From assembly GCA_027314025.1 (NCBI GenBank), contig DAHVCP010000050.1, forward strand, positions 5,753-69,752: a DNA stretch of 64,000 nucleotides. The letters are read 5' to 3'. The translations under genes and the position numbers were made by a program. The notes under the pieces are model-generated. The model searched no databases, was not told the DNA's origin, and saw only the letters and a list, made by a program, of their open reading frames with translations. Source of the DNA: Acidobacteriota bacterium. Lineage in GTDB: Bacteria > Acidobacteriota > Terriglobia > Terriglobales > SCQP01. This document shows positions 1-64,000 of the stretch, piece by piece (within the stretch, counting starts at the first letter, position 1; every line of letters starts with the position of its first letter).

Positions 1-84
1 GGCGCGAACCGCTATGGTCCCAATCCCAAGGAGACGGGCTCGGCGGGGTATTCGTCGGGTGCGGCGTATGCCGCGCAGCCCTAG
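1..84 (+). CDS. C-terminal end of an unidentified protein entering from upstream of the window
   Basis: Frame 1 is open from base 1 to the TAG at 82-84 (..GANRYGPNPKETGSAGYSSGAAYAAQP*). Too short to assign. Confidence 0.2.
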   Translation, partial: GANRYGPNPKETGSAGYSSGAAYAAQP

Positions 85-204
85 CCGCAAAGCGGAGCGG
101 GTCGCAAGGCGGAGCGGGCAGGGATAGCGGAGCGGGTCGCAAAGCGGAGCGGGCAGGGATAGCGGCACGGGTCGCAAAGCGGAGCGGGCCGGATACCGGA
201 GCGG
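85..204. repeat. Tandem repeat, 35-bp unit x ~3.4 (GTCGCAARGCGGAGCGGGCAGGGATAGCGGNNCGG)
   Basis: Units begin at 101, 136 and 171, with a partial unit before 101. Read directly from the sequence. Confidence 0.8.
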
Positions 205-209
205 CGGGC

Positions 210-740
210 CTAGCCCGGGAGGAATCCGCGCTGGCCCGATTCCAAGGCCAACAGGTCCGCCTTGATGGCCAGGCCGCCGCCGAAACCGGTCAAACTTCCG
301 TCGGCGCCGACGACGCGGTGGCAGGGAACAATGATGGGGATAGGGTTGGCGCCATTGGCCGCGCCCACGGCGCGGGCAGCGCGCGGCAGGCCCACGCGCC
401 GGGCGAGTTCGCCGTAGCTGATGGTTTGGCCGTAAGGAATGCTCCGCAGTTCCGCCCATACGCAGAGCTGGAACGCCGTGCCCTGGGGAGCAAGCGGGAG
501 ATCGAAGTGGGTGCGGCGGCCGGCGAAATATTCACCCAGCTGATCGCAGGCGGAGGCGAGGATGCGGCGCGCCGCGGCAAGGTGGGATGCGCCGGCGGAG
601 GATTCCGCGGCGGTAGCCGCGAGGGGCGGAGGCGGAGAACTCCGTCCAGGGTGGGGCGGAAACTCCACCCGCCGCAGGCCGTGTTCATCCGCGGCTAACC
701 ATATCCTTCCGACCGGGGTCTCTAGCGATGCGCGATGCAT
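210..740 (-). CDS. ogt: Methylated-DNA--protein-cysteine methyltransferase (Ogt/MGMT)
   Basis: Active-site PCHRV, plus the upstream helix-turn-helix [37 protein letters not shown]. Start trimmed to MHRASLE (ATG at 738-740); the 339-aa track ORF is a GC-driven 5' extension. Confidence 0.9.
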
Positions 741-997
741 GTTCTGGTCCACGGGCGCGGAGGGGCCGGCACTCCGGCTGGCTCGCAAAGCCGGACATGG
801 TTGTGGCGCCTTTGACGGGCGCAGGTCCGAGCGCGGCCATGCCGCGTCACTCCCGCGAATCGAATCCGCGCCGTCCACACCGATTATGGTATGCGCGAAG
901 AGCCGCCGCTCCGGGGTATATTCCCCAGGACAAGGTCTGGAGGGCGCGCTAGCGATTTTCGCCTGCGGCGGCGCGGCGGGCGGTTTATAGTGACTAT

Positions 998-1987
998 GTG
1001 CAGCCACATCCGGTGATGTTGCCGGGCGGCAGGGGTAGCAACAGCCGTCTGCGAGCCAAAATTGTTGTTTCCGCGGGGGGTGTTGCGCTATTGCTGGCGC
1101 TGCCGGCGTTCGCCGCCTCGGGGGGAGTCGCGCGCGTGCGTTCCCGCCGGGAACGGGCGGCAGCGGGAGCGAGCGGCGCGTTGGACGGCGCGCCACTAAC
1201 GGGCGCCTACTTGGCGCGGCGGCTGCCATCCATTTCGCTTCTGCGGCGCTCGCCTTTCGCGCCGGCCCTGCCCCGCCTGGCGGCGTTTGCTTACCCGGTG
1301 TTCTCCGCGCAGGCCATGGCGCAGGATGCGGACCAGAGCCAGAAGGGAAAACAGAAAGTCGAGAAGAAGGGCAAGGTGCGCCTGACCTACGGCGCGGGAA
1401 AAGGGCCGAAGTATTCGCCGGGGCATTTGTTCTACGTCATCCCCGCCTATGAAGTCTCCTACCTGAAAACGGTGCCGCCGATGACGCCGAAGCAAAAATT
1501 CGACGCCATGTTCAGCGAGACCTATGACTGGCAAGGACTGGCGATGGGCGGCTTGGAGACGCTGTTCGAGCACACGTCGAACGGCTATTGCGGCTATGGG
1601 CCGGGCTTTGGCGGCTACATGAAATGCTTTGCCTCGGCGCAGATTGACGCCGACGATTCCGGGTTCTGGGGAGATTATGTTTTCCCGGTGTGGTTCCATG
1701 AGGATCCGCGCTATTTCCGCCTGGGCGGGAGCCATTCGTTCGCCTCGCGGTTCCTGTACGCCGTGGACCGCACGTTCATCGTGCGCAGCGACCTTACCGG
1801 GCGCTCGACCTTCGCCTGGGCGCCGACGCTGGGGACCATCCTGGCCGGGGTCGCTTCCAACACCTACTATCCGAACGCCCAGCGCGGCGTGGGCCTGACC
1901 GCCAGCCGCGTGGAGTTCGACCTGATCGGCACCGCCATCTTCAACCTGGAAGCCGAGTTCTGGCCGGACATCCGGAACGTGTTTTAA
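998..1987 (+). CDS. Conserved hypothetical protein, probably exported (start uncertain)
   Basis: Normal amino-acid composition from ~1310 onward (..[48 protein letters not shown]..) with hydrophobic signal-like segments upstream. No family recognised. Confidence 0.5.
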
Positions 1988-2026
1988 CCGGACGCCCATC
2001 GCGGGGCCGCGCCGCCGTGGGCGGCC

Positions 2027-2070
2027 GTGGAATGGGCTTCAGCCCGTGTGCCGGCGGGCTTCAGCCGGCC
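2027..2070 (+). repeat. Short dispersed repeat, family 2 (GTGGAATGGGCTTCAGCCCGTGTGCC..GGGCTTCAGCC)
   Basis: Near-identical copies at 63923-63965 (same strand) and 54351-54396 (reverse complement). Confidence 0.75.
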
Positions 2071-2199
2071 GGTTGGCGCGACCCCGCGACAACCAACTTG
2101 GGAGGGGCTTACCACCGCCGGCGGGGAGCCCCTCTCGGCAACCCTGCCGCGCACCGCTACGGCCACTTCACGCCGCCGGAACTGCGCCCGGGCCGCCAT

Positions 2200-2276
2200 T
2201 GGCGGGCGCGGCGGGATTCGAACCCGCGACCCTCCGCTTAGAAGGCGGATGCTCTGGTCCACTGAGCTACGCGCCC
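2200..2276 (-). tRNA. tRNA-Arg (anticodon TCT), CCA encoded
   Basis: The reverse complement folds as a cloverleaf. Acceptor GGGCGCG/CGCGCCC, TAGCTCAGTGGA D-arm, anticodon stem TCCGC/GCGGA with loop CTTCTAA, T-arm GCGGGTTCGAATCCCGC, discriminator G plus CCA. Confidence 0.95.
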
Positions 2277-2507
2277 GCGGCTTCCATTCTACGGCGGCGC
2301 GGCCGCGAGCTGCACGGGGCGGCGGCGAGGCGGTGTGCGCGCCGGCCGCGCGCGGCAGGGTCGCTGGAAACGCTGGAGAACGCGTCCAACGTCGCGCAGC
2401 GAGCGGCGCGCGACGCGAGCGATCAGGTCCTTGGCGGGATGGCTGGACGTGCTTTGCGCCCCGCCGTTTGCGGCGGCGGCGTTTCGTCGCTGCCCGCGGC
2501 CGCGGCG

Positions 2508-2750
2508 TTATTGCGCGCCACTGCCCGCGGCCGCGGCTTCGGCGGCGAGGATGTGGGCTTCGGCGCCTTGGAAGCCGCAGGTTTTATGGCTGCCGTCGCA
2601 GAAGGGTTTGTTGTTGGAATGGCCGCAGCGGCAGAGGGAGATGGCCGGCTTGTTGATGGGAATTTCCTGTCCGTTGGAATCAAGAAGGGTGAATGGCCCC
2701 TCGACGTGGAGCGAACCGTTGCGGCGAATGGTGATCTTGACGTCCGGCAT
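2508..2750 (-). CDS. CDGSH-type iron-sulfur domain protein
   Basis: 80 aa containing CRCGHSNNKPFCDGSH, the CDGSH 2Fe-2S signature. Confidence 0.85.
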   Translation of the reverse strand: MPDVKITIRRNGSLHVEGPFTLLDSNGQEIPINKPAISLCRCGHSNNKPFCDGSHKTCGFQGAEAHILAAEAAAAGSGAQ

Positions 2751-2950
2751 AAGACAACAGTGTAAACCGCTCGCGCGGGCCGCGCCTTTTGCCCGGGCCG
2801 CAACGCCGGCGTGGGAAGGCCGCGAAATTTGCCGTGCACCCGCTGCGCACGAACGGACGTCACGGCCCGTCCGCGCAAGATCCGCGCAAGATCAGCGCGA
2901 GAAAAGCGGCGGGGCTGGCGCCCGCGCCCATTTGGCTTACGGACGCCGGC

Positions 2951-4357
2951 TTAGCCGGCCGCGCGCGGGCGGCGGCGCTGGCGCCAGAGGAAGAACGGGA
3001 TGCCGGCCAGGATGATGGCCAAACCGACGATCGAGGGCAAAAGGTTGGCGGCGAAGGTCTGCTCCAGGATGACCAGGGCGCAGAGGATGAAGATAGCCGG
3101 CAGGACGGGATAGCCCCACATGCGATATGGGGAGGTTTCGCCGCGGCGGCGGAAGGCGAAGAGCGAGGAGACGGCGAGGGCGTAGAACAGCCACTCGGCG
3201 AAGATGGTGAGCGTGAACAGGCCCTGATAATGGCTGGCCAGGGCGAAGATGCAGGTGAAGGCCGCTTGGATCCAGAGGGCGACGTCGGGCGTGCGGTAGC
3301 GGGGATGGACGTGGGCCAAGCGGGAGAAGAACACGCCATCGCGGGCCATGGCGAAGGGCGCGCGGGCGCCGGACAAAATGGAACTGTTGAGGGTGGCGAA
3401 GACCGAGACCATGATCGCCACCGAAACCAGCGCGCCGCCGTGGCGGCCGATGAAGGCCGCGGCCATGGTCCCGGCGACGTTGTTGTGGGCCGCCACCTGG
3501 GCCGGGGAGAGCACGTAGAAATACGCGACGTTGACCAGGGCGTAGGCGGCGAAGACCACGGCCAGGCCCACGCCCATGGCGATGGGAATGGTCCGCTGCG
3601 GCTGCTGGATTTCACTGCCCGCCAGCGTCAGGTTGTTCCAGCCGTCGTAGGCCCACAAGGCGGCGACCAGCGCGGCGGCGAAGCCGCCGAAGCCGCCCAT
3701 GCTGGCCAGCGGCGCCGCCAACTGCTGGCCCAGATGATGCCAGTCGCCCGGCGCCCAGAGGAAGGCGGCGGCGATCAGCCCGGCGATGAGCAGCAGCTTG
3801 AGGGCGGTGAACCAGGCTTGCAGGCGGCCGCCCTGGCGCACGCCAAAATAATTGACCGCCGTGACCAGGATGATGACGCCGGCGGCGAGGAGCTGGATGC
3901 CCTGGATGCCCACGCCGGCGAAGGAAATCACCGTGGCGTTCAGCCCCGGCCAGATGAAGCCGGCGGCGAGGGCGAAGCCCGCCCCGATGGCCGCGGCGGA
4001 GACGGGGCGAATGATCCAGAACATGCCCCAGCCGAACAGAAAGCCGAGGCCGGAGCCCCAGCCGTCGCGCAAAAATACATACTCCCCACCGGCTTGCGGC
4101 CGCAGCGCGCCGAGTTCGGCATAGGCCAGGGCGCCGAACAGCGAGAGCAGGCCGCCGACCACCCAGGCGGCCATGATCCAAGTGAAGGAATGCACCTCGC
4201 GGATCATTTCATTGGGCACGAAGAAAATGCCGGAGCCGATCAGCGTGCCGACGACCAGCGCCACGCACTGGAAGGGCGTAAGGCCGCGCACGAGGCCGTC
4301 GGCGGAGACGGTGGGCTCGGCGGGAGCGGTGGGTGGGGGCGCGGGGTGGGGGTCCAT
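2951..4357 (-). CDS. Amino acid permease (APC superfamily)
   Basis: About 12 hydrophobic segments with an APC-like N-terminus (GTLIGSGIFFVPNEM). Start set at MDPHPAPPP (ATG 4355-4357); the alternative upstream start at 4450 is less likely. Confidence 0.85.
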   Translation of the reverse strand: MDPHPAPPPTAPAEPTVSADGLVRGLTPFQCVALVVGTLIGSGIFFVPNEMIREVHSFTWIMAAWVVGGLLSLFGALAYAELGALRPQAGGEYVFLRDGWGSGLGFLFGWGMFWIIRPVSAAAIGAGFALAAGFIWPGLNATVISFAGVGIQGIQLLAAGVIILVTAVNYFGVRQGGRLQAWFTALKLLLIAGLIAAAFLWAPGDWHHLGQQLAAPLASMGGFGGFAAALVAALWAYDGWNNLTLAGSEIQQPQRTIPIAMGVGLAVVFAAYALVNVAYFYVLSPAQVAAHNNVAGTMAAAFIGRHGGALVSVAIMVSVFATLNSSILSGARAPFAMARDGVFFSRLAHVHPRYRTPDVALWIQAAFTCIFALASHYQGLFTLTIFAEWLFYALAVSSLFAFRRRGETSPYRMWGYPVLPAIFILCALVILEQTFAANLLPSIVGLAIILAGIPFFLWRQRRRPRAAG

Positions 4358-4616
4358 GGCGTGGCGGATGGGGTCGGAGGCTTGCGGCGCCTTGCGGCGG
4401 CTAGGATGACGCCTGGCGCGCCGGGGCGGCGCGCGGCACGCGCTCCCCATTCGGCTGACTATAAACCAAGCGCGGCATCTCCCGGCGACGTGGCTCTGCG
4501 ATCCACCGGCCTGCTGCTCGTCTTAGGTCGCTTGGCGGGATGCGGCGCCGGGCGCGGAAGGGTTCGCAAGCTTGCGATGGATTGACTCGTTTGACGCGCC
4601 GTGAAATAGTCCACGT

Positions 4617-4805
4617 ATGCCAGCCAGCCCCCGGCCGGAGTTACCGATCGGTCATTACCGACTGACCTTTGCCGGACGGCCGCGGCGCTGGCCGGAGTTT
4701 GCCGGCTCCGCATGGCGCGGCGTGCTCGGGCGCGAACTGCGCGTGATGAAGAAGGGATTGACCGTTTGGCGTACGAACTCCCCGGCGCAGTCGGTCACAA
4801 GTTAA
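4617..4805 (+). pseudogene. Possible 5' remnant of a Cas6/RAMP-like (DUF2276-type) gene, losing sense where GC drops
   Basis: HYRLTFAGRPRRWPEFAGSAWRGVLGRELR resembles my recollection of the N-terminal xRLxLxA..LxLPxFxGSxLRGxxGxALR pattern. The sequence after ~4745 is unrelated. Weak, memory-based call. Confidence 0.2.
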
Positions 4806-4960
4806 GTTCAAATGGCCAGAGTACAATACTCTTAGTCCGGGACGGCAAGCGTCGGAAATAGGGGCCAAACTTCTAGCTGGTCTGCATGACAAACTTGGGC
4901 TCACCAATGAGCAAGCTGCACCGTTACTTAACCGCTACATTCTAGCACTGGAGAAAGAAC

Positions 4961-5161
4961 ATGGAGAAGCAAAACTCAGAGAGACCACGAGCTCTGCGCC
5001 CGACGAAATCGGACGAAAAATTACTGGTTTCCTTGATTATAAAAATGGTGGAAGAGCACCTGAAGGAACACCCGGAACAAACCTGGCTGGAAAACGACCT
5101 GATCTCCTTCGACTTCGGCTTCGAGGAACCAAAGAAGTTGGAGAAAACGCCAGAGAAATAG
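4961..5161 (+). CDS. Small acidic hypothetical protein inside a low-GC patch
   Basis: 66-aa ORF preceded by GGAGAAAGAAC-ATG. Codon usage is AT-rich, unlike the neighbours. No family recognised. Confidence 0.3.
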   Translation: MEKQNSERPRALRPTKSDEKLLVSLIIKMVEEHLKEHPEQTWLENDLISFDFGFEEPKKLEKTPEK

Positions 5162-5328
5162 CATCTCGCTTCGCGGCCAAAGGTAATGCCGCATATAGCT
5201 ATCGAGATGGTATCTTGGAGGGTGGGGCTAAGAGCGCCAGATCCTACGCTACACCAGTTTATCCTGAGCGGACTCGGGCGCGGGCGTGCAAGCCGGCGCC
5301 CGGATCCAGGAGGCATTGACGCAGCAGC

Positions 5329-6867
5329 TTAGGGGGCCTGGCGCGCCGCGGCGGAGTGCGCCACGGCTTGGCCGCTGGGCGGCGCGGGGCGAAGCCAACT
5401 GAAGGCGTAGCCGGTCAGGAAGGTGGTCACCGTTCCGCCGACTATAAACCATGTGAAGGGCAAACCGGAAAGCCCCAAGGCGACGGCGGCCGCGACGCCC
5501 ACGATCATGCCCACGATGGCGCCGAACTCATTGGCGCGGCGGGTCACCGTGCCCAGCAGGAACACGCCCAGCAGGGCGCTGAAGGGATAGGAGATGATCG
5601 CCAGGCCGGCCACCAAAACCGAACGCGAATCGCGGCTGGCGTAGGCCACGGCGGCCAGCACTACGGTCCAGCCCACCGTCGCCAGGCGGGACATCCACAA
5701 GTAATGTTTTTCCGACTGGCCGGGGTTCAGGTGCGGGCGGTAGAAATCCATGATGGTCGTGGAGCTGAGCGCGTTCAGCGCGGCGCTCAGGTTGGACATG
5801 GCGGCGGCGATGATGGCGGCGATCAGCAACCCCGCCAGGCCGACCGGGAAGAAGCGGGCGATATAGGAGGGATATAGGCGGTCGTATCTGCCGAACTGGC
5901 CGGCGGCGGGCAGGGCGTGGCTTTGATAGAAGACGTATAGCAGCACGCCGATGAACAGGAACAAGACGAATTGGAAAAAGATCACCACCCAACTGCTGAG
6001 CAGCGCCCATCGGCTCTCCCGTTCGCTTTTGGCCGAAAGCAGGCGCTGCACGATGAGCTGGTCGGTCCCGTCGGTGGCGGTGGTCAGGAACATGCCGCCG
6101 ATCAGCCCTGCCCAGAAGGTGAACGGCTGGGTCCAGGAAAACCGGAAATGCCAGATGCGGAATTTGTGCGCGGCGGCGGCGACGGCGGCGACATGCGCCC
6201 AACCCCCGGGAATGCCGCGCAGGATGAGGAAGAAGCTGAGTATGGCGCCGGCGACGTAGATGCAGATCTGGATGAAGTCCGTCCAGATGACCGCGCGCAT
6301 GCCGCCCTCGAAGGTGTAGACCAGGGTCAGGGCGGCGATGATGAGGATGATCTCCAGGTTGTTGAAGTGCCAGCGTAGGCCCAGGCGGGGCAGGGCATCC
6401 AGCACCACGCCGCCGACGATGGCCAGCGCCCACAGCCGGACGCCTTCGGCCATGGCCCGGCCGCCCAAAAAAATGGCGGCGCTCAGGCTTTTGAGCCGGG
6501 TGCCGAAGCGGCGCTGCATCAGTTCATAGGCGGTATACAGTTCGCCTTTGAAGTAGTGCGGCAGCAACAGGGCGGAGATGACGATCCGGCCCAGCAGATA
6601 GCCGAATACCAGTTGCAGGAACGCGAAGTCGCCGGTGTAGGCGATACCCGGCGTGCTGATGATGGTGAGGACGCTGGTTTCGCCGGCGACGATGGAAAGG
6701 GAAATGGCCCACCACGGCACCGCGCGGCCGCCGAGAAAATAATCCTTGAGGGTGGTCCCATGGCGGCGAAAGGAGATGCCGAACAGGGTGATGCCGACCA
6801 GGTAGGCGCCGATAATGGCGAGATCGAGAGGATGAAGTCCGGGATGCAGCCCCACGCCTTGAAGCAT
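5329..6867 (-). CDS. Sodium:solute symporter (SSF family)
   Basis: 512 aa and ~13 TM segments. SSF-like N-terminal region (YFLGGRAVPWWAISLSIVAGETSVLTIISTPG). Confidence 0.9.
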   Translation of the reverse strand: MLQGVGLHPGLHPLDLAIIGAYLVGITLFGISFRRHGTTLKDYFLGGRAVPWWAISLSIVAGETSVLTIISTPGIAYTGDFAFLQLVFGYLLGRIVISALLLPHYFKGELYTAYELMQRRFGTRLKSLSAAIFLGGRAMAEGVRLWALAIVGGVVLDALPRLGLRWHFNNLEIILIIAALTLVYTFEGGMRAVIWTDFIQICIYVAGAILSFFLILRGIPGGWAHVAAVAAAAHKFRIWHFRFSWTQPFTFWAGLIGGMFLTTATDGTDQLIVQRLLSAKSERESRWALLSSWVVIFFQFVLFLFIGVLLYVFYQSHALPAAGQFGRYDRLYPSYIARFFPVGLAGLLIAAIIAAAMSNLSAALNALSSTTIMDFYRPHLNPGQSEKHYLWMSRLATVGWTVVLAAVAYASRDSRSVLVAGLAIISYPFSALLGVFLLGTVTRRANEFGAIVGMIVGVAAAVALGLSGLPFTWFIVGGTVTTFLTGYAFSWLRPAPPSGQAVAHSAAARQAP

Positions 6868-6958
6868 AGAGAACTGGCCGGCCTAACGCCAGGCAAGGAT
6901 GCGCCCGCCGCCGGCCCTGGGCGCGCTCAGTTGGCCCCGGCGTGCGCCGCTGCTAGGT

Positions 6959-7192
6959 GCGCCCCGCTGGCCCTGGGCGCGCCGCCGGAGCTGGCTGTGG
7001 ACCGCCGGAGTCGGGTGCGCGCCGCCGGCCCGCAATCCGGTGCGGCCGTGGCCATCCGCGCCCCGCTGGCCCTGGGCGCGCCGCCGGAGCTGGCTGTGGA
7101 CCGCCGGAGTCGGGTGCGCGCCGCCGGCCCTGGGGGCGCGGGCCGCCGGCCCGCAATCCGGTGCGGACGTGGCCATCCGCGCCCGCAAAATA
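6959..7192. repeat. Tandem duplication, 109-bp period (second unit carries a ~20-bp insertion)
   Basis: GCGCCCCGCTGGCCCTGGGCGCGCCGCCGGAGCTGGCTGTGGACCGCCGGAGTCGGGTGCGCGCCGCCGGCC.. starts at 6959 and again at 7068. Confidence 0.85.
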
Positions 7193-7244
7193 ACGCCGCC
7201 GCGGAAGGCGGACCTCGCCGGCCGTTTCACCTCCGCCGTGCGGG

Positions 7245-7964
7245 CTAGGGCTTGCGCGTGGGGCGCATCAACACTTCGCTGACGAAGCTCTGCGGGTTTT
7301 GCGTCACCAGCATGGCGACGACATGCGCCACGTCGTCGGGCTGGAGCATGACGGCGCGGTTTCTGCCGCGGTCGGGCACCAGGTCGGTATCCACCGATCC
7401 CGGGCAGACCAGGCTCACGCGGATCCCATAGGCGCGGAGCTCTTCGGCGGCGGAGATGGTCATCCCCTTTAGGCCCCACTTGGAGGCGGCATACGCGGCG
7501 CCCTTGGGCACGGGATTGTGGGCGGCGAGGGAAGAGATGTTGATGATGTGGCCGCATTGCCGGCGGATCATGTGCGGGGCGACGGCGCGCAGCGCTAAAT
7601 AGGGGCCCCGGAGGTTGGTCTCCATCACCGCCTGCCAATCCTCCGGCGCCAACTCATGGAGCGGAGTCCCGAAGGCGCCGATCCCGGCATTATTGACCAA
7701 TACATCCACCCTGCCATGGGCCGCTACGGTGCTGGCGATCAGCCCCTCGACCTCTTCCGGCCGGCGCATGTCGGTAGGCCGGGCGGTGACATCGAGGCCG
7801 TCGGCGGACCATTCGTGCGCGATTTCTTCCAGCCGGGCGCGGTTCCGCGCCGCCAGCACCACCCGGCCGCCCATGGCCGCCAAGCGGCGGGCGACGGCTT
7901 CGCCGATGCCATGGCTGGCGCCGGTGATGATGCAAACTTGCTCTTGGAGGATGTTTTCTGCCAT
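7245..7964 (-). CDS. SDR-family oxidoreductase
   Basis: TGASHGIGEAVARRL cofactor motif, NNAG, and the YAASKWGL catalytic YxxxK. Confidence 0.9.
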   Translation of the reverse strand: MAENILQEQVCIITGASHGIGEAVARRLAAMGGRVVLAARNRARLEEIAHEWSADGLDVTARPTDMRRPEEVEGLIASTVAAHGRVDVLVNNAGIGAFGTPLHELAPEDWQAVMETNLRGPYLALRAVAPHMIRRQCGHIINISSLAAHNPVPKGAAYAASKWGLKGMTISAAEELRAYGIRVSLVCPGSVDTDLVPDRGRNRAVMLQPDDVAHVVAMLVTQNPQSFVSEVLMRPTRKP

Positions 7965-8146
7965 ATTGCGAGGGTGGCGGCGGGCGCCGGCGACGGCCCT
8001 AGGGGCATGGACTCCATTCTGGGCGGCGGAGCAGCATGTCCGGTGCCGTCGTCTTCTTTAATATTCCACCCGTTTTGCCGCGGGTGAGCAGTGTAACGGC
8101 GAGATTGCGCGGGGAATCGAATTGTGAGCGGAGGAAAGAGAACCCA

Positions 8147-9430
8147 ATGATGGATGGAATGCGGACTGCCGGTGGTCGTGAGTGGCTTCGAGGGGCGGCC
8201 TTGGCCACGGGGCTGTGCCTATTGGCCGTGGCGCCCGTCTGGGCGCAGGCGATCCCTCCCTGTCCGGCGCCGGGCACGCCGCTGGCCAAGCGCACCTGGA
8301 AGGGCGGGATGCCGGAGTATAACGCCTACATCGCCGCCTCCAAGCTGACGGGTACGGCGCAGGCGCAGGCGTTTGCCGCGTTTCTGCAAAAATATCCCCA
8401 GTCCGACTATCGCTTGCCGGCGTTGCAGCAGGAGATGGCTGGTTATGTGACGGCGAAGAATTACGCCGCGGCCGAGCGCACCGCGGAAGCGGTGCTGAAG
8501 GACCCGCACGCGCCGGCGGCGGTGCAGGCCGGAGCCTTCACCGTCATCGCCTATTACCTGCCCAACGCGGCGGCCAATTTGCCCGCTACCAGCGCGCGCA
8601 TGAGCCAGGATTTGGTGCGGATTGACTGGGCGGCGCACTGCGGCCAGCAAGCCCTAGCCGCCACCCAGGCGCCGGCGCAGAAAAAGGCGCAGGCCAGCTA
8701 TGTCTTCAACCGCGCCGCCGGCTTCGTGGCCCTCCAGCGGCATCACTACGCCGCCGCCTCCCGCCACTTCCAATCCGCGGTCGAATTCAATTCCAAGGAC
8801 GCGCAGTCGTATTACTGGCTGGGCATCGCCGAGCTGTACAAAAAGCCGGCGGACTTCAGCCGCGGGCTGTTCTACGTTGCCCGCGCCCAGGCCCTGGCGC
8901 CGAGCGCGACGACCATCAGCAGCTATTTGCAGAAGGCCTATACCAGCTATCACGGTTCCGCGCAGGGCTTGAACTCCCTGGAGTCCACCGCCCAGGGCAG
9001 CGCCGAGCCGCCCTCGGGCTTCAAGATCCAGTCGGCGCGCGACATCGCCATGGCGCAGTACCAGGCGGAGCTGCAGAAGGTGAACGCGGCCAATGCCGCG
9101 GCGCGGGCCAAGCTCTATCCGGCGGATACGTTCCGCGGCATCAAACAGCGCCTGATGAATCCGGCGACCCGCATGAGCGAGTGGAAGCAGGTGAAGGGGC
9201 AGACCTACCAGCTGCAGGGCGTGGTGGTATCGGCGACGCTGCGCACGGTGGATCTGTCGGTGGATCCCTTTGATCAGCAGGCGAAGCCGCCGAAGGTGGA
9301 TGTGCATTTGGTGCTGGCCGCGCCGCGGCGTGTGCATGCCGGCGCGCATGTGACCATCACCGGGACGGCGACGGCCTTCCACACCACGCCCAGCTTCCTG
9401 ATGGTGATGAACAAAGGCAAGGTCGGGTAA
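8147..9430 (+). CDS. Secreted hypothetical protein (possibly TPR-like helical)
   Basis: GGAGGA RBS before the ATG at 8147. Signal peptide ..GAALATGLCLLAVAPVWAQA. The body is helical and Ala/Gln-rich. Confidence 0.6.
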   Translation: MMDGMRTAGGREWLRGAALATGLCLLAVAPVWAQAIPPCPAPGTPLAKRTWKGGMPEYNAYIAASKLTGTAQAQAFAAFLQKYPQSDYRLPALQQEMAGYVTAKNYAAAERTAEAVLKDPHAPAAVQAGAFTVIAYYLPNAAANLPATSARMSQDLVRIDWAAHCGQQALAATQAPAQKKAQASYVFNRAAGFVALQRHHYAAASRHFQSAVEFNSKDAQSYYWLGIAELYKKPADFSRGLFYVARAQALAPSATTISSYLQKAYTSYHGSAQGLNSLESTAQGSAEPPSGFKIQSARDIAMAQYQAELQKVNAANAAARAKLYPADTFRGIKQRLMNPATRMSEWKQVKGQTYQLQGVVVSATLRTVDLSVDPFDQQAKPPKVDVHLVLAAPRRVHAGAHVTITGTATAFHTTPSFLMVMNKGKVG

Positions 9431-9485
9431 TCGCGGCCCGGCGGGGGCGCGCGGCGCGGCGGGAACTCCGCGTCTCCCCGCGTCC

Positions 9486-10337
9486 TCAGCGCAGCCAGGC
9501 TTCCAACGCGGTGGCGGCGTCGGTGGAATCGTCGCGGTATTTGACGATCACGGGCGCGTACAGGGACAGACCCCACTCTGGCCCGCGGCCGCGGCGGACC
9601 GCGCGGCCCCCGGGCACCACGACCGCGCCGGCGGGAACGCGGAGTCCCTCGCCGGCCGCGGCGCGATGCACCTCGCCCCGCGGCAGGTCATACAGCGGCG
9701 TGGATCGCGTCAGCACGACGCCGGCCGCCAGCACCGCGCCGGCGCCGATATGGGCGCCTTCATAGATGCCGCAGTTGCCACCGACCAGAACATCATCTTC
9801 CACGATGACCGGAGCGGCGTTGACCGGCTCCAAAACGCCGCCGATTTGCGCCGCCGCGCTGAGATGCACCCGCCGGCCGATTTGGGCGCAGGAGCCGACC
9901 AGGGCGTGGGAGTCAATCATGCTGCCCGCGTCCACATAGGCGCCGATATTGATGTAACACGGCGGCATGCAGATGACGCCTGGGGCCAGGTAGGCGCCGT
10001 CGCGCACGCTGCTGCCTCCAGGAACCACACGCACGCCGTCGCCCAGACGCCAGTCCCGCAATGGCAGCGTGTCCTTATCGCAGTAGCGCAGCGGCCCGGC
10101 GGGAGGATATTCCGTGAGCTGGCCGAGCCGGAAGCCGAGCAGAATACCCTGCTTCACCCAGGCGTTGGTGCGCCACCCCTGGGCGGCGGGCTCGGCGGCG
10201 CGGACCTCCCCGGCATTGAGCGCGGCGCGCAGTGCGGCGAAGGCGGCTAGCGCTTCGGCGCGCTGCGCGCCCAGGTCGGGGATGGCGGCGAGCCGCTCCA
10301 CGGCGGCGGCCAGGGCGGCGGTGTCGGCCGGACTCAT
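9486..10337 (-). CDS. dapD: 2,3,4,5-tetrahydropyridine-2,6-dicarboxylate N-succinyltransferase
   Basis: Matches E. coli DapD blocks: WVKQGILLGFR, YINIGAYVD.G.M.D, LVGSCAQIG..VHLS, IGGVLEP. ATGA overlap with the dapA stop. Confidence 0.9.
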   Translation of the reverse strand: MSPADTAALAAAVERLAAIPDLGAQRAEALAAFAALRAALNAGEVRAAEPAAQGWRTNAWVKQGILLGFRLGQLTEYPPAGPLRYCDKDTLPLRDWRLGDGVRVVPGGSSVRDGAYLAPGVICMPPCYINIGAYVDAGSMIDSHALVGSCAQIGRRVHLSAAAQIGGVLEPVNAAPVIVEDDVLVGGNCGIYEGAHIGAGAVLAAGVVLTRSTPLYDLPRGEVHRAAAGEGLRVPAGAVVVPGGRAVRRGRGPEWGLSLYAPVIVKYRDDSTDAATALEAWLR

Positions 10338-11266
10338 GCGCGCGAGCCGCTGGCCCGCGGAGCATCCTCGCGGAGCAGGCCGAGCGCGTCAAGAATGCGG
10401 AAGAATTGCTCCCGGCGCGGGTTCTGCATGGGGGTCAGCGGCAGGCGGTAGACCTCCCGGCAATAGCCCATCGCCGCCAGCGCGGCCTTCACGGGGATGG
10501 GATTGGATTCCAGGAAATTGCCCTCCAGCAAGGGCAGGAGATGAAAATGCAGGCGCCGGGCGGAGGCGAAGTCGCCGCTGCGGGCCAAACGCATCAGCTC
10601 GGTCATCTCCGCCGGCATCTCATTGCTGGCGACGCTGATCACGCCGCGGCCGCCCAGCGCGACCACGGCCAGCGCCAGGGCGTCATCGCCGGACAGCACG
10701 GTGAAGCTGGGGGGCACGGCGGCCAGCACCGCCATGATTTGGTTCAGGTTGCCGGAGGCTTCCTTGACGCCGGCGATATTGGCGACCTGGGCCAGGCGGG
10801 CGACCGTTGCGGGCTCAATGTTGCTGGCGGTGCGGCCAGGCACGTTGTACAGCACCAGCGGGATCTGGATGGCGGCGGCGATGGCGGCGAAGTGCTGGTA
10901 CAGGCCCTCCTGGCTGGGCTTGTTGTAATACGGGGCGGCGGAAAGGATGCCGTCCACGCCCAGCGCCGCAACGTCGCGCGCTAGGGCGACGGTGGCGCGG
11001 GTGTTGTTGCCGCCGGCGCCGGCCAGCACGGGCACCTGGCGCTCGCCGCGCCGCGCTTCCTCGACGGCAATGGCCACCACGCGCAGGTGTTCCTCGCGGC
11101 TGAGGGTCGCGGTTTCTCCCGTGGTGCCGCCGGGAACCAGAAAGTCCACGCCTTCCGCGATTTGCCAGCGCAGAAACCGCCGCAGCGCGGATTCATCCAC
11201 CGCGCCGTCGGCGGTGAAGGGGGTAATCAAGGCGGTGCCGCAGCCCGTGAACGGAAATGCCATCAT
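10334..11266 (-). CDS. dapA: 4-hydroxy-tetrahydrodipicolinate synthase
   Basis: GCGTALITPF.., GTTGE..TLS.EEH, YNKP, LYNVPGRT. Start MMAFPF with a GAGGAC RBS. ATGA overlap with the dapB stop. Confidence 0.9.
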   Translation of the reverse strand: MMAFPFTGCGTALITPFTADGAVDESALRRFLRWQIAEGVDFLVPGGTTGETATLSREEHLRVVAIAVEEARRGERQVPVLAGAGGNNTRATVALARDVAALGVDGILSAAPYYNKPSQEGLYQHFAAIAAAIQIPLVLYNVPGRTASNIEPATVARLAQVANIAGVKEASGNLNQIMAVLAAVPPSFTVLSGDDALALAVVALGGRGVISVASNEMPAEMTELMRLARSGDFASARRLHFHLLPLLEGNFLESNPIPVKAALAAMGYCREVYRLPLTPMQNPRREQFFRILDALGLLREDAPRASGSRA

Positions 11267-11952
11267 TGTCCTCCCGCGGCCATGCGGCCCAGTTCCGGGG
11301 CGATGGCGTCGAATGCATGCAACCCCCGCCGGCCCAGGATCCACCGCGCCGCCAGCAGCGCCCCTTCGGCGAAGCCGCGGCGGGAACGGGCGGTATGGGT
11401 CAGGGTAATCGTGTCGGCGGCGGCGTCGAAACCGACGGTATGGGTGCCGGGAATGGTCCCGGCGCGCACGCTGCTGGCGGGCACGTTGGGCCGGCCCGCC
11501 GCCGCCAAAATCGCTTGCAGCCGCTTCGCCGTGCCGGATGGCGCGTCCTGTTTGTGGCGGTGATGGGCCTCGGTGATGAAGGCGTCATAGCTGCCGGGCA
11601 CGGCTTCCGCCGCCGCCGCCACGGTGCGGAAAAACGCCTGCATTCCGAGGGAAAAATTGGCGCCATGGACCGCGCCCACCGGCGCTTCCGCCACCAGGCG
11701 CTCCGCCGCGGGCAACTGCTCCAGCCAGCCGGTGACGCCAATGATCATGGGAATGCCGCCCGCCATGGCCCGCTCCAAGTTGCCCATCACCGCGCCGGCC
11801 ACGCTGAAGTCAATCGCCACCAAGCCCGGCGTCCAGCCGGCGCGCCAGTCGGCCGCGCCGCGCACGATGTGCGCCACGCGGTGGCCCTGCTCCCGCGCCA
11901 CCTCCTCGACACAGCGATTCATTCGGCCGTAGCCGATCAAGATCAAGTCCAT
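11263..11952 (-). CDS. dapB: 4-hydroxy-tetrahydrodipicolinate reductase
   Basis: DapB signature EAHHRHKQDAPSGTA. Start trimmed to MDLILIGYGRMN (ATG at 11950-11952). Confidence 0.9.
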   Translation of the reverse strand: MDLILIGYGRMNRCVEEVAREQGHRVAHIVRGAADWRAGWTPGLVAIDFSVAGAVMGNLERAMAGGIPMIIGVTGWLEQLPAAERLVAEAPVGAVHGANFSLGMQAFFRTVAAAAEAVPGSYDAFITEAHHRHKQDAPSGTAKRLQAILAAAGRPNVPASSVRAGTIPGTHTVGFDAAADTITLTHTARSRRGFAEGALLAARWILGRRGLHAFDAIAPELGRMAAGGQ

Positions 11953-12039
11953 GCGATCAACGGCGATGGCGGTAGTGTACCCTGGCGCGCGGTGATCGCG
12001 CCGCCGCCAGGCTGCAACCGCCGGGCCGCGCCTGCGGGG

Positions 12040-12140
12040 CCCCGGTCCAGCCGGGCGCGGAAGCGGCGCTCCGCGCTGCGCCAATCAGAGCGGGACGCCC
12101 CGCCAGCGGCGGGGCTGGGGCCCGCGCCCACCGATGACGA
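12040..12140 (+). repeat. Dispersed GC-rich intergenic repeat, family 1
   Basis: Contains ..AAGCGGCGCTCCGCGCTGCGCCAATCAGAGCGGGACGCCCCGCCAGCGGCGGGGCTGGGGCCCGCGCCCACCGAT. Confidence 0.8.
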
Positions 12141-12660
12141 AAGCGCCCGCTCCGCCGGGTAGTTCGGGAGTTGAGCGGCGCCGCTCCGGCGGCCACGCGC
12201 GGCGGCTAACCGTGCCGATGGCAATGAGGCCGAACGCCGGCGGCGGCGGGTGAGAGCAGCATTCCCACCAGCCGCGGCGCCGTGGCGTCGGCCAGGTGGT
12301 CGGCGGTCTTGCGCACCAGCCAGCCGGTCGCCAGCAAAGCCAGCAGCACCAGCGCCACTTCCAGCCAAATCCGCGGGCGCCGCACCCGACGAATGGACAC
12401 CACACGCTGGGGAACCCGGCGCGGGCGCCGCGCGGGAGGCGGAGACGGGATTTGCGGCAGGGTCGCCATGGGTGCTTCTATCCATGAATACGCGCCATGC
12501 GGGCCAAAGTTAGCTGTAACTTGGGTGGAAATTCGCCTGATGCATCGCCGCGGTCAACCCGCGGCGGCGGCTAGGAATGGAATCGCCCGCAAGCGCGGCG
12601 CGCCGGATGCGGCGCGGGCCGGGAGCAAATGGACGGGCGCGGTCCGCGCGCAAGGCCGGA

Positions 12661-13218
12661 TTATTGTACGTGCACGCGCAGCTGGACCGGCAGCGTGGCG
12701 GGCGGACGGCACAGTGTGTCGTTGCAGGCTTGGTATTGCAGCGTGCCGGACAGCACCTGCGCTCCGGCGCCCGCCGCGGCGCGCAGATCCACGCGCACCG
12801 GGAACGTGCCGCTGAATACCGAAAGTGGCTTTGCGGCGAACTGAAACTTCAACTCCCGCGGCTGCGGCCAGTGGATGGCGCGCACCTTGATGCCCTTGCC
12901 GTGGCCGGAGAAACGCAGCGTGGTGGCAATCAAAAAGGAGGAATTGGGGTGGTTGGAATTGATGTGATAGCCCGCGCGCACCCGGAATACGAGCACCGCC
13001 TGGCTCACGCCGCCGCGACGCAGCGCCGGCGCCTGGACGCGCCGCAGGGTGACGACCGGGGCCGGGCCGCCGGCCGGGCCGCTGGCGCGCGGCTCCGGCG
13101 CATGGGCCGCCGCCAGGGCGAAACCGCCCAGCAGCAGCATCGCCGCGCCGACGATCAAACAGCCCAGGCCCGCGGGGTTGAAACTAAAGGATTTTTTGGA
13201 TGCGATATTGCAGTTCAT
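12661..13218 (-). CDS. DsbD N-terminal (DsbDalpha)-like thiol:disulfide interchange domain protein
   Basis: Signal peptide, then a beta-rich domain ending ..SGTLQYQACNDTLCRPP, like the DsbD alpha domain Cys region. Last gene of the ccdA-tlpA operon. Confidence 0.65.
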   Translation of the reverse strand: MNCNIASKKSFSFNPAGLGCLIVGAAMLLLGGFALAAAHAPEPRASGPAGGPAPVVTLRRVQAPALRRGGVSQAVLVFRVRAGYHINSNHPNSSFLIATTLRFSGHGKGIKVRAIHWPQPRELKFQFAAKPLSVFSGTFPVRVDLRAAAGAGAQVLSGTLQYQACNDTLCRPPATLPVQLRVHVQ

Positions 13219-13816
13219 CTTGTCCTTCCAGGCCCTCGACGCGTGCGGAGATTTCGCCGTTGCGGCCAATGAAGAAAGTCGTCGGCAGGCCGAACGGCAT
13301 GCCATAACTGGTGGCCAGCGCGCCTTGGTCCATGGCCACCGGGTAGTCCATGGCGTGCGTCGCCAGGTATTTTCTGACCGGCGCCGCCTGCGAATCTTCG
13401 GAAATGCCGATGATTTGCAGCCCCTGCGCCGCGTATTTCTTTTGCAGCGTATTCCAGAAGGGAATCTCTTCCTTGCAGGGACCGCACCAGGAGGCCCAGA
13501 AATCCAGAATCACCGGATGGCCCTTGAACTGCGCCAGCGAAATGGGCTTGCCCTGGAGCGTGGTGAGGTTGAAATTCGGCGCGGTCATGCCCTGCACCGA
13601 ATCGGCGGTCATCAGCACGCCCGCCGCCGGCGCGCCGCCACTGGCCGCGGCTGCCTTGGCGGCGGCGCGGCGATGGGCGGAGATGTAGAGCAGCCCGCCG
13701 GCGACCACCACGGCGACGATGATCCAGTTGGTCAGGCGCGCCTTGCCGGTGTTGCCGCTTGCGCCAGGATCGGGAGTCGGAGTTTCGGAAGAGCCGGATT
13801 GGGGTGCATCGCTCAT
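13184..13816 (-). CDS. TlpA/ResA-family thioredoxin-like disulfide reductase, membrane anchored
   Basis: WASWCGPC active site and an N-terminal TM helix. ATGA overlap with the ccdA stop. Confidence 0.85.
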   Translation of the reverse strand: MSDAPQSGSSETPTPDPGASGNTGKARLTNWIIVAVVVAGGLLYISAHRRAAAKAAAASGGAPAAGVLMTADSVQGMTAPNFNLTTLQGKPISLAQFKGHPVILDFWASWCGPCKEEIPFWNTLQKKYAAQGLQIIGISEDSQAAPVRKYLATHAMDYPVAMDQGALATSYGMPFGLPTTFFIGRNGEISARVEGLEGQDELQYRIQKIL

Positions 13817-14634
13817 AGAACCAGCTTATTCAAGAATGGGATTTGGGCCAAGTAGCCCGATAGCAAGGTCATCTGATGCGTCAGCAGCAGTACGCCGATC
13901 AGCACCAGCAAACCCCCGGAAATGACTTCCACCGTGTGCAGATGGCGGCGGAAACCCTTATAAAACGCCGCGAATCGGTCCAATGCCAAGGCGGTCAGCA
14001 GGAAGGGCACCGCCAGGCCGAGAGAATAAACCACCAGCAAGTAGACGCCCTGGCCGGCGGTGTGTTGGCCGGCGGCCAAGATCAGGATCGTTCCCAGGAT
14101 CGGACCGATGCATGGCGTCCAGCCAAAGGCGAAGGCGAAGCCAATGGCGAACGCCCCGGCGCTGGTGGCGCCGAACTTCTGAGCCCGCAAGCGTTTGTCC
14201 GAGTACAACGCGCCGATCTTGATGACCCCCAGCAGGTGCAGGCCGAAGAGGATGACGATGATGCCGCCCACTTCGCTCAGCACCGTCTGATAGGTGCGGA
14301 GCACATGGCCCACCGAGGTGGCGGCGGCGCCCAGCCCGATGAATACGACGGAAAAGCCGAGAATGAAAAATAGCGCGTGGCGCAGCAGCGCGCTGGACTG
14401 CCACAGCCGCCGCCGCGGTGGCGCGGGGGCGGCCACCGCCACGGCCTGGCCGCCGCCCTCGGCCGGTTCGGCCGGAACCGCGGGCGGGCCCGGCGGCGGG
14501 CCGCCCAAGGGAGCTCCCGCGGCGGTGCCGGAAAGCATGGACAAGTAGCCCGGAACCAGGGGCAGCACGCACGGCGACAAGAACGAAAGCAGCCCGGCGA
14601 GGAAGGCGTAGGCGAAGGTGACGGAATGAGCCAT
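13813..14634 (-). CDS. ccdA: Cytochrome c biogenesis protein CcdA (DsbD transmembrane-domain family)
   Basis: LSFLSPCVLPLVPGYLS and ..FGWTPCIGPILG.. conserved Cys motifs. Six TM segments. Confidence 0.85.
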   Translation of the reverse strand: MAHSVTFAYAFLAGLLSFLSPCVLPLVPGYLSMLSGTAAGAPLGGPPPGPPAVPAEPAEGGGQAVAVAAPAPPRRRLWQSSALLRHALFFILGFSVVFIGLGAAATSVGHVLRTYQTVLSEVGGIIVILFGLHLLGVIKIGALYSDKRLRAQKFGATSAGAFAIGFAFAFGWTPCIGPILGTILILAAGQHTAGQGVYLLVVYSLGLAVPFLLTALALDRFAAFYKGFRRHLHTVEVISGGLLVLIGVLLLTHQMTLLSGYLAQIPFLNKLVL

Positions 14635-14747
14635 CGGTTCGGGGTAGGGATCTACGAGCGCCGGATGGGCGGTTAACCGCCCACCTCACAATGGATGTTG
14701 GCCGCCGCGCCCAGGTTACGAAACTTGCAACCCTAAGAGCCTCCTCC

Positions 14748-15932
14748 TTATAGAATGCCCTGTTCCCGCGCTACCCGCGCCAAAATGTCCAGCGCCTGCG
14801 TCAGTTCCTCGCGCGTGTGCGTGGCGGTGACGATGGTCCGCAGCCGCGCTTTGCCCTCGGGAACGGTGGGGAAGGCGATGCCGGTGGCCAGCAATCCCGC
14901 TTGAAACAGCGCCGCGGAGAAGGCCATGGCCTTGCGCCCCTCGCCCACCATGATCGGCGTGATCGGTGTCTCGCTGGCTCCAGTGTTGAAGTCGAGCTGC
15001 TGCAAGCCGGTCTTGAAAAACCGCGTGTTGTCCCACAAGCGCTCGATGCGTTCCGGTTCGTCTTCCAGCACCTGAAACGCCGCCAGGCAGGTGGCCGCCA
15101 CAGAGGGCGGGTGGGAGGTGGAAAACAAAAACGGCCGGCCGCGGTGGTACAGAAACTCGATCAGTTCCCGCCGCCCGCAAACATAACCGCCCAGTGCTCC
15201 CACGGCCTTGGACAGCGTGCCCACTTGCACGTCCACCCGGCCGTGCAAGCCAAAATGATCCACCGTGCCACGGCCGTTTTTGCCCAGCACGCCGGAGGCG
15301 TGGGCGTCGTCCACCATCATGATGGCGCCGTATTTCTCCGCCAAATCGCAGAGCTGGGGCAGCGGGGCGATATCGCCGTCCATGCTGAAAACGCCGTCGG
15401 TGATCAGCAGCTTCCGGCCCGGCTGGCCGGCGACTTCCTTCAGCCGCGCTTCCGCCGCGGCGACATCGCGGTGGGGGAAGACCTTGATGGTGGCGCGGGA
15501 GAGGCGCGCGCCGTCAATGATGCTGGCGTGGTTCAGCTCGTCGGAGATGATGAAATCCTCGCGCCCTAGGATGGCGCTGACCGTGCCGGCGTTGGCGGTG
15601 AACCCGCTCTGGAACACCACCGCGGCTTCGGTGTGCTTAAAGGCCGCGATTTTGGCCTCCAGCTCCATATGGATGGCCATGGTGCCGGAGATGGTGCGCA
15701 CCGCTCCCGAGCCCACGCCCTCGCGGTCCAGCGCCTGATGGGCCGCCTGCCGCAGGCGGGGATGGGTGGTCAGGCCGAGATAGTTGTTGGAGCTGAGATT
15801 GATGACGCGGCGGCCGTCGAAGATGGAGATGGGTTTCTGTTCGCCCTCCAACACCCGCAGGCGGAAGCGCAGGCCCTTGCTCTCCAGTGCGGCCAGCTCA
15901 TCGGCCAAATATTGCAATTGTGGACGGGACAT
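14748..15932 (-). CDS. kbl: Glycine C-acetyltransferase (2-amino-3-ketobutyrate CoA ligase)
   Basis: PLP-dependent family motifs: NNYLGL, SGFTANAG, DDAHASG, GTLSKA. Start trimmed to MSRPQLQYL (ATG 15930-15932). Confidence 0.9.
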   Translation of the reverse strand: MSRPQLQYLADELAALESKGLRFRLRVLEGEQKPISIFDGRRVINLSSNNYLGLTTHPRLRQAAHQALDREGVGSGAVRTISGTMAIHMELEAKIAAFKHTEAAVVFQSGFTANAGTVSAILGREDFIISDELNHASIIDGARLSRATIKVFPHRDVAAAEARLKEVAGQPGRKLLITDGVFSMDGDIAPLPQLCDLAEKYGAIMMVDDAHASGVLGKNGRGTVDHFGLHGRVDVQVGTLSKAVGALGGYVCGRRELIEFLYHRGRPFLFSTSHPPSVAATCLAAFQVLEDEPERIERLWDNTRFFKTGLQQLDFNTGASETPITPIMVGEGRKAMAFSAALFQAGLLATGIAFPTVPEGKARLRTIVTATHTREELTQALDILARVAREQGIL

Positions 15933-15948
15933 AATCTCGGGGCGGGCC

Positions 15949-16995
15949 TCAGGCGGGACGTTGGCCGTCGGGATATAACAGCACCTTGGCGGCGGCGCCG
16001 CTGCGCAGTTCCTCCATCGCTTGCGCAAAGCTGGCCAGCGGCAGGCGGTGCGTGAACAGCGGCTCAAGCTGAAGGCGGCCCGCGCGCAGCAGCGCCTGCA
16101 TTTGATACCAGGTTTCGAACATGCGCCGGCCATGGATGCCCTGCACCGTGAGGCCCTTCAAGATGATCTGATTGCCCAAATCCAATTCCATGGGGGTGGC
16201 GGGAATGCCCAGCAAACTGACCCGGGCGCCGGGACGCGCCAGCGCGAACGCGGTGCGGACGCCGTCGGCGTGGCCGGAAAACTCCAGGACCACGTCGGCG
16301 CCGCCGCCCTCGGTCTGGTCGGCGATTTCCTCCACCGCCCGCGCTTGCCGCGGGTCCAGCGCCACATCCGCGCCCATTTGCCGCGCCAGCGCGCGGCGGT
16401 GTTCGTTGATCTCCATGGCGAAGATCGGCCCGGCGCCCACCGCCCGCGCCACGGCGATGCCCATCAGCCCGATCGGCCCGCAGCCGACCACGGCCACGCT
16501 GCGCGCCGCGATTTCCCCGGCCAGCACGGTATGCACGGCGTTGCCCAGCGGATCGAGAATGGCGCCATATTCGGCGGGCACCGCGGGGTCCAGCTTCCAA
16601 AGATTGCTCTCCGGAATGCGGACGAATTCGGCGAAGCAGCCATCGGCATCCACGCCCAAAATGTGCAGCGACCGGCAAACGTGCGCCTGGCCGGTGCGGC
16701 ATTGCAGGCAGCGCCCGCAGGCGATGTGCATCTCGGCGCTAACGGCTTCGCCCGGCCGCGCCGACTGCACCTCCGCGCCGATTTTCTCCACCACGCCGCA
16801 GAACTCATGGCCGAAGGTCAAGGGCGGCCGCAGCCGCCGCCGCGACCAATCGTCCCACTCGTAAATGTGCAGATCGGTGCCGCAGATCGAGGCCATCCGC
16901 ACCCGCACCAACACGTCCCGCGGACCCAACTCCGGCACGGGTACGGAGCGAATTTCCGCTCCCGGCGCCGGGCTAGGTTTGACCAGGGCTTGCAT
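15949..16995 (-). CDS. tdh: L-threonine 3-dehydrogenase
   Basis: Zn-ADH fold: ICGTDLHIYEWD, GHEFCG, CGRCLQCRTG, GCGPIG. Adjacent to kbl, the classic tdh-kbl pair. Confidence 0.9.
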   Translation of the reverse strand: MQALVKPSPAPGAEIRSVPVPELGPRDVLVRVRMASICGTDLHIYEWDDWSRRRLRPPLTFGHEFCGVVEKIGAEVQSARPGEAVSAEMHIACGRCLQCRTGQAHVCRSLHILGVDADGCFAEFVRIPESNLWKLDPAVPAEYGAILDPLGNAVHTVLAGEIAARSVAVVGCGPIGLMGIAVARAVGAGPIFAMEINEHRRALARQMGADVALDPRQARAVEEIADQTEGGGADVVLEFSGHADGVRTAFALARPGARVSLLGIPATPMELDLGNQIILKGLTVQGIHGRRMFETWYQMQALLRAGRLQLEPLFTHRLPLASFAQAMEELRSGAAAKVLLYPDGQRPA

Positions 16996-17409
16996 AGGAA
17001 ATGAGCCGGTAGCAACCGACTTTTGATGCTAACAGGTTTGCCTTTCCCCGGCCCTACGCCGCCGCCCTGCCGTCCGGTTGGTGGGGCCTAACGTCCGCGC
17101 CGACGCTCGGCGGGGCGCGCCCGCGCGCGCCTCGCGCCAGGTGCGACGGCGTCAGCCCGTAACACGCCGCGCGCCGCCGCCATGCCGCGGCGTTGCGGCC
17201 GCCCCCGCTGTTTGGCGGCACGCCGCGCTACCCCGCGCAGCCGGTTGATCTACCATGGCGGAGTCAGTGGCTGGGTAGGGCGTTAGGCCGGCGGGCGAGT
17301 CCGTCTGGCTTGCGGCGCCCGGCGGACGCCGCACCAGGGCCGCCACACCAACGCCCGCCCCACCGACGCGATCACAGCAAAACGATCACACCAGGGCCAC
17401 CGCACCAAC

Positions 17410-19941
17410 ATGAGCACTTCCCGCTTGCGCTCCCTCTTCCGCTCTGGCGCCGCCGGCGCGATTTTCTGTCTTGTCTTGGCCCTGCCCGGCTGGGCGCAGT
17501 GGACCCCGGTGGGCAATATGCCGCCGGCGCGGCGCGTCGCCGATGGGGTCATTTACAGCAACGCCCAGGGGGTAGTGCGCCTGACGGTGATTCGCCCGGG
17601 CATCATTCGCGTGTGTTTTACGCCGGCGCCGGAGGTCCACCTGTCCCTGGGCCGATCCTTCGCGCTAGCGCCAAAGTCCTCCCCCGCCGCGCCCCCGGCC
17701 TTCACCTTCGCCACCGGCGTGGCCGGCGACGTACTGCAAACTTCGGCGCTCAAGGTGGTCATCACCCGTCATCCCTTCCGGTTGCGGTTTTACGATCCCA
17801 GCGGGCAGTTGATTGACGCCGACGCCGCTGATGGCATGGCGTTCGATTCCGCGGATGCCGCCGACGGCGGCGGTGCGCGCGTGCGCGTTTGGAAGCAATT
17901 GAACGCCGGCACGCATTTCTACGGCTTGGGGGAAAAGACCGGTCCGCTCGATAAGCGCGGCGAGCGCCTGGGCGGCACCGATTACGTGATGTGGAACACC
18001 GACCAGCCCGGCTATAACAACGCCACCGACCCGCTCTACGCCGACATTCCGTTTCTGCTGGTGCTGGACAAACCCGCGCACCAGCCGGCGCTGGCGCACG
18101 GCGTGTTCTTCGACAATACCTTTCGGGCCAGCTTCGATCTGGGCAAGACCAGCCGCCGCTTTTACGATTTCGGCGCGCAGGGAGGGCCGCTCAACTATTA
18201 CCTGATCGCCGGGCCCACGCCCAAGGACGTGTATCGCCGCTATGCGGCACTGACCGGCCGCATTCCCATGCCGCCGCTTTGGAGCCTGGGCTACAACCAG
18301 TGCCGCTACAGCTATTACCCCGCCAGCCGCGTACTGCATATCGCCGAGAAGTTCCGCCAATTGCACATTCCCGCCGACGTGGTGTGGATGGACATCGCCT
18401 ACATGCGCGGCTACCGCATCTTCACCTGGAGTCCCAAGGGCTTTCCCCATCCCCGCCGCCTGCTGTCCCAGCTGCACCGCATCGGCTTTCATGCCGTCAC
18501 CATCATTGACCCCGGCGTGAAGCTGGACCCGAGCGGCTATGCCACCTATACCAGCGGCGTCGCCGCCGGCGTCTTCGTCAAATATCCCAGCGGGCGGATC
18601 TATGCCGGTCCGGTCTGGCCGGGGCCGGCGGTGTTTCCGGACTTCACGCAAGCGGCGGCACGCACCTGGTGGGCGGGGCAGGTCGCCCGCTTCGCCGCCG
18701 CCGGCGTGGACGGCCTTTGGAACGACATGAACGAGCCCTCGGTCTTCAATACCGCGAGCGGCACCATGCCGGACTCAGTGATCTTCCATCACGACGGCCA
18801 GGCCATCACCGCCGCCGCGGCGCACAACGTGTTTGGGCAGCAGATGTCCCGCGCCTCGCGCCAGGGGTTGCTGCAACTGCGTCCGCAAGACCGTCCTTTC
18901 GTGCTGACCCGGGCCACCTACGCCGGCGGCCAGCGCTACGCGGCGCTGTGGACCGGGGACAACACCTCCCGCTGGAGCTATCTGCCGGACGGCATCACCA
19001 CGCTGCTGGGGATGAATCTTTCCGGTTTCCCCTTCGTCGGCAATGACATCGGCGGCTTCGCCGGCACGGCCACGCCCGACCTGTGGACGCGCTGGGTGGA
19101 AGCGGCGGCGTTCTTTCCCTTCATGCGCGGCCATTCCTCGATCGGCACGCCGCAGAAGCAGCCCTGGTCCTTCGGCACGGCTCACCTGGCGGAGAATCGC
19201 CGCGCCATTGAGCGCCGCTATCAATATTTGCCGTACATTTACGACGCCTTCCATCAGGCCGCGCAGACCGGCCTGCCCATCCTGCGCCCGCTGGTGCTCG
19301 CCTTCCCCAACGATCCCCACACCTACGGCCTGGCGAGCGAATATCTATTCGGCCGCGATCTGTTGGTCGCGCCCATCTTGCGCTCCGCCAGCACCGGCCG
19401 CGGCGTCTATTTTCCCGCGGGGACTTGGTATCGTTTGCAAAATGGCCGTGCCCCGCAGGCGTTTACCGGGCCGGCAACCAAGACCGTAAGCGCCGCTGAG
19501 GGCCAGTTACCCTTGTTCGCCCGCGACGGGGCCATTCTCTTTCGCGCGCCGGGGGGCAAATCCGCGCCCATCAACGCCGCCGCCGAGCTAAAGGCGCCGT
19601 TGACGTTCGACATCCTCGCCCAAACCGCCACCGCACGCAGGTTGTACGAAGATGACGGCGAAACCTTCGCCTATCGGCATGGCGTCTATTTCCGCCGCAC
19701 GGTTGCCTATCAGCCCGGTTCTCAGCAAACGGTGATCACGCTTTCCGCCGCCCAAGGTTCGTACCGGCCGCCGCGGCACGACAACATGATCGAGCTTCAT
19801 TGGACTCCCAAACCGGCCGGCGTGGAATTGAACGGCACGCCGCTCCCCGGGAGCGCGGTGCATTACAACCGCAAGCTCCAGCGCCTCCGGATCGCCATTC
19901 CGCAATCCGCGGCGCGGCAAACGGTCACCGTGCGTTGGTAG
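17410..19941 (+). CDS. Glycoside hydrolase family 31 (alpha-glucosidase/alpha-xylosidase type), secreted
   Basis: GVDGLWNDMNEPS catalytic nucleophile block, WTGDN, and GNDIGGF acid/base block. N-terminal signal peptide. Confidence 0.9.
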   Translation: MSTSRLRSLFRSGAAGAIFCLVLALPGWAQWTPVGNMPPARRVADGVIYSNAQGVVRLTVIRPGIIRVCFTPAPEVHLSLGRSFALAPKSSPAAPPAFTFATGVAGDVLQTSALKVVITRHPFRLRFYDPSGQLIDADAADGMAFDSADAADGGGARVRVWKQLNAGTHFYGLGEKTGPLDKRGERLGGTDYVMWNTDQPGYNNATDPLYADIPFLLVLDKPAHQPALAHGVFFDNTFRASFDLGKTSRRFYDFGAQGGPLNYYLIAGPTPKDVYRRYAALTGRIPMPPLWSLGYNQCRYSYYPASRVLHIAEKFRQLHIPADVVWMDIAYMRGYRIFTWSPKGFPHPRRLLSQLHRIGFHAVTIIDPGVKLDPSGYATYTSGVAAGVFVKYPSGRIYAGPVWPGPAVFPDFTQAAARTWWAGQVARFAAAGVDGLWNDMNEPSVFNTASGTMPDSVIFHHDGQAITAAAAHNVFGQQMSRASRQGLLQLRPQDRPFVLTRATYAGGQRYAALWTGDNTSRWSYLPDGITTLLGMNLSGFPFVGNDIGGFAGTATPDLWTRWVEAAAFFPFMRGHSSIGTPQKQPWSFGTAHLAENRRAIERRYQYLPYIYDAFHQAAQTGLPILRPLVLAFPNDPHTYGLASEYLFGRDLLVAPILRSASTGRGVYFPAGTWYRLQNGRAPQAFTGPATKTVSAAEGQLPLFARDGAILFRAPGGKSAPINAAAELKAPLTFDILAQTATARRLYEDDGETFAYRHGVYFRRTVAYQPGSQQTVITLSAAQGSYRPPRHDNMIELHWTPKPAGVELNGTPLPGSAVHYNRKLQRLRIAIPQSAARQTVTVRW

Positions 19942-20445
19942 CTCCGCGCCGGTGCGTTCCCGGGCGCTAGTCTCGCGAGGCAACCGCCGCCCCGGCGGAC
20001 GAATCGTACCGCTAGGCGGACAAGAAGAGCGTTTTGCTTGGAACCTCAATTATTCGGCGCAAGCCAAATAAGGAGCACCCAGCAAAGCGTCTTGCCTTGT
20101 CCGCCATTTCTTTGGCCTCCCGCAACAATTTGACTTCGCGCTAGGCGCGGCTAAAATAACCATGAGGACCCTGCGCTTTCCCAGCGATACGATCTGGGCC
20201 AAATTCAGCGCCGGCGGGCGCCGGCTGCTGGTGGTCACGGAGAGTCAGACGGCCTACCTGTTTTCGCTGGCGCATTTGACCTCCCCGGTGCCCGCGGCTT
20301 CCGCGCCGGCGGCGAAATTGCCGCGCTAGACGTGGACGCGACGGCTGCGCGCGGCGCCCGCCTGGCAAATGCGGTCCCGCCTGGCGAACGCGGCCCCGCC
20401 TTCGGCCCATCCAATCTCTCAAACGAAATCGAATGAGAGGTTTTG

Positions 20446-21192
20446 ATGAGCACTGATCCCGTTTATCCCATGCCGTCGTCCTCCGGCCGAGGAGCGCCGC
20501 CGCTGACGCCGGAAAATCTCGGCCCACGGCTAGCGGAGTTGCCGACGGTATTTCTTCAACCCATTGCCGCGCCGTCCATTCTGGGGCTGTTCGGCTTCAG
20601 CGCCGCGACCTTCATTGTCGGCGCCAATATGGCGGGCTGGTTCGGCACCCTCGCCAGCAACGTGTATATAGCCCCCTACGCGGCCACCTTCGGCGGTATC
20701 GCGCAGCTCTTGGCGGGAATGTGGGCGTTCAAGGCGCGCGATGGCCTGGCCACCGCGGTGCATGGCATGTGGGGCTCGTTCTGGATCGCCTACGGCATCC
20801 TGTTCACGCTGGTGGGTGTTGGCGCCATCGCCGCTCCGGGCGCTAAAATGCCCGCGCTGGGCTTTTGGTTCATCACCTTGGCGGTGATTACTTGGCTGTG
20901 CATGTGGGTCTCGCTGGGCGAGTACAAGTCCATGGCGTGGGTGTTGGGGCTGCTGGCCCTAGGCTCCAGTTTTGCCGCGCTCGCCTTTCTGACCGGCGCT
21001 GCCGGTTGGCGTATCTCCGCCGGCTGGCTCCTGGTGGCGTCGGCGGTGGTGGCTTGGTACACGGCGGCCGGGATTATGGCGTACACCATGTACAACAAGG
21101 AGATCTGGCCCTTGGGCATGCGCCCGCGGGAAAAGGCCGCGCCCAAGCTGGCTTTTGGATTCGGAGAGCCGGGGGTGAAGCGGGGGCAGTGA
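20446..21192 (+). CDS. GPR1/FUN34/YaaH-family (acetate/succinate uptake type) membrane protein
   Basis: Six TM segments. Collinear with E. coli SatP/YaaH blocks (APSILGLFGFSAATF.., GGIAQLLAGMWAFK, GSFWI). Confidence 0.7.
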   Translation: MSTDPVYPMPSSSGRGAPPLTPENLGPRLAELPTVFLQPIAAPSILGLFGFSAATFIVGANMAGWFGTLASNVYIAPYAATFGGIAQLLAGMWAFKARDGLATAVHGMWGSFWIAYGILFTLVGVGAIAAPGAKMPALGFWFITLAVITWLCMWVSLGEYKSMAWVLGLLALGSSFAALAFLTGAAGWRISAGWLLVASAVVAWYTAAGIMAYTMYNKEIWPLGMRPREKAAPKLAFGFGEPGVKRGQ

Positions 21193-21229
21193 GCCCGCGG
21201 AATCGGCTCAAGGTAAAAATCGGGCGTGC

Positions 21230-22360
21230 TTATTCGGCCACGACCCCTTGCCGGCTCAGTTGGCCGCAGGCGGCATAAACCTCGCGGCCACGGGGCCGGC
21301 GCACATAGGCCGGCAGTCCGGAGGCCCGCAGTTGCCGCTGAAATGCCGCTACGGCATCCGGCGAGGGCGGAGCGAAGGGAATCTCCGGGCCGGCATTCCA
21401 GGCGATGAGGTTCACTTTGGCGCGCAGGCCCGCGCTCAGCGCCGCTAGGCGCCGCGCATCGGCCAAGGAATCGTTGACCCCGGCCAGCAGCACGTACTCC
21501 CAGGTCAAGCGCTCTCGCGGGCCGAGCGGGAAGGCTCGGGCTGCCGCCGCCAGGGCCGCCAAGCCGCCCTGCGCCCGATTCAGCGGCATCAGCCGTTGCC
21601 GCAGTTCGTCGGTGGTGGCGTTCAGGGAAATCGCCAGACGGGGCCGGTTCGGCTCGGCGCCGAAGCGGGCGATTTTGTCCACGATGCCCGATGTGGAGAT
21701 GGTGATGCGCCGCGGGCTGAGCCCCGCGCCGGCGCCATGGGTTAGCACGCGGACGGATTGCATCACCGCCGCATAGTTTAGGAAGGGCTCGCCCATGCCC
21801 ATGTAGACCAGATTCAGCCGCTCGCCGCCGGCGCCGGCGGCGATGCCGTGCTCATGCATCAAGCGCAGCACCTGGCCGACAATTTCTCCCGCCGTCAGGC
21901 TCCGTTTCAGCCCCAGGCGCGCCGTCATGCAGAACTGGCAGTTCACCGGGCAGCCGGCTTGGGTGGAAATGCAAAATGTGGTTCGCCGCCGCAGCGCGCG
22001 GCCTTCGGCGTCAAAGATTTCGTCGGGCAGATACACTGCCTCGACGGTTTCCCCGTCCCCCAGCCGTAACAAATACCGTACGGTGCCATCCGCGGCGGCA
22101 AACCGCCCCGCCACGGCCGGCCAACTCCACGGCGCCATGGCCGCCAGGTGCTGGCGCGCGCGCTGGGGTAGAGCGGCGATCTCGTCCCAGCTCTGTACGC
22201 GCTGCGCTTGCAGGGCGTTGAAAATCTGCCTACCTCGGAACCGTGGCCAACCAAACTCCCCCGCCCGTGCGGCGAGGTCGTCGGGCATCAGGCCCAGCGG
22301 ATCCTCCCATGCCTCTGCGTGCTGCGGCGCGGTTCGTAGTTCCGCGCGGCGCGACTCCAT
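21230..22360 (-). CDS. rlmN: 23S rRNA (adenine2503-C2)-methyltransferase, radical SAM
   Basis: CPVNCQFCMT radical-SAM cluster, GMGEP, C-terminal ACGQL. Start trimmed to MESRRAEL (ATG 22358-22360); the track's 590-aa ORF is a non-coding extension. Confidence 0.9.
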   Translation of the reverse strand: MESRRAELRTAPQHAEAWEDPLGLMPDDLAARAGEFGWPRFRGRQIFNALQAQRVQSWDEIAALPQRARQHLAAMAPWSWPAVAGRFAAADGTVRYLLRLGDGETVEAVYLPDEIFDAEGRALRRRTTFCISTQAGCPVNCQFCMTARLGLKRSLTAGEIVGQVLRLMHEHGIAAGAGGERLNLVYMGMGEPFLNYAAVMQSVRVLTHGAGAGLSPRRITISTSGIVDKIARFGAEPNRPRLAISLNATTDELRQRLMPLNRAQGGLAALAAAARAFPLGPRERLTWEYVLLAGVNDSLADARRLAALSAGLRAKVNLIAWNAGPEIPFAPPSPDAVAAFQRQLRASGLPAYVRRPRGREVYAACGQLSRQGVVAE

Positions 22361-22469
22361 ACCGCATCCTAGCACGCGCGCCGCCGGTCGTCTGGCTCCA
22401 GGAGATTGAAAACAAATGACTTTTGTCGGCCAAGACGGCGGGGCGACGGCCGCCATTCGATCCGACGGA

Positions 22470-22728
22470 CGGCCCTGCCCGATGCGGCCGCCGCGCTTCC
22501 GGCCGTACCCGTTACCGGCGGTCGAAGCGGCCCCTGCCACTCGCGGGCGGCCGCGCCTTTTCCCCCGGGGCAAAGCAGGTGCGGGCAGGCCGCCGCATGA
22601 AAGAACGCCGCGGCTCGCCCCGCGCGCGTAAGCCAGGGCAACGCCCCGCGCCGATGAAAGCCGCGCTCCGCGCCAATTAAAGCGGGACGCCCCTCCGCAG
22701 GCGCGGCTGGGGCCCGCGCTGATCAACG
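22470..22728 (+). repeat. Dispersed GC-rich intergenic repeat, family 1 (long form)
   Basis: ..GCGCGCGTAAGCC..CGCGCTCCGCGCCAATTAAAGCGGGACGCCCCTCCGCAGGCGCGGCTGGGGCCCGCGCTGATCAA. The upstream arm resembles the arms at 34830 and 43700. Confidence 0.7.
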
Positions 22729-23039
22729 TGCCGCCGCCCCATGCACGCCGGGCCAGCCGCAGCCCAGGCGCACCGGCACGACTCATACCGCGCCGCCTCA
22801 CGGCACCGCCACCTCGGCTGGCCGGGCGCATCCGCCGCCACATCGCCGCGGTTGCATCCGAACCTAGGGCGGCGCGCTCCGGCCGAGCAACGCGGCCCGT
22901 CAGCCAGCTCCGAATGCGCCCCGGCGCCGCAATCCGCCCTGCTGGCGCGACCGCGGGACGGCGGTCCGGCCCACCGCCGCATCGCTGCGCCCAGCCTGCC
23001 ACGGCGTCGCTCGGAACCGCGTTTGCTTCCGATATGTGA

Positions 23040-23068
23040 TTGAAAATAAAATAGTTATGTCAATAATT
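23040..23068 (+). promoter_or_regulatory. Sigma70-like promoter candidate upstream of the M16 peptidase gene
   Basis: TTGAAA (23040-45), 17-bp spacer, ATAATT (23063-68), inside a strikingly AT-rich stretch. Confidence 0.35.
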
Positions 23069-23152
23069 TTCGGCCCGCGCCTTTATGTCACAATGAATAG
23101 GCCGGGGTTGCTAGCGCTTTGGCGGCCTCGCCGATTTGTCTAGGAGGCGGTT

Positions 23153-24457
23153 GTGTCTACGACGATTTCCCCTATCACCGTCCCCTCCGCCACTTCCGAT
23201 ATCCAACGCGCCGTTCTGCCCAACGGCGTGCGCGTCATTACCGAGGCCATGCCCCATGTGCGCTCGGTGTCGCTCGGCATTTGGGTGACCTCCGGCTCCC
23301 GGCGGGAGGATGCGCCGGAAAATGGCATCACCCATTTCATCGAGCATATGGTTTTCAAGGGCACTACCAATCGCTCGGCCGAAGACATCGCGCGCTCGGT
23401 GGATTCCGTGGGCGGCAATCTCGACGCCTTCACCTCCAAGGAGAACGTCTGTTTCAACGCCAAGGTGCTGGATGAGCATGTGCCGCTGGCCTTGGAAGTG
23501 CTCGCCGATCTGGTGCGCAATCCGCTCTTCCGCGCCGAGGACATCAGCCGCGAGCAAGGCGTCATTTTGCAGGAAATCAAAATGGACGAGGATAATCCCG
23601 ACTATCTCGTCCATGAGATCTTCACGCAGAATTTTTGGAAGGATCATCCGCTGGGCCGGCCGATCCTCGGCACCAAGGACACCGTGCGCGCGTTGCGCGA
23701 GGAAACCGTTCGCCGCTATTACGGCCAATGGTTCGCGCCCGATCATTTGGTCATCGCCGCCGCCGGCCATTTGCAGCATGAGCGTTTCGTGGATTTGGTC
23801 CGGCAGTGGTTCGACGACCTGCGTCCCGTCGCCAATGGGCATGCCGAGGGGCCTCCCAAGAGCCATGCCCGCATCGTTCTGCGCAACAAGAAGCAACTGG
23901 AACAGGTGCAGGTATTTTTGGGTTTGCCCGCCCATCCCATCGTCCACGAGGGACGGTACGCCTGGTCGGTGCTCAACACCCTCCTGGGCGGCGGCATGTC
24001 CTCCCGGCTATTTCAAAATATTCGTGAGCGCCAGGGCCTGGCCTACGCCGTCTTCAGCGATCTCAACCCCTACCGCGACGCCGGCATGTTCTGCGTGTAT
24101 GCCGGCACCAGCATCCAGACCGTGCCGCAGGTGGTCCGTTCGGTCGTTGCCGAGCTGAGGGATTTGAAGGCCAATCCCGTGCCAGCCGAGGAACTGCGCC
24201 GCGCCAAGGACGGCGTCAAGGGCAGCCTGATGCTGGGTTTGGAATCCACCGGCGCGCGCATGTCCCACCTGGCCCGGCAAGAGATCTACTTCGGGCGCCA
24301 AGTGTCGCTGGACGAAATGCTGGAGCGGATTGAAGCGGTAACCGCGGACGACGTGCGCGACATCGCCGCGGAGTGCTTTGTCGGCGAGAAGGTCGGCGTG
24401 ACCGTGCTCGGCAACCTTAACGGCCTGAAGATCACGCGCTCCGATCTGGAGATCTAG
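23153..24457 (+). CDS. M16-family zinc peptidase (insulinase/pitrilysin-like)
   Basis: HFIEHMVFKGT (HxxEH zinc motif). AGGAGG RBS before a GTG start. Confidence 0.9.
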   Translation: MSTTISPITVPSATSDIQRAVLPNGVRVITEAMPHVRSVSLGIWVTSGSRREDAPENGITHFIEHMVFKGTTNRSAEDIARSVDSVGGNLDAFTSKENVCFNAKVLDEHVPLALEVLADLVRNPLFRAEDISREQGVILQEIKMDEDNPDYLVHEIFTQNFWKDHPLGRPILGTKDTVRALREETVRRYYGQWFAPDHLVIAAAGHLQHERFVDLVRQWFDDLRPVANGHAEGPPKSHARIVLRNKKQLEQVQVFLGLPAHPIVHEGRYAWSVLNTLLGGGMSSRLFQNIRERQGLAYAVFSDLNPYRDAGMFCVYAGTSIQTVPQVVRSVVAELRDLKANPVPAEELRRAKDGVKGSLMLGLESTGARMSHLARQEIYFGRQVSLDEMLERIEAVTADDVRDIAAECFVGEKVGVTVLGNLNGLKITRSDLEI

Positions 24458-24583
24458 CCATCCCGGCCCGCCTGCCGCCGGCACTGCATACCGGAGCCAC
24501 GGCTCGCCTGCCCGCCGGAGCGCTGGCGGGCGGGTGATGCTGCGCACTCGCCCCCACGCAGTTCCCGCCGCCCCTGTTACCGT

Positions 24584-26089
24584 ATGGACATGACTTCGGC
24601 TGTGCGCTCCGCGCTCGCCGCCGCTCCGGAACGGCGCGCCAAAATCGTTTGCACCCTCGGTCCCGCCTGCGCCTCGCCGGCGGGCATCCGCGAATTGATC
24701 GCCGCGGGCATGGACGTCGCCCGCCTCAACTGCGCCCATGGCGATGCCTCCTGGCGGGCGGCGATTACCACCGAGGTGCGGCAAGCCGCGGCGGAGTTGG
24801 GACGCGAGGTCGCCGTGCTGTTGGATCTGGCCGGGCCCAAGATCCGCACCGGAGGCCTGGCCGGCGCGGAACGCCTGGCGCTGGCCGCGGGTTCCACCGT
24901 GACGCTGATGGCCTCGGCCTCAGCCGGTTCGGCCGATGCGAACGGCGTTATCACCACCAGCCACGATCTGGCCAGCGCGGTCAGCCCCGGCGATGTCATC
25001 TTGCTCAGCGACGGCCTGATCGAGTTGCGGGTGGCGGCGGTCGCCGGCGGCGCCATTACCTGCCGCGTAATCAATGGCGGCGAGCTCGCCGGCCATCAAG
25101 GGGTCAACCTGCCCGGCGCCCGCCTGCCGATTCCCGCCATGACCGCGCAGGATATGGCCGACCTGCATGCCGGCTTGGCGGCCGGGGTGGATTTCGTCGC
25201 CCTGTCCTTCGTGCAGTCCGCCGCCGACGTGGATCTGTTGCGGCAAGCCATCTTGGACTGGGCCGCGGCGCATCCCGAGGCGCCCGGCGCCGCCGCCACC
25301 GCGATCATCCCCAAGCTGGAAAAGCCCAGCGCCATCACCGAGCTGGACGCCATCCTGAGCCGCTCCAACGGAGTGATGGTGGCCCGCGGCGACCTGGGCG
25401 TGGAATTGCCGCCGGAGCAGGTTCCGGTGCTGCAAAAGCGCATTATCCGCGCTGCCCGGCACCATCATATTCCGGTCATCACCGCCACGCAGATGCTGGA
25501 GTCCATGACCGCCCATCCCCGCCCCACCCGCGCCGAAGCGACCGACGTGGCCAACGCCGTTTGGGACGGCAGCGACGCGCTGATGCTTTCCGGTGAAACC
25601 GCCAGCGGGCAGTATCCCAACGCCGCGGTGCGCATGATGGCCCGCATCATTACCGAGGCGGAGGGCGCCCACCAGGAGGATTTCGAGCCGCGCCGCCGCC
25701 GCTGGGAGGACGGCACGCCGCATTCCATTCCCGAGACTATCGCCGCCGCCGTGGCCACCGCCGCCCGCGAGCTGCCCATGGCGGCGATCGCCGTCTACAC
25801 CCAAGGTGGCGAAACCGCCCGCCAGGTCGCCGCCTTCCGTCCCCCCTGCCCGATCTACGCCCTCGCCGCGGATCCGCGCGTCCGCCGCCGCCTAGGGCTG
25901 TACTGGGGCGTTACTCCGGTAGCCTCGCCGGAGATGGCCACCACCGACGAGATGCTGCGCCGCGCGGAGCGCCAGTTGCTGGACCACGCCCTGGGCCAGC
26001 CGGGCCAGGTGCTGGCCATCGTCGCCGGCGTCCCGTTCGGCATCTCCGGCCATACCAACCTGATGCGCCTGGTCCGTGTCGGGGAATGA
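24584..26089 (+). CDS. pyk: Pyruvate kinase
   Basis: KIVCTLGPA, MDVARLNCAHG, MVARGDLGVE, TQMLESM, and a C-terminal regulatory domain. Confidence 0.92.
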   Translation: MDMTSAVRSALAAAPERRAKIVCTLGPACASPAGIRELIAAGMDVARLNCAHGDASWRAAITTEVRQAAAELGREVAVLLDLAGPKIRTGGLAGAERLALAAGSTVTLMASASAGSADANGVITTSHDLASAVSPGDVILLSDGLIELRVAAVAGGAITCRVINGGELAGHQGVNLPGARLPIPAMTAQDMADLHAGLAAGVDFVALSFVQSAADVDLLRQAILDWAAAHPEAPGAAATAIIPKLEKPSAITELDAILSRSNGVMVARGDLGVELPPEQVPVLQKRIIRAARHHHIPVITATQMLESMTAHPRPTRAEATDVANAVWDGSDALMLSGETASGQYPNAAVRMMARIITEAEGAHQEDFEPRRRRWEDGTPHSIPETIAAAVATAARELPMAAIAVYTQGGETARQVAAFRPPCPIYALAADPRVRRRLGLYWGVTPVASPEMATTDEMLRRAERQLLDHALGQPGQVLAIVAGVPFGISGHTNLMRLVRVGE

Positions 26090-26293
26090 GCCTGAGTCGC
26101 GGGGCCGGTTGGCGGGCCGTCTCCCAGGCGTAGGCGTGCGGTGCTCCCGGGGCAAGCCTGTAGGCAGGCAAGCCGCGTGTCCGCGGGGAAACGCGGCGGT
26201 CGGCAACCGACAGGGGCGAAAATTGCTCGCCCGCCGGAACCGCCTGTAACCTTTCCACTTGGAATTTCGTACGCCGCCAACGTTAGTGCCAGC

Positions 26294-26323
26294 TTGGCGC
26301 ACTATCCCTATTCGGAGTATAGT
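26294..26323 (+). promoter_or_regulatory. Sigma70-like promoter candidate for the BNR-repeat gene
   Basis: TTGGCG, 18-bp spacer, TATAGT (26318-23), ~20 nt before GAGGAG-N6-ATG. Confidence 0.3.
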
Positions 26324-26344
26324 TTGCCGGTTGAGGAGAACACG

Positions 26345-29300
26345 ATGCCCACTCGCCGCCCTTCGTTCCGCCCCAAACGTTTTCGCCTGATCGCCCTGCT
26401 GGTGGCGTTGCCGTTGCTGGCATGGCTGACGCCCGTCCAGGCGCAGAACAGCGCCGCCAAGACTGGCGCGCTGGGCGTGCTAAAGTTCCGGGAGCTGGGC
26501 CCCGCGGTCGCCGGCGGCCGCGTCACCTCGGTGGTCGGCATTCCCGGCAACCCTGACGTGTATTACGTGGGAACGGCGGGAGGCGGGGTTTGGAAATCGG
26601 TGAACGGCGGCTACACCTGGAAAGCCATCTTCACCCACGAACCCAATTCCATTGGCGTTGTCGCCTTGGCGCCCTCCAATCCGAACCTGGTCTGGGTGGG
26701 CACGGGCGAGGCCAACATCCGCGGCGATGTGATTAACGGGCATGGCGTCTACTTCTCCCCCGATGGCGGCGCCACCTGGCAGTTCATGGGTCTCAAGCAC
26801 GCCGGGCAGATCTCCAGCATCGTGGTCAATCCGCAAAATCCGAATGAAGTCTGGGTCGGCGTATTCGGTAACGCCTGGAAGGCTAACAACACGCGCGGCG
26901 TGTATCGCACCGAAAATGGCGGCAAGACTTGGCAGCGGGTGTTGTTTGTCAATGACCAGACGGGCGTTTCCCGGCTCATCATGGAGCCGGGTAACCCGCG
27001 CGTGCTGTTTGCCGCCATGTGGCAAGCGGTGCGGCATCCGTGGTACTTCTCCGATGGCGGACCGGGCAGCGGCATCTATCGTTCCACGGACGGCGGCGCG
27101 ACCTGGACCAAGCTGACCAAGGGCCTCCCCAAAGGGCCGCTCGGCCGCATCGGCCTGGCCGCCGCTCCCAGCGATCCGCAGCGCATCTACGCCCTGATCG
27201 AGGCCAAGCACGGCCGCCTGTGGGTGACCAACGACCTGGGCAATCACTGGAAATACGTCAACAACAACCACGGCATTGACGACCGTCCCTGGTATTTCTC
27301 CTTCATGGCGGTGGCGCCCAACGATCCCGACCGCGTGTACTTCCTGGCGTCCGGGATGTATGAGACGCAGGACGGCGGCCACGTCGCCAAACGCATCGGC
27401 CGCGGCGTTCATCCCGACAACCATTCGATGTGGATTGATCCCTCCGACCCCAGCCGGATCATCGAAGGCAACGACGGCGGCGTGTATCTGTCGCTGGACA
27501 CCGGCCATAACTGGCAGTTCCTGGCCAACCTGCCGATCGAGGAGTATTACCAGGTGGCCACCAGCAACCAAATCGCCTTTGAGGTGTGCGGCGGCTTGCA
27601 GGACAACAACGCCTGGTGCGGGCCCAGCCGCAGCGGCTACCGCATCACCGGCAGCGATTGGTTTACGGTTGCCGGCGGCGACGGACAATATGCCGTGCCT
27701 GCTCCCAGCAACCCCGACATCATCTATGCCGACGCCCAGAACGGCTCCATCGGCCGTGTGGACCTCAAGAACAACACCTCCCGTTACGAGCGGCCCACGG
27801 TGCTGGGCGTCAGCGCCAAGCCCCCGGCGGATCTGCGCTATCGTTTCAACTGGACCGCGCCGATCGCGGTTTCGCCGGCCAATGACAATATCGTCTACAT
27901 CGGCGCCAACGTTCTGTTCAAGAGCACCGACGGCGGATTGCACTGGACGCCGATCAGTCCCGACCTGACCCGCAACGACAAGGCCAAGCAGCAAACCAGC
28001 GGCGGCGCGATCGAGCATGACATCAGCGGCGCGGAAACCTACGACACGATTCTTTCCTTCGGTGTCTCCCCCCATGATCCCCGGACCATTTGGGTGGGCA
28101 CCGACGACGGTTTGGTGCAGGTGACGCGCGATGGCGGCGCTCATTGGAGCAACGTCACCGGCAATATTCCCGGCTTGCCGCAGTGGGGCCGGGTGCAGCA
28201 AATTGATCCGTCGCCGTTCAACCCCGGCAGTTGCTACGTCTCCTTCGATTTTCATGAGACCGGCAACAACCACGCATATGTCTACAAGACCAATGACTAC
28301 GGCAAGACCTGGACGAACATCAGCGCCGGATTGCCGCCGGACACCCCGGTCATGGTGGTGCGCGAGGATCCCGACCAGCGCGGATTCCTGGTCGCCGGAA
28401 CCGCCACCGGCCTGTTCTATTCGCAGAACGACGGAGCATCTTGGCGGCCGCTGAAAGCCAATCTGCCGACCATCACCGTCTACGACCTGAAGTTCGTTCC
28501 CCGGGATCATTCGTTGGTCCTGGCCACGCATGGCCGCGGCATTTACGTGCTGGACAACATCACCCCGCTCGAGGACCAGACGCCGGCGATCTTGGCCAGC
28601 AACTTCCATCTCTTCCCGGCGCTGCCGGGCTACATGCTCAACTTCCGGCCGCGGAACACGCCTAGCCTCAGCAGCTTCACCACGCCCAATCCGCCGGCCG
28701 GCGTCATGGTGGATTACTACGTGAAGACCGCCGTCAAGACCACTCCGGCGGAAAAGCGGCAGCACCAGAAACCGGTGAAGATCACCATCACGGACGCCCA
28801 CGGGCATGTGGTGGACACGCTCTTTGGGCCCGCCAAGCAGGGGTTCAATCGCGTCACCTGGCCCATGCGTTACGCCGGCGCCACGCCGCTGGACTTCATC
28901 AAGCCTCGCCGCGGCGGCTATTTCTTCTTCCGCGGCATGGGTCCGGCGGCGGCGCCGGGCGTCTACAAGATCACGGCCACGTTGCATGGGCAAAGCCAGT
29001 CGGTAACGGCGGAGGTCAAGGCGGATCCCAGCTTCCCGGTGAACATGGCCAACTTCGCGGCCGACACTCGCATCGCGCTCAAGGCGCGCAACGACCTGTC
29101 CGCGCTGAACACGATGCTCAATCGCCTAACGGCGTTGCACGAGCAATTGGCGTCGGTCGCCAAAATGCTGCGGCCGTCGCAGCCGACCGGCGTGGTCAAC
29201 GCGGAGTATCGGCCGGTGCTGGCGCGCGCCCAGGCCCTGGACAAGAAGGTGATGGCCATGAAGAATGCCGTTTACAACAGCAAAGTTCAGCCGGGCAGCG

Positions 29301-29581
29301 AGGACAGCCTGCACTATTTGTCGGACTTCCACGACATCATGAGCATGCTCATGTTTGAGTTGACGCCGGGCTACGACCTGCCGCCGAATCAGGACGCGGT
29401 GGCCCTGCTGGCCAAGGAGAACACCAAGCTGCATGGGTACCTGGCCCAGTTCAACGGGTTGCTGCGCACCGACGTGGCGGCCTTCAATCGCCTGGCGCTG
29501 CATCATCACGCCAGCACGCTGTTTGCCGGCGCGCCGATTGCCGATCCCACTACCGGGAGCGGCTACGCCAGCGGCATGTAA
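26345..29581 (+). CDS. Secreted BNR/Asp-box repeat protein (sortilin/VPS10-like double beta-propeller)
   Basis: At least 9 Asp-box motifs (SVNGGYTW, SPDGGATW, TENGGKTW, STDGGATW, SLDTGHNW, STDGGLHW, TRDGGAHW, TNDYGKTW, SQNDGASW). Signal peptide. Start at MPTRRPSF with a GAGGAG RBS. Confidence 0.8.
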   Translation: MPTRRPSFRPKRFRLIALLVALPLLAWLTPVQAQNSAAKTGALGVLKFRELGPAVAGGRVTSVVGIPGNPDVYYVGTAGGGVWKSVNGGYTWKAIFTHEPNSIGVVALAPSNPNLVWVGTGEANIRGDVINGHGVYFSPDGGATWQFMGLKHAGQISSIVVNPQNPNEVWVGVFGNAWKANNTRGVYRTENGGKTWQRVLFVNDQTGVSRLIMEPGNPRVLFAAMWQAVRHPWYFSDGGPGSGIYRSTDGGATWTKLTKGLPKGPLGRIGLAAAPSDPQRIYALIEAKHGRLWVTNDLGNHWKYVNNNHGIDDRPWYFSFMAVAPNDPDRVYFLASGMYETQDGGHVAKRIGRGVHPDNHSMWIDPSDPSRIIEGNDGGVYLSLDTGHNWQFLANLPIEEYYQVATSNQIAFEVCGGLQDNNAWCGPSRSGYRITGSDWFTVAGGDGQYAVPAPSNPDIIYADAQNGSIGRVDLKNNTSRYERPTVLGVSAKPPADLRYRFNWTAPIAVSPANDNIVYIGANVLFKSTDGGLHWTPISPDLTRNDKAKQQTSGGAIEHDISGAETYDTILSFGVSPHDPRTIWVGTDDGLVQVTRDGGAHWSNVTGNIPGLPQWGRVQQIDPSPFNPGSCYVSFDFHETGNNHAYVYKTNDYGKTWTNISAGLPPDTPVMVVREDPDQRGFLVAGTATGLFYSQNDGASWRPLKANLPTITVYDLKFVPRDHSLVLATHGRGIYVLDNITPLEDQTPAILASNFHLFPALPGYMLNFRPRNTPSLSSFTTPNPPAGVMVDYYVKTAVKTTPAEKRQHQKPVKITITDAHGHVVDTLFGPAKQGFNRVTWPMRYAGATPLDFIKPRRGGYFFFRGMGPAAAPGVYKITATLHGQSQSVTAEVKADPSFPVNMANFAADTRIALKARNDLSALNTMLNRLTALHEQLASVAKMLRPSQPTGVVNAEYRPVLARAQALDKKVMAMKNAVYNSKVQPGSEDSLHYLSDFHDIMSMLMFELTPGYDLPPNQDAVALLAKENTKLHGYLAQFNGLLRTDVAAFNRLALHHHASTLFAGAPIADPTTGSGYASGM

Positions 29582-29606
29582 GCGAAACCGGGCGGCATGG
29601 GGTAAA

Positions 29607-29637
29607 GGCGGCCGGCATCAGCCGGCCGCTTTTTTTT
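29607..29637 (+). terminator. Rho-independent terminator
   Basis: GGCGGCCGGC-ATCA-GCCGGCCGC stem-loop followed by T8, 26 nt after the stop codon. Confidence 0.7.
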
Positions 29638-29746
29638 CGCGCGACCGGGCGCCGGCGGATGGCGAAATCGCGTTCCGCGCGCGGCCGCGCGCGGCCGCAG
29701 CCGCTCCTCCGCTCCGCTCCCGCTCCCGCACCCGTAAAATAGAACG

Positions 29747-31381
29747 ATGCCCGTCTGCCTGGACCAGCGACAAATTCCAGGACTCAGCCGCCTGTACGCC
29801 GATTACCTCTATCAATTCGACCGCGTCGCGCGCTTTTACGGCGCCGCGACGGCGTCGCCGTTTGCTCCGGGAGTCTTGGCCGCGGCGGCCCGGAATGTGT
29901 CCTATGCCTCCGGACTGCGCGCGCGGGTGACCGCGGCGCTAGCGGCGGGCAATCGCGCCTGGGGCGCCGGGTCCGCCACCGAGGAACTGTTGGCGCTTTT
30001 GGGCCGGCCGGAAACCGTCGTGATCGTCACCGGCCAACAGGTTGGACTGTTTGGCGGTCCGCTGCTGACCGTGTACAAGGCGCTCACGGCGGTGCTCACG
30101 GCGGAACGCCTGCGCGCCGAGGGCGTCGCCGCCGTGCCGGTATTTTGGCTCGCCAGCCAAGACCACGATTTCGCCGAAATCAACCAAGCCTGGATCCTCG
30201 GGGCGGACGGTGAACCGCGGCGGGTCGAGTTGCCCCCGCCGTCCGCGCCGCCGCTATCGCCGGTCGGCCGGATCGTCTTGGGGCCGGAGATCGGCGCCAC
30301 GCTCGATGCGTTCGCCCAGGCCACCGGCGCCGCCCCGGATGCCATCGCCCCGCTAGCCGCCGCCTACCGTCCCGGCGAGACGCTGGCTTCCGCCTTCGCC
30401 CGCTTACTGGCGCGGTGGTTCGCGCCTTGGGGCTTGATCGTCCTTGATCCCCTCGACCCAACGCTCGCCGCCGCCGCCGCTCCCGTCGTGCAGCAAGCCG
30501 TGGAGCGCCACGAGGAACTCGTCGCGGCGTTGCAGCAGCGAAACAGGGAATTGCGGGAGGCCGGCTACCACGCGCAGGTCCATACGGATGGCGCCGCGCT
30601 GCTGTTCTTGGAAACCAACGGGCAACGCCAGGCGCTGCGCTTCAGCGCCGGCGGCGCGCAAGCCGGCGCGGAGCGGTATTCCGTCGCCCAGCTCGCCGCT
30701 CTGGCGCGGGCCGAGCCCCATCGCTTTTCCCCCGGCGCGCTGCTCCGCCCTTTAGTGCAAGACTATTTGTTGCCCAGCGCCGCGCAAGTGACCGGGCCCG
30801 CCGAAACCGCCTATCTCGCGCAATCCAGCGCTCTTTATGCCGTGCTGGGCCAGGCCCCGCCGCTGCGGTTGCCCCGCCTCAGCGCCACCTTGCTGGATGC
30901 GCGCACCCGCCGGCTGCTGGAGAAATATCAGCTCACCGTGCCGGAAATTTGGGGCCTGGACACGCACGGGGATGCTCCCGCCGCCTTGGCTGCCCATCTG
31001 GCCCGCCAGACCGTGCCCGCCGGACTGGCCGCCAATCTCGCCGCGCAGCGCGAGGCGGCGGCGCAAGGATTCGCCGCCGTCGGATCGCAGGTTGCCGCCG
31101 TGGATCCGTCCCTGGTGGATTTTGTCCGCACGGCGGGAGAAAAGGTGCGCCACCAGTTCGATCAGGTCGAGGCCAAGCTGGCGCGCAGCCTCGCCCGGCG
31201 CCAGGAAGACCTCGCGCGCCAAGCCCATCACCTCGTCGGCCAGTTGTATCCGCAGCGCCAGCTGCAAGAGCGCCTTTGGAACAGCTCTGCCGCTGCGCTG
31301 CGTCTCGGTCCCCTTTGGCCCGCCCTGCTTCACGATCAGCTGCAGCCGGCCTGCCCGGATCACCAGTTCGTGGACATCTAG
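29747..31381 (+). CDS. bshC: Bacillithiol biosynthesis cysteine-adding enzyme BshC (putative)
   Basis: 544 aa, the BshC size class. N-terminus ..LSRLYADYLYQFDRVARFY.. matches my recollection of the family. No alignment was run. Confidence 0.6.
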   Translation: MPVCLDQRQIPGLSRLYADYLYQFDRVARFYGAATASPFAPGVLAAAARNVSYASGLRARVTAALAAGNRAWGAGSATEELLALLGRPETVVIVTGQQVGLFGGPLLTVYKALTAVLTAERLRAEGVAAVPVFWLASQDHDFAEINQAWILGADGEPRRVELPPPSAPPLSPVGRIVLGPEIGATLDAFAQATGAAPDAIAPLAAAYRPGETLASAFARLLARWFAPWGLIVLDPLDPTLAAAAAPVVQQAVERHEELVAALQQRNRELREAGYHAQVHTDGAALLFLETNGQRQALRFSAGGAQAGAERYSVAQLAALARAEPHRFSPGALLRPLVQDYLLPSAAQVTGPAETAYLAQSSALYAVLGQAPPLRLPRLSATLLDARTRRLLEKYQLTVPEIWGLDTHGDAPAALAAHLARQTVPAGLAANLAAQREAAAQGFAAVGSQVAAVDPSLVDFVRTAGEKVRHQFDQVEAKLARSLARRQEDLARQAHHLVGQLYPQRQLQERLWNSSAAALRLGPLWPALLHDQLQPACPDHQFVDI

Positions 31382-31464
31382 CCGCCGCACTCGAGTGCGG
31401 CGCCCGGGACATCGGCGTGTCACAATAACCTGGCGTTCCGCCGTTAGCCGGGCGCGAAATACCT

Positions 31465-32010
31465 ATGCCGCCCACCGCCGGATGGGAGAACTTTTACGTG
31501 ATCGTCGGCTCCGCCGCCGGGGCGCTGATCGGCTTGCAGTTCGTGGTGGTCACGCTCCTCGCCGGCACGCCCGCGGCCGACGGCGGCCAGCAGGACAGCC
31601 GCGTGTTCGCTACCCCGACCATCGTGCATCTCGGCGCCGTTCTGCTGCTCGCCGCAGCGCTCTGCGCCCCGTGGGGCGGCATCGCGGCTCCGGCATGGAT
31701 TTGGGGCCTCACGGGGCTAGCAGGTCTGGGCTATATCGCCTCCGTGGCCTGGCGCATGCGCACCCAAACCGCCTACCGGCCCGAGTTCGAGGATTGGCTG
31801 TTCCACGCCGCGCTCCCCGCGGTCGCATATGGGGCCTTCGCCGCCTCCGCTTTCACCGTGGGCGCTCATCCCCGCGGGGCGCTTTTCGCCGTCGCAGCCG
31901 CGGCGCTGCTGCTGCTGTTCACCGCCATTCACAATGCGTGGGATAGCGTCACCTACCACGTCTTTGCCAGCCGCCGCCGCGCGCATGCCGCGCGGAACCA
32001 CCCAGAATGA
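31465..32010 (+). CDS. Hypothetical integral membrane protein (4-5 TM)
   Basis: Hydrophobic segments with coding-like composition. No family recognised. Confidence 0.5.
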   Translation: MPPTAGWENFYVIVGSAAGALIGLQFVVVTLLAGTPAADGGQQDSRVFATPTIVHLGAVLLLAAALCAPWGGIAAPAWIWGLTGLAGLGYIASVAWRMRTQTAYRPEFEDWLFHAALPAVAYGAFAASAFTVGAHPRGALFAVAAAALLLLFTAIHNAWDSVTYHVFASRRRAHAARNHPE

Positions 32011-32014
32011 CCAC

Positions 32015-32041
32015 GGCCATGCCGCGGTCGGCGGCATGGCC
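32015..32041. terminator. Hairpin between convergent genes (possible bidirectional terminator)
   Basis: GGCCATGCCGC-GGTCG-GCGGCATGGCC perfect 11-bp stem. No clear U-tract. Confidence 0.35.
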
Positions 32042-32069
32042 TTGGATACACGCTCGCTGTGGTGAACGA

Positions 32070-32294
32070 CTAGTTCTGCGCCACGGTTTCGGTTTCCGGC
32101 TCCTCGCTGGCTACGGGTTCTTCTTCCAGTCCGTCAAAGATGTTGAACTCGTAATCAATATCATTGTCGTGGTTGATCCCCGCAGCTTTGTCATGGTTCC
32201 GCTGGAGCCTCTTTTCCATCTTGTCCTTCCGCCGCTCCTGACGCGCTTTCTCTTTCTGACGTTTTTGGAAACTGGGACGGGAACGACCGGCCAT
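32070..32294 (-). CDS. Small highly charged hypothetical protein (74 aa; basic N-half, acidic C-half)
   Basis: GGAGG RBS 7 nt before the ATG. MAGRSRPSFQKRQKEKARQERRKDKMEKRLQRN..DYEFNIFDGLEEEPVASEEPETE. Two other overlapping frames were rejected. Confidence 0.5.
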   Translation of the reverse strand: MAGRSRPSFQKRQKEKARQERRKDKMEKRLQRNHDKAAGINHDNDIDYEFNIFDGLEEEPVASEEPETETVAQN

Positions 32295-32496
32295 GGGACA
32301 CCTCCGAGGAAAAGAATTCCGGCGGCGGCGGCGCTCCTCGCCGTCCCGGTACGGGCCAAGGCGCACCCGATTGCGCGCAAAATGGCCCGAAAAAGCTCAT
32401 CTCCAGTTTACCAGTTAGCACCGTCACGCGGAAGCCTACCCCCGCGGGTCCGTTGGCGAACCGGGGTACAAGAGATTCCTAACGCGGCGATCGGCG

Positions 32497-32526
32497 GCAA
32501 GCAAAACGGCGGGCCCGAAGGCCCGC
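32497..32526 (-). terminator. Candidate terminator downstream of the ferritin-like gene
   Basis: GGCGGGCC-TTCG-GGCCCGCC hairpin followed by GTTTTGCTTG on the minus strand. Confidence 0.5.
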
Positions 32527-32555
32527 CGCCGTGCCGCAAGCCTGGGAGCGGCGGT

Positions 32556-33167
32556 TTAGGGATTGTAAAAACGGCGGTTTTTGCTGTAAGGCGCCTCGCC
32601 CGGCTCGCCGCGCCGGAAATGGCCCGAAGGGATGGTCTTGTGATCCCGCTCCTGCGCCAGGAGTTCGATGAACCAGGCCTCGTGCTCAATCTCTTCGTTC
32701 AAGATCCGCGCCGCCATGTCGTAGGTCCGAGGATCCTTGCCGAACGTGAGGTCGCAGATCTCCGACCAACTGCGGATGGCGCAGCGCTCGCTTTCCAGCA
32801 ACAAGGTCAAAATATTGACCGCGGTCGGCGGGCTGGGCAGCTTGGCCGGAGCACAGCCGGCGCCATTGTGGAAGGCGGGCAGATCGTTGGGCAGCTCACC
32901 GCCCAGTTCATAAATGCGCGGCACGATCAGCTCCCAGTGAGCGCGATCCTCCAGGCGGGCATCCTCGCAAATCTCCTTGTAGTCTTCATGCCCGGCCAGG
33001 TGCATGCGCAGGATGGTGTAGTAGTAATACGTGCTGGAAAACTCGGCCGCCGCATTGGCGATGAGTTTTTTGATCAGCAAATCCACATCAACGCCGCGGG
33101 CGCGAATCTCCTCCACGCCGACGCGGCCGGTTAAGTCGCCGTAACCAATCTTTTTGGCTTCCGCCAT
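32556..33167 (-). CDS. DPS-like (DpsL) ferritin-superfamily di-iron protein
   Basis: [52 protein letters not shown] and [10 protein letters not shown] closely parallel the archaeal DpsL sequence as I recall it. GGAGGA RBS. Confidence 0.8.
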
Positions 33168-33177
33168 GGTTCCTCCT

Positions 33178-34803
33178 TCAGCGATTCGCCCGCCGCAATG
33201 GGCGGGTGAAAGAAAAAGATGCGTCCGATGGCCCCCCATCAATCCCAACGGTGTGCTGAAATCGCTCCACCACGCGCAGGCGCTGGCGCCAGTCCTCATT
33301 CAGTCCCACGCGTTCCACTTCGACCTCCGGTGCGATCCAGCGCAACAGCGCGCCGGTGCAGTGATGCCACCGAAGCGCCGGCGCCACCAAGGTCAGCAGG
33401 GGTGGATCGGGGCGCAGCGCCAAACCGGGAAAGTACCCCCGGCGGGCAAAGTCGCCGGTTTTCTGATGCCGCCGCACCGCGCGCCAATAATCCAGCGCCT
33501 GCAACGGGAACTGGATATCTTCACTGGCTTTCAGCTCCAGGATGCGCAACCGCCCGTCACGGTCCGCGGTGAGCATGTCCATCACTTCCCGATGTTCTCG
33601 GCGCAGACTTGGAACTTGCGTATAGACGCAGCGCTCGTCGCACCGCGGCGCCACGGCGGACAGTTCCAATCGCACCTGCTCCTCCATCCATGCTTCGGGT
33701 TGGCATTGGGCCAAATAGCCGTGGGCATCCGCATCGGGCCCGCGTTCCCGGTCTAATCGCAGCAAGAACGCGCGGAAGTCATCCATCCGTTCCGGCGTCA
33801 AGGGCCGCGAGCGCATCTCTCCCGCCCAACCCGGGGCATGCGCCGCCTGGCCCAGGCCGAAGGTAAAACTGGCGATCATCGCCTCGGGTCCGCGCGCGGT
33901 GCGCGCGAAGGTCAGTCCGTGGAGGCGGAAGGCAACGCCGTCGCCACCTTGGGTCACGGTGGCGCGCGGGCATAGGCGTCGGATCTGGCTCCATAACCCC
34001 TCCGCGGCGGCGGGGAGCGTGCGGGCCGCCGCGGGAGCGGCGCGGAGCACGGACTCCAAGTTGCCATCGGTCAGCGGCGACAATGGCCGCAAATGGCCGG
34101 CGGCGTCATCCAGTTGATAGACCGCGATCCGCTCGGCATCGCGGAGAACGGGCACGCGCCCCAGGGTTGGCCCACACTGCCCCTCGGGCAGCACCAGCAT
34201 CATGTGCGACACCGGCACGCCCTCGCATTGGGAGGGTAATCGGTCCGCCCACAACAGCAGCGCGATGAGCGCGCCATCCACCACCGCCTGGGACCGGCCC
34301 GGCGGCGACGCCACCGCCGCCGCGATGCTATGGCGGTGGCGAAAAAGAAAGAACTCCAGCGGCTGCTCGCCTTGTTCGCGCGCCAGGCCCGAGGTCAGCT
34401 CCAGTCCCACGAGCGGCGACGGCCGCCATCCCGCCCATTCCCGCGCGATGGCGGCGAGCACGCGCGAGCGGAACTCCCGCCGGCCGCGCCGGGAGGCCGG
34501 AGGCAGCGCGGCGCTTTCCAGGCGCAGCGGCGCGGGCTCGCGCTGGCCAAAACGCAACGCTTGCAAATGCAGCGCCCCCTTGGTTTCCCGCGCTTCCACG
34601 ATCCGCCGCACCAGGCTCCGGCCCGGCGCCCAGAAATGCGCCACCACCTTGCCTCCCTCGCACGCGATCTGGCACCCGCCGATCTGCCCGTCGAGCGCCA
34701 ACTGCACCTCATCGTTCTCCACGACCCGTACGCGTGGCTGCGCCGCCAAAAAGCTTCGCAACCGTGCCGCCAGGGCCTCAGCCTTGTCGGGAGCTAGATT
34801 CAT
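33178..34803 (-). CDS. Hypothetical protein with C-terminal PD-(D/E)xK nuclease-like domain
   Basis: ..[34 protein letters not shown].. fits a D-x(n)-ExK restriction-endonuclease-fold motif (NucS/DUF91-like). The N-terminal ~380 aa were not recognised. Confidence 0.55.
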
Positions 34804-34829
34804 CGCCGCCTGATCTTAGGCGCTTGGGT

Positions 34830-35072
34830 TGCTCTGCGCCACGCCCCGTTCGGGGGGCAGGTCCATCTCGCGGGGGCCGCGCCCTTTGCCCGTGGAGCAA
34901 ACCGGGCGCGGGAAGGCTGCGAAATCCCGCGGGGCGGCCCGCCCAAGGCAAGGGAAGCGGCGCGACCCCCGGCGACGCGTCGGCTGGGCCGGGGCGAACG
35001 GGGTCCCCGGCCCAGCCAGCCGCGCAAGCGGGACGCCCGGCGAAGCCGCGCTGAGGCCCGCGCCCATCAACG
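34830..35072 (+). repeat. Dispersed GC-rich intergenic repeat, family 1 (long form)
   Basis: ..GCCGCGCCCTTTGCCCGTGGAGCAAACCGGGCGCGGGAAGGCTGCGAAATCCCGCGG....GCGCAAGCGGGACGCCCGGCGAAGCCGCGCTGAGGCCCGCGCCCATCAA. Confidence 0.7.
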
Positions 35073-35148
35073 CGTGGCGGCGCCGACGCCGCGCCCCGAC
35101 CGGAGCGGCAGCACCGCTCCCGCTGCGTCCGTAGTAACATTTCGCCCC

Positions 35149-36987
35149 ATGCGGGCCTTCCCGCAATGTTTTTGGGGCCCGGGCCCCGCCGCGCGCCTGA
35201 AGCGCCCCAGCTCAAGCCCGGGCGCTGCGGTTTCCATCGCGCCGGAACTGCTGCGCACCGCCGCCTATTGGGCGATGCTTGGAGCCGCGGCGCTGGCCGC
35301 CAGCCCGCCGGGCGCGCATTTCAGCGTGCTGATCCGGGGCGGCGAAATCATTGATGGCAGCGGCGGGCGCGCGTATCGCGCCGACATCGGCATCCGCCAC
35401 GGACGGATCGCCGCGATCGGCAACCTCCAGAACGCCCGGGCTGCAACCGTCATTGATGCCCGGGGGTTGGTGGTGGCTCCAGGCTTCATTGACATGCTTT
35501 CCCATTCCGACGCCGCGTTGCTGCGCAACGGCGGCTGTTGCAGCAAGATCTATGAAGGCGTCACCACCGAGGTGCTGGGCGAGACCGCCTCGGTGGCTAC
35601 CGCGGGCCCCTTGGCCGGCGTCGCGCTGCGCCAACAGCGGCGCCTATTTGCCGCGCAAGGCGTATCCGTGAAATGGCGCCGGTTGCGCGGCTATTTTCAG
35701 CGCTTACAGCGCCAAGGCATTCGCCTCAACGTCGCCAGCTACGCTACTTTCGGCTGCATTCGGGAGTCGGTGATGGGCATGTCCAGTTCCGTGCCCACGC
35801 CGGCGCAGTTGGCGGCGGAGCAAGCGATGATGGCCCAAGCCATGCGCGATGGGGCGCTGGGCTTGGCCACGGCGTTCAGCTACGTGCCGGACATTTTTGC
35901 CCGCGATCCGGAAGTGATCGCGGTGGCCCGCGTGGCGGGGAGATATGGCGGCATCTACGCCACCCACGTCCGCGGACTGGGGAACATCAACGCCGGAGGC
36001 ATTCAAGAGGCGATTCGCATTGCCCGCGCCGCGCGCTTGCCGCTGCACATCTTTCACCTCCAGGTGGACCGCAATGACGGCCGGCAAGCTGCCAGCCGGG
36101 CTCTCGGTTGGATCGAGCGCGCCCGGCGCCAGGGCCTGCGCGTCACCGCCGATGCCTACCCCTACCGCGCCGCCGACAACTCCGCCGCTTCCATGGTGCC
36201 GGCGCGGTTTCGCGCCGGGGGCGCCTCCGCCCTGCTGCGCCGCCTCGCCAACCCGCGGCTCCGGGCGGAGATCGTGCGCGGCATCGCCGCCTCCGCCCGC
36301 CGCTTCGGCACGCGCCGCGATCCCGCCGGCTGGCGGCAGGAATATGTCATCTCGATTGCGCGGCCCAGCGACCGCCGCGATCTCGGCAAGAACTTCCAGA
36401 TCCTGGGCATGATGATGCGCCTGCCGCCGGCCCAGGCCGTGGCCCGGCTGTTGCGGCGCGAGGGCGGCAGCTTTGGCCGCATGTTTTTCAACAAGAGCGC
36501 CGCGTCGGTACGGCAGATCATCGCCGCGCCGTTCGTCAGCATTGGCGGCGACGCGATTGACGCCGACATGGCGGACAACGATGGCTATGCCGTCCCCCAT
36601 CCGCGCTACTTTGGCGCCGAAGCGCGGATTCTGGTGTGGGCGCGGGAGAAGCGATTTAGCCTGGCGGAGGCGGTGCACAAGATGACCGGCCTGGCGGCGC
36701 ATAGCTTGCAGCTGCGCGGCCGCGGGTTCATTCGCCGCGGCTACGCGGCGGACGTGGCGATCTTCAATCCCCGCACGGTGCAGGACCACGCCACCTACGC
36801 GCATCCCTGGCGCTACGCCAGCGGCGTCGCGGACGTTCTCGTCAACGGCGTGCCGGTGCTGCTGCATGGCCGCGTGACCGGCGCCCGGCCGGGCCAGGTG
36901 CTCCACGGTCCGGGCTGGCGCCATGGATGGCGAATGGGATCCCCCAGCCAGGCGCGTAAGCGGGACGCCCCGCCGCAGGCGGGCTAG
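35149..36987 (+). CDS. N-acyl-D-amino-acid deacylase (D-aminoacylase) family amidohydrolase; start uncertain
   Basis: LIRGGEIIDGSG..ADIGIRHGRIAAIG..VIDARGLVVAPGFIDMLSHSD and a C-terminal ..ADVAIFNP... The last 11 codons lie in a family-1 repeat. Confidence 0.8.
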   Translation: MRAFPQCFWGPGPAARLKRPSSSPGAAVSIAPELLRTAAYWAMLGAAALAASPPGAHFSVLIRGGEIIDGSGGRAYRADIGIRHGRIAAIGNLQNARAATVIDARGLVVAPGFIDMLSHSDAALLRNGGCCSKIYEGVTTEVLGETASVATAGPLAGVALRQQRRLFAAQGVSVKWRRLRGYFQRLQRQGIRLNVASYATFGCIRESVMGMSSSVPTPAQLAAEQAMMAQAMRDGALGLATAFSYVPDIFARDPEVIAVARVAGRYGGIYATHVRGLGNINAGGIQEAIRIARAARLPLHIFHLQVDRNDGRQAASRALGWIERARRQGLRVTADAYPYRAADNSAASMVPARFRAGGASALLRRLANPRLRAEIVRGIAASARRFGTRRDPAGWRQEYVISIARPSDRRDLGKNFQILGMMMRLPPAQAVARLLRREGGSFGRMFFNKSAASVRQIIAAPFVSIGGDAIDADMADNDGYAVPHPRYFGAEARILVWAREKRFSLAEAVHKMTGLAAHSLQLRGRGFIRRGYAADVAIFNPRTVQDHATYAHPWRYASGVADVLVNGVPVLLHGRVTGARPGQVLHGPGWRHGWRMGSPSQARKRDAPPQAG

Positions 36988-37012
36988 GGCCCGCGCCTAT
37001 CATTGAGCCAGG
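36950..37012 (+). repeat. Dispersed repeat, family 1 (short form), overlapping the stop codons of both convergent genes
   Basis: GGCGCGTAAGCGGGACGCCCCGCCGCAGGCGGGCTAGGGCCCGCGCCTATCATTGAG. Confidence 0.8.
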
Positions 37013-38690
37013 GCCAGCCCACCGCCGGCAGGCAGGGAACGCCCCGGGGCAGGAGCACGGCCCAGAGTTGCGGCGGCGCCGGCATGGTGGCGCAATGGTG
37101 GAAGCGCCGCAGCAGATAGACTTCCAGCGGGCGCGCGCCGGAGAAGGAAGTGACCGGCATGCCGGGGAAGTTCTTTGCCTCCCATTGGATCGCGCCTAAG
37201 TCGAACAGCACCGCCACGGGCGGTGTGGCGGCTAATTCGGCCCGCGCGGCCGCGAACTGCCGGGGTGAGTTCTGTCCCCATTGCAGCCAGGCGAAGCGGG
37301 TGGGATTGGCGCGCCCGGACAGATAGTAGTAATCCGGCAGGTAGGGGTAAACGAAGATCGGTCCGGGTGGCAGGCGCCGCAGGTAGGCCAGCACGGGATC
37401 GGGAACCGCCATGCGCAGCCGGCCGTGCGCGGTGGCCACGGTGGCGGGAAATCCGCCAAGGGCGCGGGCCCAGTAGTGCACGCCGGCCACGGTAAAAAAC
37501 AACAGCACGTACACGGCGATGACCGGCGCCGCCGCGCGGGCCGCCGGGCCCGGGTTGCGGCGGCCCGTGATCCAGGCCAAGGTGAGGACGAAAATGGGCG
37601 TCAAATAGGCGATGTGGCCGTAATCCTGCCGCGTCAGCACCACGCTCAACAGCAAGCCGGCCATGACCGTTCCAGCCAATAGGTAATAGCCCCGAGCCAG
37701 CCCGGAGGGGCGATGGCGCCGCAGTCCCAGCCACAGCGCCGCCGCCACGCCCACGCCGATCCAAGGCAGCAGCAGGATCGCCAGATGGGGACTGAACCAC
37801 AGCCAGGCCTCCGCCTTCGCCAGCCAGGAACCGGTGGACGGGATATGCGCGTGGAAAAACATATATCCGTAGGGCAGCGAATTGGCGGCGAGATAATGCC
37901 GCAGCGGCCAGAGGACATCCGCGATCATTGCGCCCAGCGCGCCTTGGCTGGCGAAGTACGCCGCGGTGGCCAGCGCCGGCAGGGCAAATCCCGCCGCGAT
38001 TGCCCATCCTTGCCGCGGCCGCAGTTGCGCACGCCACGGTGGCCGGCGCACCAGCCACACGGCCGCCGCCGCCAGCCCCAGCACCAGCCCCGCGCCCTTG
38101 GATTGCTCATCCAGGCAGGTCAGGGCGGCGAAAAACCCGACCGCGCCGGCGCTGATCCAATGCGGCCGCTCCAGCCAGAGCACCGCCGCGTACAGCGCCA
38201 GGTAGGCGAGCAGCGTGCTGTCCCAGTTGTGCAGGGTGATGAACTCGAACGGCAGCGTCAGCAACGCCATGGCGTAGGCGGCCAGCAGCGCTGCCCAGCG
38301 CGCCGCCACCCGCCGCGCCAGCAGGTAGGTGAGGACGGCCATCGCCGCGCCTTCCAGCAGGAGGACGACGCGCCCGGTGAATACCGAGTCGCCGAACAGC
38401 CGGAACAGCAGCGCCAGGCCGTAATAGGAACCCGGCGTATAAAAGCTGAAAAAATCCCGGTACAACACCTGCCCATGCAGGATGCGCTGTGCGCCTTGCA
38501 GCAGGATGCCTTCGTCGGGCCAGAAAGCCTCGCAGCGGAGGAACGGTATATATGCGAGGGCGGTGCCCGCAAAGACCACCGCCGCCCAAAGCCATTCCGT
38601 CCACGAACGCTCGGGGCGAAATAGCCCGGCTTCAGGGGGCGCCGGCCGGGCGGCGGCAGGGGCTGCTGCGGTGGGCGAGGTCGGGTGCAT
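36984..38690 (-). CDS. Polytopic membrane glycosyltransferase, GT39/ArnT-like (PMT_2-type)
   Basis: 568 aa and more than 10 TM segments. The N-terminal loop ..FWPDEGILLQGAQRILHGQVLYRDFFSFYTPG.. is typical of ArnT-like lipid-linked sugar transferases. Confidence 0.6.
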   Translation of the reverse strand: MHPTSPTAAAPAAARPAPPEAGLFRPERSWTEWLWAAVVFAGTALAYIPFLRCEAFWPDEGILLQGAQRILHGQVLYRDFFSFYTPGSYYGLALLFRLFGDSVFTGRVVLLLEGAAMAVLTYLLARRVAARWAALLAAYAMALLTLPFEFITLHNWDSTLLAYLALYAAVLWLERPHWISAGAVGFFAALTCLDEQSKGAGLVLGLAAAAVWLVRRPPWRAQLRPRQGWAIAAGFALPALATAAYFASQGALGAMIADVLWPLRHYLAANSLPYGYMFFHAHIPSTGSWLAKAEAWLWFSPHLAILLLPWIGVGVAAALWLGLRRHRPSGLARGYYLLAGTVMAGLLLSVVLTRQDYGHIAYLTPIFVLTLAWITGRRNPGPAARAAAPVIAVYVLLFFTVAGVHYWARALGGFPATVATAHGRLRMAVPDPVLAYLRRLPPGPIFVYPYLPDYYYLSGRANPTRFAWLQWGQNSPRQFAAARAELAATPPVAVLFDLGAIQWEAKNFPGMPVTSFSGARPLEVYLLRRFHHCATMPAPPQLWAVLLPRGVPCLPAVGWPWLNDRRGP

Positions 38691-38962
38691 GAGTGCGGGC
38701 GGCCCGCGGGCCGCGGCAAACCGGGGTGGATGGGCCTACAGCCCACGCTAGCATTCACCGCCGCTGGTTGCGCCTGCGCGGCGATGGTAGAGCCGTTTCC
38801 TGGCCGCGCGGGCAGGCATGGCTTGGGTACCGGCGCCTGGCGCCCGCCGGCCGCGGCAACTTGGAGCGGCCCAAAGCGCCGGCGGGCATCCGTTGCCGGC
38901 CGGCGCAACCCGGGGTGGGGAGCCCGGGGTGGGGAGCCAGCCACAGCGCCGCGACTCGGCCT

Positions 38963-39089
38963 CCAAAACTGAGCGGTTGAGCCGCCGACGAGGCCGGGGC
39001 GGCGTGCGGGCGCGCGCAGGCGCCGGGTCGCTCGCGGCTGGCCGCGGACAGGAGGACCGGCGAGCCAGAGGCCGGGTATTGGTCTAATT
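38963..39089 (+). repeat. Left copy of a ~127-bp direct repeat bracketing the KaiC-like cassette
   Basis: CCAAAACTGAGCGGTTGAGCCGCCGACGAGGCCGGGGCGGCGTGCGGGCGCGCGCAGGCGCCGGGTCGCTCGCGGCTGGCCGCGGACAGGAGGACCGGCGAGCCAGAGGCCGGGTATTGGTCTAATT aligns base by base with 42363-42490. Confidence 0.85.
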
Positions 39090-39183
39090 GGGAATCCCCA
39101 CCACTCCGCCACCCACCTGCCCTCTATTTATGCGAAGGGCCTGACCGCAACCGCTTCTCCCGCCCGGCAACCTCCAGGACCCA

Positions 39184-40698
39184 TTAGCTTGCATCCACCG
39201 TCCCTGGGTGCTCCGAGGGCCCGTCCGGCGATGCGGGTCGGTCCGAGTGAATGGGGATGCCGCTGATCAGGCCCTGATAGTGGATGAGGCGCTTGCCGAG
39301 AATCACCACGCCCTTAGACGTGATCTCATACTCGCGAATATCCTTGGCGTGATTGCCGCCCCGCATCTTGATCACCACGAGAATCTTGCGAAGCTGGCCA
39401 TCGATGGACACGTACCGGAGCCGGACGATGTCGTCGGCGAGAAAAGAAATTGAGTAGGTGCTGAACGGGAACTCAGTAAACGACTCGTCCACTTCCACCG
39501 TGCTCAGAATCGTCACCCCAATTCCCGTCAAAGCGAAGATCATGCGATAGAGCGATTCGCGAAAGTCGGCACGGAAGCCTGGCGACAGAGCCATTTCAAA
39601 GCCAGCCAGCGAATCAATGACCAGACGCTTGGCGCCAATCTTCTGCACGGCGTCGAGGATCGAGTGCATGGTCTCATCCACGGAGAGATCCAGCGGACGC
39701 AAATAGAGGATCTCGAGCTTTCCTTCCTTTTGCGGCGTTTCCAGATCCAACCCTAGGTTGGCGGCCCGCTCCGCGTAGGCCTGCGGACGCTCCTCAAAGA
39801 CGGCCACGATTCCCGACTCTCCTTGGCGTAGGCCCTCGGCAATGAATTGGGTTGCCAGGACCGATTTCCCGGTTCCCGAAGGCCCGGCTACGAGGACGCT
39901 GTCGCCTTCGCGAACGCCGCCACCGAGCATGTTGTCCAACTCGGGAACCCCGAAGCAAAGACGCCTATGGCTGGGCGGATTCCTCACGCGTCCAGTCAGC
40001 CCGAACGTGCGCGAAAACGCCTGCACGCCGGCCTCGGTAATTCGGAAGGTGTGCAGTCCCGGCACGGAATTCTGGCCGCGCAGTTTGATAATCTGCAGCT
40101 TTCGTACGATTGAGTTCCGCTCCGGCGTCTGACGCAACCAGAACAGCCCATCGGCGACGGTGAATATGGGATTGTCGTGCAGCTCGTCCTCGGCATATTC
40201 GCCGATCAGAAACGTTGTCGCCTGCCAGCTGGCCAAGAACAGCGATAACCGTTGAATGAACGATTGCAGGCTGATATCACTCAACGGCTTCCGCGCCATG
40301 GTTCGGAAGGAGTCGACGACTACAAATGCGGGATTGAACCGTTCAACCTCCGCGGTAATCCCATTCAAGACCGCGCCCAGGTCACCATCTAAGACCACCT
40401 GGCTCAGATTGAGGAAGCGAATGGTCCCCGGCAGCTTGGCTGGATCGAAAAAGGTGTACTGTTGCTGGTATCGCAGCATCTTGATGGCAGACTCGCCGAG
40501 GACGGTGAAGTAGAGCGCGGGCTGCGCCGGAGTGGCGTTGGCGAAAACAAATTGATGCGCCAGCGTCGTCTTGCCGCTGCCTGGTTCTCCCGCGATGATG
40601 TTGAAGGAAAATTCTGGGAGACCGCCCCCCACAATCTCGTCAAGCCCCGGAACGCCGGTAGATAATTTGCGGATCGTTACTTTGTCTTGGGTGCTCAT
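39184..40698 (-). CDS. KaiC-like double RecA-domain ATPase
   Basis: Two KaiC/RecA-like domains with Walker A motifs GEPGSGKTTLA and GPSGTGKSVLA, Walker B-like VVVDSF and LVIDSL, and the C-terminal KMRGGNHAKDIREYEI block. Start MSTQDK; ATGA overlap with the upstream ORF. Confidence 0.85.
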   Translation of the reverse strand: MSTQDKVTIRKLSTGVPGLDEIVGGGLPEFSFNIIAGEPGSGKTTLAHQFVFANATPAQPALYFTVLGESAIKMLRYQQQYTFFDPAKLPGTIRFLNLSQVVLDGDLGAVLNGITAEVERFNPAFVVVDSFRTMARKPLSDISLQSFIQRLSLFLASWQATTFLIGEYAEDELHDNPIFTVADGLFWLRQTPERNSIVRKLQIIKLRGQNSVPGLHTFRITEAGVQAFSRTFGLTGRVRNPPSHRRLCFGVPELDNMLGGGVREGDSVLVAGPSGTGKSVLATQFIAEGLRQGESGIVAVFEERPQAYAERAANLGLDLETPQKEGKLEILYLRPLDLSVDETMHSILDAVQKIGAKRLVIDSLAGFEMALSPGFRADFRESLYRMIFALTGIGVTILSTVEVDESFTEFPFSTYSISFLADDIVRLRYVSIDGQLRKILVVIKMRGGNHAKDIREYEITSKGVVILGKRLIHYQGLISGIPIHSDRPASPDGPSEHPGTVDAS

Positions 40699-41150
40699 GC
40701 TTTTCTCGCGTGCTCGGAATGGTAATCGTCGAGGGCTGCCCCTGGCCACGCAACCCGCAGCAGGCTCAAGGTCAAGGCGTCGCCAAGAAATGTAACAAGC
40801 AGGCAGAGTAGGCGAGCGATGAGGACGCGTCCTCCCTCGTCCGCCGGGGACTCGGCAGCCTGATCGTTGTCATTCTTCATTGGATGGCCATACTCGCCCA
40901 GACCCTGCAGTGACCCGTCTCCCGCAATCCGGGCCGCGCTAAGGCCGGGAGCTTCCGTTTGGGCCAGCGTCAAGGCGCGGGCAGCGAACGCTTGAAAACC
41001 CGCGATGCCCGCAAACTCGCTCACGCCCTGGCGTAGCTTCTCGTAGACGCGAAGCGCTGCAGGCTCCGAGGGCGCGGGGAGCGGGTTAGCGGCGGCTTCA
41101 TAAATGAGAAGACGACGGGCTAAATCTCGCATTCCCGGGGCGACCGTCAT
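40695..41150 (-). CDS. Hypothetical helical protein, paralog A of the KaiC-associated pair
   Basis: 151 aa, collinear with the N-terminal ~135 aa of the 231-aa ORF upstream (RDLARxxxxxEA..RVYExLR..GFQAxAARALxLA..LIAxLLxLxxTFLGxAxTLxL). Its stop overlaps the kaiC-like start. Confidence 0.65.
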   Translation of the reverse strand: MTVAPGMRDLARRLLIYEAAANPLPAPSEPAALRVYEKLRQGVSEFAGIAGFQAFAARALTLAQTEAPGLSAARIAGDGSLQGLGEYGHPMKNDNDQAAESPADEGGRVLIARLLCLLVTFLGDALTLSLLRVAWPGAALDDYHSEHARKA

Positions 41151-41297
41151 GTTGACACGTGGTGCAAGGCAGATGCGCTCATTTGCCGTTATCGGCCTCG
41201 TAGGTGGATCGGGGCGGCGCGTCCAGCCTGCCGCAATCGCCCGCGACCGTGAGGTGCGCCGCCTCCAGAGCCGCTCTGGGTACCGTGCGGGCGGAAC

Positions 41298-41993
41298 TCA
41301 ATGCACATAGCCATCGGCGGGCGGGAGCAGTGCGTCTTGCAGGGGGCCGCCAGCCTTGCTTTTGATGAGCGTGAAAACATCCAGCACCGTGGCAATGCTG
41401 TGAATGTTTCCCGCAACACTCAAGAGTCCCTCCTCCATCCCGGGGTACCGGGCCGCGAGGGCTGCAATATGCTCACCCACGCTCCTCAGCTGGTCAATGT
41501 CCACAAGAAGGTCGCCGAAAGCCGTAGCCGTTGCTGGTCCATCGGCAGCTGCCCCGACGACCGCGTCCGCTGCGGTGGTGGCCGGTTCTGCCGGGATGTC
41601 AGCCTGAAGGTGCAAATCGTCAATCAAATGCAGGGTTGTCGCCTCGCCAAGGAAGGTGAGAAACAGCCCGAGCAGCTGTGCAATCAGAGCGATGCCGGCC
41701 TCGCGATACGCATCCGCATCCGTCGGGGACTCAATTTCTTCCAGACCGCGCAAGGTGCCATTTGCCGCAACCTGGGCGGCGTTGAGGCGGGGTGATTGCC
41801 GCTTCGCTAGCGCCAAGGCACGAGCCGCGATCGCCTGAAAGCCGTCAGCACCCATGGTTGAGCCAAGCTGCCGACGCAGCGCCTCATAGACGCGCACCGT
41901 TGCGGGTTGGGCGCGCAGCGTGGTCGTACCGGCATCGGCCTCGCAAACAACGAAGCTGCGGGCCAAATCGCGCGTTTTGTCGGGTGGCGGCAT
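41298..41993 (-). CDS. Hypothetical helical protein, paralog B (with ~95-aa C-terminal extension)
   Basis: 231 aa with an AGGAG RBS before the ATG. Homologous to the 151-aa ORF. No family recognised. Confidence 0.7.
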   Translation of the reverse strand: MPPPDKTRDLARSFVVCEADAGTTTLRAQPATVRVYEALRRQLGSTMGADGFQAIAARALALAKRQSPRLNAAQVAANGTLRGLEEIESPTDADAYREAGIALIAQLLGLFLTFLGEATTLHLIDDLHLQADIPAEPATTAADAVVGAAADGPATATAFGDLLVDIDQLRSVGEHIAALAARYPGMEEGLLSVAGNIHSIATVLDVFTLIKSKAGGPLQDALLPPADGYVH

Positions 41994-42106
41994 CGCTCCT
42001 ATTCCCTGCTTTCACGCCGCGGCTCGCTTTGCACCTGAAGCGTTTACCGCAATGGCACTCCCATGCCGGCAGCTCCGGCAGCCAGACCCTCGAAATATGC
42101 CATTGC

Positions 42107-42135
42107 AATCTATCTTGGCATCAGCCAGGAGTCAA
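42107..42135 (-). promoter_or_regulatory. Sigma70-like promoter candidate for the KaiC-like cassette
   Basis: Minus strand TTGACT (42135-42130), 17-bp spacer, TAGATT (42112-42107). Immediately followed by a 9-bp inverted repeat (42098-42106 / 42049-42057). Confidence 0.35.
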
Positions 42136-42162
42136 TGGCTGAGCAAAAGTGAACCTCCGGCC

Positions 42163-42330
42163 GCAGGGGTCGCGCCGTTTGCACCTAGGCCAAGTCGGCG
42201 CGAAAAGGCCGCGACATTGCCTGCGCGCCCACGGCGCGCGGAAGAAGGCCGCGGCTCGCCTGAGCCAGCGCAGCGGCGCGGCCCCCAGCGACGCGTAAGC
42301 GGGGCAGCGCCCCGCGCCCGTCAATAGCGG
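42163..42330 (+). repeat. Dispersed repeat, family 1 (degenerate long form)
   Basis: Starts GGGGTCGCGCCGTTTGCACCTAGGC (compare 47524 GGGTCGCGCCGTTTGCACCTGGGC). Ends ..GACGCGTAAGCGGGGCAGCGCCCCGCGCCCGTCAATAGC. Confidence 0.65.
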
Positions 42331-42362
42331 TGCCGAGGCCCTCGTCCCCGGCCCCGCAGCGG

Positions 42363-42490
42363 CCAAAAATGAGCGGCTGTGAGCCGCCGGCGAGGCCGAG
42401 GCGGCGTGCGGGTGTGCGCAGGCGCCGGGTCGCTCGCGGCTGGCCGCGGGCAGGATGACCGCCAAGCCAGGGGCTGGGAATTGGTCTAAT
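42363..42490 (+). repeat. Right copy of the ~127-bp direct repeat bracketing the KaiC-like cassette
   Basis: CCAAAAATGAGCGGCTGTGAGCCGCCGGCGAGGCCGAGGCGGCGTGCGGGTGTGCGCAGGCGCCGGGTCGCTCGCGGCTGGCCGCGGGCAGGATGACCGCCAAGCCAGGGGCTGGGAATTGGTCTAAT. Ends 6 nt before the OYE start codon. Confidence 0.85.
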
Positions 42491-42496
42491 AGCTAC

Positions 42497-43588
42497 ATGG
42501 ACCATCTTTTCGCTCCCTGGCGCCAGCGCGGGCTGGATCTGAAGAACCGCATCGTGGTTTCGCCGATGTGTGAATATTCCAGCCAAGACGGCTTCGCCAA
42601 CGACTGGCACTTCGTGCATTTGGGCAGCCGCGGGATCGGCGGCGCGGGTTTGGTGTTTACGGAGGCGTCGGCGGTGACGCCCGAAGGCCGGATCAGTCCC
42701 GACGATTTGGGCATTTGGGACGACCGCCATATCGCCCCGCTGCGGCGCATCGTGGACTTCCTGCACCAGCACGGCGCCCGTGCCGGCATGCAACTGGCGC
42801 ATGCCGGCCGCAAAGGCAGCACCTTCGCGCCGGCCCGTGGCGAGGGCGCGGTGCCGCTGGAGCAGGGCGGCTGGACGCCAGTGGCCCCCAGCGCGTTACG
42901 CTTCGCGCCCAACTATCCCCTGCCGCGGGAGCTGGATGCCGCGGGCATCGCCGCCGTGGCCGCCGCCTTCGCCGCCGCCGCCCGCCGGGCGCTGGCCGCA
43001 GGCTTCGATGTGGTCGAAATTCACGCCGCTCACGGCTATCTGCTGCATGAGTTTTTGTCGCCGCTCAGCAATCAGCGCCAGGATGGTTACGGCGGCAGCC
43101 TGGAAAATCGCGGCCGCATCGTGGCCGAAGTGATCGCTGCCGTCCGCGCGGTTTGGCCGCAGGAGCGGCCGCTGTGGCTGCGCATCTCCGCCACCGATTG
43201 GGCGCCCGGGGGCTGGGACGTCGAACAGTCCGTGGCGCTGGTGAGCCGCTTGGCGCCGTTGGGCGTGGACCTGGTGGACTGCTCTTCCGGCGGCAACGTG
43301 GCGCAGGCGCAGATCCCGGTCGGCCCGGGATATCAGACCGCCTTCGCCGCCCGCATTCGCCGCGAGACCGGCACGGCCACTGGCGCGGTGGGCATGATCG
43401 TCGCGCCTGCCCAGGCCGACGCCATCATTCGCAGCGGCCAAGCCGACGTGGTGTTGCTGGCGCGGGAAATGCTGCGCGACCCCTATTGGCCGCTGCGCGC
43501 GGCGCGCGAACTGGGGCAGACGGCGGCGTGGCCGGTGCAATATCTGCGCGCCGCGCCCGCCGGCAGCCCCGCCGCCCAGCCGGTGTGA
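42497..43588 (+). CDS. NADH:flavin oxidoreductase, Old Yellow Enzyme family (YqjM/NamA type)
   Basis: NRIVVSPMCEYS, HFVHLGSRG, HAAHGYLLHEFLSPLSNQRQDGYGGS, ADVVLLAREMLRDPYW. Confidence 0.9.
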   Translation: MDHLFAPWRQRGLDLKNRIVVSPMCEYSSQDGFANDWHFVHLGSRGIGGAGLVFTEASAVTPEGRISPDDLGIWDDRHIAPLRRIVDFLHQHGARAGMQLAHAGRKGSTFAPARGEGAVPLEQGGWTPVAPSALRFAPNYPLPRELDAAGIAAVAAAFAAAARRALAAGFDVVEIHAAHGYLLHEFLSPLSNQRQDGYGGSLENRGRIVAEVIAAVRAVWPQERPLWLRISATDWAPGGWDVEQSVALVSRLAPLGVDLVDCSSGGNVAQAQIPVGPGYQTAFAARIRRETGTATGAVGMIVAPAQADAIIRSGQADVVLLAREMLRDPYWPLRAARELGQTAAWPVQYLRAAPAGSPAAQPV

Positions 43589-43594
43589 GCGCGC

Positions 43595-43810
43595 GGAGCG
43601 TTTACTGGCGCGGGCCCCAGCCCCGCCTGCGGCGGAGCGCCCCGCTTTGATGGGCGCGGGGCGTCGCCGCCCCGCTTAGGCGCTGCCGGGGGCTGCGCCG
43701 CCTCCTTTGCCCGGGGCAGGCCGCGGCGTGCCTGTGCGCGCCGCGCGGGCGCTGGAATTTCCGCGGCCTTCCCGCGACCGCTTTGCGCGTCGGGGCAAAA
43801 GCCGGGCCTG
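43595..43810 (-). repeat. Dispersed repeat, family 1 (long form, inverted orientation)
   Basis: The reverse complement reads ..CGCCTAAGCGGGGCGGCGACGCCCCGCGCCCATCAAAGCGGGGCGCTCCGCCGCAGGCGGGGCTGGGGCCCGCGCCAGTAAA. Confidence 0.7.
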
Positions 43811-43839
43811 GCGAAAGGAGTTAGCGGCAAATTGCTAAA

Positions 43840-44532
<693 letters not shown>

Positions 44533-44683
44533 GGCGGCGGCGCCCGATCTTGGATGCGGCCGCTGGCGGGCTTGCTCCGCAGCGGCCATTCGCGCCGCCC
44601 CTGCGCGGGCGGCGCCGCGGCGGGCCGCCGGCGGCCCTGCCATTGGCGCGCCAGGCGGCGGCGCGGCGGGCACGGTCCACGCC

Positions 44684-45715
44684 ATGAGCGGTGCTGCCTC
44701 CGGTTTCGGCAAAGGCCCGTGGGCGGTGATTGGCGCGGGCGGCTGGGGCACCGCCTTATCCGTGGTGCTGGCGCGGCAAGGGCATGCGGTGCGGTTGTGG
44801 GCGCGGCGGCCGGCGATCGCCGCCGCCATCGCCGAGCAGCGGGAAAATACCGTCTATTTGCCCGGCGTGCCGGTGCCGCCGGCGGTGCAGCCGACCGGCG
44901 ATTTGGCCGCCGCGCTGCGCGGCGCGGTGGGCGTCATCTTGGCGGCGCCGTCGGCGCACACCCGCGCGATCTTGGCCGATATGGCGCCGTATTTGTCGCC
45001 GGCGACGCCTTTGATCAGCGCCACCAAAGGCCTGGAACTCAGCTCGCTGATGCGCATGAGCGAGTTGGCGCAGGATGTGTTGCGGCCCCACTTCAACCGG
45101 CCGCCCCGCCACGCCGTGCTCAGCGGGCCCACGTTTGCCCGCGAAGTGGCGCAGGGCGAACCCGCCGCGGTGGTCATCGCCTCGGCGGATAGCGAACTGG
45201 CCGCGGATATTCAATCCTGCTTTTCCGACGCCACCCTGCGCCTGTACACCAGCACGGACGTGACCGGCGTCGAACTGGGCGCGGCGGTGAAAAACGTGAT
45301 CGCGATCGCCGCCGGCATCTGCGACGGCTTGGGGCTGGGGGCCAACACGCGCGCCGCGCTGATTGCCCGCGGGCTGGCGGAGATGGGACGCCTGGCGGCG
45401 GCCTGTGGCGGCCGGCGGGAAACATTGTCCGGGTTGGCCGGCCTCGGCGACCTGGTGCTGACCTGCACCGGCGACCTCAGCCGCAACCGCACCGTCGGAT
45501 TGGAACTCGGCCGGGGCCGGTCGCTGGAAGAGATCCTTGCCTCCCGGCCCACGGTGGCGGAGGGCGTCAACACCTGCGCCGCCACCATGCGCCTGGCCTC
45601 CCGCCACGGCGTCGAAATGCCCATCACCGAACAAATGCACGCCGTCTTGTTCCAGCAGCGGGCGCCCCGGGACGCGGTCCGCGCCTTGATGGAACGCTCC
45701 TTAAAGGCGGAATAA
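44684..45715 (+). CDS. gpsA: NAD(P)H-dependent glycerol-3-phosphate dehydrogenase
   Basis: VIGAGGWGTALS, NTVYLPGV, SGPTFAREVA, KNVIAIAAG, GDLVLTCTG.LSRNR. Start trimmed to MSGAASGFG (ATG at 44684). Confidence 0.9.
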   Translation: MSGAASGFGKGPWAVIGAGGWGTALSVVLARQGHAVRLWARRPAIAAAIAEQRENTVYLPGVPVPPAVQPTGDLAAALRGAVGVILAAPSAHTRAILADMAPYLSPATPLISATKGLELSSLMRMSELAQDVLRPHFNRPPRHAVLSGPTFAREVAQGEPAAVVIASADSELAADIQSCFSDATLRLYTSTDVTGVELGAAVKNVIAIAAGICDGLGLGANTRAALIARGLAEMGRLAAACGGRRETLSGLAGLGDLVLTCTGDLSRNRTVGLELGRGRSLEEILASRPTVAEGVNTCAATMRLASRHGVEMPITEQMHAVLFQQRAPRDAVRALMERSLKAE

Positions 45716-45957
45716 CGACAACGGTGGCGCGACGGCGCCGCCCGGCGCGGTCACCCCGCAGCGCCGGCTCCCTCGTCCAGCGGGGCCGGCCCAATGCCCC
45801 AACACCAAAGCAGATGCGCGCGGGTGACGGCGGAGTTGTCCAGCGCTGCGGTTTGGCTGCGGTCGGCGCGGCACGGCGCTGCCGAAATGACTGACATTTT
45901 GGCCGCTGCCAGACCGCTAAGTCCTCTGTTTTGATTCGCGCCGCGGCATAATTTTTG

Positions 45958-46422
45958 TCAGTGTCCGTTTCCGGCGCCGGACGCCGGGCCCCAGGGTTCC
46001 GGACCAGGCCGCCAGGCGCCGCCGGCCGTGCCATACGGGCTGGCAACCACGACGGTATAGCCATCCGGGTCCTTCATCCAGCATTCCCAATGGTTGGGCC
46101 CGCCGTCGCCCTCCGCAGGATTGCGATGGCGCGGCAGCACGATGGTGACGTTCATCTCCGCGGCGCGTTGCAGGACCGCGTCAAAATCGCCTACCTCGAA
46201 CCATAGAAGCACGCCGTTACCATACGGCTTATCGGCCGCGTCGCCGATGGCGCCATGCTCGTGCCCGACGCCAAAGCGGTGCAGTTGCAGCACCAGTTGG
46301 CCATCCGCGACCAGCTGCTCGTATTCCGTTCCCCCATGGTTGGAGCGGCAACCTAGGAGGCGCTGGTACCAGCGGCTGCTGGCTTCCACGTCGGTGACGG
46401 CGATGAGCGGCTGGGGGCGCAT
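45958..46422 (-). CDS. VOC-family (glyoxalase/bleomycin-resistance fold) protein
   Basis: VTDVEASSRWYQRLLG.. N-terminal beta-alpha-beta-beta-beta module and ..DPDGYTVVV. Confidence 0.75.
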   Translation of the reverse strand: MRPQPLIAVTDVEASSRWYQRLLGCRSNHGGTEYEQLVADGQLVLQLHRFGVGHEHGAIGDAADKPYGNGVLLWFEVGDFDAVLQRAAEMNVTIVLPRHRNPAEGDGGPNHWECWMKDPDGYTVVVASPYGTAGGAWRPGPEPWGPASGAGNGH

Positions 46423-46492
46423 TTGCCGACAGTGTAGCTGACACCGCCATGCTGGCGGGCCGCCAGCCGGTGGGACGGCGCCCGGCTTGCGC

Positions 46493-47494
46493 CTACCGCA
46501 CGGTTTGGAGGTGGGCGCGATACCAGGCCACGGTGGCCGCCAGGCCTTGTTGGAGGGACGTCCGCGCCCGCCAGTTCAGCTCCTGGGCGGCCCGCGCGGA
46601 GGCCAAATATTGCCGGTCAATTTCGCCTTGCGCGGTGGCGCGGATATCGGGCTGAAGGTCCGTGCGGCCGCAGGCGGCGAGGATGGCGTGGACCAAGGGC
46701 AGCACAGCGATCGGTTCGGCGCTGCCGAAGTTCAGGGCCTCGCCGCGGCAGCGCCCGTTCATCACCGCCTCGGCCAGCGCCAAATAACCGCGCACGGCAT
46801 CTTCGGCATACAGGTAATCGCGCACCGGCGTGCCATCGCTGCGAATCTCCGGCGGCTGGCCGGCCAAGGCCGATTGAATGGTGCCGGGGATGATGCGGGA
46901 AAAATTGAGATCGCCGCCGCCATATAAATTGGCGCAGCGGGTCACCGCCACCGGCAGGCCGTAGGTGTGGAAATAGGAGCGGGCCAGGATGTCGGCGCAG
47001 GCTTTGGAAGCGTCATACGGGAAGCGCGGCTGGAGGCAAAACTCTTCGCGATAGGGCAGCTCGGCGTGGTCGCCGTAGGCTTTGTCGCTGGAGGCGACCA
47101 GGACGGCGGCGATGCGGTCCGCCTGGCGGCGGCAAGCCTCCAGCACCGTCCAAGTGCCGCGAATGTTGGCCTCGAAGGTCGCCACCGGGCTGCGCCGCGC
47201 CGGCCCCACCAGCGTCTGCGCCGCCAGATGAAACACCACGCTAGCGTCGTATTCGACGATGGCCCGTTCGACGGCGGCGGCGTCTTCGATCGCGCCGGGA
47301 ACCCGGGTTACGCGCTCGCGCAGGGCGAACAAATCCAGGCCGTTGGGCCGCGGCTCGTCCCGCACCAGGGCGATCACCCGCGCCCCCGCCGCCAGCAGCG
47401 CCTGCGCCAGCCAGGCGCCAAAAAACCCGCTCGCGCCGGTGACCACCACGCCCCGGCCCTGCCACCTGGACTGTGCCGCCGAAGATCCTTGCAT
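46493..47494 (-). CDS. NAD-dependent epimerase/dehydratase (extended SDR; CDP/NDP-hexose 4,6-dehydratase-like)
   Basis: VVVTGASGFFGAWL Rossmann motif, ASSDKAYG, and the YDASKACAD catalytic YxxxK. Confidence 0.8.
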   Translation of the reverse strand: MQGSSAAQSRWQGRGVVVTGASGFFGAWLAQALLAAGARVIALVRDEPRPNGLDLFALRERVTRVPGAIEDAAAVERAIVEYDASVVFHLAAQTLVGPARRSPVATFEANIRGTWTVLEACRRQADRIAAVLVASSDKAYGDHAELPYREEFCLQPRFPYDASKACADILARSYFHTYGLPVAVTRCANLYGGGDLNFSRIIPGTIQSALAGQPPEIRSDGTPVRDYLYAEDAVRGYLALAEAVMNGRCRGEALNFGSAEPIAVLPLVHAILAACGRTDLQPDIRATAQGEIDRQYLASARAAQELNWRARTSLQQGLAATVAWYRAHLQTVR

Positions 47495-47523
47495 CGTTCT
47501 TGGATTGTAGCCTCTCTGCCGCG

Positions 47524-47690
47524 AGGGTCGCGCCGTTTGCACCTGGGCAATGCCGGCGGGAAACGGCCGCACAATTCCGCGGGACGGCCCGCCCCCGGCC
47601 CTGCCTGGCGCGTAAGCGGCGCTCCGCGCCGCGCCAATTCAAGCGGGACGCCCCGCCGCAGGCGGGGCTGGGCCCGCGCCCATCAATTTT
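47524..47690 (+). repeat. Dispersed repeat, family 1 (near-consensus long form)
   Basis: GGGTCGCGCCGTTTGCACCTGGGC....GGCGCGTAAGCGGCGCTCCGCGCCGCGCCAATTCAAGCGGGACGCCCCGCCGCAGGCGGGGCTGGGCCCGCGCCCATCAAT. Confidence 0.8.
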
Positions 47691-48304
47691 GTCCGCTGAC
47701 GAGTTTCGGGCCGGGCGCCGCCAGGCCGGCGCGCGACACGCCCTGGACGCCGAGCCGCCCGAGCAACGTTACGACGCGGCTGGGGTCGCCCAGATCCGTC
47801 CAGCGGAGTTTCGCGCAGTGGAGCACGAGCAGGTGAGATGGACAAGCCGCGAGGACTTCCCCGGAAAAGCTCGGCGCGGGAATGCTGGCGTACAGTTTGC
47901 GCAAGGCGCCGCGCCCCGTCGCGGCGATTCCGGGCGGCAGCACGGATTCGAACGATTCCAGGAGACCGGGAACGGTCCGCCGGATCAACGGTGGGAAAGC
48001 CGACACGCGGCCGACCATGATGAAGCTGTTCCACAGGCAGCCCCGCTCCATCATCAGGGACGCGACTGGCCGAGGCGGTTTCTCGGACACTTGGACGACG
48101 CGGTGGATCGGACTGAGGGACGTGCTCGCCACGAGAGCGCCGGGTTCGAACCAGGTTCTGGGCGGCCGAACTCCAACCGAGCGCGGCGAGCCGGCTCCGA
48201 GCGACGAGGCTCTCGCGCTGTTTGCGCCGGATAACCCGCTGCTCCCGCAAAAGAACACCGAGCGCGCGTTCGCTTGTGAACAGCGCTGGGCCGCATGGAC
48301 TCAT
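47683..48304 (-). pseudogene. Truncated and probably frameshifted mannose-1-phosphate guanylyltransferase-like nucleotidyltransferase remnant
   Basis: The 191-aa frame has ..VGVRPPRTWFEPG..VVQVSEKPPRPVASLMMERGCLWNSFIMV..RWTDLGDPSRV, collinear with the middle and C-terminal blocks of ManC-type enzymes. The GxGxR N-terminal domain is absent. A second frame (..EQRVIRRKQRESLVARSRLAALG) weakly resembles the EPxGRNTAPAIALAAL block. Confidence 0.4.
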
Positions 48305-48337
48305 ATCCTGAGGCAGGTCACTTGAAAGGATCCACTC

Positions 48338-49090
48338 ATGTCATTTCACCCGTTCACTCCGAAACCCCTAGCGGCGCTGGCAATGCTGGTGGCGCTGGGA
48401 CTGTTCGCGGGCACGCCCCCGGCCCACGCACAGCAAACCACTCCCCCCAACCAAGACCAGGCGCAGAGCCAGAATCAGGCAGCGACCCCGGTGACGGCTA
48501 CCGGGTGCCTGCAATCCCCCAATTCCAACGTGTATTCGCTGACCGACCAGTCCAGCGACACGACCTATACCCTGACTAGCAGCAGCGTGGACCTGAGCAC
48601 CCATGTGGGCCACACCGTGACCGTCACCGGCACGCCGGTGTCGCCGAGCGCTAACAACGGCATGGCGGATAGCAGCAGCATGGCTGCGGATCAGGCTCCT
48701 GCGGCGACCGAGCCGCTCGAAGTCAGCAGCCTGACCATGGTGAGCACCACTTGCGGTTCCGCGTCGGCAACCGCTGCCGGGACAACGGCGACGGCGACGG
48801 CGGACAACAGCGCGGGCGATGCGACGGCTACCCCAGCGGCGGGCCCGAACGACGGGACGGCGCAGGCGGCAAGTCCGGCCACGACGCCGGCGGCTGACGC
48901 GGCTACGCCACAGGAAAGCGACAACGGCGCTGCAACGGCTACCCCAGCGGCGGCCGATTCCGGCACGGCACAGGCAGGGGCTAATAGCCTGCCCAAGACC
49001 GCCGGAGATCTGCCACTTCTCTCGTTGTTGGGCCTGCTGGTATCGGGAGCTGGATTGGGCATGCTTCTGCTGGTGAAAAGGCTGGCGTAA
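48338..49090 (+). CDS. Secreted Thr/Ala/Ser-rich protein with C-terminal sortase sorting signal (LPKTAG + TM + KR)
   Basis: Signal peptide ..LFAGTPPAHAQQ. The C-terminus is LPKTAGDLPLLSLLGLLVSGAGLGMLLLVKRLA. Confidence 0.7.
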   Translation: MSFHPFTPKPLAALAMLVALGLFAGTPPAHAQQTTPPNQDQAQSQNQAATPVTATGCLQSPNSNVYSLTDQSSDTTYTLTSSSVDLSTHVGHTVTVTGTPVSPSANNGMADSSSMAADQAPAATEPLEVSSLTMVSTTCGSASATAAGTTATATADNSAGDATATPAAGPNDGTAQAASPATTPAADAATPQESDNGAATATPAAADSGTAQAGANSLPKTAGDLPLLSLLGLLVSGAGLGMLLLVKRLA

Positions 49091-49471
49091 GCGTCCCTCC
49101 GTCTCCGTCTCGCCCGGCAAAGCGAGTTCGCGCCGGGTGAGGCGAGACCGACCAGTGTTCACTATTGGACAGACTCGTTCTTCCCCTCGGGATCGCGTTG
49201 CGGTATGCGAGCACAAGCAGCGCGGCAGCAGACGCTGCGAGGAAATGAAGGTGTCGATGCGCAAAAATGCTTGCTGGCGCATTCTGTGCGGCGCTCTTCG
49301 GCGCCCTTTGCCTGCCGAACGCGCGAGCGGACCAGTGCGCGGCGCAGCCGCGCTGGGGCCCGCGCCAGTCATTCGCCTCACCCGGTGCGGGAGACCGCTC
49401 CGGGTGAGTCTCTGTTCGCGGGCGGGCCAGTGTGGACTCCGCACTGCCGCCGCCGGGAGGCACGGAGCTTA

Positions 49472-50098
49472 ATGTCGCGCAGATCCGTTCTTGTCTTGTC
49501 CGGGCGGCTGCTTATCGCCGCAGGCATGCTGGCGCTGCTCACTGCCGGATTTTTCTATTTGCAGTCGGCGCTGTTTCAGAGCGCGAGCAACCGCGCATTC
49601 GACCGTCTGCGGGCGGCGCGCCGCTCGCCAGCAGCAAGCCAGCTGACGGCGGCCCCGGATTCCGGGAGCCGCGCGGCGCGGAATGCGGCTCGCGTGCCTA
49701 CCGGCGCGGAGGTGGGCCGGATCCAGATTCCCTCCCTGCATCTCTCAGCCATCATTCTGCAAGGGACGGGCGCGGGCACGCTGCGCCTCGCCGTGGGGCA
49801 TTATCCCAGCAGCGCGCTGCCCGGCGCAGGCGGGAATGTCGTGCTGGCGGGCCACCGCGACACCTTCTTTCGCCCCCTGCGCCATATTCGGCGCGGCGAC
49901 CAGATCATCCTGGAAACGCCGCGCGCCACCGTGGACTATCGCGTCGAAACCACCGCCGTGGTCAGCCCCAGCGACGTGGCGGTATTGGCGCCCACTGCGG
50001 GCAATATTTTGACGCTGGTGACCTGTTATCCGTTCTATTACATCGGACCGGCGCCGCACCGGTTTATCGTGCGGGCGACGCTTGTGCCGCGGCCTTGA
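49472..50098 (+). CDS. Sortase (transpeptidase), membrane anchored
   Basis: N-terminal TM helix, catalytic His in VVLAGHRDT, the TLVTCYPF (TLxTC) Cys motif, and a downstream Arg (RFIVRA). Start MSRRSVL with a GGAG RBS. Confidence 0.85.
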   Translation: MSRRSVLVLSGRLLIAAGMLALLTAGFFYLQSALFQSASNRAFDRLRAARRSPAASQLTAAPDSGSRAARNAARVPTGAEVGRIQIPSLHLSAIILQGTGAGTLRLAVGHYPSSALPGAGGNVVLAGHRDTFFRPLRHIRRGDQIILETPRATVDYRVETTAVVSPSDVAVLAPTAGNILTLVTCYPFYYIGPAPHRFIVRATLVPRP

Positions 50099-50124
50099 AG
50101 GCGCATCGGCGGACAGCAAGGGTC

Positions 50125-50240
50125 ATGGCCGGTCGCGGGGCCCCCGGCCCAGCCTGGCGCGTAAGCGGCGCTCCGCGCCGCGCCAATTAAGGCGGGATGC
50201 CCCGCCGCAGCCGCGCTGCGGCCTGCGCCAGTCAATCGGA
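50125..50240 (+). repeat. Dispersed repeat, family 1
   Basis: ..GGCGCGTAAGCGGCGCTCCGCGCCGCGCCAATTAAGGCGGGATGCCCCGCCGCAGCCGCGCTGCGGCCTGCGCCAGTCAAT. Confidence 0.8.
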
Positions 50241-50498
50241 CACTGTTTGTCCAGCGCCGCTGGTTGGAGCGCCGCCTGCGGGAGCTGCGCTGTGTGCCAT
50301 GGATGCTCGCCGGCCGGCGCGACGGGCGGCCCGGCTGGATCCGGCGGAAACCCTTCGTCAGGAGTAGTGCCGGCGCCGCGCCCCGCATGGTTCGCTGCCC
50401 GGGTGGGGCACGAGGCCGCCGCGGCCGGCGCGCGCAGCCCGGCCAACCGCGTGGCGCCTCCGGCGGCGCCGACGGTACAATGAGCCAGCACCCCCGAT

Positions 50499-50753
50499 AT
50501 GCCGAGCCCCTTGCCTCCCGCCGCATTGCGCGCGACGCTCGCGGATATATTCGCGATTCCAGCCGAGCAAATCACCGCCGACCTGAACGCGGCGTCCCTG
50601 CCTGGTTGGGATTCCTTCCGCCATTTGCAGGCCATTTTGGCCCTGGAGAGCGAGTTTCACGTCCAGTTCGATCCCCAGCGCATCGGTGATCTCACCACCG
50701 TCGCCGCCTTGGAAGCGGAACTGCGGGCATTGGGCGTGCAATTCCAAGGGTAA
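50499..50753 (+). CDS. Acyl carrier protein-like (phosphopantetheine-binding) protein
   Basis: 84 aa four-helix pattern with ..LPGWDSFRHLQAILALE.. (DS attachment motif). Confidence 0.7.
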   Translation: MPSPLPPAALRATLADIFAIPAEQITADLNAASLPGWDSFRHLQAILALESEFHVQFDPQRIGDLTTVAALEAELRALGVQFQG

Positions 50754-50773
50754 GATGGCGACAGAGCGCTGCC

Positions 50774-50944
50774 ATGGCCATTAGCCCGGATTTGCTGGAG
50801 ATTCTCGTCTGCCCGCTGGACAAAGCGCCGGTGGATCTGAAGCCGGACCAAAGCGGCTTGAAATGCCGGCAATGCCACCGCGTCTATCCGATTCGGGACG
50901 ATATTCCGGTGATGCTGGTGGATGAAGCCAAAATTGAACCCTGA
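50774..50944 (+). CDS. Trm112/YcaR-family (UPF0434) small zinc-ribbon-like protein; not in the supplied ORF track (56 aa)
   Basis: Hand translation: MAISPDLLEILVCPLDKAPVDLKPDQSGLKCRQCHRVYPIRDDIPVMLVDEAKIEP*. The LLxxLxCP..K..L and YPIxDGIPVLL pattern is the Trm112 signature. Confidence 0.75.
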   Translation: MAISPDLLEILVCPLDKAPVDLKPDQSGLKCRQCHRVYPIRDDIPVMLVDEAKIEP

Positions 50945-51989
50945 CGTCTTGGCCCCGGGGCCATCGGCGCACGGCGCCGGCGTTGCCGCCCGCCAGGTGC
51001 TGGTGGAGTTGCCGCGCGGCGCCTGGGTGGCGGTCATCCGGCTGCGCAGCCTGGGCGACATCATTCTCACCACGCCGGCGCTGGCGGCGCTGCGACGCTG
51101 GCGCCCCGATCTGCGCTTGGTGTATTTGGCGGAGCCGCAGTGGACGGCGGCGCTGGCGGGCAATCCCGACATCACGCAAGTGATCGCCGTGCCCGGCGGC
51201 GGCGCCGGACGCCTGGCGGCGCTGCGGGCATTGCGCCGGCTGCGACCGCGCTTGGCGGTGAACCTGCATGGCGGCTCGACCGCGGCTTGGCTGACCTGGG
51301 GCTCGGGGGCAAAGTGGCGCGCGGGCTTTGTTGGCCACCGCCACGGATGGGCGGTGAACCTGCGCATGCCGCCGCAGCCGCCGCCTCCCGGCCGGCGGCG
51401 CTGGCACACCGCCGAGCACGTCGCGGGGCTGTTGCGCTTTCTGGGCCTGCCGCCGGGAGAGTTGGGCCCGGCGCGCGTCGTGCCCGCGGCGGCGGCTCGC
51501 CCGGCGCTGGCGGCGCGTTTGGCGGCGGCCGGTGTTGCCGGTTCCTTTGCCTTCATCAACGCCTTTCCCCGCGAGGCGGCGATGCGCTGGCGTTCAGCGG
51601 ATTATGCGGCGTTGCTGCCGTGGCTGCGGGAGCGCTGGGGATTGGCGGCGGTGCTGGCGCATCCCGCGGCGCCCGATGCGGAGACCGCCGCGCCGCTGCT
51701 TGCCGCCGGAGCGCGGCTGCTGGCGCCGACGACGGTGACGGAATTGATCGCCGTCATCGCCGGCGCGGAAATCGTCATCGGCAGCGACGGCGGTCCGCTA
51801 CATATTGCCGCGGCGCTGGGGACACCGGTCGTTGCATTATTCGGCCCTACTGACCGTGAGGCGTGGGCGCCATGGCAGGCGCGGCATCGCTTATTAATGG
51901 CGCCGGCCACCGAGGTGCCCTATCTTGAAGTTCAGCGGGCGGTGAATGATCTGCTGGCGGTGCAAACCATTGCACCCGGCAGTTTGTGA
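50922..51989 (+). CDS. Glycosyltransferase family 9 (LPS heptosyltransferase-like); start uncertain
   Basis: VAVIRLRSLGDIILTTPALAALRR..P...L.YL and C-terminal ..VIGSDGGPLHIAAALGTPVVALFGPT. Confidence 0.8.
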   Translation: MKPKLNPDVLAPGPSAHGAGVAARQVLVELPRGAWVAVIRLRSLGDIILTTPALAALRRWRPDLRLVYLAEPQWTAALAGNPDITQVIAVPGGGAGRLAALRALRRLRPRLAVNLHGGSTAAWLTWGSGAKWRAGFVGHRHGWAVNLRMPPQPPPPGRRRWHTAEHVAGLLRFLGLPPGELGPARVVPAAAARPALAARLAAAGVAGSFAFINAFPREAAMRWRSADYAALLPWLRERWGLAAVLAHPAAPDAETAAPLLAAGARLLAPTTVTELIAVIAGAEIVIGSDGGPLHIAAALGTPVVALFGPTDREAWAPWQARHRLLMAPATEVPYLEVQRAVNDLLAVQTIAPGSL

Positions 51990-52193
51990 CCGCCGCCAGG
52001 GCGCATCGCGCCCGCCCCGCCATGCGCGGCGGACGTTTGCGTGCCGTCGCCTCGCCGTCCAATCGGTCGGTCCTGGGAGCAATGGACGGCGGTTAGGGTG
52101 GCGACGGCCGGCCCGCGGCGCAGGAAGCCCAGGGGAGATTTTGGGCAGCAATGACGGCGCGCATACGGGGCGGGAGATTTTCGCGCGCAACGA

Positions 52194-52222
52194 TTGACAT
52201 TCGCATTTAATCCAGCTATAAC
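52194..52222 (+). promoter_or_regulatory. Sigma70-like promoter candidate
   Basis: TTGACA (52194-99), 17-bp spacer, TATAAC (52217-22), 58 nt before the ATG at 52280. Confidence 0.45.
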
Positions 52223-52279
52223 CCTCAACATATATCTTTGCTGTGCTGCGTTTTTTTGGGTGAACAACTGAGGAGAACC

Positions 52280-52492
52280 ATGTCAACCATTAGCAAAGCC
52301 ATTCGTGACTTGGAGGAGCAGCGCCGGCGGATTGATTCCGCTTTAAAGGTGCTTCGGGGCCTTGATCACGGCGGCAGCGGCGGCGGAATCCGGAATATTT
52401 CCGAAGAGGGCCGGAACCGTATCGCGGAGGCGCAGCGCCGCCGCTGGGCGAAGGTACGAGCGGCCAAGGCTGCCGCTTCCGGGAAGAAATAA
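52280..52492 (+). CDS. Small basic hypothetical protein (70 aa)
   Basis: GAGGAG RBS. MSTISKAIRDLEEQRRRIDSALKVL..ISEEGRNRIAEAQRRRWAKVRAAK. The stop is 3 nt before the TTG start of the esterase. Confidence 0.5.
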   Translation: MSTISKAIRDLEEQRRRIDSALKVLRGLDHGGSGGGIRNISEEGRNRIAEAQRRRWAKVRAAKAAASGKK

Positions 52493-52495
52493 CTC

Positions 52496-54115
52496 TTGCG
52501 CCTGTCTCGCCGCCTTTTATTGCCGCTCGCCGTTTTGCTCGCGGCGGGAGTATGGCTGGCCGCGGCGCGGAACTCTGCTTCCGCTTCCGCTTCGCCGGCT
52601 CCCCAGGTGCGCCTGGCCAGCGGGCGGATCCTGGGACGGCGGCTGGCGGGAGGAGTACGCTTTTTCGCCGGTATTCCCTTCGCCGCGCCCCCGGTGGGGC
52701 GCGGGCGTTGGGCTCCGCCGCGTCCGGCGCGGTCCTGGCGCGGCGTGCGCGCCGCGCAACACTTCGGCGCGCCGTGCATGCAGCGGCGTCCTCCGCCGCG
52801 GATGGGACCGTGGACGCATGCCTTCAATTCCTACCGGGCGCCGAGCGAGAACTGCCTCTATGTGAACGTCTGGGCGCCGCGCGCCCCGCCCCATCCTCTG
52901 CCAGTGATGGTATGGATCTACGGCGGCGGTTTTGTCAGCGGCGCCGGCAGCGTGCGGATCTATAACGGCGCGGTCCTCGCGCGGCGCGGCGTGGTGGTGG
53001 TGAACTGCAACTACCGCCTAGGCGCCTTCGGATTTTTGGCGCTGGCTGGGCTGGCGCGGGAATCGCCGCATCACTCGGCGGGCAACTACGCATTGCTGGA
53101 CCAAATCGCGGCGCTGCGCTGGGTGCGCAAGAACATCGCCGCATTCGGCGGCGATCCCGGGAACGTCACCATTTTCGGCCAGTCCGCGGGCGCCGCCAGC
53201 GTAGGGCTGCTGCTGCGGTCGCCGCTGGCGCAGGGATTATTCCAGCGCGCCATCATCATGAGCGGCCAGGCGGCGCTGCCCATGCATGGCCTGATGGGCG
53301 GCACGCCCTTGGCCGTGGCGGAGCGGCAAGGCCAGGCTTGGGCGCGGCATTTGGGCGTGCGGGGCAGCGGCGGTCAGCTGGTCGCGCGGTTGCGGGCCTT
53401 GCCCGCGGCGAAAATTTTGGCCGGCGGCACGGCGAACCTGGGGCCAATCACCGATGGCTGGGTGATCCGGCCGGGCCCGGGACCGCGGCGGCAAGCGGAA
53501 GTGATGATCGGCATGGTCGCCGACGACATCGGCGTCGGCTATTACGGCATGGGCCCGCGTCCGCGTCCCACCTGGGCGGGCTATCAATCCGGGCTGCGGC
53601 GGCTGTGCGGCGCTCAGGCGGCGCAATGCGCCGCGCTCTATCCCGCCAAGAACGCCCGTCAGGGGCGGGCGGCGCTGACCGCGGGACGCCAGGATCGCGC
53701 CCGCGTGTCCATCGCCAAATGGGCGCGGCGGCAACTGCGCTACAGCCCGCGCGTGTATACCTATTATTTCAATCACGCCATTCCCTGGCCCCAGCATCCG
53801 GAATACGGCGTGTTTCATTCCTCCGAGCTGCCCTACGTCTTCGCCAATCTGCGCCTGATGCAGCGGCCCTGGGGGCCGGTGGATCATCGCCTGGAACGGC
53901 AGATGTCCCGTTATTGGCTCAATTTCGCCAAGACCGGCAATCCCAACGGCCGGGGGTTGCCACGCTGGCCGGCATTCAATCCCAACCACCAGCAGACGAT
54001 GGAGCTGGGCAACCGCATGGGCCCGATGCGGCTCGCGCCGCCGCGGCGGCTGGCGTTTTGGCGGCGGCATCTGAAATATCCGCTCGGCGCCGGTCCGGTG
54101 TCGGCAGGAAAATAG
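52496..54115 (+). CDS. Carboxylesterase type B (para-nitrobenzyl esterase-like), secreted
   Basis: VWIYGGGF oxyanion block, the FGQSAGA (GxSxG) nucleophile elbow, NYRLGAFGF. Signal peptide; TTG start. Confidence 0.88.
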   Translation: MRLSRRLLLPLAVLLAAGVWLAAARNSASASASPAPQVRLASGRILGRRLAGGVRFFAGIPFAAPPVGRGRWAPPRPARSWRGVRAAQHFGAPCMQRRPPPRMGPWTHAFNSYRAPSENCLYVNVWAPRAPPHPLPVMVWIYGGGFVSGAGSVRIYNGAVLARRGVVVVNCNYRLGAFGFLALAGLARESPHHSAGNYALLDQIAALRWVRKNIAAFGGDPGNVTIFGQSAGAASVGLLLRSPLAQGLFQRAIIMSGQAALPMHGLMGGTPLAVAERQGQAWARHLGVRGSGGQLVARLRALPAAKILAGGTANLGPITDGWVIRPGPGPRRQAEVMIGMVADDIGVGYYGMGPRPRPTWAGYQSGLRRLCGAQAAQCAALYPAKNARQGRAALTAGRQDRARVSIAKWARRQLRYSPRVYTYYFNHAIPWPQHPEYGVFHSSELPYVFANLRLMQRPWGPVDHRLERQMSRYWLNFAKTGNPNGRGLPRWPAFNPNHQQTMELGNRMGPMRLAPPRRLAFWRRHLKYPLGAGPVSAGK

Positions 54116-54350
54116 CGCGCAGCGCGACCGTTCGCACGCCGCAAGCAGGCACGCCCGCGTTGCGGGGCGGCGGGATTCTCCAGCGTTGCGGGGAACTCTG
54201 TGCCAAAGCCTGGTAGGGCTCCGGCCCTGTGTTCGCGCCAATATTGTGTGGGCGTCCCGCCAATGGCGCGACCGTCGCCATCTGGGCGGCGGAAACCGAC
54301 CGCCGGGACGGCTATCCTGCCTTTCGCCGCGCCTAGGGCTGCGGTTGGGC

Positions 54351-54396
54351 GGCCGCGGGCTAAAGCCCGCGCCACACAGGCTGAAGCCTATTCCAC
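54351..54396 (-). repeat. Short dispersed repeat, family 2 (inverted copy)
   Basis: GGCCGCGGGCTAAAGCCCGCGCCACACAGGCTGAAGCCTATTCCAC is the reverse complement of the 2027 and 63923 motif. Confidence 0.7.
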
Positions 54397-54465
54397 GCGC
54401 CCGGTCAGGCCAAGCTGCTGAAGCCGGCGGCCGGGCGCCCGGCGTGGGATAACCCGGAGCGCCGG

Positions 54466-55023
54466 CTAGCGCCAATGAAAGCGCGTGACGCTCAGCGTCC
54501 GGCCATTCCAGTTGCCGGTCACGGAGACAGCAAGGTCGTCGGCGCGCGTTACGCGGCGCAGGGCCGTGATCATGCGCCGGTTGGCGGCAGGGCTGAAAGG
54601 ATAGAAGCGATCGCCCTGGATCACGCCTAAGCCGGACTGAATGCAAGGCTTCTCGAGCAATATGCAGGCCTTTTGGTGCACCACGGGGAGCAAGCCGTCA
54701 TGGCTGGCGATGGCGATGTCGGCGCAGTACTTGTCAATGAGAATGCCGTTGAGGTGAATGACGCGGCTGGGCGCGGGCGGCGTGGCCGCAAAGCCCGCCG
54801 GCGCGAGCGCAACCACGCCGCCTAGCGGCGCGAACAGAAGCCCCAAGAGCAGGCCCAAGGGCAGAAGGATCGGCGCCGCCGCACGGGCGGTTCTGGGCCG
54901 TTCTCCTGGCCGTCCTTCCGGCCATCTCCGTGGTCCAGCCAGCCGCGTCCGCGAGTCGCGCCTCTTCCGGCGAGGCTGGGTTCCGCGCCCGCCGGTTAGT
55001 CCTGCCCGCGGCGGCCGCCGCAT
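54466..55023 (-). CDS. Hypothetical exported protein; start uncertain
   Basis: The C-terminal ~130 aa have normal composition (..VIHLNGILIDKYCADIAIASHDGLLPVVHQKACILLEKPCIQSG..) after a hydrophobic segment. The upstream part of the ORF may be non-coding. Confidence 0.45.
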   Translation of the reverse strand: MRRPPRAGLTGGRGTQPRRKRRDSRTRLAGPRRWPEGRPGERPRTARAAAPILLPLGLLLGLLFAPLGGVVALAPAGFAATPPAPSRVIHLNGILIDKYCADIAIASHDGLLPVVHQKACILLEKPCIQSGLGVIQGDRFYPFSPAANRRMITALRRVTRADDLAVSVTGNWNGRTLSVTRFHWR

Positions 55024-55099
55024 CGTTCTCCCCGATTTGCCCCCCACACTCGCCCCCGTTCGGCCCACCGTCCAGCGGTTTGAGCCGCTGCCGCTCACG

Positions 55100-55395
55100 C
55101 TACTCGCGTGCGGTTGGATGAGAGCCGCTGAATGCAAGTTGGCCGCTCGCCGGGCCGCGCCTCTCGCCCGGGCAAAGCGGGAGCGGAAAGGCCGCGATGC
55201 TCCCGGCGACCCCTTGGCGCGCGGGGGCCGGGCGGCCCGCCGAAGCAAGCAGTGCGGCGCGGCCCCCAGCGATGCGCCGACTGGGCTGGGGCGAACGGGG
55301 CCCCGCCCCAGCCGGCGCGCAAGCGGCGCACCGCGCCGCGCCGATCCAAGCGGGATGCCCCGCCTTGACGGGGCTGGGGCCCGCGCCATTCAATG
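55100..55395 (+). repeat. Dispersed repeat, family 1 (long form)
   Basis: ..GGCGCGCAAGCGGCGCACCGCGCCGCGCCGATCCAAGCGGGATGCCCCGCCTTGACGGGGCTGGGGCCCGCGCCATTCAAT. Confidence 0.75.
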
Positions 55396-55445
55396 TTGCT
55401 TGCGTTCGCTGGGAACAATGCGGCGTAATCTGCGTAGAAGAGCAA

Positions 55446-57896
55446 ATGGCTTCCGACCTGCGTTACGCGCTGCGACTGCTGCGGCAGGCGCCGGGCTTTG
55501 CCGCCATCGCCATCCTGGCGCTGGCGCTGGGCATTGGCGCCAACACGGCCATGTTCACCGTGGTGGACGCGGTGCTGATGCGGCCCTTGCCCTATCCCCA
55601 CGCGGACCGCATCGTGCAGGTGCGGAAAAGCTACCACGGCGGTGGCAGCCAGACCAGCACCTCGGTGCCCAACTATTTGGACGAGCACCGCTCGCCGGCC
55701 TTCGCCTACACTGCCGCTTACGATCCGCTGGCTACCGGCTTTAGCCTGCTGGGCCAGGGGCTGCCCGAGCGTTTCGCCGGCCTGCATGTGACGGCGGATT
55801 TTTTCCGCGTTTTGGGCGTCCAGCCGGTGCTGGGCCGGGACTTCGCCCCGAAGGAAGACCAGCCCGGGCATGCGCCGGTGGCGATCCTCAGCCATGGCCT
55901 GTGGAAGACGAAGTTCGGCGGCCGGGCGGACGTCATCGGCCAGGCGGTCACCTTCAATAACAAGGCCTACACCGTCATCGGCGTGCTGCCCAAGAGCTTT
56001 CGTTTTTCCCCCCGCGCCGATGTCTTAACGCAGCTGGACTTGCAGCATTCGCTGACCTACACCGACCGCCAGGCGAACATCTACAATGTCATCGCCCGCC
56101 TGGCGCCGGGGCTCAGCCTGGCGCAGGCGCAGGCGCGGACCAATCTGCTGGCCAACCAGCTCTCCAGCCGATTCTCCGCCGACAAAAACAGCGGCATTTT
56201 GCTGCGCCCGCTGCGGCGGGAGTTGTCCGGCCCGGTGCGCCCGGCGCTGCTGATCCTGCTGGGCGCGGTGGGCTTGGTGCTGCTGATCGCCTGCGCCAAT
56301 GTCGCCAACCTGCTGCTGGCGCGGGCGGCGGGACGGCATCAGGAACTGGCGCTGCGCACGGCGTTGGGCGCCGCCCCGGGGCGCATTGCGCGGCAACTGT
56401 TGACGGAGAGCCTGCTGCTGGCGTTTTTGGGCGGAGCGGCGGGGCTGCTGTTCGCCTATTGGGCGGTGCCGGCGCTGGTGGCGCTCAGCCCGGCCAGCCT
56501 GCCCCGCGTCACCGCCATCGGCATCAGCCCGGCGGTGCTGCTGTTCACGCTGGGCTTGTGCTTGGCCACGGGGTTGATTTTCGGCGTGGCCCCGGCGTGG
56601 CAGGCGTCGCGGCCCGACGTCAACGCGGTGCTGAAGGAAGGCGGCACGCGCGCCAGCGGGGGCCGCGGCCGGCGGCGGCTGCGCGCGGCGCTGGTGGTCA
56701 GCGAAATCGCCTTCGCCCTGGTGCTGCTGAGCGCGGCGGGCTTGCTGATCACCAGTTGGATGCGGCTGGAGGGCGTGGCGCCGGGCTTTCAGCCCGACAA
56801 CGTCCTGACCATGCGCCTGGCCATGGCGCCCAGCCGTTACAACAGCGCGCTGGCCGTGGCGAATCTCGATAGCGAACTCCTGCCGCGTTTGCAACGGCTG
56901 CCGGGCGTGCGCGCGGCGGCGCTTTCGGACGATTTGCCGTTGCAGGGCTGCCCGGATCTGCCCTATGAAATCATGGGCCGCCCGGCGCCGCCGCGGAACA
57001 ATTTCCCTGACGGCTATTACCACGTCGTCGCCGGCCACATCTTCGCCGCCCTGGGCATTCCTCTGCTGCGCGGCCGCACGTTCACCGCCGCCGACAACGC
57101 GCATTCCCAGCGCGTGGTCATCATCAACGAGGCGGCGGCGCAACGCTGGTGGCCGCACCAGGATCCGGTGGGCCAGGCCATCTGGATCGGCAAGCCGATC
57201 ATGGGCCCGGCGCTGACCGATCCCGGCCCGCGCACCATCGTCGGCGTGGTGGGCAATCTGCATCAGGGCTCGCTCGGCGACCGGCACATCCGCGACGCGC
57301 TCTACGTGCCCGAGTCGCAGGTGCCGGACGCGCTGATGGCGGAGTTCGTCAAGCTGCTGCCGCCGGCGGTGGTGCTGCGCACGGCGGGCGATCCCGCCGC
57401 CGTCACCGCGGCGGCGGAGCGCCAGGTTTGGGCGGTGGACCGCTCCATCCCCATCTACCAAGCCCGCACGCTCAACCAGATCATCGCCCGCTCCAACGCG
57501 CCGCAGCGCTTCAACGCCCTGCTGCTCGGCATCTTCGCCTTGCTCGCGCTGGCGCTGGCGGCGGTGGGCATCTACGGCGTCATGGCCTATTCGGTGGCGC
57601 AGCGCCAGCGGGAGATCGGCATCCGCATGGCCCTGGGCGCGGAGCGCGGCCGCGTGCTGCGGCTCATCCTGGGCGACGGCCTTAGGCTGGCGGTGCTGGG
57701 CGTGGTCATCGGCTGGGCTGCGGGCCTGGCCCTCACCCGCCTGCTCGCCAGCTTATTGTTCGGCGTCAAAAGCTGGAACCCGGTCATCTTCATCGCCACC
57801 GCCGTCGCCCTGACCGCCGTGGCCGCGCTGGCCAGCGTCATTCCCGCCCGCCGCGCCGCCGGCGTGGACCCCATCCAAGCCCTGCGCAACGAATAG
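55446..57896 (+). CDS. ADOP-type duplicated MacB/FtsX-like ABC transporter permease
   Basis: The N-terminus MASDLRYALRLLRQAPGFAAIAILALALGIGANTAMFTVVDAVLMRPLPYP is the hallmark of the acidobacterial duplicated orphan permease family. Two FtsX modules. No ATPase gene is adjacent. Confidence 0.85.
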   Translation: MASDLRYALRLLRQAPGFAAIAILALALGIGANTAMFTVVDAVLMRPLPYPHADRIVQVRKSYHGGGSQTSTSVPNYLDEHRSPAFAYTAAYDPLATGFSLLGQGLPERFAGLHVTADFFRVLGVQPVLGRDFAPKEDQPGHAPVAILSHGLWKTKFGGRADVIGQAVTFNNKAYTVIGVLPKSFRFSPRADVLTQLDLQHSLTYTDRQANIYNVIARLAPGLSLAQAQARTNLLANQLSSRFSADKNSGILLRPLRRELSGPVRPALLILLGAVGLVLLIACANVANLLLARAAGRHQELALRTALGAAPGRIARQLLTESLLLAFLGGAAGLLFAYWAVPALVALSPASLPRVTAIGISPAVLLFTLGLCLATGLIFGVAPAWQASRPDVNAVLKEGGTRASGGRGRRRLRAALVVSEIAFALVLLSAAGLLITSWMRLEGVAPGFQPDNVLTMRLAMAPSRYNSALAVANLDSELLPRLQRLPGVRAAALSDDLPLQGCPDLPYEIMGRPAPPRNNFPDGYYHVVAGHIFAALGIPLLRGRTFTAADNAHSQRVVIINEAAAQRWWPHQDPVGQAIWIGKPIMGPALTDPGPRTIVGVVGNLHQGSLGDRHIRDALYVPESQVPDALMAEFVKLLPPAVVLRTAGDPAAVTAAAERQVWAVDRSIPIYQARTLNQIIARSNAPQRFNALLLGIFALLALALAAVGIYGVMAYSVAQRQREIGIRMALGAERGRVLRLILGDGLRLAVLGVVIGWAAGLALTRLLASLLFGVKSWNPVIFIATAVALTAVAALASVIPARRAAGVDPIQALRNE

Positions 57897-58306
57897 CCGC
57901 AATCGCGCTCGGGCTTGATTGCGTCTCGCCAGCGGCGCGCCGTTCGCCCGGTGGGGACGAGCCGTCCGCGCCCCCGGGAAAGCGTTAATTTCCCGGCGCG
58001 GGTCGAGCCTTCCGCCGCAGGCGGAGAATAAATCTGCGGCGCCAACCCCGGCTTACGGCGCAGCGAAGGTGGAATAGCCGCCTCGGCTGGCGGACCGATG
58101 TTCCTCCGGCAAGGCCGACCGCAGCTCGCTGGGCGCCCGCATTCCCCGCCAATGCCGCCGCGGCTGACACGGGGGCGCGGGCCGCCGGTCCGTCCGTGGG
58201 GCGGCCCCCGGGGCTCGGCCCGGGGCAGCCGACGCCCGGAGGGACGAGGGCACGAGGGGCCCGCGGCCTTGAGGTCGCGGCCCTTTTTGGGGTAGCGTCT
58301 GGTGGG

Positions 58307-58744
58307 ATGAGCCCGAGCGTTGCCCGCCTGACCCTGTTCGCGCTGATCTCCGCGGTCGAGGAGGACCTGCGGCGGCTAATGCTGCTGCACCTAGGGCACC
58401 TGGACCCTCCGCGCGTGCTGCCACCCGAAATTCTCCGAAACGCGGCTGACCGCCTCGCGGGGGAGGGGGCCCGCGGGCACGCGCCGCCCAGCCTCCGCGA
58501 GCTGGCACCCTACCTTGACTTCGCGGATGCCTACAAGGTCCTGAACGCGTCTGGCGCCCACCTCCCCGCGCCCCTGTCCGCGCACCTGAGATCGCTGACC
58601 GAGTCCCTGGACGCGATCGCGCCCGTCCGCAACCGTGTGATGCACGGCCGCCCGCTCGAGGGCCGACCTTTGCGAGGGCCTTGCCGACAGCAGGGAACCG
58701 CGCTGGGATTCCGTTGGCGCTGCGCTGGGCCGGCTCAGGGCTGA
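58307..58744 (+). CDS. Fragment 1: Swt1-like HEPN domain
   Basis: ..LDAIAPVRNRVMHGRPLE carries the Rx4H HEPN motif. After ~58660 this frame becomes Arg/Gly/Pro-rich and meaningless, while frame 0 continues sensibly (ADLCEGLADSREPRWDSVGAALGRLRADPSYVLGL..). Confidence 0.7.
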   Translation: MSPSVARLTLFALISAVEEDLRRLMLLHLGHLDPPRVLPPEILRNAADRLAGEGARGHAPPSLRELAPYLDFADAYKVLNASGAHLPAPLSAHLRSLTESLDAIAPVRNRVMHGRPLEGRPLRGPCRQQGTALGFRWRCAGPAQG

Positions 58745-59789
58745 CCCCAGCTACGTGCTCGGGCTTACCATACCGGACGGGCGTGCGGAAAAGGGCGGCG
58801 ACCGGCACAACCTGCCGCAGCCGGACTTCGACGAAACCGGGTTCGTTGGCCGGAGGGAGGAGGCGCGTGCGGTCCTGAGCCAATGTCTGGGTACCTACCC
58901 GGTGGTTACAGTTCTCGGCGAAGGCGGGCTCGGGAAGACGGCACTGGCGCTGAAGGTAGCCTACGAACTGCTGGACCAGTCCGAGCAGAGGTTCGAGTCG
59001 ATCATCTGGGCCACCTCGAAGAGCAGCCAACTCACTGGCTCCGAGGTGGTCACGATCCGCGACTCGATCAAAACATCGCTCGGGCTGTTCGGCGAGGTCG
59101 CAGCCAGGCTTGCGGGCGCGAGGTTCGAGGACGCCGTGAACGAGGTGCTCGAGTACATGGAGGAGTTCCGGGTTCTCGTCGTTTTGGACAACCTCGAGAC
59201 GGTCGTCGACGAGCGGGTGAGGTCCTTCCTAGGGCGGCTTCCTGCCGGCGGCAAGGTTCTGATAACCTCGCGGGTCGGCCTGGGCGCCTTCGAGTACCCG
59301 TACAGGCTCAGGCCGATGGACGGGCGCGAGGCAGCGCAATTGCTGCGAGCAACCGCTGAGGCGAGGGGGATCGCCGACCTGTCGGGGGCCTCGTCGGAGC
59401 GTCTCCTGGGCTACTGCCGCCGCATGCACGACAACCCCGGATTCATAAAATGGTTCGTCTCCGCCGTCCAGGCTGGGAGGCGCCCGGAAGAGGTGTTGAG
59501 CAACCCGGCTACCTTCCTCAATTTTTGCATGCAAAACGTCTACGAGTACATCTCCGGCGAGGGGAGGGCGATTCTCAGGGCCATGCTGGCTGCGCCCGGC
59601 TACCAGAGCCAGGCCGGACTCTGCTTCCTCACCGAGCTCGGGGTCGACGACTTGCAGCGCGGGCTCCAGCAACTGCTCACGACCAATATGGCGGTAATGT
59701 CCGTGCAGGCGGGGGCCGCTGCCCACGAGACGCTCTACTCCCTCGCCGAGCTGCCGAGGGCCTACGTGACAAGGCACCATCCCCCTTAG
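58641..59789 (+). CDS. Fragment 2: NB-ARC/STAND P-loop NTPase module
   Basis: FVGRREE..VVTVLGEGGLGKTALA (Walker A), FRVLVVLDNLE (Walker B), VLITSR. Open in frame 0 from 58641. Confidence 0.75.
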   Translation, partial: CTAARSRADLCEGLADSREPRWDSVGAALGRLRADPSYVLGLTIPDGRAEKGGDRHNLPQPDFDETGFVGRREEARAVLSQCLGTYPVVTVLGEGGLGKTALALKVAYELLDQSEQRFESIIWATSKSSQLTGSEVVTIRDSIKTSLGLFGEVAARLAGARFEDAVNEVLEYMEEFRVLVVLDNLETVVDERVRSFLGRLPAGGKVLITSRVGLGAFEYPYRLRPMDGREAAQLLRATAEARGIADLSGASSERLLGYCRRMHDNPGFIKWFVSAVQAGRRPEEVLSNPATFLNFCMQNVYEYISGEGRAILRAMLAAPGYQSQAGLCFLTELGVDDLQRGLQQLLTTNMAVMSVQAGAAAHETLYSLAELPRAYVTRHHPP

Positions 59790-60849
59790 CCGCGCGGACC
59801 ACGCAAGGCTAACGAAGCGCTGGAGGCAGCTCGTCGCTGCGGCCGAGCAGGTGTCGGCGCCCGGCGAGTCCCGCAGGTACGCCTTGCAAAGTATCGCCGT
59901 CCGCTCCCGGGGCGACAGGCTGATCGCGCGGTACCTCATGGACGCCCTCGACTGCATCCGCTGCGGCCGCCTCGATGAGGCCGACCGCCACATCGGGAGG
60001 GCGCGCGAGCTCGCGCCAGGGTTTTTCGAGGTGCGCAGGATCGAGGCCCTGCTAAGGGTCGAGGAGGCGAATTACGTGGCGGCACGGGATTGCTACGAAG
60101 CTGCGCTCGACCTCGAGCCCAGGCACGCTCCGCTCCGGCTATTTTTCGCAAAGTTCCTGCTCCGACACCTGAGCGACGAGGATGGCGCTCTCGGTCAGCT
60201 GCGCGAGGCGCTCAAGCTGGACCCCGGCGCGACCGAGCTCCTGCTTGAGGCCGCGCGGGTAAATCTCTACCTCTCAAATTTCGAGGAGGCGAGGAGGGCG
60301 CTGGACGGCCTGATGGAGCGGGAGAACGCCGCCACCCCGTGGGAGCGGCGGAAGCTTCTCGATCTAGACCTCCAATACCACTCGCGGCTGGCCGAGCGGG
60401 AGTTGGCGGAGCACGACGCCGCCGGCGCCCTCACGCACCTCAAGCGCTTGCGTGCCTCTTACGAGCGGATCCCCGAGGCCTCGAGGGACGAAAAGACGGC
60501 CAAAACGGTCTCAAAAGTCCTGCCCACGGCCGCGTCCTGCCACTCCCGGCTTGAAGGGACCCTTCGCGCCGCAGCGCTCGAGTTTTGGGAGTGGCTCGCG
60601 GAAACAGCCGGCCGCCCCCGTCTCCCGGCATCGGAAGGGACTTTATCCGGGACCGTTGTGAGGCTGCTGGGGAGCTACGGTTTCCTTACGACCGACGACG
60701 GGGCTGAGCTTTACTTTGCTGCGCCGCTGGACCGCCCCGTCGAGGTCGGGGACCGCGTGACCTTCGCGCTCGGGAGCAACTCCGTCGGCCCGTGCGCGCA
60801 GAACGTCCAGCGCTCCGTGCAGGGGATGCCGCGCAGTCCGCAAACCTAA
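59770..60849 (+). CDS. Fragment 3: TPR array + cold-shock-like OB domain
   Basis: TPR-like helices (..ARDCYEAALDLEPRHAPLRLFFAKFLL..). The C-terminal GTVVRLLGSYGFLTTDDGAELYFAAP..VEVGDRVTFAL..GPCAQNV parallels CspA (GxVKWF..GFGFI.PDDG..DVFVH...G..V.F....GP.A.NV). Open in frame 1 from 59770. Confidence 0.7.
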   Translation, partial: QGTIPLSRADHARLTKRWRQLVAAAEQVSAPGESRRYALQSIAVRSRGDRLIARYLMDALDCIRCGRLDEADRHIGRARELAPGFFEVRRIEALLRVEEANYVAARDCYEAALDLEPRHAPLRLFFAKFLLRHLSDEDGALGQLREALKLDPGATELLLEAARVNLYLSNFEEARRALDGLMERENAATPWERRKLLDLDLQYHSRLAERELAEHDAAGALTHLKRLRASYERIPEASRDEKTAKTVSKVLPTAASCHSRLEGTLRAAALEFWEWLAETAGRPRLPASEGTLSGTVVRLLGSYGFLTTDDGAELYFAAPLDRPVEVGDRVTFALGSNSVGPCAQNVQRSVQGMPRSPQT

Positions 60850-60944
60850 ACCTTGGGCGGGGTTCAACCGCCGCGGCGTGGCCGTGCCCGTCCGGGGCCC
60901 TGGCGATAGAATGATTGTCATAACCGCTCGCTGGGGCACCCGCC

Positions 60945-61598
60945 ATGCGCACTGCCGAATTCGCCGCTTCTCCCGCCGCCGCCCGGCTCAGCCTGCGGCT
61001 TCCGGTGCCGGAAGAGGGCGCGCTACGGCTGCCGGCTGAGTTGCTCCCGTCCAGCGACCAGGAACTGCTCGCCCTGTGCGCCGAGAATCCCGGCTTGCGG
61101 ATTGAACGGGAAGCTGGTGGAGAATGGATCGTGATGCCGCCCACCGGTGGTTACTCGGGCCATTGGGGAATTCGCGTCGCCGCACAGTTGCAGAATTGGG
61201 CCGACCGCGACGGCTCCGGCGTCGCCTTCGATTCCAGCACCGGCTTCCGCCTCCCAGGCGGTCTCGCCCTGCGCGCCCCCGACGCCGCCTGGGTGCGCCG
61301 CGACCGCCTCATGGCCCTCAGCGAGCGCGAGCGCCGCGGCTTTTTGCCGCTCTGCCCAGACTTTCTGATCGAGATCGCCTCGCCCAGCGACCGCCGCGCC
61401 GACCTCGATGCCAAGATGGCCGAGTACCGCGCCTCCGGCCTGCGGCTCGGCTGGCTGATCCTCCCCGATTCCCGCAGCGTCGAAATCTGGACCCCCACGG
61501 AGACGACGGTCCTGGCGGCGCCCGCTACGATCTCCGCCGACCCGCTGTTGTCCGGCTTCGTGCTCGACCTCGCCGCCATCTGGCAGCCGCCATTCTAG
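60945..61598 (+). CDS. Uma2-family (DUF820) PD-(D/E)xK endonuclease
   Basis: ..RIEREAGGEWIVMPPTG..H.....A.L..W......G.AFDSSTGFRLP.....APDAAWV..PDFLIEIASPSD.....KM.EY...G...GWLI.P. matches the Uma2 layout. Confidence 0.8.
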   Translation: MRTAEFAASPAAARLSLRLPVPEEGALRLPAELLPSSDQELLALCAENPGLRIEREAGGEWIVMPPTGGYSGHWGIRVAAQLQNWADRDGSGVAFDSSTGFRLPGGLALRAPDAAWVRRDRLMALSERERRGFLPLCPDFLIEIASPSDRRADLDAKMAEYRASGLRLGWLILPDSRSVEIWTPTETTVLAAPATISADPLLSGFVLDLAAIWQPPF

Positions 61599-62449
61599 GC
61601 CCCTCGCCTCGCGCCACTCGGCGCCGTGGCGGACGCAGCCCGCGCAGGGCCCGGCCGGACCCGCGCCAAGCAAAAATCCAACGCTGGGCTCAAGCGCGCC
61701 GCCGCGCGACGGCGGGTGGTGTGCTCCGGCCGTGGGCTTTGTGCTGTGGCGCCTGACGCAGAGGCAAGAACACGGTTGGGGACGCCGCACCCACCGCGGC
61801 CGGCCGCCATTGCCCATCTTGCGGCGGAGACGCCGCGAGGAAATGGGTAGTGATGTGCCGCAAGATGAAACGGATCGCATGGTCGCTCTGCGGGCAGGGA
61901 CAGCACTGGAGATGGTAGACGGCCCGGTACAAGATCCGCTGGCCCCGGGCGTAAGGCCCCAACCGGCGCTGGCCGTTGGGTGCGAGGCGAAGGGTAGGAG
62001 TAGCAGTCCGTTCGCACATGCTTGCACCTTCTTGCATGCCGAGAGCCACACGCGTCCGCAGTTGTCGTGCTGCGCGTAGCGCGGCAACCGGGAGAGCCCG
62101 GTGCGCGCGGGCCGGAGGTGGGAAGTCCGCCCAAGCCCCAGCGCGCGGGGCGCGCAACCATGGCTCCGCCAGGCGCGGCGTCGGACCATGGGCGGCGGAG
62201 CCACAGCATCCAGAACGAGGGAACGCAGTCAGCCACGGGCAGGGCGCAAGCGCGCAATGCTCCGTGGGGGTCTCTGCCCAAACCATGGGTGCTCTGCCCA
62301 AGCAGATCGTGGCAGGAGCCGTTGGTTTCCCTTCGCCGACGCCGCGTGTTTTTCCCGCGATGCGTTTCTCGGCGGCGTCACCGAATGGTGGGCCAATCCG
62401 CCGCGAGGTCGGCGAACTCAGGCGATGGCGCGGCGAGCGGCGCCGCCGG

Positions 62450-63760
62450 CTAGGAGCCGGGCGGCGGTGTTGGCCGGCTCGCGTTGGCTGCCGCGGCGGC
62501 GTCCAGCCGCAGCCCGGCGAAAAACGCCCGCTCAGCGGCGAGGGCTTGCGTGCGGACCGAGATGGCGGTGTCCAGCAGCACGAAGCCATACAAGGTGGGA
62601 GCCATGCGGTCCAGGTGCGGCGCCAGACGAAAATATTGCACCTTGGGCGACTTGCCTCGCGGCGGCATCCGCGGCGTTTCGAAGGCCAGGCCGGGGTATT
62701 TTGGCCTCCGCCAGGCGAAGACCGTGATCAAGCCATCGCCGCCCCCTTCCGGCTGGTAATAGCCCGGCTGCGACTCGGCATAGCCGCGGCAGCGGGCGAC
62801 GGGACACGCCGGTGGAGTGACCGCGGCTAGGCGCACGCCGCCGGTGCGAATCCGGGCGAATTGGTCCAGCGATTCACCGGGATGCGACGGCTGCACCATC
62901 AAGAGCAAATGCGGCGTGACCTCGGCCGTGCGTCCGCGGAACGGGCCCAGCGCGACGGCGACGGCGCAGGTGTCGTTGTGCAGCGGGTAAAACACCCACT
63001 TCCATTGTCTGCCGATGGGAAGCGCAAGTCCGCAGGCGTCGCTGGAATAGAGCATTCCGGCGGCGGTTCGCTCCGCGCTCCAGACCTTGGCGGGCGCGTA
63101 ATCGCGGCCGGCAACGGCGCGCCGCGTCAGGGTCCGCGCTTGGCGCAACACCGCCCGGTCGCCGGCATTGGGCGCCGCGTGCTCGCGGCTCAGGCGTCGC
63201 TCGGCGTAGAGCGCGTGCTCCGGCATGCCGGCGAACATGGCGCACTCTGCATAGGCGCGCCAGAAGCTTGGGGCAAGGCGGCGCGACGGGAACCGGTGCT
63301 CCACCTGGAGCAACAGGGTCATGCCTTGGGCGCTGCCGTTGCCGGTGCCGCAGAAAAAGGCCCCCAGCAGCCAGGGCGGGCGGGGATCGGCGGGCGCCAG
63401 GCGCGCGGCGGCGCGCAGATCGGCGACGGCGGCGGCGTAGGAGTTCGGCACGTCCAGGTTGTATGCGAAGGTGGCGGCGATGCCGGCGGCCAGCGCCGCT
63501 TCCTCGTTCCGCGGGGCGTGGGCGGCCGCCGTCTGGAGCGTTTTGCGGTCGCGCCGCAGCGCGGCGGCGGCTTGGGCGCGGAGCGGCGCCGAGCCCCGCG
63601 GAGGCCAAACGGCGACGATGGGCTCGATGCGGGCGAGGTCTTGCACGGCGGCCGCCGCCTGGGGTGGCAGCCGGCTGCGGTGCAGGACGGCGGTCTGCGC
63701 CGGCAGCGGCACGGCGAGCGCCAGGACGGCCAGCAGCCGCAGGCGGCATTGCAGCTTCAT
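62450..63760 (-). CDS. Hypothetical secreted protein
   Basis: Signal peptide MKLQCRLRLLAVLALAVPLPAQT. 436 aa of coding-like composition. No family recognised. Confidence 0.6.
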   Translation of the reverse strand: MKLQCRLRLLAVLALAVPLPAQTAVLHRSRLPPQAAAAVQDLARIEPIVAVWPPRGSAPLRAQAAAALRRDRKTLQTAAAHAPRNEEAALAAGIAATFAYNLDVPNSYAAAVADLRAAARLAPADPRPPWLLGAFFCGTGNGSAQGMTLLLQVEHRFPSRRLAPSFWRAYAECAMFAGMPEHALYAERRLSREHAAPNAGDRAVLRQARTLTRRAVAGRDYAPAKVWSAERTAAGMLYSSDACGLALPIGRQWKWVFYPLHNDTCAVAVALGPFRGRTAEVTPHLLLMVQPSHPGESLDQFARIRTGGVRLAAVTPPACPVARCRGYAESQPGYYQPEGGGDGLITVFAWRRPKYPGLAFETPRMPPRGKSPKVQYFRLAPHLDRMAPTLYGFVLLDTAISVRTQALAAERAFFAGLRLDAAAAANASRPTPPPGS

Positions 63761-63922
63761 GGCCGGCAGTGTAGCAGCGTGCCGGGCGCCGCACCGGTCC
63801 CGAGATGGGTTCCTCCGCTCGCAGCCCGGAAGGTGCGCGCGGTCGGCGGCCGCCCGGCGCGCAACGTGGGCAATGCCTCCGGCTTGCGTGCGGTCGCGCT
63901 CGGCGCGGCCAGGGCCGGCTGC

Positions 63923-63965
63923 GTGGAATGGGCTTCAGCCCGTGTGCCGCGGGCATCAGCCCGCA
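63923..63965 (+). repeat. Short dispersed repeat, family 2
   Basis: GTGGAATGGGCTTCAGCCCGTGTGCCGCGGGCATCAGCCCGC, near-identical to 2027-2070. Confidence 0.75.
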
Positions 63966-64000
63966 GCCGCCGCGGCGTCAGCTCCAGCCGTAAGCGTAGC

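Follow-up and report, generated by a model that had tools for sequence, protein, structure and literature searches.

How did a KaiC-like gene cassette come to stand between two housekeeping-type genes, with a direct repeat of about 127 bp on either side of it? The question arises in a 64,000-nucleotide stretch of acidobacterial DNA (here called the window), for which an earlier note had proposed that a single repeat once separated the genes for a GT39-like glycosyltransferase and an Old Yellow Enzyme (OYE) family protein and that the cassette came later. The comparisons reported here describe a three-gene KaiC-like module inserted between two housekeeping-gene neighbors in a soil acidobacterium, which is a well-documented but fairly ordinary gene-transfer event. 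The features of the locus are collected in Table 1.

Table 1. Features of the locus, in window coordinates
Feature	Coordinates	Strand	Basis or remark
GT39-like (PMT_2) glycosyltransferase, left native neighbor	36984..38690	-	Pfam PMT_2, E = 3.8e-8; syntenic with OYE in empty-site relatives
GT39-proximal native spacer F	38691..38962	.	GT39-proximal part aligns with the L010 empty-site spacer
Left unit copy	38963..39088	+	114/126 identical to right copy; duplicated, decaying OYE promoter spacer
tRNA-Ser(GGA) 3' fragment (T-loop 3' half, T-stem, acceptor 3' strand, CCA)	39091..39111	+	Aligns with intact tRNA of L033
tRNA 3' flank, spacer from tRNA fragment to kaiC stop	39112..39183	.	Travelled with the islet
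KaiC-like double-domain ATPase, 504 aa	39184..40698	-	Pfam KaiC (PF06745), two domains, E = 1e-72
ORF-B, 151 aa	40695..41150	-	Paralogue of ORF-A N-terminal part
ORF-A, 231 aa, first module gene	41298..41993	-	No assigned family
Promoter-like site of module, TTGACT-17-TAGATT	42107..42135	-	Consensus scan; in block conserved with L030, L031, and L033
Host dispersed intergenic repeats, families D6 and D4	42160..42362	.	Between islet edge and right unit copy
Right unit copy	42363..42490	+	Native OYE upstream spacer in place; OYE junction conserved in relatives
Putative extended -10 box, TGGTCTAAT	42482..42490	+	Fits TGnTAtAAT; candidate for a leaderless OYE mRNA
OYE family NADH:flavin oxidoreductase, right native neighbor	42497..43588	+	Pfam Oxidored_FMN, E = 6e-69

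The flanking unit is present in two copies

Pairwise alignment showed 38963-39088 and 42363-42490 to be direct copies, with 114 identities in 126 aligned positions (BLAST, 88.3% identity, E = 1e-42) and one 2-nt indel, a CT present in the right copy only. The near identity of the two copies described in the earlier note was therefore confirmed by formal alignment, except that the last base of the left copy to match the right one is 39088 and not 39089. The placement of the copies was also as described: the right copy ends at 42490, leaving a 6-nt gap before the OYE ATG at 42497, and the left copy lies upstream of the divergent GT39-like gene, 272 nt from its start at 38690 on the minus strand.

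A search of the 64 kb for repeats recovered the unit as a family (D5) of two copies only. When a 24-nt pattern from the unit was searched with 3 mismatches allowed, one match was obtained versus zero expected, and sensitive BLAST across the window and related loci (33) returned just the two copies plus their orthologues. These searches uphold the statement that the window holds no third copy. Exact 29-nt and 25-nt cores of the unit had 0 matches in JGI metagenome contigs and IMG/VR. Across the sequences searched, the unit is not a high-copy repeat, a possibility that the earlier note had raised. The occupied arrangement with both copies was also found in MAG GCA_027314945.1, in an ENA assembly (L005), in a MAG 94.6% identical to the window (L009), and in a JGI contig (L031). 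Since the arrangement recurs in independent assemblies, it is not an assembly artifact.

Related lineages carry the locus without the cassette

Empty sites were identified in at least three related Terriglobales lineages (L010/L013/L014/L015, L016/L017, and L018), at three depths of OYE identity (84%, 79%, and 77%). At these sites synteny is conserved in the order Amidohydro_3, GT39-like, OYE, plsY, gpsA; the GT39-like and OYE genes are divergent and separated by spacers of 90 to 201 nt, and the cassette is absent. In the window, the GT39-proximal spacer F has no other copy. Judged by comparison across these lineages, the GT39-like gene and OYE were ancestrally neighbors separated by one spacer, into which the cassette was inserted. 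The history put forward earlier, with one repeat between the two genes and the cassette added later, is thus supported by empty sites in three or more lineages.

The reverse history would make the cassette ancestral and the empty sites of the relatives secondary deletions, produced by recombination between the repeats. Such recombination between 127-bp direct repeats would leave exactly one copy, and the closest strains, those >90% identical to the window, yielded no empty site. However, all of the more distant lineages sampled are empty, at each of the three depths of OYE identity given above, the module is found at unrelated sites in other genomes, and the cassette carries a tRNA-Ser fragment and its flank, described below, that belong to another locus. 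We therefore regard this history as very improbable.

The unit is native OYE promoter-proximal spacer

The unit is collinearly similar to the empty-site spacer of L014, a score that was equaled by 3 of 500 shuffles, and the motif in which it ends, TTGGTyTAAT-N6-ATG, is found conserved ahead of OYE in L009, L021, L014, and L016/L017. Within this end, TGGTCTAAT is located 6 nt before the OYE ATG, with no Shine-Dalgarno sequence, and may function as the extended -10 box of a leaderless OYE mRNA. Sequence comparison identifies the unit as native OYE-proximal spacer that is present in two copies and is no part of the mobile DNA. The att-like role that had been suggested for it does not hold, since the similarity to the L014 spacer and the conserved OYE junction mark it as native, and the att-type signature belongs to the tRNA-Ser fragment. 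An att site or mobile repeat was rejected as an identity for the unit, which shows no such feature. A structured RNA (riboswitch, leader, or sRNA) was also rejected: the unit had no Rfam match at the gathering threshold or at E <= 1, and minimum-free-energy z-scores on both strands ranged from -0.3 to -1.8, none of them significant.

The right copy is the original, putatively still driving OYE; what remains on the left is a relic, attached to that end of the inserted DNA which derives from a tRNA. The left and right copies diverge by 9.5 to 12%. Six left/right differences are fixed and common to three strains (the window, L005, and L009), and through them the left copies of these strains group together, which shows that the duplication is older than the strain divergence. 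The left copy has since lost its -10 end in L009 and has been lost altogether in L012. L012 also carries an IS3 remnant, which arrived later and in that strain alone.

The unit could also be a functional cis-regulatory module whose second copy is held by selection, acting as a promoter on the plus strand and as a hairpin-plus-T-run terminator or insulator on the minus strand. The left copy would then either terminate the kaiC operon or both drive and insulate the GT39-like gene, with OYE driven from the right copy. The extended -10-like box at the unit end is indeed conserved upstream of OYE, and the minus-strand CCAAAA end resembles a terminator, with a hairpin and 4 to 5 T's, which in the left copy lies downstream of kaiC. 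Nevertheless, the losses in L009 and L012 show the left copy to be decaying, the fold and Rfam results count against this model, and selection would account for the retention of a copy, not for its origin. We consider the model quite unlikely.

The inserted DNA is a three-gene islet without a recombinase

Homology to the module in other contexts (L030 and L033) ends at about 42158-42160. Beyond this point, 42160-42362 contains two host repeat units (42160-42212 and 42259-42323); elsewhere in the window it matches at least 7 segments, whereas it matches nothing in the islet arm of L033 or L030. It behaves as a dispersed repeat, with many copies at unrelated intergenic sites, and its repeat content differs between strains, L031 having about 95 nt of extra material in this region. 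The foreign DNA thus does not fill the whole interval between the unit copies, the 204 nt adjoining the right copy being host repeats: by these alignments the inserted DNA, here called the islet, extends from about 39089 to 42159, or about 3.07 kb. The description of the interval as the KaiC-like cassette with its leader and one repeat has to be amended: the interval also holds the tRNA-Ser fragment with its 3' flank (39091-39183), and the host repeat units number two, not one.

The window is rich in GC-rich intergenic repeats of families D1-D4 and D6. The flanking unit could itself be such a dispersed intergenic repeat, REP- or MITE-like, that brackets the cassette by chance, a reading to which the abundance of these families lends some color, as does a partial extra copy of the CCAAAA/hairpin end in L031. 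Yet there are two copies of the unit in 64 kb and none in the other loci or collections searched, and the unit shares homology with the single-copy spacer at empty sites and keeps a fixed register with the OYE start codon. Chance bracketing by a dispersed repeat is, on this evidence, scarcely credible.

The islet contains ORF-A, its paralogue ORF-B, a KaiC-like ATPase, and a promoter of its own. The best PDB matches of the ATPase are KaiC hexamers. A circadian KaiC identity was rejected, since the protein falls below both NCBIfam equivalog cutoffs and ORF-A and ORF-B lack KaiA or KaiB domains. ORF-B is 43% identical to ORF-A (BLASTP, E = 1e-28), its stop codon overlaps the kaiC start (ATGA), and it is kept in the module at other loci; it had zero matches in family libraries. 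ORF-A has >2000 homologues of about 230 aa (65 to 91% identity), none of them annotated, and no match to ORF-A was found in Pfam, NCBIfam, PADLOC, or PDB. Domain searches of the ORFs between the unit copies detected no integrase or transposase, in agreement with the earlier note. With no recombinase on board, any mobilization must act in trans, as was also foreseen. The GC content of the module is 61%, versus 69 to 72%, in every context; since this low GC is common to all contexts, it does not date the transfer.

One end of the islet derives from a tRNA-Ser(GGA) locus

Positions 39091-39111 aligned with tRNA-Ser(GGA) with a Smith-Waterman score of 47, versus 18 ± 3 for shuffled sequences, none of which (0/500) scored as high. 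This 21-nt fragment forms the kaiC-side end of the islet and abuts the inner end of the left unit copy; its flank shares with L033 the stretch closest to the tRNA, AATAGAGGGCAGGTGGG. Three strains (the window, L005, and L009) keep the T-loop-to-CCA end and the 3' flank, joined to the left copy. The only tRNA gene in the window is a tRNA-Arg gene (2200-2276), and none adjoins the cassette.

In L033, the closest relative (90% nucleotide identity), the module has the his operon on one side and an intact tRNA-Ser(GGA) gene on the other. That gene (11577-11666; ARAGORN) is located 74 nt beyond kaiC, and homology between the window and L033 amounts to 90.4% over 42160..39186 and stops at both ends. 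On the ORF-A side of the L033 module, a tRNA 3' fragment was found at 8367-8385 in the same orientation (16/19 positions), a modest match that was equaled by 9 of 1000 shuffles (p ~0.01). This displaced fragment breaks at the same position as the window fragment, immediately after ...GGGGATTC. Its orthologue in L030, taken alone, was not significant. Other loci, too, carry the module as a self-contained block (L022-25, L026-29, and L030/L033); in L022/L023 it abuts the 3' end of a tRNA-Met gene, a site at which no displaced tRNA fragment was found. Gene calls around the module in L033, L022, and L026 included no integrase domain.

Island ends are marked by a tRNA gene (tDNA) together with a displaced 3' fragment, and T-loop and T-stem crossovers are standard classes (PMC4383910; bioRxiv 10.1101/2020.11.02.365908). 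The arrangement in L033 has the appearance of this genomic-island signature without an integrase, and the window fragment indicates that the islet derived from a tRNA-Ser(GGA)-associated locus. The position of the break in the T-loop is where tyrosine integrases cross over.

Insertion at the OYE promoter and duplication of the unit

A transposon or IS with a target-site duplication was rejected: there are no inverted repeats at 39089/42159 and no transposase, and 127 bp is outside the known range. The reading that we prefer, to which we assign a probability of about 0.5, is an old insertion of an integrase-less islet from a tRNA-Ser(GGA) locus into the divergent GT39-like/OYE spacer, at the OYE core promoter, by a Campbell-type route. 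An integrase acting in trans would first have inserted the islet at the OYE -10 box, used as a secondary site, and so have joined the unit to the tRNA fragment. Imprecise excision would then have released a circle carrying the unit and the islet, and homologous (Campbell-type) recombination within the unit would have taken this circle into an unoccupied chromosome, giving the order unit-islet-unit. Such entry would leave OYE its promoter, and the host repeats would have been inserted next to the right copy later. For the duplication of the 127 bp, Campbell-type homologous integration of a circle carrying the segment is our best guess. Aberrantly excised elements such as lambda dgal and F-prime re-enter by homology in this way.

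Several observations count against this route. The resemblance of the target, TTGGTCTAAT, to the T-loop region, GGGGTTCGAAT, is weak, and the unit-tRNA joint measures 13 nt versus the 7 expected from a simple aligned crossover. The window, L033, and the other contexts of the module yielded no integrase, and the OYE side retains no att-type joint. Of the intermediates that the route requires, a primary integrant lacking the right copy and the circle, none was encountered. The modest significance of the displaced L033 fragment and the lack of an empty site among strains >90% identical to the window also weigh against it. The 9.5 to 12% divergence of the copies fits copies that were identical at insertion as well as it fits copies from two lineages.

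In a possible, though somewhat unlikely, alternative, insertion of the islet and duplication of the target occurred together in a single event. The islet, as a linear or circular copy, would have entered the OYE-GT39 spacer through recombination, illegitimate or homology-facilitated, or through template switching during replication; breaks staggered by 127 nt, or re-copying of the segment, would have duplicated the target, and the tRNA fragment would merely mark the cut in the donor. In favor of a single event, the divergence is compatible with copies identical at insertion, both outer junctions look native (spacer F to left copy, and right copy to OYE), both inner junctions are novel, and terminal inverted repeats, a transposase, and an integrase are all lacking. 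Against it, no bacterial recombinase is known to leave a 127-bp target duplication, and the donor breakpoint falls exactly in the tRNA T-loop, matching the degenerate fragment of L033, a coincidence of about 5% per site under random breakage.

The module in other genomes and comparison with known systems

The KaiC-like protein is 81 to 95% identical across lineages in which housekeeping proteins are only 70 to 84% identical. A broader and rather unlikely proposal is that the ORF-A/ORF-B/KaiC-like operon is the cargo of a widespread Terriglobales family of integrase-less islets, moved in trans by tRNA-T-loop-specific integrases and landing at the 3' ends of tRNA genes (Ser-GGA and Met-CAT) and occasionally at promoter pseudo-sites. 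Such a family, if real, would explain this difference in identity, and the ORF-A and ORF-B paralogues would be input or output components of a new KaiC-based signaling module.

The islet protein, like the KaiC of the KaiABC oscillator, has two tandem KaiC/RecA-like domains, and its nearest structural relatives by sequence are KaiC hexamers. However, it scores below the equivalog cutoffs (NF006799, 244.7 versus 408 bits; TIGR02655, 161.7 versus 546 bits), and its neighbors are not KaiA and KaiB but two paralogous proteins of an unannotated family.

Insertions of transposons and IS elements are likewise flanked by direct repeats of the target; those duplications are 2 to 15 bp, whereas this one is 127 bp. 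Islander-type islands, which are made by tyrosine integrases, have an intact tDNA, cargo, and a displaced 3' fragment in the same orientation; L033 has the intact tDNA and a candidate for the displaced fragment, in degenerate form. The window islet retains the T-loop-to-CCA part at its end, with the breakpoint at the standard crossover position. Unlike such islands, the islet has no integrase gene within or beside it; in the window it lacks an intact tRNA partner, it has gone into a promoter spacer instead of a tDNA, and target DNA (127 bp), not a tRNA segment, makes up the flanking direct repeats.

A cis-mobilizable element (CIME) has lost its integration and transfer genes but kept attL and attR (PMC6323972). 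The islet is similar in being a small, cargo-only element with att-type tRNA ends (in L033), no recombination or transfer genes, and a predicted need for an integrase in trans. It differs in lacking intact attL and attR, one att-like end being degenerate in L033 and only one end being present in the window. CIMEs are further defined by mobilization, demonstrated or inferred, by a cognate ICE, and no cognate ICE or integrase was identified for the islet.

In the case of Campbell-type integration, no intermediate was observed, and the copies are too diverged to show a hybrid structure. The product would be the same, cargo bracketed by long direct repeats of chromosomal DNA, in which one repeat boundary would come from the att joint and the other from the point of imprecise excision.

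RESULTS

The earlier note had described a 127-bp direct repeat (the unit) on either side of the cassette of minus-strand genes, ORF-A, ORF-B, and a KaiC-like ATPase gene, that lies between a GT39-like gene and an Old Yellow Enzyme family gene (OYE). The two copies proved to be as nearly identical as claimed: they agree at 114 of 126 aligned positions, and their alignment needs one 2-nt indel; a BLAST comparison of the 2.5-kb flanks of the cassette gave 88.3% identity over 128 columns (E=1e-42). As described, 6 nt separate the right copy from the OYE ATG. The left copy lies upstream of the GT39-like gene, 272 nt from its start. A third copy had not been seen in the window, and the window repeat search returned the two copies as the sole pair of their family (D5). 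A 24-nt pattern from the unit start, allowing at most 3 mismatches, gave 1 match versus zero expected, and a word-7 BLAST of the unit against the window and 33 fetched loci recovered the two copies and their orthologues and nothing else. The exact 29-nt and 25-nt cores, the most conserved parts of the unit, had 0 matches in JGI metagenome contigs and 0 in IMG/VR. The lack of further copies in the window or any fetched locus and of exact core matches speaks against the unit as a dispersed repeat, and we disfavor its reading as two members of such a family that flank the cassette by chance. The unit was also rejected as an RNA gene or riboswitch (no Rfam match at the gathering threshold or at E≤1; nonsignificant folds on both strands) and as a decayed tRNA, since a 10-mer match to the tRNA-Ser D-loop was not significant (27/500 shuffles equal it).

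The window lies on contig DAHVCO010000004.1 of the metagenome-assembled genome (MAG) GCA_027314005.1, from the acidobacterial order Terriglobales. The arrangement with both copies was also found in a second MAG, GCA_027314945.1, in an ENA assembly (L005), in a MAG whose DNA is ~94.6% identical to the window (L009), and in a JGI contig (L031). Because the unit-cassette-unit order is repeated across assemblies, it is not the product of chimeric assembly. Short-read Logan contigs and locus L021 end within unit copies, as expected of a two-copy sequence. L031 carries ~95 nt of extra repeat material between the cassette edge and the right copy that the window and L009 do not have, and the repeats at this spot are therefore still turning over. 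Within this extra material, ~60 nt inside the right copy, lies a partial third copy of ~50 nt (L031 630-671; JGI 3300054705). It joins the end of the GT39-proximal spacer (spacer F) to ~35 nt from the start of the unit, with 85.7% identity over 42 nt to window positions 38946-38985. The CCAAAA/hairpin end thus behaves like a small element that is duplicated locally, and the unit lacks a perfectly sharp outer edge. On the minus strand, this CCAAAA end (42372-42388; 38963-38986) resembles a terminator hairpin followed by 4 to 5 T's; the left-copy hairpin sits downstream of kaiC and could terminate the operon transcript. Just outside the left copy, the GT39-proximal spacer contains a 14-nt tandem duplication at 38911-38938 (CCCGGGGTGGGGAG, two copies), of which L009 has one.

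The history proposed earlier, in which the GT39-like gene and OYE shared a single spacer before the cassette was inserted, had a search for empty sites as its test set beforehand, and such sites bear it out. The gene order Amidohydro_3, GT39-like, OYE, plsY, gpsA is kept in loci L010/L013/L014/L015, L016/L017, and L018, where OYE identities to the window are 84%, 79%, and 77%. In these relatives, the GT39-like gene and OYE point away from each other across 90 to 201 nt, with neither cassette nor tRNA between them. It follows that the cassette was inserted in the lineage of the window. The opposite reading, that it is ancestral and was lost elsewhere through recombination between the repeats, is disfavored by us. 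Among strains >90% identical to the window, no empty site was found.

The unit itself is DNA of the native spacer. Upstream of OYE in L009, L021, L014, and L016/L017, its last 20 nt (TTGGTCTAAT) are kept, as is the distance of 6 nt from them to the ATG, and its body is collinearly similar to the L014 empty-site spacer (Smith-Waterman score, 28 versus 18.4 ± 2.7 for shuffled sequences; 3/500 shuffles equal). At the unit end, TGGTCTAAT matches an extended -10 box (TGnTAtAAT). Because just 6 nt, without a Shine-Dalgarno sequence, precede the ATG, the OYE transcript is probably leaderless. The idea that the 127-bp unit is att-like was not upheld, and the att-type scar is instead a tRNA-Ser fragment beside the left copy.

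The genes between the copies form one operon, which is a conserved three-gene module across Terriglobales (39184-41993; L022-L029, L030, L033) and occurs as a discrete unit at unrelated loci. The L030/L033-type locus is the closest relative, with a KaiC protein 95% identical and DNA 90.4% identical over window positions 42160..39186. On the ORF-A side, homology to L030/L033 ends at ~42158-42160, just upstream of the module promoter; this end and the tRNA fragment on the kaiC side place the transferred segment at about 39089-42159 (~3.07 kb). The 204 nt beyond the insert edge belong to the host's dispersed repeats, with at least 7 other matches in the window; they were ruled out as a far arm of the islet, having no similarity to L033/L030 (502/1000 and 644/1000 shuffles equal). 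As the earlier note had claimed, no integrase or transposase is present among the genes between the copies. No integrase accompanies the module at any locus examined, no terminal inverted repeats were found at the insert ends, and no direct repeats flank the module in L022/L023 or L026/L027. The GC content of the module is 61% versus 69 to 72% for the flanks, and it is lower in every genomic context. Low GC is therefore a property of the module that does not date the transfer, and it was rejected as proof of a recent one.

On the kaiC side of the module, L033 has an intact tRNA-Ser(GGA) gene on the opposite strand, 74 nt past the kaiC stop. The window, L005, and L009 keep its conserved 3' flank and the final 21 nt of the tRNA, (C/G)GAATCCCCACCACTCCGCCA, which cover the T-loop (3' half) through the CCA terminus; a TG links this remnant to the left copy at its TAAT end. 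The match scored 47 versus 18 ± 3 for shuffled sequences, and 0/500 shuffles equaled it. On the ORF-A side, L033 carries a 19-nt degenerate tRNA 3' end (GGCGGAAGGACGGGGATTC, 16/19 matches) in the same orientation as the tRNA. This fragment breaks at the "...GGGGATTC|" position of the T-loop, at which the window fragment also breaks (9/1000 shuffles equal). The ends of islands made by integrases are recognized by an intact tRNA gene with a displaced 3' fragment, and crossovers in the T-loop or T-stem form standard classes (PMC4383910; bioRxiv 10.1101/2020.11.02.365908). The module in L022/L023 adjoins the 3' end of another tRNA gene, tRNA-Met, and no displaced tRNA-Met fragment was found in L022. 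The spacer between kaiC and the tRNA fragment contains a ~17-nt tandem duplication (GGCCCTTCGCATA... twice; L009 about 9520-9560) in L009 and L005, which is not in the window. Together, the comparisons show that the outer junctions (spacer F/left copy and right copy/OYE) are native and that both inner junctions are novel, one of them lying at the tRNA T-loop.

Six fixed differences split the left copies (window, L005, L009) from the right copies (window, L009, L031). The duplication is therefore older than the divergence of the strains, and gene conversion is not detectable. The left copy is decaying. It has lost its -10 end in L009. L012 (YP3.bin22; JAKAUF010000383.1, 1534-1925) has neither the left copy nor the tRNA fragment and lacks the final ~8 kaiC codons; in their place stand C-terminal sequence (~70 residues) of an IS3-family transposase (rve_3) and an IS end that begins with TG. 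On the GT39 side, the breakpoint of this replacement lies within the left copy, 3 to 4 nt from its outer edge, a coincidence of roughly 2 to 3%. The right copy retains its -10 box in every strain, and we disfavor the view that the unit is a selected regulatory duplicate, given a left copy in decay.

ORF-A and ORF-B, which are paralogous (43% identity, E=1e-28), gave no matches to Pfam, NCBIfam, PADLOC, or PDB sequences. The AlphaFold2 model of ORF-A is all-helical with a mean pLDDT of 54, too poor for a fold search; an ORF-A profile returned nothing from PDB sequences and nothing from IMG/VR, and carriage by a virus or provirus was rejected. ORF-A has >2,000 unannotated homologues of ~230 aa. 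Back-translated ORF-A patterns gave nothing in JGI contigs, which reflects a limit of the tool and not absence, since a protein search found many JGI homologues. The ATPase scores well under the KaiC equivalog cutoffs, and neither KaiA nor KaiB is present alongside it. The KaiC-like protein is 81 to 95% identical over thousands of database entries, compared with 70 to 84% for neighboring housekeeping proteins. A role in antiphage defense was rejected, as PADLOC gave no match for ORF-A or ORF-B and only weak P-loop-level matches for the ATPase.

Several other repeats were observed. An inverted composite GC-rich intergenic repeat brackets OYE (42160-42362 and 43639-43799; ~73% identity over ~160 nt) and recurs at 47518-47570, 55171-55276, 34934-34989, 22606-22652, and elsewhere. 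Families D1 to D3 are dispersed GC-rich intergenic repeats of 56 to 97 nt (64 to 87% identity) that look REP/BIME-like, and relatives of them occur in L033. Repeats in local tandem or near-tandem arrangement lie at 6946-7184, where two 86-nt copies, 99 nt apart and 93% identical, are interleaved with a 51-nt pair, and at the window start (75-204), where there are three 43-nt units rich in GCGGAGCGG. In L026/L028/L029 (1322-5428), IS481-family and IS110-family transposase genes lie 2.5 to 6.5 kb upstream of ORF-A, so this locus is also a mobile neighborhood.

Table. Features of the insertion locus, dispersed repeats, and other contexts of the module
Feature	Window position	Strand	Remark
GT39-like (PMT_2) gene, start	38690	minus	
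Unit, left copy	38963-39088		
tRNA-Ser(GGA) fragment	39091-39111		
KaiC-like ATPase, 504 aa	40698-39184	minus	two KaiC domains
ORF-B, 151 aa	41150-40695	minus	stop overlapped by kaiC ATG
ORF-A, 231 aa	41993-41298	minus	
Sigma-70-like promoter, TTGACT-17-TAGATT	42135-42107	minus	
Host dispersed repeats	42160-42362		
Unit, right copy	42363-42490		
OYE, ATG	42497		
D1-D3 copies	12038-12134, 22664-22719, 36960-37027, 47591-47687, 50140-50236, 55298-55394		
Module in L022-25			between baeRF-like gene and GH15 gene
Module in L026-29			between csbD and VIT1 gene
Module in L030, L033			between histidine operon and rsmD-like gene

DISCUSSION

A conservative integrase reaction accounts for the way the left copy is joined to the tRNA fragment but not for the 127-bp duplication, and to our knowledge no transposase makes duplications 127 bp long. 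The most likely route, to which as a whole chain we assign a probability of about one-half, combines secondary-site integration, imprecise excision, and Campbell-type reentry. An integrase would have inserted the islet at a secondary site, the OYE -10 box. Imprecise excision would then have released a circle carrying the unit and the islet, and this circle would have entered an unoccupied chromosome by Campbell-type homologous integration. The outcome would be unit-islet-unit with the OYE promoter still attached, one repeat boundary deriving from the att joint and the other from the imprecise excision. In the main rival, which we consider rather unlikely, the islet would have inserted and duplicated its target in one step, by an illegitimate, homology-facilitated, or template-switch event. 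Copy divergence cannot separate this rival from the route by excision and reentry. No intermediate form of the insertion was found among the loci examined.

The locus offers a clean, datable example, from soil Acidobacteria that have been little studied, of how a small operon without a recombinase changes its site. Uncultured lineages rarely provide the full set found here of sites with and without the insertion, a donor-type locus, and an att-type scar. Long direct repeats flanking cargo can be something other than att sites or mobile repeats; at this locus, they appear to be a duplicated host promoter segment that allowed OYE to retain its promoter. The part most worth following up is the strongly conserved KaiC-like module, which, with its two partners of unknown family, is a candidate for functional study.

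Because no integrase accompanies the module, the closest concept is a cargo-only, att-bounded element of the CIME type, as defined previously (PMC6323972). It is at most a candidate member, since one of the att-like ends has degenerated and it has no known cognate recombinase. The locus is a well-resolved case of an event whose kind is known, in which an islet without an integrase comes to lie at a secondary site between long repeats of host DNA.

Follow-up and report, generated by a model that had tools for sequence, protein, structure and literature searches.

KaiC homologs are common in bacteria that lack KaiA and often also KaiB, and published accounts call the way in which they work unknown. 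A three-gene cassette found in the window (the whole 64-kb stretch of acidobacterial DNA that was analysed) raises the question of which partners such an ATPase uses where the canonical ones are missing. The cassette encodes a KaiC-like double-domain ATPase, C, together with two small proteins, A and B. The reading to which we assign a probability of about 0.6 is that A-B-C is a horizontally acquired operon encoding a KaiC-centered signaling module with a new, obligate partner family. What is new is the A/B family, which offers a candidate, open to testing, for the partner that non-cyanobacterial KaiC proteins have been missing; the KaiC family to which C belongs is already known.

Organization of the Cassette

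Genes A, B, and C are co-oriented on the minus strand and form an operon. Gene A (41298–41993) encodes 231 amino acids, gene B (40695–41150) encodes 151, and gene C (39184–40698) encodes 504, counted from its ATG. Within the sequence ATGA at 40698–40695, the ATG of gene C shares bases with the TGA of gene B, and the two genes are translationally coupled. An alternative GTG located 17 codons 5' of the gene C ATG would extend the protein to 521 amino acids; the homologs begin at MSTQ. The original prediction had described this co-oriented trio and its overlap, and both are borne out by the open reading frames and the sequence. The spacing that it reported between A and B is also real, but the gap from the A stop codon to the B ATG measures 147 nt rather than 148. 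This spacer (41151–41297, minus strand) carries a hairpin, CCAGAGCGGCTCTGG, after the A stop codon, and its length and sequence are conserved among the loci (76 spacers aligned; median 156 nt; conserved consensus).

Upstream of gene A, a 5' leader or regulatory region (41994–42159, minus strand) is conserved at the DNA level across 84 loci, and homology to the other loci stops where the host-type repeat D6 (42160–42212) starts. This region comprises a promoter-like site (TTGACT-17-TAGATT, 42135–42107), an operator-like inverted repeat, which reads GTTCAC-TT-TTGCTC in the window, and a leader; it contains neither a classical FNR box (TTGAT-N4-ATCAA) nor a classical CRP box (TGTGA-N6-TCACA). A leader hairpin located approx. 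25–55 nt before the ATG is 82.5% paired and shows compensatory changes in five of eight pairs. With default scoring, RNAalifold returned no consensus structure for the leader; with RIBOSUM scoring, it returned one hairpin, moderately supported. An Rfam scan of the cassette and its flanks gave one chance-level match, and the leader has no Rfam family.

Gene C Encodes a KaiC-Like ATPase

C is a member of the KaiC family. The Pfam model PF06745 matches two stretches of the protein (E = 9e-73; 244.9 bits versus a cut-off of 26.6), the NCBIfam KaiC models span it end to end (residues 5–484, 245 bits), and its closest relatives among PDB sequences are KaiC proteins, the cyanobacterial and reconstructed ancestral ones (E = 1e-52 to 3e-61) being more similar to it than that of Rhodobacter (E = 5e-39). 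The two tandem RecA-type KaiC domains each contain a Walker A motif (GEPGSGKT and GPSGTGKS), and every motif that had been predicted in the protein, GEPGSGKTT, GPSGTGKSV, and KMRGGNHAKDIREYEI, was found. At the same time, C scores below both NCBIfam equivalog cut-offs for clock KaiC (NF006799, 244.7 versus 408 bits; TIGR02655, 161.7 versus 546 bits), and the KaiC_arch and thermo_KaiC models cover only half of it.

Identity to Synechococcus elongatus KaiC is approx. 27%, as calculated from a hand-entered sequence. On the numbering of that sequence, we take the Glu pairs of S. elongatus KaiC to be E77/E78 and E318/E319 and its phosphosite to be S431/T432. Domain II of C keeps its Walker A motif and a Glu pair (E302-E303). 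In domain I, the Walker A motif is intact, but G68-E69 occupies the place of the clock KaiC Glu pair, so that the pair is not found in both domains. Ser418-Phe419 aligns with S431/T432; of this acceptor pair, the serine alone is retained. In the same alignment to the hand-entered sequence, the KaiB-binding loop region is 5–6 residues shorter. The G-E of domain I and the Ser-Phe residues do not vary among 58 family members or across four phyla, and mean column identity in the family alignment is at least 0.9 across most of its length. Judged by sequence, C represents a distinct KaiC subtype, with 64–87% identity across phyla and common signature residues. We regard the protein as a double-domain KaiC-like ATPase of the hexamer type that is probably also an autokinase. 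Because domain I lacks one catalytic Glu and Phe replaces Thr432, its enzyme chemistry may differ from that of KaiC.

The same residues bear on whether the cassette is a timing device, either hourglass or oscillator, in which A and B would be KaiA/KaiB analogues driving a KaiC-like phosphorylation cycle. In KaiC, the slow ATPase activity of domain I sets the period. The absence of one catalytic Glu from this domain, the loss of one acceptor to Phe at position 432, the shortened KaiB-binding loop region, and the occurrence of B without A in most relatives make a timing device distinctly unlikely, even though C has the double-domain architecture, an intact domain II active site with Ser at the S431 position, extreme conservation, and two different small partners, as in KaiABC. 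Clock KaiC is encoded with kaiB (and with kaiA in cyanobacteria), which gene C of the window is not. That the mode of action of KaiC homologs without KaiA and KaiB is regarded as open (PMC11832031) was counted in favor of timing.

Membership in the RecA superfamily, together with weak matches to RadA, RecA, and DnaB models via P-loop regions, brings up a RadA/Sms- or RecA-like repair ATPase, for which A and B would be accessory DNA-binding factors. C scores 70 bits against the RadA/Sms model TIGR00416 (cut-off 403; P-loop regions only) and 32 bits against the RecA model (cut-off 325), as opposed to the 245 bits of the KaiC models over residues 5–484; the choice between KaiC and RadA/Sms, set as a check beforehand, thus falls to KaiC. 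RadA/Sms proteins consist of a zinc finger, a single RecA domain, and a Lon-like C-terminal domain, and both the zinc finger and the Lon-like domain are missing from C. As the neighborhoods also contain no recurrent DNA-repair genes, a repair ATPase is hardly credible and close to refuted.

The A/B Protein Family

A and B are paralogs, as had been proposed: residues 8–124 of A are 45% identical to B (E = 1e-16). Gene B encodes one copy of the A/B domain, and gene A encodes the approx. 125-amino-acid N-terminal domain common to B, followed by an Ala/Thr/Pro-rich linker and a conserved C-terminal helical hairpin of approx. 75 amino acids. In alignments, the domain is marked by the motifs RDLA..L, RVYEKLR, G..GF..L.SRAL.LA, and ADGSL.GL and by a hydrophobic helix ending in LTL.L. 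Homologs of A form at least 2,257 clusters at 90% identity, all 'hypothetical' and without a Pfam domain, and those of B at least 1,316 clusters; in a profile search, the A/B superfamily amounted to 2,359 representatives at 50% identity. A and B of the window fit the proposed family, since they possess the approx. 125-amino-acid domain with its motifs and are encoded directly upstream of the G-E/S-F KaiC subtype. Relative to the orthologs in L007, a locus that carries the same cassette, dN/dS is 0.22 for B and 0.21 for C, and both genes have been under purifying selection since the split from the L007 lineage. Gene A, with a dN/dS of 0.55, is under weaker constraint here than B and C, which was counted against the signaling reading.

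Neither A nor B has a match in Pfam, NCBIfam, PADLOC, or PHROGs, and A/B profiles compared with PDB sequences retrieved nothing credible (the top match was a designed helical repeat, E = 0.056); by this check, also set in advance, the small proteins stand outside characterized families. A Pfam scan of 54 diverse A/B members revealed no consistent domain, only scattered matches with E of 0.002 or worse. In particular, none of 54 members matches KaiA (PF07688), A and B of the window match neither the KaiA nor the KaiB models of Pfam and NCBIfam, and tblastn with a hand-entered KaiB sequence as the query detected no KaiB in the 64-kb window. In literature searches on KaiC with Acidobacteria, defense, HWE kinases, or uncharacterized operon partners, the A/B family was nowhere described, the families of Makarova et al. 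2017 lying outside this comparison. AlphaFold2 models built with 21-sequence alignments are all-helical, in keeping with the original prediction, and of poor confidence (pLDDT 43 for A and 50 for B); a Foldseek search of the PDB with the B model (pLDDT 50) yielded nothing better than an E of 3, and no fold was assigned. The lack of a recognizable domain in A and B and the poor AlphaFold models were counted against the signaling reading.

The last helix of the A/B domain is very hydrophobic, with Kyte-Doolittle 19-residue means of 1.5–2.7 (median 2.0) and values of at least 1.6 in 52 of 54 members. It could instead mean membrane anchoring, which was likewise counted against signaling. A and B would then be membrane-associated via this helix and would tether the KaiC-like ATPase, or be remodeled by it, in an envelope-linked process; by sequence inspection, the neighbors of the Terriglobales loci often include envelope or stress proteins (BON, Ysc84-type, VIT1, and MgtA-type P-ATPase). 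However, Arg, Asp, Glu, or Gln is usually present in this helix (e.g., VLIARLLCLLVTFLGDALT), and the helix of A leads into a long conserved helical hairpin that looks soluble and has no export signal. The partners most strongly conserved across phyla are kinases and response regulators of the cytoplasm. A membrane role is considered unlikely.

Synteny and Phyletic Distribution

Gene A is followed by gene B in 79 of 79 loci with enough sequence, and gene B by KaiC in all 74 testable loci. Distant B-like genes, which come from Paracoccus, Sphingomonas, Pirellulales, Dormibacteraeota, and metagenome contigs, lie directly upstream of the same KaiC subtype in 7 of 7 cases; the KaiC-like proteins of these loci are 66–79% identical to C, and four of the loci show a start/stop overlap between B and KaiC. 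The linkage of A/B homologs to KaiC-like genes, on which the original prediction had been made to depend, therefore holds throughout; because the arrangement recurs in 86 independent loci and synteny is complete wherever the sequence sufficed, it is not a product of chance. Most relatives have B without A. The universal core of the module is B plus KaiC, and paralog A is lineage-specific.

The module occurs in at least four bacterial phyla (Acidobacteriota, Alphaproteobacteria, Planctomycetota, and Dormibacterota) and in many soil metagenomes. It is very abundant in peat and soil Acidobacteriota, for which little is understood of how stress and dormancy are regulated, and the partner question is testable in the cultured carriers Sphingomonas radiodurans, Paracoccus liaowanqingii, and Silvibacterium bohemicum S15.

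Foreign Origin and Flanking Repeats

The G+C content of the cassette is 0.609 versus 0.682 for the remaining window (0.59–0.64 in 1-kb bins versus approx. 0.70). A close relative, L087, lacks the cassette; it is collinear with the window, at 96% identity, as far as 38828 and then from 42471 onward. At its outermost, the insertion or deletion spans 38829–42470; this interval is present in the window and in L007, where the same cassette occupies the same place, and L087 has 274 unrelated bases instead. The suspicion of foreign origin, raised earlier from G+C counts, is thus supported by composition and by the absence of the cassette from L087: the cassette is foreign to the window and was acquired horizontally. 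The window shows that the module is mobile between lineages as a compact three-gene unit. In Terriglobales, the G+C content of the cassette equals that of its surroundings, and the host of the window would have gained A-B-C with its leader, and nothing else, from a donor that resembles Terriglobales and is lower in G+C.

A 111-nt direct repeat, D5, occurs downstream of KaiC (left copy, 38978–39088) and, with 90% identity and a spacing of 3,402 nt, at 42380–42490 (right copy), where it ends just upstream of the start of an Oxidored_FMN (old-yellow-enzyme-type) oxidoreductase gene. The left copy reads on the minus strand as a terminator-like hairpin followed by a T-run, the site itself having been scored on the right copy (42388–42372). 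Both copies and the empty site of L087 end in GGTATTGGTCTAAT or GGAATTGGTCTAAT. The D5 repeats may have served an integrative element as att sites, although an integrase is absent, the L087 empty site matches only the last approx. 20 nt of D5, and intergenic repeats of the host type abound in this region.

Horizontal acquisition and presence/absence polymorphism among close relatives would also suit an anti-phage or anti-plasmid defense cassette, with the KaiC-like ATPase as a sensor or motor and the small proteins as effectors. Transposases and an integrase lie near some cassette copies, and C weakly matches PADLOC mad8 (E = 1.4e-10), solely over residues 262–315, i.e., approx. 50 residues around the P-loop. 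C is the only component with a match in PADLOC-DB 2.0, where a known system would call for matches of all its components; A and B have no PADLOC or PHROG counterpart. Nor was an A homolog found in the phage collection; the plasmid collection holds one B homolog only, from Paracoccus. Genomes carry up to four copies of the cassette, two of them with a Crp/Fnr regulator upstream, and the recurrent neighbors are kinases, response regulators, and stress proteins rather than restriction, Abi, or toxin genes. Together with the unremarkable G+C content in Terriglobales, these points render a defense function very unlikely.

Neighboring Kinases and Regulators

In the distant B loci in which downstream DNA is present, a histidine kinase is located 3' of KaiC. 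KaiC is followed by an HWE kinase and a response regulator on a Paracoccus plasmid and on the S. radiodurans chromosome, by PAS-HisKA hybrid kinases in L090/L091 and in Pirellulales, and by a PAS kinase in 10 of 54 Terriglobales loci. The HWE kinase has no sensor of its own, as only approx. 47 residues precede the kinase domain. A Crp/Fnr regulator is encoded at most 2 kb upstream in 39 of 72 loci, adjoining the conserved operator-like leader. Because histidine kinases and response regulators recur in other phyla and Crp/Fnr regulators in Terriglobales, the context favors signaling over defense. The cassette of the window itself adjoins no kinase, response regulator, or Crp/Fnr gene, an observation counted against signaling, and tblastn of the 64-kb window with Crp/Fnr regulator, PAS kinase, HWE kinase, and receiver domain queries gave no match.

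Under the preferred reading, that of a signaling module, B, joined in this lineage by its paralog A, would bind this KaiC subtype as its obligate partner. The operon structure suggests that A and B bind C physically, and they may modulate its ATPase activity or phosphorylation. A/B would act as an input or modulator, in the role that KaiA and KaiB have for clock KaiC. A histidine kinase would read the state of the complex, in terms of nucleotide or phosphorylation, and relay it to a response regulator; the module output would run through the kinase encoded directly downstream in relatives, which is of the PAS type in some and of the sensor-less HWE type in others. For the Terriglobales cassette, the neighboring Crp/Fnr-type regulator would act on the conserved operator and leader and probably controls expression. 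The original prediction of an undescribed KaiC-centered module came through the profile, synteny, and KaiC-versus-RadA checks; its option of a defense role is disfavored by the genomic context. In such a module, the pair may act as adaptor or effector, as had been proposed.

A broader and more doubtful proposal is that a KaiC lineage widespread outside the cyanobacteria has its general partner, so far overlooked, in A/B. The family would bind the hexamer, set both its phosphorylation and its ATPase state, and functionally replace KaiA/KaiB; together with KaiC, it would provide the sensory input of sensor-less kinases, possibly as an hourglass-type timer or as a gauge of energy and stress.

Comparison with Known KaiC Systems

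Like S. elongatus KaiC, C has duplicated RecA-type domains collinear with the KaiC models, and its domain II keeps the Walker A motif, the Glu-Glu pair, and the Ser aligned with S431; as in KaiABC, genes for two small partner proteins accompany its own. In contrast to cyanobacterial KaiC, to which it shows low identity (hand-entered sequence) and below whose equivalog cut-offs it falls, C has G-E in domain I, Phe in place of T432, and a shorter KaiB-binding loop region. A and B are unrelated to KaiA and KaiB and, unlike them, paralogous to each other.

KaiBC of Rhodobacter sphaeroides (PDB 8dba) is reported to act as an hourglass timer. A role in stress adaptation has been reported for KaiBC of Legionella (PMC11832031). 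The cassette shares with both the presence of a KaiC homolog without KaiA; however, these systems keep KaiB, whereas the cassette lacks it and has a partner of another family that is modeled as all-helical.

In environmental Pseudomonas, KaiC-like proteins interact with an adjacent kinase through its PAS domain, and the module aids stress resistance; the genes that recur next to them encode a kinase, a response regulator, an EPS sortase, and a regulator of the CsrA/RsmA type, with no small helical partner reported, and their phosphosite pairs are TY/SY, SS (sometimes CS or SG), or none (Terrettaz et al., bioRxiv 10.1101/2022.01.26.477890). This precedent was counted in favor of the signaling reading. 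Relatives of the cassette display the same layout of KaiC, PAS or HWE kinase, and response regulator. The invariant SF pair of the C subtype and the lack of an adjoining kinase or response regulator in the window's own cassette set it apart from the Pseudomonas module.

Archaeal KaiC-like ATPases have reportedly been proposed as signal-transduction hubs by Makarova, Galperin, and Koonin, in mBio in 2017 (cited in PMC6393860). The cassette resembles this concept in that KaiC-family ATPases are combined with varied small input and output proteins in signaling unrelated to circadian timing. The archaeal KaiC-like ATPases are mostly single-domain proteins, whereas C is a double-domain one.

Gene layout and identity of the KaiC-like protein

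The cassette fits best among the KaiC-like signalling modules, here with a widespread and probably obligate partner family instead of KaiA and KaiB. Its three minus-strand open reading frames lie exactly where they had been predicted: gene A (41993-41298, 231 aa) is followed by gene B (41150-40695, 151 aa), which starts 147 nt past the A stop codon, and by gene C (40698-39184, 504 aa), whose ATG overlaps the TGA of B as ATGA. All motifs quoted in the original prediction were found. C contains two KaiC domains (Pfam PF06745, E=9e-73), and the NCBIfam KaiC models align with it end to end (residues 5-484), at scores below their equivalog cut-offs (245 versus 408 bits and 162 versus 546 bits). The possibility that C groups with RadA rather than KaiC, raised in the original prediction as the finding that would speak against it, falls away because the RadA/Sms score is 70 bits against an NCBIfam cut-off of 403.

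The KaiC proteins encoded with B form a distinct subtype: across four phyla they share 64-87% identity with one another and only 25-29% with S. elongatus KaiC. In 58 Terriglobales-type copies divided into 24-residue blocks, mean column identity is at least 0.9 in most blocks and at least 0.86 in all but the last 24 residues, and the signature residues of the subtype are invariant. In particular, domain I of C carries TVLGE, with G68-E69 at the position of KaiC E77-E78 (S. elongatus numbering), and domain II carries FEE (E302-E303). The region of the KaiB-binding loop is 5-6 residues shorter in the alignment with S. elongatus KaiC. At the phosphosite (ISFL), Ser418 occupies the S431 position and Phe419 the T432 position; none of the three Pseudomonas KaiC groups has this S-F pair; at this site they carry TY/SY, carry SS (sometimes CS or SG), or lack a phosphorylatable pair (Terrettaz et al., bioRxiv 10.1101/2022.01.26.477890).

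A candidate partner family common to A and B

Residues 8-124 of A are 45% identical to B (E=1e-16), and searches of Pfam, NCBIfam, PADLOC, and PHROGs with a threshold as loose as E=1 gave no match for either protein. Homologs fall into at least 2,257 clusters for A and at least 1,316 for B (90% identity level), mostly from soil and peat metagenomes; all source-named clusters are labelled 'hypothetical protein', and none of those listed carries a Pfam domain. A profile built from both paralogs returned 2,359 representatives at 50% identity among 1.84 billion proteins, 1,291 of them at E up to 1e-10. The best 150 of these matches are all short (77-284 aa), and none is fused to a known domain. 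Across 54 diverse members there was no consistent Pfam match, profile searches of PDB sequences returned no relative, and structure predictions of A and B, made from shallow alignments, gave unusable models. A/B is an apparently new and widespread candidate partner family that no current Pfam or NCBIfam model covers, although it may already figure in earlier comparative work on KaiC-like neighbourhoods.

The last helix of the shared domain (approx. residues 98-125 of A and 105-131 of B) is unusually hydrophobic, with a Kyte-Doolittle 19-residue maximum of approx. 2.0 (1.6 or higher in 52 of the 54 members), and usually contains one or two charged residues. Judged by its composition, this helix may mediate membrane association or span the membrane, or it may form a buried core. 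A is a second paralog with an extra C-terminal helical hairpin, present in the Terriglobales cassette and in a few relatives, such as the metagenomic locus L089.

Linkage of the A/B family to KaiC-like genes

When one genome per species was scanned, 122 loci came up, of which 80 were kept. Almost all are from Terriglobales (Acidobacteriaceae, Terracidiphilus, Sulfotelmatobacter, Korobacteraceae), including the cultured Silvibacterium bohemicum S15; one was binned as a Solirubrobacterales genome. In the synteny set of 86 loci, B follows A in all 79 with enough sequence, and KaiC follows B in 74 of 74. All seven distant B-like genes that were looked up lie directly upstream of a KaiC-like gene whose product is 66-79% identical to C; therefore, B and KaiC make up the universal core, and the B stop codon often overlaps the KaiC start. 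The metagenomic loci comprise L088 (B and KaiC, cut by the contig end), L089 (A-like gene, B, KaiC), and L090/L091 (B, KaiC, and two PAS hybrid kinases). In the remaining loci, B and KaiC are followed by an HWE kinase and a response regulator on a Paracoccus liaowanqingii plasmid (L092; NZ_CP040765.1, 1-12510), by an HWE kinase and a receiver protein on the Sphingomonas radiodurans chromosome (L093), and by a PAS hybrid kinase and a receiver-MpsC protein in a Pirellulales genome (L094), while a Dormibacteraeota-type contig (L095) has B and KaiC.

Several Terriglobales genomes have more than one cassette, with two to four copies each: L017, L047, L066, and L083 belong to one Terracidiphilus genome (SMAG_U390), and L016/L036, L072/L079, and L068/L086 are further sets. 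L047 and L083 share a 14-kb contig and point away from each other; two Crp/Fnr genes and a response regulator gene separate them, and each of these two copies has a Crp/Fnr regulator upstream. The coding sequence for the KaiC-like protein runs over two frames in L016 (7298-8699), L045 (4914-6396), L065 (7300-8797), and L072 (7295-8792). These are either pseudogenes or assembly frameshifts, and several come from long-read assemblies.

Neighbouring genes and inferred function

A Crp/Fnr-family regulator (cNMP_binding and HTH_Crp_2) lies less than 2 kb upstream of A, mostly divergently, in 39 of 72 Terriglobales loci; in another 10 of 54 it is found downstream of KaiC. The gene right after KaiC encodes a PAS-HisKA kinase in 10 of 54 loci. 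Other recurrent neighbours in this order are of stress or envelope type (CsbD, BON, Ysc84-type, and VIT1 in Pfam), together with an MgtA-type P-ATPase assigned by sequence inspection. In Alphaproteobacteria, the HWE kinase after KaiC has only approx. 47 residues ahead of its kinase domain and no sensor of its own, which makes KaiC plus B the obvious candidate for its input. One analogue has been studied experimentally: in the Pseudomonas KaiC-like module, the neighbouring kinase interacts with KaiC through its PAS domain, and the module contributes to stress resistance (bioRxiv 10.1101/2022.01.26.477890). No defence signature was found with PADLOC, PHROGs, or the phage collection. Given the neighbouring regulators and kinases, the Pseudomonas analogue, and this lack of a defence signature, a KaiC-centred signalling module is favoured. 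The observation behind the original prediction is real and its interpretation holds, with a putative adaptor or effector role for A and B. Judged from operon structure, B, joined in this cassette by A, would act on the KaiC-like hexamer by binding and modulating it, and a kinase would read the state of the hexamer.

Conserved elements upstream of A and between A and B

Upstream of A, a stretch of approx. 190 nt shows DNA-level conservation in 84 loci (41994-42159, minus strand, in the window; approx. 5810-6000 in L009-L086). This region includes an inverted repeat, TG(G/T)TCAA-N2-TTG(A/C)(C/T)CA, and a TTTCCGGAAA palindrome that is deleted in the window and in its close relative L007; a promoter-like site lies at 42135-42107 in the window. 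The leader hairpin is 82.5% paired, with compensatory change in 5 of 8 pairs and a covariation score reached by only 12 of 500 shuffles. The region possibly combines an operator of the neighbouring Crp/Fnr regulator with a structured 5' UTR. Across 76 loci, the A-B spacer (41151-41297, minus strand) varies little in length (median 156 nt) and retains much of its sequence, and it opens with the hairpin CCAGAG-CGG-CTCTGG; possible roles are those of an attenuator, a processing site, or an internal regulatory element. Rfam gave no match for the upstream region, the leader, or the spacer.

Acquisition of the cassette and its insertion site

The cassette in this genome is a horizontally acquired three-gene unit. 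Its GC content is 0.609, compared with 0.682 elsewhere in the window; in Terriglobales, cassette GC (mean 0.562) matches that of the flanks (mean 0.581). The collinear locus L007 (Acidobacteria bacterium clean272), approx. 95% identical to the window, has the cassette at the same place. In the metagenome contig L087, whose two flanks are both 96% identical to the window, 274 unrelated bases replace 38829-42470, and the genes for a glycosyltransferase and an Oxidored_FMN (old-yellow-enzyme-type) oxidoreductase are direct neighbours. Both the low GC content and this empty site support the foreign origin proposed earlier. No regulator or kinase gene lies next to the cassette, and tblastn with Crp/Fnr, PAS kinase, HWE kinase, and receiver queries found none in the 64-kb window; the host acquired A, B, and C with the leader, without either. 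Comparison with L007 gives dN/dS values of 0.21 (C), 0.22 (B), and 0.55 (A); purifying selection acts on B and C, and more weakly on A.

On either side of the cassette stands one copy of a 111-nt direct repeat (38978-39088 and 42380-42490; 90% identity between the copies). Both copies contain a terminator-like hairpin with a T-run on the minus strand, and both end in ATTGGTCTAAT, the ending that also stands just before the oxidoreductase start codon at the empty site of L087. They could be an insertion-made duplication, att-like sites, or a host intergenic repeat. On the Paracoccus liaowanqingii plasmid (310 kb), IS110, IS5, and IS21 transposase genes lie all around the operon, a setting that points to mobility of this version of the module as well.

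The mechanical reading frame of the window's oxidoreductase (42455-43588, plus strand) starts 14 codons upstream of the start called in L087 (MDHLFAPW...). These additional codons fall within the right flanking repeat, so translation probably begins at the ATG at 42497. Both strands of the window carry dispersed, GC-rich intergenic repeats of several families (approx. 50-100 nt, REP- or MITE-like): a first set at 12038-12134, 22664-22719, 36960-37027, 43574-43663, 47591-47687, 50140-50236, and 55298-55394; a second at 34943-35007, 42259-42323, and 55240-55304; and a third at 22541-22593, 42160-42212, and 47518-47570. Two of these repeats sit between the cassette leader and the right flanking repeat. 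Tandem GC-rich repeats, 93-94% identical, occur at 6946-7184, with units of approx. 86 nt (spacing 99 nt) and approx. 51 nt (spacing 121 nt).

Follow-up and report, generated by a model that had tools for sequence, protein, structure and literature searches.

KaiC homologues are widespread beyond the cyanobacteria; their regulation in the absence of KaiA, and in many cases of KaiB as well, remains to be explained. KaiA itself, the cyanobacterial activator of KaiC autophosphorylation, is non-enzymatic, small and largely helical, its gene immediately precedes kaiC, and it works on the KaiC hexamer in dimeric form. Its C-terminal domain, a four-helix bundle, binds the A-loop/C-terminal peptide of KaiC. 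In archaea, KaiC-like ATPases reportedly serve as signal-transduction hubs with varied small partners, a view said to have been set out in 2017 by Makarova, Galperin and Koonin (mBio). The stress modules of environmental Pseudomonas contain a double-domain KaiC homologue with fewer phosphorylation sites, which shares an operon with a PAS-type histidine or hybrid kinase; they lack KaiB and operate in non-circadian signalling (Terrettaz et al., bioRxiv 10.1101/2022.01.26.477890). Physical binding joins their KaiC-like proteins to the PAS kinase and response regulator encoded alongside, and the conserved neighbours listed in that study are an EPS sortase and CsrA/RsmA as well as kinases and response regulators.

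We analysed a stretch of 64,000 nucleotides of Acidobacteriota DNA (the window) in which two small genes, here called B and A, directly precede a gene for a KaiC-family ATPase. The three genes and the elements around them are as follows.

42107–42135, minus strand: sigma-70-like promoter candidate upstream of B (TTGACT, 17 nt, TAGATT; consensus match only)
41994–42106, minus strand: leader upstream of B, ~110 nt, conserved across Acidobacteriaceae loci and ending in an AGGAG ribosome-binding site
41298–41993, minus strand: gene B, 231 aa, core domain plus a paralogue-specific tail
41610–41993, minus strand: helical core domain of B, residues 1–128 (from BLASTP against A, family alignments and the AlphaFold model)
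41298–41609, minus strand: tail of B, residues 129–231 and the stop codon (from the AlphaFold model and conservation among B proteins)
about 41279–41265, minus strand: hairpin just past the stop codon of B (CCAGAG-CGG-CTCTGG)
41151–41297, minus strand: B-A intergenic spacer, 147 nt, conserved in sequence (spacer alignment)
40695–41150, minus strand: gene A, 151 aa, made up of the core domain and a short 'WPG...' C-terminus that is conserved
39184–40698, minus strand: KaiC-like double-domain ATPase, 504 aa (PF06745 twice, E=1.1e-72; matches KaiC in the PDB)

Both members of the pair lie on the minus strand exactly where an earlier note on this DNA had placed them, and the source assembly's independent gene call gives identical products of 231, 151 and 504 aa for B, A and the ATPase. 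The two proteins are paralogues, encoded in tandem and since diverged, that share a small, helical and hitherto undescribed domain of ~125 residues. The paralogy that the note had read from five collinear blocks is significant in a pairwise BLASTP alignment (45% identity and 62% positives over 124 residues, E=1e-16), and all five blocks are present in it. The shared core, put at ~135 aa, is real but slightly shorter, at ~125 aa (residues ~1–128), while the additional C-terminal segment of B, estimated at ~95 aa, covers residues ~129–231 (~100 aa). BLASTP, the tree and a comparison of the tails all bear out the proposed origin by tandem duplication followed by divergence. For each protein, over 1,300 close homologues share the same length and are 60–94% identical; both genes are therefore real and subject to purifying selection.

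The description of the family as unknown also holds. Profile scans of Pfam-A, NCBIfam, PHROGs and PADLOC returned no family for either protein at E<=1, a sequence profile search of the PDB gave no match at E<=10, and Foldseek found no significant fold neighbour in the PDB for either model (best E 2.6–3.7). The Bcl-2-like, chemoreceptor and ferritin folds among the Foldseek matches have TM-scores of ~0.2 and are not meaningful. When 45 distant members were scanned, the family-library matches were scattered, each confined to one member and at E>=0.016. The family is nevertheless large, with more than 2,257 close homologues of the B type and 1,316 of the A type; at 50% identity it comprises 2,464 clusters with E<=1e-3, 1,347 of them with E<=1e-10. 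Literature searches on acidobacterial KaiC and on a described helical partner of KaiC turned up nothing relevant.

The ATPase beside the pair, which the note had called oligomeric, is a double-domain KaiC-family protein (PF06745 twice, E=1e-72; PDB KaiC, E=3e-61). Both of its KaiC domains, RecA-like and arranged in tandem, have a P-loop (GEPGSGKT and GPSGTGKS). Its true start, read directly, lies at position 40698, where the ATG overlaps the TGA stop codon of A as ATGA. In common with cyanobacterial clock KaiC it has the two RecA-like domains with Walker A motifs and an A-loop-like ISGxP motif, here LISGIP; the twin glutamates of CII and the serine equivalent to S431 are also retained. Together, the CII glutamates, this serine and the A-loop-like segment give it the layout of a regulatable autokinase. 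The protein is not, however, a clock KaiC proper: it scores below both NCBIfam equivalog cut-offs (NF006799 and TIGR02655; 245 bits against 408 and 162 against 546), the S431/T432 pair is incomplete with phenylalanine in place of T432, and neither kaiA nor kaiB lies beside the gene. By eye, CI appears to read VLGES where KaiC has its twin glutamates.

The pair resembles KaiA in that A and B are likewise small, largely helical, non-enzymatic and encoded directly upstream of a KaiC-family gene, whose product retains an A-loop-like segment. Homology was rejected on alignment of the family profile with Synechococcus elongatus KaiA by hhalign (probability 0.2%, E=0.32; KaiA sequence verified against PDB 5n8y), and no KaiA structure is found among the Foldseek matches for the two models. 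Unlike KaiA, the family has no pseudo-receiver domain, and it occurs in Acidobacteriota and on an alphaproteobacterial plasmid rather than in cyanobacteria. KaiA would, moreover, bind the C-terminal tail of KaiC, whereas the tail of the KaiC-like protein past its A-loop-like motif is variable and poorly conserved, which argues against tail binding of the KaiA kind. KaiB and the N-terminal domain of SasA, which are thioredoxin-like alpha/beta folds, were also rejected as relatives: A and B are almost all-helical and match neither in Pfam or NCBIfam.

The association of the family with the ATPase, which the earlier note had asked to be checked, was examined by comparative genomics. A KaiC-like gene directly follows the last family gene in 134 of 136 assessable loci, and the two exceptions also carry one. 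Within the set of 84 loci, the order B-A-KaiC is kept in every locus that reaches far enough. The last family gene and the KaiC-like gene share a 4-nt ATGA stop/start overlap at 108 of 152 loci, the window included, and a 17-nt overlap at a further 14. A functional link between A/B and the KaiC-like ATPase is, at the level of gene arrangement, strongly supported.

The loci fall into two architectures. In the single type, one partner gene is followed by the gene for the KaiC-like ATPase and by that for a PAS histidine kinase, to which a receiver domain is added in some cases; the double type, found in Terriglobales, has B, A and the ATPase. A histidine kinase lies downstream in 12 of 13 single-type loci and 12 of 64 double-type loci, while a Crp-type regulator lies upstream in none of 26 and 47 of 79, respectively. 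The domains of these neighbours were confirmed as PAS_4, HisKA and HATPase_c for the kinase and as cNMP_binding and HTH_Crp_2 for the Crp type. In the window itself there is no histidine kinase or Crp homologue, either beside the cassette or elsewhere in the 64 kb. The single-partner arrangement with a KaiC-like ATPase and a kinase is the simpler and more widespread and is therefore probably ancestral. In a neighbour-joining tree, B and A are sister groups inside each of two clades of the double type, a topology that conflicts with the B-type tail being common to both clades. In one locus, A is internally deleted next to an intact B; either a heteromer is dispensable there or this A gene is in decay.

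Set against the described systems, the single-type relatives have the same arrangement of KaiC-like protein and PAS kinase as the Pseudomonas modules (bioRxiv 10.1101/2022.01.26.477890). In contrast to those modules, the invariant neighbour here is the helical partner, and no small helical upstream protein appears among the listed Pseudomonas neighbours; in the lineage of the window, furthermore, there are two copies of the partner and most loci lack the kinase. As in the archaeal hubs, a KaiC-family ATPase is encoded beside small uncharacterised partners and signalling domains, but the archaeal proteins are mostly single-domain with other partner families, whereas the partner family here is bacterial and has no Pfam match.

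The distribution of neighbours also bears on the idea that the pair acts downstream of the ATPase, as its clients and not its regulators, either substrates of a KaiC-like autokinase or adaptors that reach Crp through the hairpin tail of B. The tail-bearing B type is the one that co-occurs with Crp, while the tail-less single type has the kinase, and the core holds an invariant threonine (in LTL) and a nearly invariant serine (in LLSRAL). These residues, however, sit in predicted hydrophobic helices, and KaiC proteins are known, from the Kai system, as autokinases and not as kinases of other proteins. About a third of the double-type loci, among them the window, have no adjacent Crp gene, and gene order and translational coupling suit a stoichiometric subunit at least equally well. 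We regard a client role as rather unlikely.

Some features of the cassette could point to mobility. One family member (hhalign 99.9%; labelled 'hypothetical protein' by PGAP) is carried on a Paracoccus plasmid, where it is flanked by IS elements and accompanied by an HWE kinase, a response regulator and a KaiC-like gene 66% identical to that of the window. Three MAGs hold two to four diverged copies of the cassette per genome, the flanks differ from genome to genome, and GC3 is 0.66–0.73 in the cassette against 0.83–0.87 in its flanks. These features, together with a weak PADLOC match of the ATPase to mad8 (E=1.6e-10), are what a horizontally spreading defence or selfish module might display, with A and B as sensors or effectors against phage. 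The mad8 match is, however, limited to the P-loop region (residues 279–332), and A and B match neither PADLOC nor PHROG profiles nor anything in the phage collection. The genes that recur next to the cassette code for signalling proteins (PAS kinase, HWE kinase, response regulator, Crp) and not for nucleases or defence effectors. Unlike fast-evolving defence genes, moreover, the KaiC-like gene shows very strong conservation of its product (83–90% within Acidobacteriaceae, 66% across phyla). A defence function is accordingly very improbable. The only genomic property constant across the family is its position directly ahead of this kind of ATPase gene, and on that ground A and B are most likely partner subunits in a soil-bacterial signalling module.

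AlphaFold models predict both proteins to be almost wholly helical with one small beta-hairpin each, at moderate confidence (B, pLDDT 62; A, pLDDT 70 and pTM 0.65). The core helices of B span residues 6–21, 31–47, 49–66, 90–115 and 117–131. Its tail begins with a low-confidence linker (~129–152), which is predicted to be disordered, and continues into a helical hairpin formed by helices 153–182 and 187–214. The tail is strongly conserved among B-family proteins and is homologous to that of the ~200-aa first genes in the second, more distant clade of the double type (tail-only BLASTP, E=1e-9 to 5e-16), whereas the WPG C-terminus of A is common to A and the single-copy relatives. Across family alignments the conserved core positions are mostly hydrophobic and include no conserved Cys or His, and there is therefore no catalytic signature.

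The most hydrophobic helix of the core (LIARLLCLLVTFLGDALTLSLL in A, LIAQLLGLFLTFLGEATTLHLI in B) could be read as a membrane anchor, with A and B tethering the ATPase to the membrane and the tail of B lying on its far side or along it. Maximal Kyte-Doolittle hydropathy over 19 residues is 1.8–2.1 in all subfamilies, above the classical threshold of ~1.6, and in A and the single-copy relatives the segment is followed by a conserved Trp-Pro, a pair common at membrane interfaces. The unbroken hydrophobic run is, however, just ~16–18 residues long and is interrupted by a nearly invariant glycine and acidic residue (FLGE or FIGE), often followed by proline. In the models, the segment forms the best-predicted bent helix pair (pLDDT ~80–85), as would be expected of a buried core helix. 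On its N-terminal side the segment has a strongly acidic flank. The proteins lack a signal peptide, have an acidic character overall and find no membrane-protein family match in Pfam. Membrane tethering is thus unlikely.

The same core contains the motif G-V-x-G-F-x-x-L-x-S-R-A-L, whose invariant glycine lies between two helices, the second being the conserved SRAL.LA helix. This loosely recalls a helix-turn-helix and was taken as a lead to A and B being DNA-binding or anti-sigma-like regulators that are simply co-transcribed with the ATPase. The helices are 17–18 residues long, unlike those of a classical helix-turn-helix, the fold has no match in the PDB, and no helix-turn-helix, sigma or anti-sigma family matches at E<=1. 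The family proteins are also acidic, with median pI values of 4.8–5.3 and net charges of −3 to −11. This interpretation is so improbable that we give it almost no weight.

The explanation we favour, with confidence standing at about the midpoint, makes A and B subunits without catalysis of their own, which bind the KaiC-like hexamer and either regulate it or read out its state; here we infer the binding, the heteromer and the direction of regulation. The binding of KaiC-like proteins to neighbouring signalling proteins in Pseudomonas sets a precedent, and the gene set on the Paracoccus plasmid follows the same logic in another phylum. The ancestral layout would have been a single partner gene followed by the KaiC-like gene and a PAS histidine kinase. 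The partner would then have been duplicated in the Terriglobales (Acidobacteriota), the downstream copy A keeping the ancestral WP C-terminus and its coupling to the KaiC-like gene, and the upstream copy B exchanging its C-terminal end for the linker and helical hairpin. The two proteins would assemble on the KaiC-like hexamer, probably as a hetero-oligomer; the retention of both paralogues in ~100 loci and the translational coupling make such a heteromeric complex plausible. So placed, they may set or report the ATPase and autophosphorylation state of the hexamer, in a role parallel to that of the KaiA, KaiB and SasA-type partners of clock KaiC without being related to them, and the next recipient of the signal would be a histidine kinase or a transcription factor of the Crp type. 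A more far-reaching version, to which we attach a low probability, is that the family constitutes an unrecognised class of KaiC regulators, non-homologous analogues of KaiA and KaiB that would drive or gate the phosphorylation and ATPase cycle of the KaiC-like hexamer in soil bacteria that are not photosynthetic, with an asymmetric A/B heterodimer rewiring the output from kinase to Crp.

An unannotated family with thousands of sequences is a candidate for the missing partner of one subfamily of KaiC-like proteins, in abundant soil Acidobacteriota and on at least one alphaproteobacterial plasmid. The pairing of a single partner with a kinase and of a duplicated partner with Crp is a natural experiment that could show how the output of such a module is rewired. 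Should the partners prove passive or structural, they would still define a new domain family and improve the annotation of thousands of 'hypothetical proteins'.

Several non-coding elements around the cassette are conserved. Conservation of the leader upstream of B was read from an alignment of 77 upstream regions, and the position of the candidate promoter fits the start of this leader; the consensus scan gave three sites in the region against 0.6 expected. Upstream of B there is no enriched inverted repeat of the palindromic Crp/FNR operator type. The B-A spacer of 147 nt in the window compares with a median of 149 nt across loci. The conserved non-coding stretches have no Rfam match, and neither the leader nor the spacer gave a consensus fold in RNAalifold. 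A hairpin after the stop codon of B, specified by hand, has moderate support: 73.8% of cells are paired, as against 31–41% when the partners are slid, and its covariation score lies above those of 500 of 500 shuffles.

Genes B (upstream, 231 aa) and A (downstream, 151 aa) form a real paralogue pair. A BLASTP alignment of their products covers 124 residues at 45% identity (E=1e-16) and takes in every sequence block that the earlier note had quoted, so that the paralogy it proposed is upheld by a significant pairwise alignment. Its division of the proteins into a shared core and a tail confined to B was also correct, although the sizes differ slightly: the core comprises residues ~1–128, B extends ~100 residues further, and A finishes with a short 'RVAWPGAALDD...' segment. 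Together with a KaiC-like ATPase gene, the two are closely spaced on the minus strand of the window; we refer to the three genes as the cassette.

Features of the cassette (window positions) and of its plasmid-borne relative
41994–42135, minus strand: promoter-like site (TTGACT, 17 nt, TAGATT) and ~110-nt leader before B
41993–41298, minus strand: gene B, 231 aa
~41265–41279, minus strand: hairpin CCAGAG-CGG-CTCTGG straight after the B stop, in the B–A spacer (41151–41297)
41150–40695, minus strand: gene A, 151 aa
39184–40698, minus strand: KaiC-like ATPase, 504 aa, start from the DNA reading
4109–7227 of the 310-kb Paracoccus liaowanqingii plasmid NZ_CP040765.1: related cassette (L168)

Direct reading of the DNA placed a ribosome-binding site (AGGAG) ahead of the ATG of B and revealed that the TGA of A and an in-frame ATG within the ATPase ORF overlap (gcATGAgc). 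On the basis of this overlap, the ATPase, first listed among the window's ORFs as 40749–39184, most likely starts at 40698 and has 504 residues. The deposited gene calls (NCBI GCA_027314005.1, contig DAHVCO010000004.1) give identical 231-, 151- and 504-residue products.

The defining trait of the A/B family is its partnership with one subfamily of KaiC-like ATPases. Of the 168 loci compared, 80 come from metagenomes and were retrieved with an alignment of distant members. In 134 of the 136 loci that extend 400 nt or more downstream, a KaiC-like gene lies directly 3' of the last family gene; both exceptions also carry a KaiC-like gene and have an odd ORF structure. Stop and start share 4 nt, as in the window, in 108 of 152 loci, and 17 nt in 14 more. 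Among 84 Terriglobales loci the order B, A, KaiC-like is found in every one that is sufficiently long, with identities of 83–90% for the KaiC-like protein compared to 61–70% for B and 48–65% for A. The Paracoccus plasmid encodes a KaiC-like protein with 66% identity to that of the window; partner and ATPase thus move as a unit between phyla.

The ATPase contains two KaiC domains (PF06745, E=1e-72) and aligns from end to end with solved KaiC structures (E=3e-61), but scores well under the NCBIfam cut-off for clock proteins (245 vs 408 bits). When aligned to clock KaiC, it shares the CII 'EE' catalytic pair and a Ser at the S431 position, has a Ser at the T426 position and keeps an A-loop-like motif ('LISGIP'), whereas Phe occupies the T432 position. 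We class the protein as KaiC-like rather than as a genuine clock KaiC. By eye, the CI domain carries 'VLGES' at the site of KaiC's twin catalytic glutamates, and the Paracoccus homologue 'VLGEP', so that the ATPase chemistry of CI may be altered.

The partner family is large. Significant relatives in a 90%-clustered protein collection number more than 2,257 for B and 1,316 for A; among the 120 top entries listed for either protein, identities run from 60 to 94%, nearly all lengths are close to constant, and no functional name occurs. With a profile of both paralogues, a threshold of E<=1e-3 yielded 2,464 clusters (50% identity) among 1.84 billion representatives, 1,347 of them at E<=1e-10, and many top-scoring clusters are single-domain proteins of ~140–150 aa. 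In GTDB contigs (one genome per species), nearly all of the best 80 loci belong to Terriglobales/Acidobacteriaceae, with carriers including Terracidiphilus, Silvibacterium bohemicum, Granulicella, Ca. Sulfotelmatobacter and Korobacteraceae; the sole exception is a bin labelled Solirubrobacterales. More distant members with named sources come from Pyrinomonadaceae and other Acidobacteriota, and the Paracoccus plasmid holds a clear member (hhalign 99.9%).

The family also proved to be without a name, as the earlier note had supposed. Neither A nor B has a match at E<=1 in Pfam, NCBIfam, PHROGs or PADLOC, and we do not favour a reading of the cassette as a defence module. Searching 45 distant members against Pfam gave scattered noise only, the family profile matched no PDB sequence at E<=10, and Foldseek found no PDB match below E=2.6 for either model; the NCBI pipeline names one member 'hypothetical protein'. 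We found no description in the literature of a helical KaiC neighbour of this kind. In the closest study, of Pseudomonas KaiC-like proteins, the conserved neighbours reported are kinases, response regulators, a sortase and CsrA, with no small helical protein among them (bioRxiv 10.1101/2022.01.26.477890). The family is thus an undescribed partner of known KaiC-like signalling modules rather than a categorically new system.

These modules take two forms. In the single type, one ~145-aa partner precedes the KaiC-like gene and a PAS-HisKA-HATPase kinase, sometimes with a receiver; in Paracoccus these are an HWE kinase and then a response regulator. In the double type, a tail-bearing gene (200–230 aa) is followed by a second gene (~145–150 aa) and the KaiC-like gene, and a cNMP_binding+HTH_Crp_2 regulator frequently lies immediately upstream. 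A downstream kinase is present in 12/13 single-type vs 12/64 double-type loci, and an upstream Crp-type gene in 0/26 vs 47/79. The window cassette is of the double type with neither gene adjoining; housekeeping genes flank it, those for an OYE-family oxidoreductase, PlsY and GpsA at one end and those for a PMT_2 glycosyltransferase and an amidohydrolase at the opposite end.

Modelling with AlphaFold from the family alignments gave structures of moderate confidence (A, pLDDT 70 and pTM 0.65; B, pLDDT 62 and pTM 0.49). Apart from a single small beta-hairpin and a disordered, acidic loop, both proteins are predicted to be nearly all helical. The B tail would form a low-confidence linker (~129–152) and two long helices (153–182 and 187–214). 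Conserved family positions are mainly hydrophobic with a few Arg, Glu, Gly and Trp; the family alignments contain no conserved Cys or His. Neither these positions nor the acidic composition of the proteins gives any indication of catalysis or DNA binding, and we do not favour DNA-binding proteins as an explanation. Nor do we favour a membrane anchor, for which hydropathy values of 1.8–2.1 might speak, or a substrate or adaptor of the ATPase. What fits best is that A and B would be non-catalytic subunits which would bind the KaiC-like hexamer and either determine its nucleotide or phosphorylation state or pass this on, because they are obligately adjacent and translationally coupled to an oligomeric ATPase, and because both paralogues are co-retained with signalling genes nearby. 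Such a complex and its mode of action are proposed from sequence and gene context, with a precedent in Pseudomonas KaiC-like proteins that bind their operon neighbours (bioRxiv 10.1101/2022.01.26.477890). The likeness of this putative role to KaiA, KaiB and SasA is functional and not one of descent. Homology to KaiA was rejected (hhalign 0.2% against a verified KaiA sequence). Since the B tail correlates with Crp-type regulators, we speculate that it might connect the module to them.

The tail and the core give conflicting accounts of the duplication. BLASTP with the tail alone (E=1e-9 to 5e-16) shows the B tail of the Acidobacteriaceae clade to be homologous to that of another, far more distant clade of the double type, which points to one old duplication with a hairpin gained by the upstream copy; A and the single-copy relatives have a 'WP(G/D)' C-terminus in common. 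In a neighbour-joining tree of the cores, however, first and second genes are sisters within each clade, and on that reading either the duplication took place twice independently or the co-adapting paralogues evolved in concert.

The composition of the cassette (39184–41993; GC 0.58–0.63, GC3 0.66–0.73) is foreign to its genome (~0.70 and 0.83–0.87 in the flanking housekeeping genes), which suggests horizontal acquisition. A sibling MAG, GCA_027315185.1 (L171), has the cassette at the identical site (OYE / cassette / PMT_2). Three MAGs hold 2–4 diverged cassettes each (L014, L045, L064 and L082 in one Terracidiphilus MAG; L013/L034; L070/L078), the copies in one genome being 72–91% (B) and 60–95% (A) identical if the bins are clean, and one 14-kb contig bears two copies facing outward. 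Together with the foreign composition and with flanks that vary widely from genome to genome, this makes horizontal spread and paralogous expansion likely. Transposase genes of IS110, IS5 and IS21 border the Paracoccus cassette, the only plasmid match among 72,556 records. In one Acidobacteriaceae locus (L008:6690–7100), A is internally deleted to residues ~1–34 and ~126–151, whereas the B before it is intact and the KaiC-like gene follows; either decay of this copy or an error of assembly could account for it.

Nucleotide-level conservation of the ~110-nt leader of B extends over about 77 Acidobacteriaceae loci; the leader has no Rfam match and no RNAalifold consensus fold, and its candidate roles are those of operator, small-RNA target or translational control element. 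The B–A spacer is conserved in length (~149 nt) and sequence. In related loci its hairpin has 73.8% of cells paired, compared to 31–41% with the partners slid, and a covariation score above all 500 shuffles. As it has no T-run, it may serve in processing, stability or partial termination and in this way set the B:A ratio. No terminator-like site was found after the KaiC-like gene on the minus strand, and one lies upstream of the promoter-like site (42388–42372). Unusually GC-rich stretches with no assigned gene flank the cassette at 38691–39183 (0.74) and 42141–42454 (0.76).
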